Source: Eledone cirrhosa
Lineage: Eukaryota
Direction of reading: 5' to 3'
Length of the DNA stretch: 64,000 bases
Assembly: GCA_964016885.1 (NCBI GenBank)
Contig: OZ024742.1
Location: forward strand, 288,300,001-288,364,000
Part shown: positions 1-64,000 of the stretch, piece by piece
Layout: each line of letters opens with the position of its first letter
Position numbering within the stretch: position 1 is the stretch's first letter
Notes under the pieces: generated by a model
The model's input: only the letters and a program-made list of their open reading frames with translations
What the model was told of the DNA's origin: nothing
The model's database searches: none
Position numbers and translations under genes: made by a program

Positions 1-30192: not shown

Positions 30193-30357
30193 ATATACAA
30201 ATGTTATGATTATAATTGAAAATGTGAAAAATGTCAGCTAAATGAAAGTAGTGATATATGCAACAATGAAGTGACTTACAGTAATTTATGGTGATTTAGT
30301 GATGTATGGTAACTTACAGTGTTGTATAGTGACTTAAAATGATGTATGGTGACTTAC

Positions 30358-30455
30358 ATGAAGCTGCTAAGCATTTGTTTGGTATCCTCTGAAGACCTAG
30401 AATTGGCAAAACTAATGAAAGAACAATAGACAGCAGCCCAGGCACACCATTTCAA
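30358..30455 (-). CDS. WDR83OS: PAT complex subunit Asterix, coding exon 3
   Basis: ttgcag/gtaagt boundaries; [32 protein letters not shown](M). Confidence 0.95.
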
Positions 30456-31004
30456 CTGCAAATAGAAGAATATAAAATTTTAGTACCTCATCATCATCAT
30501 ACATCTATTTTTCCATGCTTGAAACAAATCACCAATACTAGAGAGGTTGTCATGCCCTTGATACAAGTGGAGGTTCCTCTTGAGCTGTTTGGCATAATTT
30601 AAAAAACTAGGGAGATATCGGTCATTGACTCAACAGAAGAGCCTTTCTTACTCTATGTGGGCAAATATGACTGATGTGTTTATTAAGGGGTGAGGGAAAG
30701 ATTGATGAACCTGGATAGTGTGGTTGTTAAGAAATGGTGATCATCGGAGTGCAATTGATGTTGTGGTGATGGAAGAGTTGGTTATAGCAGGTGCATTAAG
30801 GTTTTGAGAGTGGAGGTGGGTGATCCTGGATAGTGTGGGTGTTAGGGTTTAGAAGGGGACATTTCAGGATGAGGTGGGGAATGGCTATTAAGAAATGATA
30901 GTTGGAAGTGGGGCATGTAAACGTGTCAGGTTACATTTTATGCTGGTAGATGAGAAGGAGGGAGTCATGTGAATGTGCCAAGTTACATTTTAGGCTGGTA
31001 AGCA

Positions 31005-31365
31005 TGTCTAGACCAGTAGTGTATCACCAATCATTGCAGTCCTCTGTTATCTCTGTTGTGAGGTTCAGCTCGTACAAGTCAGTCTTCATTACCTCATTCC
31101 AAGTCCATGAGATCTCTCTGCACTTCTTAGCTTTACTACACATCACATATCCATATCAATGTAGACTTCTCTCTAGTACATTCCATCCAATTCCGCTTAA
31201 GCCTAGTTTTTCTTTCAGCTCATTTATGCTACAATGTTAATATATACTGATATTACACATCATTGGAGCATACTTCATTTCTTTTTAGCCCTTGCAGGTC
31301 TTCTGTAGTCAATGCCCGTGTTTCACTGCCATGTAGTATTGCAGTTCACAAGAAGGCAGTATACA
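31005..31365 (-). mobile_element. Degenerate RTE 3' fragment
   Basis: Remnants of AILHGSET and RESLH*YGYV motifs on minus strand. Confidence 0.6.
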
Positions 31366-32984
31366 CCAGAGGAACTTGCTCTCTAGTATCTCAACTGACC
31401 AGTGACTTTGATGTTTAAAAAATGGATCATCTCCATCCTGCTTATCTAAAGAGACCTTGACAATCACCATGTGTGTTAACTAAGAAAAAATGCAAGAACA
31501 GCTGAGAGCAATAATTTAAAAGAATGGATAAGGGAGACAATCAAGACTCAAAGAACTCCCAGCCAATAAATGTATTCTCAAATTTGTATAAGGTTCTCAT
31601 ATAGAATTATGATGAATGGTTTTTAGAAAAACCTTTTCATTTTCATATTTTGAATTTCGAAAATAATGAATTTGTAGGGATTTTTCATTGTTTAGCTGAT
31701 GTTTGGAATATAACGATGGTTCTTACATAAAATTATGAGGGAATATTTTTAGACAAATATAAACACTTTAACATATTTCTTATGAAAGACAATGCCTATG
31801 GTTCACAAATCATACTAAGAATAATTAAGAATTTGGAGGGATTTATTAATATAACTAATTTCCTCATTATCGAGCTGGTGTTTTGAACATAACTCAATAA
31901 AGGTTCTTCTACATAATTATAATGGAAGGTTGTTTATTTTTAGATAGTCACTTTAACCCTTTCGGTACTGTATTTCTAATGAAAGACTGATTTTCAAATA
32001 ATCAAGAATTTTGAAGAATTTAGTAATATAACTTAACAAATGTTCTTACATAAAATAATGATGTAAAATTCGTATATAAATATAAACACTTTAAAACAGA
32101 CAGTTTTGTATCATGAAACTAGGGGCAGTTTCAGGCAGTTTGGTAATGAATGACTTGAAGAACCACCAGCCAGCATACTATCAAATTTATAAAAGCTGAT
32201 TTTGCTCACACTTAGCAACAGAAGAATGAGGATGACAATGAAGAACAGAAGCAAACTATCTTTGGAAATGGTTTCTTCAGTTATGATCATAGAAACGGTA
32301 CCAACTGATTGAAAACACCAGCAGTAGAATTTACCACTCTAACATTTAGAACAAAACAAGACATATGGTCAAGAGGACCCTTTGGCCTTGCTGAGGATCT
32401 AACAACCTCTCTAGTGTTAGTCTCTTGATAAAATGCAGCTGTAAATTCTGTAATGTTGTTGGTGATTAAATGACGACAATAAAGCTTAGTGAGGGTTCTT
32501 CAGTTTTGTCAAACATATGACAACCACTTTATGATAAAATACAAGTAGTGCTGGTGTCATGTTAAAATGCACCCAGTACACTCTGTAATGTGGACTTAGT
32601 AGTTCCATGATAAAATGCGCCCACTACACTTTGAAATATGGTTTTACTGGTGCCATGATAAAATGCACCCAGTAGACTCTGAAATATGGTTGTACTAGTG
32701 CCATGATAAAATGTACTCACTACACTCTGTACAATGTTTGGTGTTAGGAAGGGAATCCACCCATAGAAATCATGCCAAACAAAATGCTGAGAGAACTCTT
32801 CAGTTATGGTCTCAGGTTAAACAACAATTCGTAGCTGTATGTTATAGGACTACTGGATCAGGATAGACTTGAGACTGTATAGCAACAACTAACTGTGACA
32901 CAGAACCAGTGGAACAGGATTGGCTTGAAACTATACAACAAAAATAACTACCAACAATCATGAAGTAATAATATATTCACTTAC

Positions 32985-33084
32985 TTTCATCATGAGTCCA
33001 CACATACTAAATATCATCCCTAGTAGATTCATATAATCAGGGGTAGGGTCATCAACAGGACCACCACTAGGGGGAGACTTGTAC
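32985..33084 (-). CDS. WDR83OS: PAT complex subunit Asterix, coding exon 2
   Basis: ttgcag/gtaagt boundaries; (R)[33 protein letters not shown]. Confidence 0.95.
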
Positions 33085-33265
33085 CTGCAAGAAATTTCAA
33101 TAATTATATATATATATACACACACACACACATATATATATACATACACATATATATATATATACATACGCATATATATATGTAAAAGATAAACAGAAAT
33201 AACATAATCGGTACAGTATATGGAAGGAATATATTAGGTTAACGCTTGAAATAGCAAGAAGAGGA

Positions 33266-33301
33266 TCTTAACGTTTCGGACACTAGTCCTTCATCAGAAG
33301 A
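33266..33301 (-). ncRNA. Minimal type I hammerhead ribozyme motif (Penelope-like-element type) in Asterix intron 1, sense orientation
   Basis: Minus: TCTT-CTGATGA-A-GGAC TAGT GTCC-GAAA-C-GTT-AAGA; 4-bp stems I and II, palindromic ACGT in place of stem III. Confidence 0.7.
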
Positions 33302-34249
33302 AAGAATGAGAAATTAGAAAGATTGAAGGGACGGGCGCAGCATAATTGGAAAAAACGTTTTTACAGAAAAATAACAGGTCCATTCATGTTGCCATCTCTT
33401 ATATATACACACATACACATATAGAGAGAGATATACACACATATAAGTATAGATATAACTTTTTCTATTCCTCCCACTAATTTTGTTTTGTGAATTTCTT
33501 CAGAAATAAAGTGGGAAGCAATTCAATTCATCAGCTAGTTTATGAATATGTTCTGAGCTTGTGTGGGTTGGATGGGCCTTTTCTCAGCACAGCAACCCTC
33601 CATTCACCATATCTGCTACATACAAAATTTACCTTTTCTGTTAGTCTGCCTGTTTTCCCATTACATATCTTGTGTATCTAACAGGTGATAGTCCAGTTTA
33701 GTGAATGCTTAAGAAATCATTAAACCAAATTGGACTTCAACACATTCACTTTCCTCAAGCATCACGTTTTTACAATTATTCTTTTCTTTTACTTACCCTT
33801 GTATATAAGCCAAGAAATATGGGGCAAAAAATAAAGATGATAAAACGAGGGTAGACTTATACTCGGTCAATATTTTGCTGATTTTCACCAACTTCAATAT
33901 CTACATAAAAAAATAGTTTTACTACATTTTAGAAGCATTTTTACAGAATATTTTTAGTATTCACAATCTTTATTTATGTTTTCATTTCTTCCATTATGTG
34001 AGTGGCCAGTTCCCTAATTAATTTCGATTTATTAAATATTCCAATCAATTTGTATTTATACAGATGTTCGTTAGTGCTGAAGTTACACATACTTATATAA
34101 TACTAATTATACAGGCACCATGAGATGATGTGTCAAAACTTGATGTTGTTTATTGTTTTAAGATTACTGATAAAGTGAAGGTCACAATGAGCTTTATCAT
34201 TTAAAAAGAAAACTGTAATCATTTCTTATACTGCAGAGGAACATACACA

Positions 34250-34442
34250 ACTCTCTGCTTGTCTGTCTGTCCACCAGCCAGCCTGTTTGTTTACCTGTCT
34301 GCTGGCCTGTCTCTCTGTCTACCATCCTGCATGTCAGTCTACTTGTAGGTCTGCCAGCCTGCCTGTATGTCTAACTGTCTCTTCGCCAGCCTGTCTGTCC
34401 ACCAGCCAGTATGTCTACCTGTCTGTCTGTCTGCCAGCCTAC
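34250..34442. repeat. Degenerate (CTGT/CTGC)n tetranucleotide repeat
   Basis: Direct inspection. Confidence 0.75.
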
Positions 34443-34944
34443 TTTCTCCTTGCTTTTGCAACCTCCTTGATCCGACACCATATCCCAACTACCCACCCAA
34501 CCTCCACTGTCCTCCGGTACGCCACCATCACTGCCTTCCGGTGCAGACCGTAACTAAACTGTGTAGGACCAACGAGGGATCCTTAAATTGCATGAGTGGC
34601 ATTCCTTGACCATCTGGTGCAGATGAGAGTCTAGGAGAGCAGTTACTCCTAAATAAAATAAAACTGTATGGGGCAGATGTGGACCTCATAAGCCATAGTG
34701 GAAGCACCCCATCTAGGAGGGCAGTGACCCTAATTAATGACTGTATAAGGCAGATGTGGACTCATGTCTAGGAGAGCAGACACTCTGAATTAAAACTGAT
34801 TCAGGGTTGAAAGACAACCTCCCTAGTACTGGTGACACTAGTAAATGCACCAAGTTCACACTGTAAAGAGGTTGGTGATAGGAAGTGCATCCCGCAACAA
34901 AAACCCTGCCAAAATATTGAAAAGCACAATACATATGACTCACA

Positions 34945-35330
34945 CTAATATATAGGACGCCTGCAAGTGCAAAAGAAGAATGGGAGACACTGGATGGGAA
35001 AATAGTCCAATAATGCACCTGAGCACTGTACACAATAATTTTCATTATTAAATTGAATGTGCTAATAGGAAAGAGCACACTGGAATCCAAGCTAACAGCC
35101 ACATTCGGAGATATTGTTTATGCAATCTGCAAAGATGCCTATGAAGTAAGACAACCAAAAGTAAAAACACCACCTTGGAAATCCAAATGTCAGCGTGAGA
35201 TGAATAACATCTGGAGGAAAAAAAGGTATCTCAAGAAACAGATTACAGTTGCCTCAGTATTTGAGAAATATCAATATGAAAGTAGAGGCAACAGAAAGGA
35301 GTTCCAGCTAGATCCTGTCAACAAAATCTC
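34945..35330 (+). mobile_element. Degenerate fragment of a HERO/R2-group non-LTR retrotransposon ORF
   Basis: PASAKEEWETLD...LESKL..FGDIVYAICKDAYEV..PPWKSKCQREM..RKKRYLKKQ resembles the pre-RT region of HERO-type elements (recalled similarity only). Confidence 0.45.
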
Positions 35331-35624
35331 CATACGGTTTAAATATACAAGTCTGGGATATCCAAATAGCTAAATGTCAGCAGAATAGTACCCAGGAGTC
35401 ATGGCCTGGATGCAACTGACCCCCTTAGAGTGCAAGAATTTAAGGACCGAAACACTTGCTTGAGAAGGAGGTTTCTTCTCTGAAGACCTTCTGCTGCCCA
35501 GTTCACCTGAGAGTTTCTTACCACCATCATGTTAGTGCTGTGCATGGTAGTAGGGTGGCTAAAGCAGCCATGTGCGAGAACCCCTTGACCAGCATCAAGC
35601 AATCGCTCACCATTTTTCCTTTCC

Positions 35625-36765
35625 AGGTAGTCCTTAAGGAGATTAAAGGTAGAAAAAGTGGCTTGTGAGAGCAGTGAAAACCATGTACAGAGAAGCTGTC
35701 AGTAAAGTGAGAATAGGAAATGAGTTTAGTGAGGAATTCAAGGTACAGGTAGGAGTGCATCAGGATTCAGTTCTTAGCCCACTTGTTTATCATAGTCCTC
35801 TAGGCCATAATAAAGGAGTTTAAGACTTGTTGTCCATAGGAACTTCTATATACTGATGATCTGGTCCTCATAGCTGAAACTATGGAAGAACTAGAGATTA
35901 AGATCTGACAGTGGAAACAGAACATGGAATCAAAATGGCTGAGAGTAAACTTAGCCAAAACTAAAGTGCAAGTAAGTAGGAAATAATATAGGACCCTGAT
36001 TCCTTCAGGGAAGTGGCCATGCTCAATATGTAGAAAAGGAGCAGGCATAAACTCTATACAATGTACACAATCTAAATCTTGAGTACACAGGAGATGTATT
36101 GGGATAAGAAGTAGACTAACAGGAAAAGAAAACTTTATATGTAGATGTTCAGGGTTAATTGATAGTAACAGTGACGATGATATTAATATTTTCTAGGAAG
36201 GATCCATAGAAGTGGTTGATAGCTTCTGCTATCTACCTGATTTAATTAGCAGTGGAGATGGGTGCTCTGGGAGCATAATAGCAAGAATAAGGCTAGGATG
36301 AAAGAAGTTTAGAGAACTACTACCTCTGTTGACAACAAAAGGTTTCTCCCTCCAAATGAAAGGTTTGTTGTATGTTGCCTGTGTTTGAAGTGCTATGCAG
36401 CATGGTTCTGAAACATGGGCAGTGACTGGAGGATATGCGTAGGCTGGAGAGAAATGAAGCAAGCATGCTTTGATGGATATGCAATGTTAATATATGAGAA
36501 CGACAGAGCTTGGATGAACTGAGAGAAAAACTAGGTATAAGAAGAATCAGAAGTAGTGTGCAAGAGAGAAGACTGTGTGGTGTGGACATATGAGATCGGT
36601 GGGTGAAGAAATATCAAGACATTCCAGTAGAAGGAAGCTGCAGAGGTGAGAGCTGATCTCCAATCGCTGAAACGCACTATGAAGATGACGAAAGATCGCA
36701 ACGTGAAAAGGACCTGTTCAACACAAGCGTGGAAAAATGGATGTGAAAACAACGATGATGATGAT
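35625..36765 (+). mobile_element. Degenerate RTE LINE 3' half
   Basis: Remnants [41 protein letters not shown], (GAT)n tail; many stops. Confidence 0.85.
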
Positions 36766-37354
36766 ATACACACACAGTATGTGGAGCAAATAGACAAAAC
36801 AAGAAATAAATATACAGAGTCTTTTGACAAAATGAGACAATACGATGTCAAGAAAAACAAAGTACCTCCCACAAATCTCTAAAACAACCAGATGGACACT
36901 GCAAAGGAAAGCAATGTGAATAAAACAAATAGATTCTTTGGAATGTAAATAAAATATGTACATGTGTGAACCAAAATATTTTACTGTATTAATGTACAAA
37001 TGAATTGTCTCCCCCTACTCACTAATCTCCATATCGAATTTCGTGTTCTCATCATTAAGATACACAGCAGACAATAAAGTATTGGGATTGATACAATGTC
37101 GTGTCACAGCATGGCCACAGTCCATGGCTAAACAACAGAGCTACATGCCCAAGCTCAGTTTTATGTTGTTGTTACAGCTCACATCTATGCAGAAGTTACT
37201 TCACAACTGCAATGGATTTTGGGTGAATGTCTTTTATCATAGCCCTGTGAATTGAATTTAGAAAATAGCAACTGTGTAGAAGCCCACGAAAGGGACTGTT
37301 TACTTCTTAGATGATTTAGTTAATCTAGCTCCCAGTTTAACATAACCACCTGAA

Positions 37355-37600
37355 CCATAGGTGTCTTTAGCAGAGTCCAATTTGTTGTAAACATTCAGGG
37401 TTTTTTTTAGTAGAGCCCATTCTGTTGCTAACACACAGGAGTATTTTTAGCAGAACCCATTCCATTGTTAGTATCCAAAGGTGTCTTCAGTGGAGTCACT
37501 TCTGTTGATAGTATCCAAGGGAGTTTTTAGCAGTGATCATTCTGTTACTAGTATCCAGGAGTGCCTTTAGTGGAGTCCATTCAGCTGAAAGTTTTCAGAA
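37355..37600. repeat. ~39-bp minisatellite, about 6 degenerate units
   Basis: GTGTCTTTAGCAGAGTCCATTCTGTTG..AGTATCCAGG-like units. Confidence 0.75.
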
Positions 37601-38117
37601 CAGTTCTCTGTTATGAGAATAACTTCCAAACTTCTATGTTTCTTTCCTTTCTCAGAGGAGCTGACAAATTTTCATGGGCACTACTCTTTCTCCCCTGATT
37701 GATCAACTCCCCCACCCATGTAATTTTGTTTTCATAGGTTAATCTGAAAGATGACCAGATTAAAATATAATTAATTAATCAGATTAAAATATAAATATTT
37801 GTTAGAGTAGGATTAGCTTAGGATTGAAACAGATCCAGAAGATAGTGGCAAGTATATTCCCCCTCCTTCCCCATCACTGTTTTGAATATAACTGTTCATC
37901 TATTGTGATGTGAAATTGCTGAAACGTGTTGTTATTAACCCTCATCACAGTGAAGTTGGGTGGCCTAATGATTAGTGCGTTTGGTTTACGATCACAAGGT
38001 TGTAGTTTCGATTCTTGGATCAGTCAGCTGATAAAAACAAAAATAAGTACCACCAGCAGCTGATGCCACTAACTGGTGCGTAATCTCAGAGGAATTAATT
38101 CTTTTGATGGTAGGACA

Positions 38118-38520
38118 AGGAGCCCTATAATTAAAACATCCCGGAAACCTCATGAGTTGTGACCTGGTAGGAGAGCAACTAAACCTACCTAGAAATGTGT
38201 GTAACAGGACTGAGGCATCCTATAATTTACACAGCTGAGAAAAATTCACCAATACAAGCTCATTAGGAAGCCAGTTAAACCTGCATAGGTGTGAGCTGTA
38301 ATAACATATATATGGGGGGGGGGGGTATGTATATGTATGGTAGAACTGGTGGCCCTATAATTAATACACATGAAAAATATCTTTATGATGCAACGTCATA
38401 GGAAGCCAACTAAACCTACATAGGTATGAACTGTAACAGAACTGGGACCCCAATCATTATAACACCTGAGAAACCTCGTATGATACAACTTTGTCGGAGA
38501 CCAACTAAACCTACGTGAGT
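38118..38520. repeat. Degenerate tandem repeat (~90-100-bp units); related sequence at ~13010-13120
   Basis: Recurrent CCCTATAATTA...AACTAAACCT(A/G)CATAGGTGTGA.CTGTAAC. Confidence 0.6.
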
Positions 38521-38666
38521 GCCAGGCAAAAAAGATGGATAAAATATAGTACCAGGCACAAAAAATATAAGTACTGAGCTCGATGATTGACTAAACACTT
38601 TTAAGGCGGTACCCTAGTATGGTCAGTCTAATGAATGAAAGCAGTTAAAAGATATCCATCCATCCA

Positions 38667-38749
<83 letters not shown>

Positions 38750-38974
38750 ACCAAAAGTTTATATGGTTCGTTGATTATTCAACGAATTCAAATTTTAATC
38801 TGGAGTATCTATAATATTATTCAAAATATTAATAAATGAGAAATATTATCATAACCAAAGTATATATTTTATTATACATATGTCAAAGGTGCAATGGTGT
38901 TTCAGTACGTTTTCATCAGATAAAATATATAAGAGATTGGATATGCGATATACCACTAAGGTCTTGAATCTTCA

Positions 38975-39005
<31 letters not shown>

Positions 39006-39142
39006 TGTCGAAGAAAGAATCCTAACCTTAATGTGTAATATACACAATGAATTCAGTGAATTTCACTAAATAGTTCCGTTTTTTTTTATTTCTTGATCTA
39101 GTGTCAAGGTTTGTCACAGTTCTAAATATATTTGAAACTTAC

Positions 39143-39210
39143 CGAGTGACTTTGTTGGGTCTTCTTGGATCATGGGCATTGTTGACTGATGGAGCGGTGG
39201 TGGCAGACAT
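39143..39210 (-). CDS. WDR83OS: PAT complex subunit Asterix, coding exon 1
   Basis: ATG at 39210; MSATTAPSVNNAHDPRRPNKVT(R), gtaagt donor; four exons join in frame to 110 aa. Confidence 0.93.
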
Positions 39211-39565
39211 GTCAGTAATCCTGTAATATAATATAACGGGTTAAAAAAAAAATAAAAAGATATATTTATAGAGATCTAGAAATAAAACGAGAAACCTACA
39301 TTAAACCACAGAAGAAATATGTAACGTGCGATAACCGGAACCGGAAATCACTGTAACAGCAACACTATCTGGTAGAATTTTCGCATACATTACTATTATT
39401 GAAAATAACAATAAATAAGACACCAAGAAAATAATTAAGATGAAAAAAAAAAGATGTATGTTAGTTTATAATTTGTTAAATTAAATAGTGTGGAGTTTTA
39501 GCGAGAATATATGGTACTAAAATGTGAAAGCTGGTCGTGAAAGAATATCTACAGTGTGATTCAGC
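39211..39565. promoter_or_regulatory. Probable bidirectional promoter/5' UTR region
   Basis: 355 bp between divergent ATGs; tandem ETS-like CCGGAA-CCGGAA at 39335-39346; locally CpG-richer. Confidence 0.55.
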
Positions 39566-39613
39566 ATGGCCACCTCGGATGTTGCTAAAACGAAACAAGA
39601 AAGCGGTAGTGAT
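39566..39613 (+). CDS. Probable first coding exon of a divergent gene (TTC39B-like)
   Basis: agcATGG Kozak context; MATSDVAKTKQESGSD then gtaaga donor, phase 0. Confidence 0.5.
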
Positions 39614-40209
39614 GTAAGATCTTTTTACTAAACAACTTACACGACATTACATCTAGTATTTCTAACAGTCTATAACATTTCGTGAAATAATCAATCAATT
39701 TATCAATCACTCTTCCCCATTCCCCTCGTTTCCAGGCTGTTTATACTTAGCCATTAACACCCACACGTGTATCGATTTATTGACTTCAAATGATCAATCA
39801 CATCAGTGCATTCATCATTGCTATATTATCATTTGTACCTTCCAGCTGTTTCGAGAAGAAAACATGTAACTTTAAGAGTTTGTAGCTGTTAGACAACTCT
39901 ATTTGATCAATCTATTCTCTCTGATTCTATGTGCCTTACAAACTGCCGTTAAACCAGCTTTTCAATTTAGCAGACGATAAATCTATAATAATAGCTGTAA
40001 AGTATTATTGTCCATCTGTCACACGCGATCTGTCAAAAACGTTCTAAATTTTTTAATTTAAAATTCATAGAAAACAAATGTAAAACGAAAAGGGTGGGTG
40101 GGATCTAAATGTTTTCATTCATATCAGAAATGGTTGTCAACAGTGTTGTAGTGTTATCTCTATAGCCACCCGCCTCTCTCTCTCTATCCACGTATTTGTC
40201 TCAATAGTT

Positions 40210-40279
<70 letters not shown>

Positions 40280-40517
40280 AAAGCGATTAACTTTAAGAAG
40301 CATTGGAAAAATTTGAAATTTCAAATGTCTGCATCCCAACACAAATGACAATAATAATTGTTTCTACTTTATCATTAATAGTTGAGAAATCGGTAAATTA
40401 GATGATTTCCTCAACTATCATTTATACTTCTAATTTATTATCATTTGCGTTAGAACACACATTTCAAATTTCATATATATGTGTGTATACATACACACTC
40501 ACACACACATATGTGCG

Positions 40518-40574
<57 letters not shown>

Positions 40575-40691
40575 TTGTGTATGTATATGTATATATAGAA
40601 ATATCCGTAGGTGTGAAAAAGAAAAACAGTGCTCAATAGGGAAGGGAGCTGATATATTATATCATTTATGTTCCGAGCACGAACATAATTA

Positions 40692-40796
40692 AATGTTTCT
40701 ACTATTGGCACAAGGCCAGCAATTATCTCAGTGCATTACTGGTACTTCATTTTATCGACCCCGTAAGTTAACCTCGGTGGGATTTGAACTCAGACC
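40692..40796 (-). mobile_element. Truncated Meta-type SINE
   Basis: Matches 597-715 with internal deletion. Confidence 0.75.
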
Positions 40797-41054
40797 ATAT
40801 ATATATATAAAGAAATGACGACACCAAAGGACGGAACATTATATATATATATATATATAATGTTCCGTCCTTTGGTTTATGTCGTATATATATATATATA
40901 TATATATATTTCGTTTCTGAATTTGTTTAGCAAGATTCTTTATCTGAAATCGTGTGTTGAAACCGATATTGTTATACTTTGGGAGGGTCATGTTGTGTTT
41001 CTTATTGGCAACATGACCCTCCCAAAGTATAACAATATATATATATATATATAT

Positions 41055-41165
41055 ATAGGAAAAAGTATGACCCCGACGGCAGAGCTCAAGCCGTTTCGAC
41101 GGCTATTTCAGAAATAGCCGTCGAAACGGCTTGAGCTCTGCCGTCGGGGTCATACTTTTTCCTAT
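41055..41165. repeat. 111-bp perfect palindrome (55-bp arms, 1-nt centre)
   Basis: ATAGGAAAAAGTATGACCCCGACGG...TATTTC A GAAATA...CCGTCGGGGTCATACTTTTTCCTAT. Confidence 0.9.
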
Positions 41166-41339
41166 TTCCCACTCTACTACCCTAAGTATTGAGTACGCTG
41201 GTGCGTTATGGTCCATCTGGTTCCTTACCACAATTCCTTTGTTATATATATATATATACATACATGATGTCTTCCAAAAGTAACGGTCGCATTTTGAAAG
41301 GGTACGTCAATGTTTATTTATAAAACTGGTATATATTGT

Positions 41340-41403
41340 ATTTTGTCTGATGAAGGCATACCATAATTTAACTTGGTATCCTTGAAATATGTATAATGAA
41401 ATA
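41340..41403 (+). ncRNA. Hammerhead ribozyme-like motif, same family as the 21008-21406 arms
   Basis: ATTTTGT-CTGATGA-AGGCATACCA..TGGTATCCTT-GAAA-TATGT-ATA-ATGAAAT; stem II sequence differs from the 21300 copy but pairing is retained. Confidence 0.6.
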
Positions 41404-41442
41404 AATATGGTTTTATAAATATAGTTTCCATTTGTTAATATC

Positions 41443-41495
<53 letters not shown>

Positions 41496-41855
41496 CCGTC
41501 CTTTGGTTTATGCCGTACCACTACGTAGTCATTTCTTTTTAACGTAGTACCCAACCGTATGGCTAGATCTAGTTGAAGTTTACTGATACGTTTAGCTTGT
41601 TTTTGATTTCTAAGCACGGACCTTTCACTTTAATTCACTTTGCAGTAGATAAATATGTTGACAATATAGAAAGCTTGAAATTACAAACATACATGCCACA
41701 GCTGTCAAAATTCAACACATATTGTACATAGATATATCTACCTCTATGACTTAATTACATACGTTTTTCTATACAAGATTATATAACTTTGCTTATAATA
41801 TTTAAAAGGCTTCAAATTATTATAATTATATATTTTTATGCTAGATCTTCCAATA

Positions 41856-42092
41856 TACTTTCGGGTTCCAAATAATAGGTTGGGTGCGGTGGAATAAGCA
41901 GGGGAATTGTAAAAAGTGGGGCGGGAGTTGGAAAATCGGTAATTTTTCTAGGTTGTCTCCGTTGATTTTTTTTAAAAACCAAAATTTCGATGGAGATAGA
42001 TTAGCAAAATTTTATAAGCGGGACGGGGGTGGAAAAAAAAATCTGTAAAATTAATAAGCGGGGTGGGGACGATTATTCGAAACCTGAGAGTA
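41856..42092. mobile_element. MITE-like non-autonomous DNA transposon
   Basis: Imperfect TIRs TACTTTCGGGTTCCAAATAAT / ATTATTCGAAACCTGAGAGTA with TA ends. Confidence 0.6.
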
Positions 42093-42851
42093 CGCTGTTG
42101 ACATCAAACCACCTGAAACCGCCCCTGGTTCTATGACACAAAACTGTTTGCTTTAATGCATTTGTATTTATCTATAAACCTTCCTTCGTAATTTTATGTC
42201 AGAACCTTTAAATTATGATCCAAACACCAACTTAATAATAAGAAAGTTAGTTATTTTATTAAATTCCTCACAATTCTTGGTTATTTTCTAAATGATAAGC
42301 AGTGACTCTCATTAGAGATATTGTAGTGAAAGAGTTAAGATTATATAACTATGTTTACACACACGTTTCTGTGGAATCGATATTTTCAAAGGAGAGAGAG
42401 ATAGTGGCGGTGGAAGCGATGAATGAAAAGATCGATAGCCCAAAATAAAAAAAAAACGAATAGTTTAAAGGGTTACGAGATAGTGGTCAATAAACATTAA
42501 AAAAAACATTGGGTAAGACAGGCACAAATATATTGATTTCAAAATTAGGCACAAAGCCAGCAAATTTGAGGTAAAGTAGCTTAAATTTTATCGGCCCCGG
42601 AATGATGAATGGTAAAATTGGTCTCCACAATTCAACGCATATACCTTCCTTATATGTACTAAACATATTACATATTGCTGTATCACCTTTACTGTTGGTA
42701 CTGCCGCCGCATCCACCACCACCAACACTACTACCACTACCGACACTACCACCATTACTACTACCACTGCCACACCACCACCAACACTACTACTACTACC
42801 ACCACCACCACTACTACTACTTCTACATATTGTCACCAACTGCAGTAGTAC

Positions 42852-43028
42852 AACATGCTTTGCAGCATATAGTTACGGCTCTTTAAATCCTGCCGAGGTT
42901 AGATTTGCCTTTCATCCTTATGGGATCTATAAAATAAAGTATCAGTAACGCACTGGGGTTGATTTAATCGAATTGCCTCTTCCCCAAAATTGTTGGCCTT
43001 GTGCTTAAATCAGAAACCACTATTATTG
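42852..43028 (+). mobile_element. Meta-type SINE (5'-eroded)
   Basis: TTTGCCTTTCATCCTTATGGGATCTATAAAATAAAGTATCAG core, (ATT)n tail. Confidence 0.75.
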
Positions 43029-43900
43029 ACGTTCTTGGGAAACTCTAGATATTGACGAAAATCAAATAGCACTCTTTTTGGGAGGACTTTCGGTCCAGAG
43101 CCCATGGATAATTTCCAGAAATCCCTGGCCTGGTAGTGCTACTGAGGAGCTTTGCCAGTTCGAGATAAACTTATCAGGCATGGAAATACCGTCAGCTAGG
43201 TCTGTCTGAGATGTCACAGTGCGATGAAACCGTCCTGCACACAATCGTCCAGTGTCCGAGCATTGCTGACTTGTGACTTTATGTCGAACACCGGCTGTCA
43301 CATGAAGGACAAATCCGGTTATCAACTGAGTCCATTGTGAAGATTGTCCTGCTGCCTTCTTTTATTCAAGAAGGGCAGGCCATTTTTATCTGTCTTGTGA
43401 CCATGGTGAAAGAGGTTGTATGGTGGACATGCTCGAAAGGTTTGAAGATGAGCACTTTCCTCTTTGGTGAAGCCCTGATTAACTTCTTCAGGTTTCACTT
43501 AAAGAGGAAAATCAGGGTGGAAAGGGAAGTGCTACCTTCAAAGCAATTTGTTGAAAGGTGGGCGGGAGAGGCAAACATGGTCCAAGTGAATAGGCCTGCT
43601 CTGAATATGAGCTTGTAGATTGGAGGAGTACAACTGGGATAGAGCACTTACCCTAGAGATCAGGGCACCTGCAGTTTTATGGGAGGTTTTCCATGAGTGA
43701 TCCTCGAATATCTCCCTATTGAGGAACCTCCTTTCTTTTTATTTGATTGTTAACTTCCTTTTTTTTAATATTGTTAAATTTGTTTACATGCAAAACCCAC
43801 ATGCCAACACATATACACACACTCCATACTTTTGTCCTGTGTTGCCTTAATGTTTTTCTTGATGTGAGCCCTTTGTGGTTAATAAAGAAATTATTATTAT
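43029..43900 (+). mobile_element. L1/Tx1-clade LINE 3' fragment, degenerate
   Basis: zf-RVT-like ALPVRDKLIRHG..CLRC..ETVLHTIVQC; downstream ORF 43337-43618; AATAAA then (ATT)n tail. Confidence 0.65.
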
Positions 43901-44243
43901 TCCCGCCGAGGTTAGCTTTGCTTTTCATACTTATGAGGTTGATAAAATAAAGTACCAGTCACGCACTGGGGTTGATTTAATTGACTTTCCCCTCCCCTTC
44001 AAATTGCTGGCCTTGTGCCTAAAGTAGAAACAATTATTATTATTGTGGATTGGCAGTATTGGTAGAGGGTCGGACGCCATGCTTTGACGCATAGAGTTAC
44101 GGCCCTTGCTATTCTGAGTTCAAATCCCGCCGAGGTTAACTTTGCCTTTCATCCTTATGGGGTCGATAAAATAAAGTACCAGTAATACACTGGGTAATTG
44201 CTGGCCTTGTGCCTAACGTAGAAGCAATTATTATGATTATTAT
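43901..44243 (+). mobile_element. Two tandem Meta-type SINE copies (partial 43901-44043; full 44044-44243)
   Basis: A/B boxes in the second copy; core and (ATT)n tails in both. Confidence 0.8.
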
Positions 44244-44353
44244 TAAACTACCCATACTGTACTACTACTGTCATAGAAATGTGTGTATCTATATGTGTAC
44301 TTATCTGTGTGTGTGCACTTATATATGTGTATGTAAGCATCTTTATATATATA

Positions 44354-45388
44354 CTAGCAGTGGTACCCGGCGTTGCACGGGATAAGGTATTTTGGAACGC
44401 AGGCCGCGAACAGACCTAATCGTGGAAAAACTGCATGCTTGGACAATATGTAAAGAAAATATCCCGAATACCCTGATGGCTGGATAATCTTTAAGATTTT
44501 CCTTGATGAAGCAGGAAAAATGCAGGTTTTCACCTAGGGGATCAAGAAAATTAATTTTTTTTATGTGCATAATATGCCTTGAAATTTCGTGAAAATCGGC
44601 TAGACGTAACGCCTCAAAATTGTATTTGCTCGCGGTACGAAGAAGAGACTGACTAATTACATAGTTACAATTTCAAGGAAATCGGTCTGACATAATGCCT
44701 CAAAAAACCCTTAAAAAGCTGAAAAAACGCACTTTTTCACTTAATGCGGGCTCTAGGGGATCAAAAAGTTGAATTTTTTTTATGTGATGTGCATAACACT
44801 CCCTGAAACATAAGTAATACACATGTAAAGTTTGAAAAAAATTGGTTGGGTACTTCTCGAGTTTAACACACACACACACGTCCTTCCTTCCTCAGTTTTA
44901 TATATATATATATACATATATAAATTAAAATAACAGATAAAATTTAAGCAAAGAATCGTTGCTTTCACTCTTAATGGGATCTTCTGAAACAAAAAAAATC
45001 AATCTGTGAACGCAGGAGTAAATATTTCGGAAAACGTTGCGACCGAAGGAAAACAGGAAGACAATACTTTGGTTCGTGAAGACGTTCCCTGGCAATGAAC
45101 GGAAAATAGCGAACATAATATGTCATCAAGGTTCGTCAGAATGTCGTAATGCAGACAGCCAGGCATACAGACAGATATTATAAGAGCGCTACGGAGATGG
45201 ATAACCGGCGCCTAACACCCCTTTAACAACAGAAAATTGAAAAATAAAAGCTGCAGTTAATATCTTTAGACCGCAAAGAATATATAAATGCAAGTTTGAA
45301 GTCAATCGGAGTAGAAATGTGGATTTGTATAGACTTTGCAAAAATAAGGACACACACACACAGACAACAACAGTTTTATATATATAGA
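44354..45388 (-). mobile_element. Non-autonomous Helitron
   Basis: Minus 5' TCTATATATATAAAAC; 3' hairpin CCCGTGCAACGCCGGG followed by CTAG; inserted between A and T; second 5'-end-like motif at ~44893-44912. Confidence 0.75.
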
Positions 45389-46367
45389 TATATATATGTG
45401 TGTGTATGTACGTATACATGAATGTGCCTACTTCAATGGTTACTACTGCAATGAGTTCTGTATCATGGAATATGCTAGATTGATCAGAGCATTGCTAATA
45501 CCAGGGTCGTCGCTACCCTTAAGACCAACAAGGCTTCCACCTAGGGTGCAGACCTCAGAGAGGCACATTACTCAACCATAAAGTATCACAGTTTTATACA
45601 AATTAAATAAAATATATAATTTCCTGCAATCAATAGATATATTCTTAAACATCTTTGCTGCATAGCAGCATTGTTGAAATAGTCATAGGAGAGGAGAGGA
45701 TCTTATTGTGTTATGATTTTGGTGTGGGTGAGTGTGGACTGTGTAGTAGAAAATGCTGGTTTATTAGTTTACTTAATGTGGTCAGAGCAAGAAGTGTCAA
45801 AAACTAAGTTAATCAGCTGGCCCAACTGTAAGTTAAAAATATTTTATTTGGGAGAATTGGGGCACACAATGCCTGGGGTACTAAATACTCAAGCTTTAGC
45901 TCTGGCCACTCCCATCATTAGTTACTACAACCACCACCACCATCACCAACACTGTCACCACCACTACCACCACTACTACTACATCGATCATTGTTTTAAT
46001 TGTACTATAGCTACAACCTATACTGTATTAAGAGGTACTTTCTGATATAAACTGTAATAACAGTTATTGATTTATTTTTGTATATTGATGCATGTATATA
46101 TATAGTCTGGTGTGTGTATATATATATACATGCATATATATATATATATACATGCATATATATATATTTTGTGTGTATTATATCTGGCTATATATCTAAT
46201 GCATAATGTGTGTATATATATATATCGTTTTGGATCACTGGATTTTCTGACAGCTTTTTGCTTTGTACCAATATACCACAACTCACTACCACTTTTCCTC
46301 CACTTTTCTTTTCTTACTATCTCCATCTCACCATTTTATTTCTCTCTCATCCCATTACCCCCTCGTG

Positions 46368-46575
46368 GTTTCTGATTTAGGTACAAGGCCAGCAATTTTG
46401 GGGAAGGGAAAGTCGATTAAATCGGCCCCAGTGCATGACTGGTACTTTATTTTGTCAACCACGTGAGGATGAAAGGCAAAGTTAACCTAGGCAGGATTTG
46501 AATTCAGAACGTAAAGAGTCATAAACTCTATGCTGCAAAGCATGGTGTCTGACGCTCTACCGATTCTGCCAATCA
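46368..46575 (-). mobile_element. Meta-type SINE
   Basis: Head, core and tail similar to 597-782. Confidence 0.8.
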
Positions 46576-47052
46576 AACTCCCTTACAAATGCATTTATCT
46601 GACTATTCCACTAATTGATAAACGAAGGCATCAGAATTCTGCTACAACATCAGCAATAGAAAAACGAATGATCTAATGATCAGTTCTTTTCTTCTGACAG
46701 GAATTGTGAATGACAGATTGTATCAATCATAGAAAGACCAATGAAACATGGTTACTTTAGTCCAGTCTGATGATCAGTTCCTTCACTTTTTATTTTAACC
46801 CTTTAGCATTTAAACCGGCTCTATCTGGCCAGAATTCTCTCACCTCTTTCTGTTCAAACTGGCCACTCATACTGATGTTAAGGTATTGTTCTCAAAATAA
46901 ATAATATCAAAATCTCATAGATTCGATATAATGTGAGATAATTATGTGAGGTAAAGCCTTTACTGTGAAAATACAATAGTAAATATAGAGTAATATAAAT
47001 TACTAAAGGAGTTTTGATGTGATGTAATTTAAAGTTTCTCTTGTCTTTGCAG

Positions 47053-47090
47053 GTATTTGAAGATGCTGTAGAAAATATAGGTACTATCAT
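47053..47090 (+). CDS. 38-nt micro-exon, probable exon 2 of the TTC39B-like gene
   Basis: Strong acceptor tttctcttgtctttgcag and donor gtaagt; VFEDAVENIGTI in phase 0; joined sequence SGSD-VFEDAVE resembles TTC39B N-terminal DEDVFEDALETI. Confidence 0.55.
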
Positions 47091-47974
47091 GTAAGTATTT
47101 TAACCGTTTCCTAGCCATATTTCTAATGAAATCCACAGTATTTCAATTAATTATTGAAGAAATTTGAGGAATTTATTAAGATTGTTAATTACTAGTACAC
47201 AACCTATGGTTTTATAGACAGAATAAGTAAAATTCAGTTTTTTCTCCAAACTTTTACAAGGTTGTTTGTGGATAGTATGTGTGTGTGTATATATGAAAAT
47301 ACATATAAGACTCAACAAGTGGTAAAGAAAGAAAAGGAAATATTAAAACCTTAAGGCCTATAAGACCTGGTCAGTAAGTCTCAAAACAGTTACAGTGGGA
47401 CTCTATCAGTGACCAGGTCATCCTGCCAACTCACCCACATCATGCCTATCACCCTCCTAATATCTATCTATCCTTCCCACAAAAACAAAATGGCTCACTT
47501 GGGACAAGTCATCATTTGCCTCATAGAGTAAAGAGGGCTGGGTCTTCAGTTGAGTCAACCTTAGGGCTTATACCACAATAAAATACAACCAATACACTCT
47601 GTAAAATAACTGGTGGTAGGAAGCACATCCAGCCATAGAAACCATGCCAGACAAAGGGTTGAAAGGATTCTTCAGTTGTGTCAAAGGCACAACAACCTTT
47701 CTAGTGTTGGTGCCATGATAAAATGCACCCAGTATACTCTATAAATTGGTTGGTGATAGGATGGGCATCCAGCTATAAAAAAAACTTGCCAAACAAGGGG
47801 TCAAGAGGGCTCTTTAGTTGTGTCAAAACATGACAACCTTCCTAACGCTGCTACCACAGTAAAATGTACTCAATACACTATGTAGTATACAGGAATGTAT
47901 GTGAGATGCAACCTGTCTCCAGCCTCTGGCCCATCTGGAATGTCAGTGGCTCCAGCATGATACTAACTGGTATA

Positions 47975-48990
47975 ACATTTGTTATCAGGTAAAACAGAAG
48001 TTAAATGATGAGAAGGATAAAGATCATATGACCCTGATCCCATCAGGAATACAGCCCTCCTCAATATGCAAAAGAGAAGTAGGCAGAAACTTGATATGAT
48101 GTTGGGTACACAAGAGGTATTGTGGGTTGCAGGCATACTAACAGGAAAGGAAGACTTCATACATACTAGATGAACAGGGGTAATCAATGGGAAGAGCATC
48201 AGTGATATAAATCTTTTCCAATCACATGAAGGATCTATAGAAGAGGTTGATAGCTAGGTGATCTACTGTATATACTCGAATATAAGCCGAAGAATATGTG
48301 ACGAAAAAATCGATGGTAAAATGGGAGAGTCAACTTATATTCAGGGTAAACATTTTGACAATTTACACCAACTTCACCAATTATGTAAATAAGATGCCAA
48401 AATATGTGGAGTAATTATTTCACTATGAAATGTTTTCCTACATTTCCTATATTGTCAGGAGTTTTATTTATACATTGTCTTGAGAATATTCCCACAAAGT
48501 TTTATCATTTGAACTTTTTAATACATAAATAAACACATACACATAAACGTATACATGCACACGTGAACATAAACACATGTGCGCTGACTGTTTTTCTCTG
48601 TGACTTACCTAATTATACTTTTTCTTTAGATCTTATTTTGTTTTATTTTGCTCTCTCTCTTCTCTCACTCTCGCTTTTTTTTCACACTGCCTCTACTCAC
48701 TTGCTGTCTCTTCCTCCCTCTTCTAAAGTCATTACGTAGTGGATTTGTGAAACAAAAACTATACTATCAAAATATCAAAACTTCATAAACATTTTCTCCA
48801 CTCATGAGAATTTCAAAACAGCACCATAATGTCTTGATTAGCTGTCTCAGCTTATAAATGGGGTTTTGATTTTTGTCCATTTCTCAGACATAAGATAGGG
48901 AGTCGACTTATATTCAAGTATATATGGTAATTAGCAGTGGAGGAGGGTGCTTCTAGCGCATAATAGCTAGAATAGATATAGTTTAGAGCA
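47975..48990 (+). mobile_element. Degenerate RTE fragment interrupted by a DNA transposon
   Basis: RTE sequence CTAGGTGATC|TA|ATTAGCAGTGGAGGAGGGTGC is contiguous once the insert is removed. Confidence 0.7.
48266..48927. mobile_element. Non-autonomous Tc1/mariner-superfamily (Tc2/pogo-like) DNA transposon with TA duplication
   Basis: TIRs CTGTATATACTCGAATATAAGCCGA / TCGACTTATATTCAAGTATATATGG flanked by TA; related partial end at ~33795-33870. Confidence 0.8.
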
Positions 48991-49889
48991 AAGGTTCTCA
49001 ACGAGGGGCATATGCCCCCCCCCCCGTTTGGAGCAGGGGGGGGGGGGGGGGGGCTGGAAGGCTATTTACGTAGGTAAGTTTTATAAGCCATATTTGTACA
49101 TCTCTGGGACAGCCAGTATGAATGCATTTGAATGAAGAAAACGAAGAAAATAAATAAAAGAATTCCCTAGGGAGATAAAAGAAAAACGAAAGAAATCAAA
49201 GAAAATGAAAATAAGGACAACTTCTACTTTTACAACAGTTACAAGAACAACAGAAACGACAAGAAAAAGAAGCAATGCTGATGAAAGGTGTGGGTCTATA
49301 CATACATACAATCATACACACACATGCATACATACATACATACACACATTCATACATACATACACATATATACACACACAGGCCGGGGTTGGTGTTTGAT
49401 GAGGTTAAGAACCTGGTCAGCTTTCAGCCAAAGCTGTGGTATTTAATCTCCCTAGGTAATAAAATCTGGAGCCAAAATTTTCTCCTTACCAAAAAAAAAC
49501 ATAAATCATGTCAACATCCCTACACACTTAAATATAAATGCATGTATAAATGCAGTCCCACTGCCTGGGCCGACCAAAGTCTTTTGAGTGGATTTGATAG
49601 ACCGAAACTAAAAGAAGCGCATTGTATATATGTATATATGTCTGTGTGTGTTTTTGCATTCGTGTTTGCGCTCCCAACAATGCTTGTTGGTTTGTTGACG
49701 TCCCCATAACTTACCAAGGTGATGCTCCAGCATGGGTGTAGTCCAGAGACAGAAAAAAGTAAAGTGTATATATATATGTGTGTGTGTGTAGAAGAGGGGT
49801 CTCAAACTGAAGGACATAAAAGGGCCATTATGTCCTGGAGGAGAGGCACAGTGGGTCAAATGTGGTGGTGGATGATGATTTTCACCAGT

Positions 49890-50123
49890 TACAATCATTT
49901 CTACTATAGGCTCAAGGCATGAATTTTAAGGTTTAGGTTCCTGTCGATTATATCAATCCCAATAAATTAAGTACCAGTTCACAACTGGTACTTAATTTAT
50001 CGACTCCAAAAGGATGTAAAGCAAAGTTGAGATGGGCGGAATTTGAACTCGGAACATAAAACCGGAAGAAGTACCGCTAAGCATTTCACCAGATGTGCTA
50101 ACGATTCCACCAGCTCACCGCCT
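49890..50123 (-). mobile_element. Meta-type SINE, divergent subfamily
   Basis: Minus: GGCGGTGAGCTGGTGGAATCGTTAGC...GAGTTCAAATTCC...TTTACATCCTTTTGGAGTCGATAAATTAAGTACCAGT. Confidence 0.75.
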
Positions 50124-50279
50124 TATTTTCACCAGTTATAATGGAATCTGAAATATTGGTTCTACCACGGGCCATAGAAAAGTAGTTCGCGGGCCGCACG
50201 TTTGAGCCCCCTGTTGGAGAGATAGATAGACGCGTCGTACCAAACACACACACACTTCTTACTCTCTCTCTGTCTCTCC

Positions 50280-50322
<43 letters not shown>

Positions 50323-50324
<2 letters not shown>

Positions 50325-51405
50325 GGGTGTAGGTAGGAACTCCATTCTCTGCCCCAAATGCAAACAATGGGTACACAAGAGATGTAGCGGGATCTGAGGA
50401 AGCTTAATTAAGAATGTAGGCTTCACATGCAGCAGCTGTGCTGGGACAGCAAGCAGCAAACAGCCACAGGAAACAAGTACCACTAATCTCTGGGAGGGCT
50501 CTGTAGAAACAGTAGACAACTTCTGCTAACTAGGTGACCGAATTAGCAGCGGAGGTGGGTGTTCAGAAAATACAATAACTAGGGTAAGAACGGGATGGAA
50601 GAAGTTTAGGGAACTACTACCACTGCTAGCTGCAAAAGGCTTCTCCCTCAAAATGAAAGGCAGACTATATGATGCGTGTATCCGAACAGCGATGTTGCAT
50701 GGTAGTGAGACCTGGGCGCTGAAGGTGGAAGACTTACGTAGATTAGAGAGAAACGAAGCCTGCATGCTCCGATGGATGTGTAATAGTAATATACGCGAAC
50801 GACAAAGCATAAATGAATTGAGAGAGAGACTGAGCATAAGAGGAATCAAATGCTGTGTGCAAGAGAGGCGGTTGCGTTGGTATGGACATGTGATGCATAT
50901 GAAGGATGACAGCTGCATAAAAAGGTGCGGAGCACTAGAAGTCGATGGAAACCGCAGAGTGGGGAGACCCAAGATGACCTGGGATGAGGTGATAAAAGCC
51001 GACCTGACCCAATTACACCTCTCAAAGGCGATGACACACGACCGTGACTTCTGGCGTCACGCAGTAATACAGAGTACCCGACCTCCCATGGGTACAAGCT
51101 GAAGCATATAGACAATATGCCCCCACACCCTCCCACTGCAAGGTGGTCGTGGAGGTGCCACGGCAAAAAAGCACCCATCCCACACTGTAAAGTGGACGTG
51201 TAGGCGCCACGAAAAAGCACCCAGAACTCACTGTAAATGAGGTTGGTGTTAGGAAGGGCATCCAGCTGTAGAAATCAAGTCAAATCAGTTCCTGTATGAG
51301 CAAGGCATGGTCAGCCGACCAGACACTGCCCACAACAGGATAACCCGTCTAACCCATGCTAGCGTGGAAGAACGGACGTAAAACGTTGATGATGATGATG
51401 ATGAT
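50323..51405 (+). mobile_element. RTE LINE 3' fragment (5'-truncated at (TA)n) with 3' UTR
   Basis: ORF 50653-51102 strongly similar to C-terminus of 55413-58640; upstream stops; (GAT)n tail. Confidence 0.9.
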
Positions 51406-51416
51406 ATATATATAAT

Positions 51417-51757
51417 GGAGGCACATGGCTTAGTGGTTAGAGCATTGGCCTTGCAATCGAAAGATTGTGAGTTCAATTCTCAGACTGGGTGATGTGTTGT
51501 TTCCTTGAGCAAGACACTTTATTTCACATTGCTCCAGTTTACTCAGCTGTAAAAATGAGATGATAGGGACTGAGGTCCCTATCATTCCACTGCAAAGTGG
51601 TTGTGGAGGTGCCACGGCAAAAGAAAGCACCCAGCACTCACTGTAAATGAGGTTGGTGTTAGGAAGGGCATCCAGCTGTAGAAATCAGGCCAAAATCAGT
51701 TCCCGTCCCACCCTTGCAAGCAGGGAAAAGCGGACATAAAATGATGATGATGATGAT
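51417..51757 (+). mobile_element. CORE-type tRNA-derived SINE
   Basis: Near-identical to 20228-20561. Confidence 0.88.
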
Positions 51758-51819
51758 ACATATATATATCATCATCATCATCATCTTTGTTTAACGTCCA
51801 TGATGATGATGATGATGAT

Positions 51820-52164
51820 ATCATCATCATCATCATTTCATTTTACATCCGCTTTTTCCCTGCTTGCAAGGGTGGGACGGGAACTGATTCTGGGTTGATT
51901 TCTACAGCTGGATGCCCTTCCTAACACCAACCTCATTTACAGTGAGTGCTGGGTGCTTTTTTGCCGTGGCACCTGCACGACCACTTTGCAGTGGAATGAT
52001 ATGGACCCCAATCCCTATCATCTCATTTCTACAGCTGAGTAAACTGGAGCAATGTGAAATAAAGTGTCTTGCTCAAGGAAACAACACATCACCCAGTCTG
52101 AGAATTGAACTCACAACCTTTCGATTGCAAGGCCAATGCTCTAACCACTAAGCCATGTGCCTCC
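51820..52164 (-). mobile_element. CORE-type tRNA-derived SINE (inverted partner of 51417-51757)
   Basis: Reverse complement of preceding copy with few differences. Confidence 0.88.
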
Positions 52165-52924
52165 ATATATGTATATATATATATACATATATATACATAT
52201 CTATATATGGCGTTGTTATTTGATGTTGTTGAAAAGAACACTGGCCTTTGACCCGGCAATATAAACTGGAGACAAAATTCTTTCTGTACCAAAAACAAGG
52301 CACACGTGTGTGTGTGTGTGTGTGTTAGTGTGCACACGCGTGTGTATGTGTGTATCTATCTATGTATATATAAGGGATACAGATATTGTTTGTTCACTGT
52401 CACCAAGCATCTCAATTCATTTGTTGCAACTTAGTTTGTGATCGAGGCATATTATTTTGCAAGGTACTATTTTTTCCCTTGAGTTTGTGATTCAAGAGAA
52501 AGGTAAGAATTTCTTCATATTTAGCATCTTTTGTATTTTGACTTTACAGTTTGAATTGTAGAATTGTCTATCCACTCAAAATATTACAACAGCTAACAGT
52601 GAAATATAGAATTTAAAAAAAAAGCTTTTTCGACTGAGATCACATCTTTGAGAACATTCACGTCTTTTTTTTTTAAATATATAATTTGAAACAGCTTGCT
52701 TTTGTTTAGACTGAAACTTTTTTGTATTTAATTCGTACGAGTATTTTTTGAAGATCTTTTTAAAGATTCTAACATAACTTGATTTGGCCCAGTAATCTAC
52801 TGATATTAAAATCAGTAGTATATTGAAAAAGGGAAAAATAGGGGGGGGGGGGCGTTTCGTGATGTTGATGTTGAGGGGCATAAGGGGGCGTTTGGCCGAA
52901 ATGGGTTAAGAACCTTCGGTTTAG

Positions 52925-53417
52925 AGTTAACAACAAATGGTTTTTCCTTATGAATGAACAGATGGCTGAATGACACCTGTGTGCAAAATGAAATGCTGCA
53001 TGGTAGTGAAACATGGGCAGTGACTGCCGAAGACATGCATAAGCTCGAGAGAGATGAAGCAACCACGCTTCAATGGATGTGCAATGTAAATGAGAGAACA
53101 GTTCAGCTTGGATGAACTGAGGGAGAAACTGGGTTTAAGAGGAATCAGTGTGCAAAAGAGAAGACTGCATTGGTATGAACATGTGATGACGATTGCTGAG
53201 TGAAGAAGTGCCAAGAAATCCCTGTAGAAGGAAGTTGCAGTAGAGGTAGAGCAAAGAAGACCTGGACAGAGGGAGTTGAGAGCTGATCTCAAATCACTGA
53301 AAGTCACAATGGAGATGTCAAGGGAACGTGACAAGTGGAGAAATGCTGTACTGAAAGGGACCCATCCAACCCATGCAAGCATGGAAAAAGAGATGTAAAA
53401 TTGATGTTGATGATGAT
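52925..53417 (+). mobile_element. Degenerate RTE 3' fragment
   Basis: [23 protein letters not shown] remnants; (GAT)n-like tail. Confidence 0.8.
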
Positions 53418-54245
53418 ATATATATATACCATATTTGACAGCTTATAAGATGCACTTTTTTTCAAAGAAAATGTTCCAGAAAATCATCCAGTGTCTTATA
53501 AGGTTGAGTGTCAGTTTGTGTTACTGGCTAGTAGAGTTCTAGTGCTGCAGTGGTCCCTAAATTAAACTGTAAACATCTCCATAAACATTAACAAGGTAGT
53601 GATCACTCCTACATCAACAATGGCAGCTCTTTTCTAAGGTAACAATGCACAACAGTAGTACTTATTGGTACTTCATATAAAATAAAACATCATAAATTTT
53701 ATGATGAATAAAATCAATTTATCTTTACACTTCATTATGTTTTTAAAATGTACTAAAATATTACAACTAGAATTATGATATAGAAAAATTCAATGTGCAA
53801 ACTTTATACCCTTCACCTGATATTCGAAGTTTGAACCCATTTATTATGTTTTATTTTAAATGCCTGCCCAAATTGAGGGGTGTCTTATGTGCCATCAAAT
53901 ACGATATATATATATACATATATATGTATATATATACATATATATATATGTATATATATACATATACATATATATATATGTATATGTATATATATACATA
54001 TATATATATGTATATATATACATATACATATATATATATGTATATGTATATATATACATATATATATGTATATGTATATATATATACATATATATATGTA
54101 TATGTATATATATATACATATATATATATGTATATGTATATATATACATATATATATATGTATATGTATATATATACATATATATATATGTATATATATA
54201 CATATATATATATGTATATGTATATATATACATATATATATATGT

Positions 54246-54594
54246 ATCATCATCATCATCATCATTTCATTTTACGTCCACTTTTCCCTGCTTGCAAGGG
54301 TGGGACGGGAACTGATTCTGGCTTGATTTCTACAGCTGGATGCCCTTCCTAACACCAACCTCATTTACAGTGAGTGCTGGGTGCTTTTTTTTGCCGTGGC
54401 ACCTCCACGACCACTTTGCAGTGGAATGATAGTGACCCCAGTCCCTATCATCTCATTTCTACAGCTGAGTAAACTGGAGCAATGTGAAATAAAGTGCCTT
54501 GCTCAAGGAAACAACACATCACCCGGTCTGAGAATTGAACTCACAACCTTTCGATTGCAAGGCCAATGCTCTAACCACTAAGCCATGTGCCTCC
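54246..54594 (-). mobile_element. CORE-type tRNA-derived SINE
   Basis: Near-identical to other copies; inserted in (TA)n. Confidence 0.88.
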
Positions 54595-54660
54595 ATATAT
54601 GTATATATATATATATATGTATATGTATATATATACATATATATATATGTATATATATAC

Positions 54661-54695
<35 letters not shown>

Positions 54696-54708
54696 CATAT
54701 ACATATAC

Positions 54709-54803
<95 letters not shown>

Positions 54804-54894
54804 CATATACATATACATATACATATATATATACATATATATATACATATATATATACATATATATATACATATATATATACATATATATATAC

Positions 54895-58770
<3,876 letters not shown>

Positions 58771-58795
58771 TATACATATACATATATATATATAC

Positions 58796-58846
<51 letters not shown>

Positions 58847-58847
58847 C

Positions 58848-58926
<79 letters not shown>

Positions 58927-58943
58927 TACATATATATACATAT

Positions 58944-58978
<35 letters not shown>

Positions 58979-58989
58979 CATATATATAC

Positions 58990-59036
<47 letters not shown>

Positions 59037-59093
59037 TATACATATATATATATATACATATATATACATATATATATATATACATATATATAC

Positions 59094-59212
<119 letters not shown>

Positions 59213-59502
59213 CATATATACATATATATATATACATATATATGTATATATGCATACTAGTATTTCAGTATACATATGTGGATGTACATTTTTAACTTAA
59301 TTGTTTAAGCGTCAGTCATACAAAAGTGAGTTACAAACGAAACGAAATTTAATTTCGTTTCGTTATTTGTTTTTATCGTCTCCGCTGAACCGGTACGTAC
59401 TCACGCTCTATGCAAATTAGTCTGCCCACTACTAATTTTCATAGAAAAAGCATATAACGATATGTGCTTTTACGATTCTCTAGAAAGGCCGGAAGATAGG
59501 TA

Positions 59503-59547
59503 AATATTGCTGATGAGATGTAACAACATCGAAACTAGTCCAATATT
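59503..59547 (+). ncRNA. Type I hammerhead ribozyme, copy 1
   Basis: AATATTG-CTGATGA-GATGT AACA ACATC-GAAA-CTA-GTC-CAATATT; 7-bp stem I, 5-bp stem II, GUC triplet (cut predicted after 59540). Confidence 0.9.
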
Positions 59548-59968
59548 CCTTGTCTGGCTTTCTGGAGAATAGAGGAAAGGTGTTTCCTCGAAAACCAGTA
59601 TGACTCTAAAAACCGGTTTGTCTGTGTGTTTACATACAGAATAGCTGGACACTCACAGTAAAGTGTCCAGTGAAAAACTCGGTACATCTACATATGTACA
59701 CGTGTGTGTATTCATATGCATACTAGTATTTCAGTATACATATGTGGATGTACATTTTTAACTTAATTGTTTAAGCGTCAGTCATACAAAAGTGAGTTAC
59801 AAACGAAACGAAATTTAATTTCGTTTCGTTATTTGTTTTTATCGTCTCCGCTGAACCGGTACGTACTCACGCTCTATGCAAATTAGTCTGCCCACTACTA
59901 ATTTTCATAGAAAAAGCATATAACGATATGTGCTTTTACGATTCTCTAGAAAGGCCGGAAGATAGGTA

Positions 59969-60013
59969 AATATTGCTGATGAGATGTAACAACATCGAAA
60001 CTAGTCCAATATT
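59969..60013 (+). ncRNA. Type I hammerhead ribozyme, copy 2
   Basis: Identical to copy 1. Confidence 0.9.
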
Positions 60014-60434
60014 CCTTGTCTGGCTTTCTGGAGAATAGAGGAAAGGTGTTTCCTCGAAAACCAGTATGACTCTAAAAACCGGTTTGTCTGTGTGTTTACA
60101 TACAGAATAGCTGGACACTCACAGTAAAGTGTCCAGTGAAAAACTCGGTACATCTACATATGTACACGTGTGTGTATTCATATGCATACTAGTATTTCAG
60201 TATACATATGTGGATGTACATTTTTAACTTAATTGTTTAAGCGTCAGTCATACAAAAGTGAGTTACAAACGAAACGAAATTTAATTTCGTTTCGTTATTT
60301 GTTTTTATCGTCTCCGCTGAACCGGTACGTACTCACGCTCTATGCAAATTAGTCTGCCCACTACTAATTTTCATAGAAAAAGCATATAACGATATGTGCT
60401 TTTACGATTCTCTAGAAAGGCCGGAAGATAGGTA

Positions 60435-60479
60435 AATATTGCTGATGAGATGTAACAACATCGAAACTAGTCCAATATT
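60435..60479 (+). ncRNA. Type I hammerhead ribozyme, copy 3
   Basis: Identical to copy 1. Confidence 0.9.
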
Positions 60480-60900
60480 CCTTGTCTGGCTTTCTGGAGA
60501 ATAGAGGAAAGGTGTTTCCTCGAAAACCAGTATGACTCTAAAAACCGGTTTGTCTGTGTGTTTACATACAGAATAGCTGGACACTCACAGTAAAGTGTCC
60601 AGTGAAAAACTCGGTACATCTACATATGTACACGTGTGTGTATTCATATGCATACTAGTATTTCAGTATACATATGTGGATGTACATTTTTAACTTAATT
60701 GTTTAAGCGTCAGTCATACAAAAGTGAGTTACAAACGAAACGAAATTTAATTTCGTTTCGTTATTTGTTTTTATCGTCTCCGCTGAACCGGTACGTACTC
60801 ACGCTCTATGCAAATTAGTCTGCCCACTACTAATTTTCATAGAAAAAGCATATAACGATATGTGCTTTTACGATTCTCTAGAAAGGCCGGAAGATAGGTA

Positions 60901-60945
60901 AATATTGCTGATGAGATGTAACAACATCGAAACTAGTCCAATATT
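60901..60945 (+). ncRNA. Type I hammerhead ribozyme, copy 4
   Basis: Identical to copy 1. Confidence 0.9.
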
Positions 60946-61366
60946 CCTTGTCTGGCTTTCTGGAGAATAGAGGAAAGGTGTTTCCTCGAAAACCAGTATG
61001 ACTCTAAAAACCGGTTTGTCTGTGTGTTTACATACAGAATAGCTGGACACTCACAGTAAAGTGTCCAGTGAAAAACTCGGTACATCTACATATGTACACG
61101 TGTGTGTATTCATATGCATACTAGTATTTCAGTATACATATGTGGATGTACATTTTTAACTTAATTGTTTAAGCGTCAGTCATACAAAAGTGAGTTACAA
61201 ACGAAACGAAATTTAATTTCGTTTCGTTATTTGTTTTTATCGTCTCCGCTGAACCGGTACGTACTCACGCTCTATGCAAATTAGTCTGCCCACTACTAAT
61301 TTTCATAGAAAAAGCATATAACGATATGTGCTTTTACGATTCTCTAGAAAGGCCGGAAGATAGGTA

Positions 61367-61411
61367 AATATTGCTGATGAGATGTAACAACATCGAAACT
61401 AGTCCAATATT
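61367..61411 (+). ncRNA. Type I hammerhead ribozyme, copy 5
   Basis: Identical to copy 1. Confidence 0.9.
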
Positions 61412-61832
61412 CCTTGTCTGGCTTTCTGGAGAATAGAGGAAAGGTGTTTCCTCGAAAACCAGTATGACTCTAAAAACCGGTTTGTCTGTGTGTTTACATA
61501 CAGAATAGCTGGACACTCACAGTAAAGTGTCCAGTGAAAAACTCGGTACATCTACATATGTACACGTGTGTGTATTCATATGCATACTAGTATTTCAGTA
61601 TACATATGTGGATGTACATTTTTAACTTAATTGTTTAAGCGTCAGTCATACAAAAGTGAGTTACAAACGAAACGAAATTTAATTTCGTTTCGTTATTTGT
61701 TTTTATCGTCTCCGCTGAACCGGTACGTACTCACGCTCTATGCAAATTAGTCTGCCCACTACTAATTTTCATAGAAAAAGCATATAACGATATGTGCTTT
61801 TACGATTCTCTAGAAAGGCCGGAAGATAGGTA

Positions 61833-61877
61833 AATATTGCTGATGAGATGTAACAACATCGAAACTAGTCCAATATT
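61833..61877 (+). ncRNA. Type I hammerhead ribozyme, copy 6
   Basis: Identical to copy 1. Confidence 0.9.
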
Positions 61878-62298
61878 CCTTGTCTGGCTTTCTGGAGAAT
61901 AGAGGAAAGGTGTTTCCTCGAAAACCAGTATGACTCTAAAAACCGGTTTGTCTGTGTGTTTACATACAGAATAGCTGGACACTCACAGTAAAGTGTCCAG
62001 TGAAAAACTCGGTACATCTACATATGTACACGTGTGTGTATTCATATGCATACTAGTATTTCAGTATACATATGTGGATGTACATTTTTAACTTAATTGT
62101 TTAAGCGTCAGTCATACAAAAGTGAGTTACAAACGAAACGAAATTTAATTTCGTTTCGTTATTTGTTTTTATCGTCTCCGCTGAACCGGTACGTACTCAC
62201 GCTCTATGCAAATTAGTCTGCCCACTACTAATTTTCATAGAAAAAGCATATAACGATATGTGCTTTTACGATTCTCTAGAAAGGCCGGAAGATAGGTA

Positions 62299-62343
62299 AA
62301 TATTGCTGATGAGATGTAACAACATCGAAACTAGTCCAATATT
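62299..62343 (+). ncRNA. Type I hammerhead ribozyme, copy 7
   Basis: Identical to copy 1. Confidence 0.9.
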
Positions 62344-62764
62344 CCTTGTCTGGCTTTCTGGAGAATAGAGGAAAGGTGTTTCCTCGAAAACCAGTATGAC
62401 TCTATAAACCGGTTTGTCTGTGTGTTTACATACAGAATAGCTGGACACTCACAGTAAAGTGTCCAGTGAAAAACTCGGTACATCTACATATGTACACGTG
62501 TGTGTATTCATATGCATACTAGTATTTCAGTATACATATGTGGATGTACATTTTTAACTTAATTGTTTAAGCGTCAGTCATACAAAAGTGAGTTACAAAC
62601 GAAACGAAATTTAATTTCGTTTCGTTATTTGTTTTTATCGTCTCCGCTGAACCGGTACGTACTCACGCTCTATGCAAATTAGTCTGCCCACTACTAATTT
62701 TCATAGAAAAAGCATATAACGATATGTGCTTTTACGATTCTCTAGAAAGGCCGGAAGATAGGTA

Positions 62765-62809
62765 AATATTGCTGATGAGATGTAACAACATCGAAACTAG
62801 TCCAATATT
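62765..62809 (+). ncRNA. Type I hammerhead ribozyme, copy 8
   Basis: Identical to copy 1. Confidence 0.9.
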
Positions 62810-63030
62810 CCTTGTCTGGCTTTCTGGAGAATAGAGGAAAGGTGTTTCCTCGAAAACCAGTATGACTCTAAAAACCGGTTTGTCTGTGTGTTTACATACA
62901 GAATAGCTGGACACTCACAGTAAAGTGTCCAGTGAAAAACTCGGTACATCTACATATGTACACGTGTGTGTATTCATATGCATACTAGTATTTCAGTATA
63001 CATATGTGGATGTACATTTTTAACTTAATT

Positions 63031-64000
<970 letters not shown>

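What the first reader, a model, noticed from the sequence alone, without database searches (positions are those of the whole stretch)
59327..59755. Monomer is almost entirely built of hairpins (viroid-like branched fold)
Seen within one unit: AACGAAACGAAATT/AATTTCGTTTCGTT; CTATGCAAATTAGT/ACTAATTTTCATAG; AAAAGCATAT/ATGTGCTTTT; an extension of hammerhead stem I (ATTCTCTAGAAAGGCCGGA pairing with TCTGGCTTTCTGGAGAAT, plus AGG/CCT across a bulge); GAGGAAA/TTTCCTC; TCTGTGTGT/ACATACAGA; CTGGACACT/AGTGTCCAG; GTACATCTACATATGTACAC/GTATACATATGTGGATGTAC. Several apparent mismatches are G.U pairs on the + strand. Inference: selection acted on the RNA structure of the + transcript rather than on DNA.
Basis: partly seen in the sequence, partly recalled or inferred. 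Interest (0 to 1): 0.75.

Follow-up and report, generated by a model that had tools for sequence, protein, structure and literature searches.

The report
Folded hammerhead retrozyme with Penelope footprints
The hairpins are real and belong to the 466-base repeat unit of an abundant, protein-free jumping element that carries a predicted self-cutting RNA motif; inherited changes tend to keep its fold, and it is likely pasted into TA repeats by a Penelope-type reverse transcriptase, probably from a small RNA circle.

Summary
All eight listed helices are present. They lie in a 466-bp x 8.1 tandem array (59248-63030) with one type I hammerhead per unit. The circular monomer folds at -156.5 kcal/mol on + (z -10.7) and -134.9 on - (z -8.2). 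About 67% of bases pair, so 'almost entirely' overstates it. Inherited variants keep pairing in 16 of 23 cases, against 25 of 105 single-unit mutations (p 5e-5). Sister families rebuild several helices from other sequence. The G.U bias to + is only modest, and DNA-energy folds show no + advantage. The family has over 9,400 hammerhead cores in this 3-Gb genome. Its copies carry a Penelope footprint: (TA)n targets and head-to-head arms, and in 51 of 56 two-armed insertions one arm ends at a 'long' and the other at a 'short' fixed site (none long+long or short+short). It is a metazoan non-LTR retrozyme, a known kind whose self-paired fold is already described; it is not a viroid. Expression, cleavage, circularity and the partner element are untested. 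This scan reported the same anatomy earlier on other DNA of this genome.

The parts
59248..63030 (+). One-armed retrozyme insertion: 8.1 tandem units of 466 bp, 8 hammerheads, 7 full monomers; 5'-truncated at unit position 174, 3' end at the 'short' site (unit position 228; position 1 = first base after the cleavage site)
59541..60006 (+). First complete monomer, cleavage site to cleavage site (466 nt, 36.5% GC, longest ATG ORF 19 aa on +, 50 aa on -); the predicted circular RNA
59492..59563 (+). Type I hammerhead: core CUGAUGA at 59510, 5-bp helix II, GAAA, minimal helix III with palindromic ACUAGU, predicted cut after GUC at 59540; repeats every 466 bp to 62802
   Evidence: Rfam HH9 E 4.3e-8, 38.9 bits, below the gathering score of 52
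59475..59570 (+). Extension of helix I (59475-59493 with 59553-59570), with compensatory and G.U/G-C variants
59336..59376 (+). 14-bp hairpin plus U-rich linker ending at the 'long' 3' end site (unit position 302 = 59376), a predicted reverse-transcription start site
59682..59773 (+). Long TA-like hairpin (59682-59753) plus U-rich linker ending at the 'short' 3' end site (unit positions 228-233 = 59768-59773), the second predicted start site
59598..59787 (+). Multibranched domain closed by an 8-bp long-range helix (59598-59605 with 59780-59787); holds hairpins 59621-59640, 59645-59670, the long hairpin and the short end site
   Evidence: sister-family changes read by eye
59408..59444 (+). Hairpin holding an ATGCAAAT octamer (59410-59417), kept in sister families; possible promoter element (inferred); one 7-locus subfamily has lost the octamer but keeps pairing through G.U
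59446..59471 (+). 11-bp hairpin, invariant in 10 of 10 aligned family-A monomers
59572..59589 (+). 7-bp hairpin with one compensatory and two G.U variants
58771..59247 (.). (TA)n microsatellite, left flank (target)
63031..63997 (.). (TA)n microsatellite, right flank (target; likely primer side)

Best explanation
The hairpin-rich unit is the monomer of a young, abundant non-coding retrozyme whose branched fold is kept by selection, likely at the RNA level, and which is likely copied into (TA)n tracts by the reverse transcriptase of a Penelope-like element (PLE), probably from a circular monomer. Steps: (1) An array is transcribed on the + strand (inferred; an internal octamer may help). (2) Two neighbouring hammerheads pair their palindromic helix III and cut after GUC, releasing 466-nt monomers (motif shown; activity and dimer inferred from PMC4209133 and PMC7229834). 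(3) Extended helix I holds the two ends together and a host ligase such as RtcB closes the circle (inferred from PMC7229834). (4) The fold protects the RNA and presents two U-rich linkers, each just 3' of a long hairpin (predicted). (5) A PLE endonuclease/RT cuts a (TA)n tract and starts two cDNAs, one at each linker, one from each side of the break, each running through several units (end positions, TA targets and multi-unit arms shown; enzyme inferred). (6) The two randomly truncated 5' ends are joined head to head (shown as a genomic pattern). The window copy is a single arm ending at the short site.
For: Fold z -10.7 on +; + more stable in 8 of 8 monomers from two families. Pairing kept in 16 of 23 inherited vs 25 of 105 single-unit variants, p 5e-5. 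6 pairs with double changes, reached by 3 of 500 shuffles; slid controls 0-1. Hammerhead helices I and II differ in sequence but still pair between sister families, with the core unchanged. 5,239 + 4,177 hammerhead cores of this family and 14,019 of sister families in G000. 138 of 143 arm 3' ends fall at two sites; 51 of 56 two-armed insertions are long+short, none long+long or short+short. 125 of 136 such ends run into TA-rich sequence; 5' ends are uniform, with 2 of 139 at the cleavage site (3.6 expected); 134 of 139 arms cross a cleavage site. Both arms of an insertion share a haplotype. The genome is PLE-rich: 10,595 GIY-YIG candidates and long open RT + GIY-YIG frames. Two internal RT start sites produce the PLE 'tail' (PMC11167929); the tail is often at one end only, with an inverted 5'-truncated copy and microsatellite bias (PMC8557442, PMC3846280).
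Against: No expression, cleavage or circle data. No homology between the monomer and the terminal repeat of any sampled PLE (50 loci, output cut; 58 loci; out of about 10,600 candidates), so the partner is unidentified. The tail here is 69-74 nt against the 30-40 bp described. Some arrays are mosaics of recurring unit haplotypes, one shared in the same order by both arms (L049; also L033, L059), which a single monomer circle cannot give. In the one PLE studied in vitro, uncleaved RNA was the main template (PMC11167929), and 8 of 9 frog retrozyme dimers did not cleave in vitro (bioRxiv 10.64898/2026.07.22.740005). DNA-energy folds show no + advantage. Several inherited variants break pairs (7 of 23). 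Loci were picked by similarity or by core pattern, so core invariance in 86 of 86 is partly circular.
Confidence: 0.78

Rival explanations
1. Same element and same Penelope machinery, but the template is a long linear read-through transcript of an array; the hammerhead only trims or releases RNA, and circles are by-products or absent.
For: Mosaic arrays with ordered unit haplotypes shared by both arms (L049, L059). Uniform 5' ends fit an uncleaved precursor as well as a circle. The anole PLE uses unprocessed RNA in vitro (PMC11167929). The triple A>G haplotype was not private to one locus: 70 copies at 7 loci, so a homogeneous source array exists.
Against: Copying with 5' truncation can only shorten arrays, yet arms reach about 16 units in my sample, and new haplotypes become fixed in every unit of long arrays, which needs a monomer-to-multimer step. 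Hammerhead helices are maintained by compensatory changes.
Confidence: 0.3
2. The G.U bias to the + strand comes from A-to-I editing of the structured RNA before reverse transcription (a mutational bias), not from selection on wobble pairs. This can hold together with the best explanation.
For: Three clustered A>G changes in one stem define a subfamily. Of 14 variants fixed in one sampled insertion and seen in no other, 6 are A>G and 0 are T>C (3 of the 6 are that one cluster).
Against: Overall A>G vs T>C tests are not significant (14 vs 6, p 0.07; 10 vs 4, p 0.11). Several wobble states arise from C>T or revert to Watson-Crick, and double compensatory changes cannot come from editing. It still requires a folded + RNA.
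Confidence: 0.2
3. The hairpins are DNA-level features (palindromes from TA microsatellite, template-switch repair of quasi-palindromes in single-stranded cDNA) with no selection on RNA shape.
For: Both strands fold far better than shuffles. With DNA energies the minus strand scores z -11.2 against -9.0 for plus. The long hairpin is TA-like and holds a (TA)n tract in a sister family.
Against: Wobble-type states sit on + (11 vs 3; 10 vs 2 at 5 or more insertions, p 0.04), while single-unit mutations lean the other way (16 GU vs 33 AC). A hammerhead has meaning only as RNA. Long-range helices, not just local hairpins, are kept across families.
Confidence: 0.08
4. A viroid-like RNA that replicates RNA-to-RNA, with the genomic arrays as integrated by-products.
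For: Viroid-like size and branched fold; quasi-species-like subfamilies.
Against: No hammerhead core on the minus strand and no ribozyme match there in Rfam. Thousands of DNA copies with a retrotransposition footprint explain the spread without it.
Confidence: 0.04
5. Mobilised by the adjacent RTE-like LINE, or amplified as plain satellite DNA or by a DNA rolling-circle element.
For: An intact 1,075-aa endonuclease + RT frame lies 600 bp away in the same TA region. Some arrays show local duplications (period 4 in L041/42).
Against: The LINE ends in a short (TGA)n-type tail that the retrozyme lacks. Two fixed internal ends paired on inverted arms match the described PLE layout, not LINE insertion or unequal crossover.
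Confidence: 0.04

Closest known systems
Metazoan non-LTR retrozymes (Cervera and de la Pena 2020, PMC7229834; parts 2-4 of 6 read); hammerhead closest to axolotl HHR_Amex1 / newt satellite 2
   Same: Short non-coding tandem repeats, GC under 50%, one type I hammerhead per unit, weak helix III with palindromic loop, highly self-paired predicted circle with the hammerhead free to fold, PLEs in the same genome.
   Different: Unit of 466 nt is just above their 150-450 bp (inside the 51-972 bp of the 2026 preprint). The parts read describe no fixed 3' ends, inverted two-arm layout or (TA)n targeting. Expression and circles are shown there, not here.
Non-LTR retrozymes as non-autonomous PLE derivatives (Li, Clavereau, Pollet, bioRxiv 10.64898/2026.07.22.740005; parts 1-3 of 5 read, supplements closed)
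   Same: Proposes PLE origin and mobilisation; multimer arrays.
   Different: Their evidence is co-occurrence and pLTR homology in frogs. Here it is insertion anatomy, and no pLTR homology was found in the sampled PLE loci.
Penelope-like elements: pLTR, tail and two internal RT start sites (PMC11167929 parts 1-2 of 4 read; PMC8557442, PMC3846280, PMC4209133 passages)
   Same: Two alternative 3' ends, tail on one end only, inverted 5'-truncated copy joined head to head, AT-rich or microsatellite targets, dimer-type hammerhead.
   Different: No ORF. Tail of 69-74 nt rather than 30-40 bp. Both arms are multi-unit arrays. The long+short pairing was strict here (51 of 51 classed), whereas the tail is described there as optional or 'often' at one end.
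Hammerhead viroids (Avsunviroidae) and viroid-like RNAs (recalled)
   Same: Size, branched fold, hammerhead.
   Different: Those have ribozymes on both strands and no DNA stage; this has one plus-strand hammerhead and thousands of genomic copies.

Membership tests
Metazoan non-LTR retrozyme | [quoted passage not shown] | tested here: met
   466 bp x 8.1; 465-470 bp in relatives
Metazoan non-LTR retrozyme | Type I hammerhead in every unit | tested here: met
   8 cores; Rfam HH9 E 4.3e-8, below gathering score
Metazoan non-LTR retrozyme | Non-coding, GC under 50% | tested here: met
   GC 36.5%; longest ATG ORFs 19 and 50 aa
Metazoan non-LTR retrozyme | No LTR, primer-binding site or polypurine tract | not tested
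   No LTR-like flanks seen at arm ends; PBS and PPT not searched
Metazoan non-LTR retrozyme | Highly self-paired predicted monomer | tested here: met
Metazoan non-LTR retrozyme | Self-cleavage of the transcript | not testable with these tools
   needs in vitro transcription
Metazoan non-LTR retrozyme | Expressed as linear and circular monomer RNA | not testable with these tools
Metazoan non-LTR retrozyme | Autonomous PLEs in the same genome | tested here: met
Non-autonomous Penelope-like element | Inverted 5'-truncated copy joined head to head | tested here: met
   56 two-armed insertions, 0 adjacent tail-to-tail, 32 single arms; the window copy itself is single-armed
Non-autonomous Penelope-like element | Two 3' ends (tail), tail on one end only | tested here: met
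   51 of 56 long+short, 0 long+long, 0 short+short, 5 unclassed; tail 69-74 nt
Non-autonomous Penelope-like element | AT-rich or microsatellite target | tested here: met
   125 of 136 ends
Non-autonomous Penelope-like element | Homology to the pLTR of an autonomous PLE | tested here: inconclusive
   none in 58 sampled loci of about 10,600 candidates; hits there were separate retrozyme insertions
Viroid / viroid-like replicon | Ribozyme on both polarities | tested here: not met
Viroid / viroid-like replicon | No DNA counterpart | tested here: not met
   over 9,400 genomic cores
Viroid / viroid-like replicon | RNA-to-RNA replication | not testable with these tools
   needs strand-specific RNA data

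The most novel reading that the evidence does not exclude
The branched fold is a two-handle scaffold: two domains each present one U-rich start site behind a long hairpin, so that a dimeric Penelope RT primes the same small RNA circle twice, once at each site, and rolls round it from both ends of a break in a TA tract. This would explain the strict long+short rule, assign a function to a retrozyme fold, and give a minimal defined RNA for reconstituting Penelope priming on circular RNA.
Probability: 0.35. Interest if true: 0.75.

Novelty: new member of a known kind. Interest (0 to 1): 0.48.

Why it matters
The fold itself is expected of a retrozyme. Two additions are useful: comparative evidence that the whole fold, not only the ribozyme, is under selection, and a clean genomic footprint tying retrozyme spread to Penelope-type priming at two mapped sites. 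The papers read here propose Penelope mobilisation but do not show how it starts. A 466-nt RNA with two known start positions, thousands of young copies and intact PLE frames in the same genome makes that step, and the circle-versus-linear question, directly testable.

Tried and rejected
Rfam at gathering threshold found no ribozyme in the window; the hammerhead appears only below threshold. Sequencing runs: no RNA holder listed among 6 runs, so no evidence either way on expression; contig lay-overs served only as a source of variant leads. First G.U vs A.C count, on 110 monomers with overlapping loci not merged: 11 vs 7, p 0.48; redone per insertion. The idea that a triple A>G haplotype was private to one 19-unit insertion, which would have argued for a single edited circle, failed: 70 copies at 7 loci. 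Search for the autonomous partner: blastn and a profile found no pLTR homology in 50-58 PLE loci; 30 other hammerhead-like loci with the same helix III had no PLE protein match. The cross-family consensus fold (22 of 88 pairs with double changes) is misaligned around the TA hairpin, so only helices I, II and the octamer hairpin are taken from it. A single-pair helix III costs about 6 kcal/mol in the monomer model, so a monomeric active hammerhead was set aside. Literature: searches returned no paper on this family or on two-armed retrozyme insertions; only open-access text is searched. The original newt promoter paper is not in the library; it is cited second-hand from a passage of PMC2220036, and its octamer is recalled. 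L205 was dropped from counts as a near-duplicate of L204.

Full report
Observation. The finding lies in a tandem array at 59248-63030, period 466, 8.1 copies, between two (TA)n tracts. Its seven full monomers are identical but for one substitution. The stated span folds as RNA at -156.3 kcal/mol on + (z -10.8) and -135.1 on - (z -8.3), with 0 of 100 shuffles as good on either strand. The monomer folded as a circle gives -156.5 and -134.9, with 67% of bases paired on +. The structure is real and far beyond chance, but two thirds paired rather than 'almost entirely'.

What it is. Each unit holds one type I hammerhead on +: a 7-bp helix I with a UA bulge and a long extension, the CUGAUGA core, a 5-bp helix II, GAAA, and a minimal helix III inside the palindrome ACUAGU, with a predicted cut after 59540 (Rfam HH9 E 4.3e-8, below its gathering score). 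Forming helix III in one copy costs about 6 kcal/mol, while two palindromes pair at -4.8. This is the dimer-type hammerhead described for metazoan repeats (PMC4209133, passages; PMC7229834, parts 2-4 of 6). There is no core on the minus strand and no ORF over 50 aa. The own genome (3.0 Gb) holds 5,239 and 4,177 exact matches to two versions of the core of this family and 14,019 of sister families, about 65% identical where they align. This is a metazoan non-LTR retrozyme, a class already described as short tandem repeats giving highly self-paired circular RNAs.

Is the fold selected, and as RNA? In ten family monomers (89-98% identical to the window's) 98.2% of cells pair; 6 of 126 pairs show double changes, reached by 3 of 500 shuffles and by 0-1 in slid controls. 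The structure came from one of these sequences, which favours it. A cleaner test used 86 insertions. Pair states found in three or more insertions keep pairing in 16 of 23 cases, while single-unit mutations keep it in 25 of 105 (Fisher p 5e-5). Watson-Crick/G.U interchanges outnumber Watson-Crick/A.C by 11 to 3 (binomial p 0.057; p 0.035 against singletons, which run 16 GU to 33 AC). The plus strand is 15-40 kcal/mol more stable in 8 of 8 monomers from two families (only 12 shuffles each). Sister families rebuild helices I and II and the long-range helix from different sequence (read by eye). Against: an earlier count without merging loci gave 11 to 7 (p 0.48); DNA-energy folds are symmetric; 7 of 23 inherited states break pairs. 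A-to-I editing may add to the G.U bias. One subfamily carries three clustered A>G changes in a stem (70 copies, 7 loci), but overall A>G versus T>C tests are not significant (p 0.07-0.11). Verdict: selection on the fold is well supported; that it acts on the plus RNA is likely, resting on the hammerhead and a modest wobble bias.

How it moves. I mapped arms at loci from the best DNA matches (40 of 314 candidates scored) and from the first pattern hits on contig C1. Of 143 arms, 74 end at unit position 299-303 and 64 at 227-234; 5 end elsewhere. Of 56 two-armed, head-to-head insertions, 51 pair one long with one short end, none pair like with like, and 5 could not be classed; 32 arms are single. 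125 of 136 such ends run into TA-rich DNA. 5' ends are uniform (chi-square p 0.44), with no pile-up at the cleavage site (2 of 139, 3.6 expected), and 134 of 139 arms cross a cleavage site (loci were chosen for holding a core, so that last count is biased). The two arms of an insertion share their haplotype. Six of six readable two-armed loci of the sister families show the same long+short ends (by eye). Each end follows a long hairpin by some 12-20 nt of U-rich, largely unpaired sequence. This matches the Penelope layout: an inverted 5'-truncated copy, a tail often at one end only, microsatellite bias (PMC8557442, PMC3846280; passages), and two internal start sites that define the tail (PMC11167929; parts 1-2 of 4). 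The genome has 10,595 GIY-YIG candidates and long RT + GIY-YIG frames. A few PLE copies read by eye also end in TA at two alternative points. No sampled PLE shares sequence with the monomer, so the partner is open. Within-insertion variants show a G>A excess over C>T (53 vs 27, p 0.01), which would fit reverse-transcription error or cDNA deamination (inference).

Circle or linear template. Many arrays are uniform, and haplotypes become fixed across long arrays, as rolling round a monomer circle would give. Others are mosaics, and in L049 both arms share an ordered run of unit haplotypes, which needs a multimeric template, switching between templates, or later conversion. My test for a private edited haplotype failed. 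I put the circle step at roughly 0.6.

Novelty and value. It is a new member of a known class (PMC7229834; bioRxiv 10.64898/2026.07.22.740005, parts 1-3 of 5, supplements closed and possibly relevant). It is not a viroid. My searches found no paper describing fixed paired ends for retrozymes, but this scan has already noted that anatomy for this and related families elsewhere in the same genome; my end mapping was made before reading those notes, which are not independent support. The value lies in the evidence of selection on the whole fold and in two mapped start sites that make the copying step testable. Interest 0.48.

Noticed in passing
window 55413-58640 (-), element about 55031-58770: Intact 1,075-aa LINE frame (AP endonuclease + RT; RTE-like by its short (TGA)n-type tail, label recalled) inserted in the same TA region, next to the retrozyme.
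   Followed up: partly
L181:8100-10000; L211-L240: Sister retrozyme families (14,019 cores) with a U.U or C.A mismatch at the base of helix II, mostly GUA or GUU cleavage triplets and, in one, a variable (TA)n tract inside the long hairpin.
   Followed up: partly
window 59410-59417: ATGCAAAT octamer about 100 nt upstream of the hammerhead, kept in the sister families; newt satellite 2 is reported to use an snRNA-type promoter (passage in PMC2220036). A 7-locus subfamily lacks it.
   Followed up: partly
L244-L270 (116 matches): Dozens of single-copy hammerhead-like motifs with the same GAAACUAGU helix III but unrelated helix II and flanks; possibly old remnants or retained intronic ribozymes.
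   Followed up: partly
run X4, laid on window 59843-60338: One 495-base contig (a 465-base unit plus 30) of a single variant in a run labelled as another organism, with no sister family laid; fits a closed loop from tandem DNA or a circle, or contamination. Run kind unknown.
   Followed up: no
run X5, window 59721-59737: Seven clustered T>C changes in one low-depth contig over the long hairpin, as antisense hyper-editing would look; depth 3, run kind unknown.
   Followed up: no
L172:7000-7920: Another tandem unit (period about 459) in a TA tract with a hammerhead-like core on +, unrelated to this family.
   Followed up: no
L181:7330-7420; L174, L179, L189: A further dispersed hammerhead-like family with a GAAAUAUAUAUA helix III region next to TA tracts.
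   Followed up: no
window 30123-30192 (-), 51424-51487 (+), 52094-52157 (-): Three near-identical weak tRNA-like matches, probably heads of a tRNA-derived SINE.
   Followed up: no
G000 C1:55.969 Mb and C1:55.987 Mb (L204, L205): Two insertions with identical junctions 17 kb apart: a local segmental duplication.
   Followed up: no
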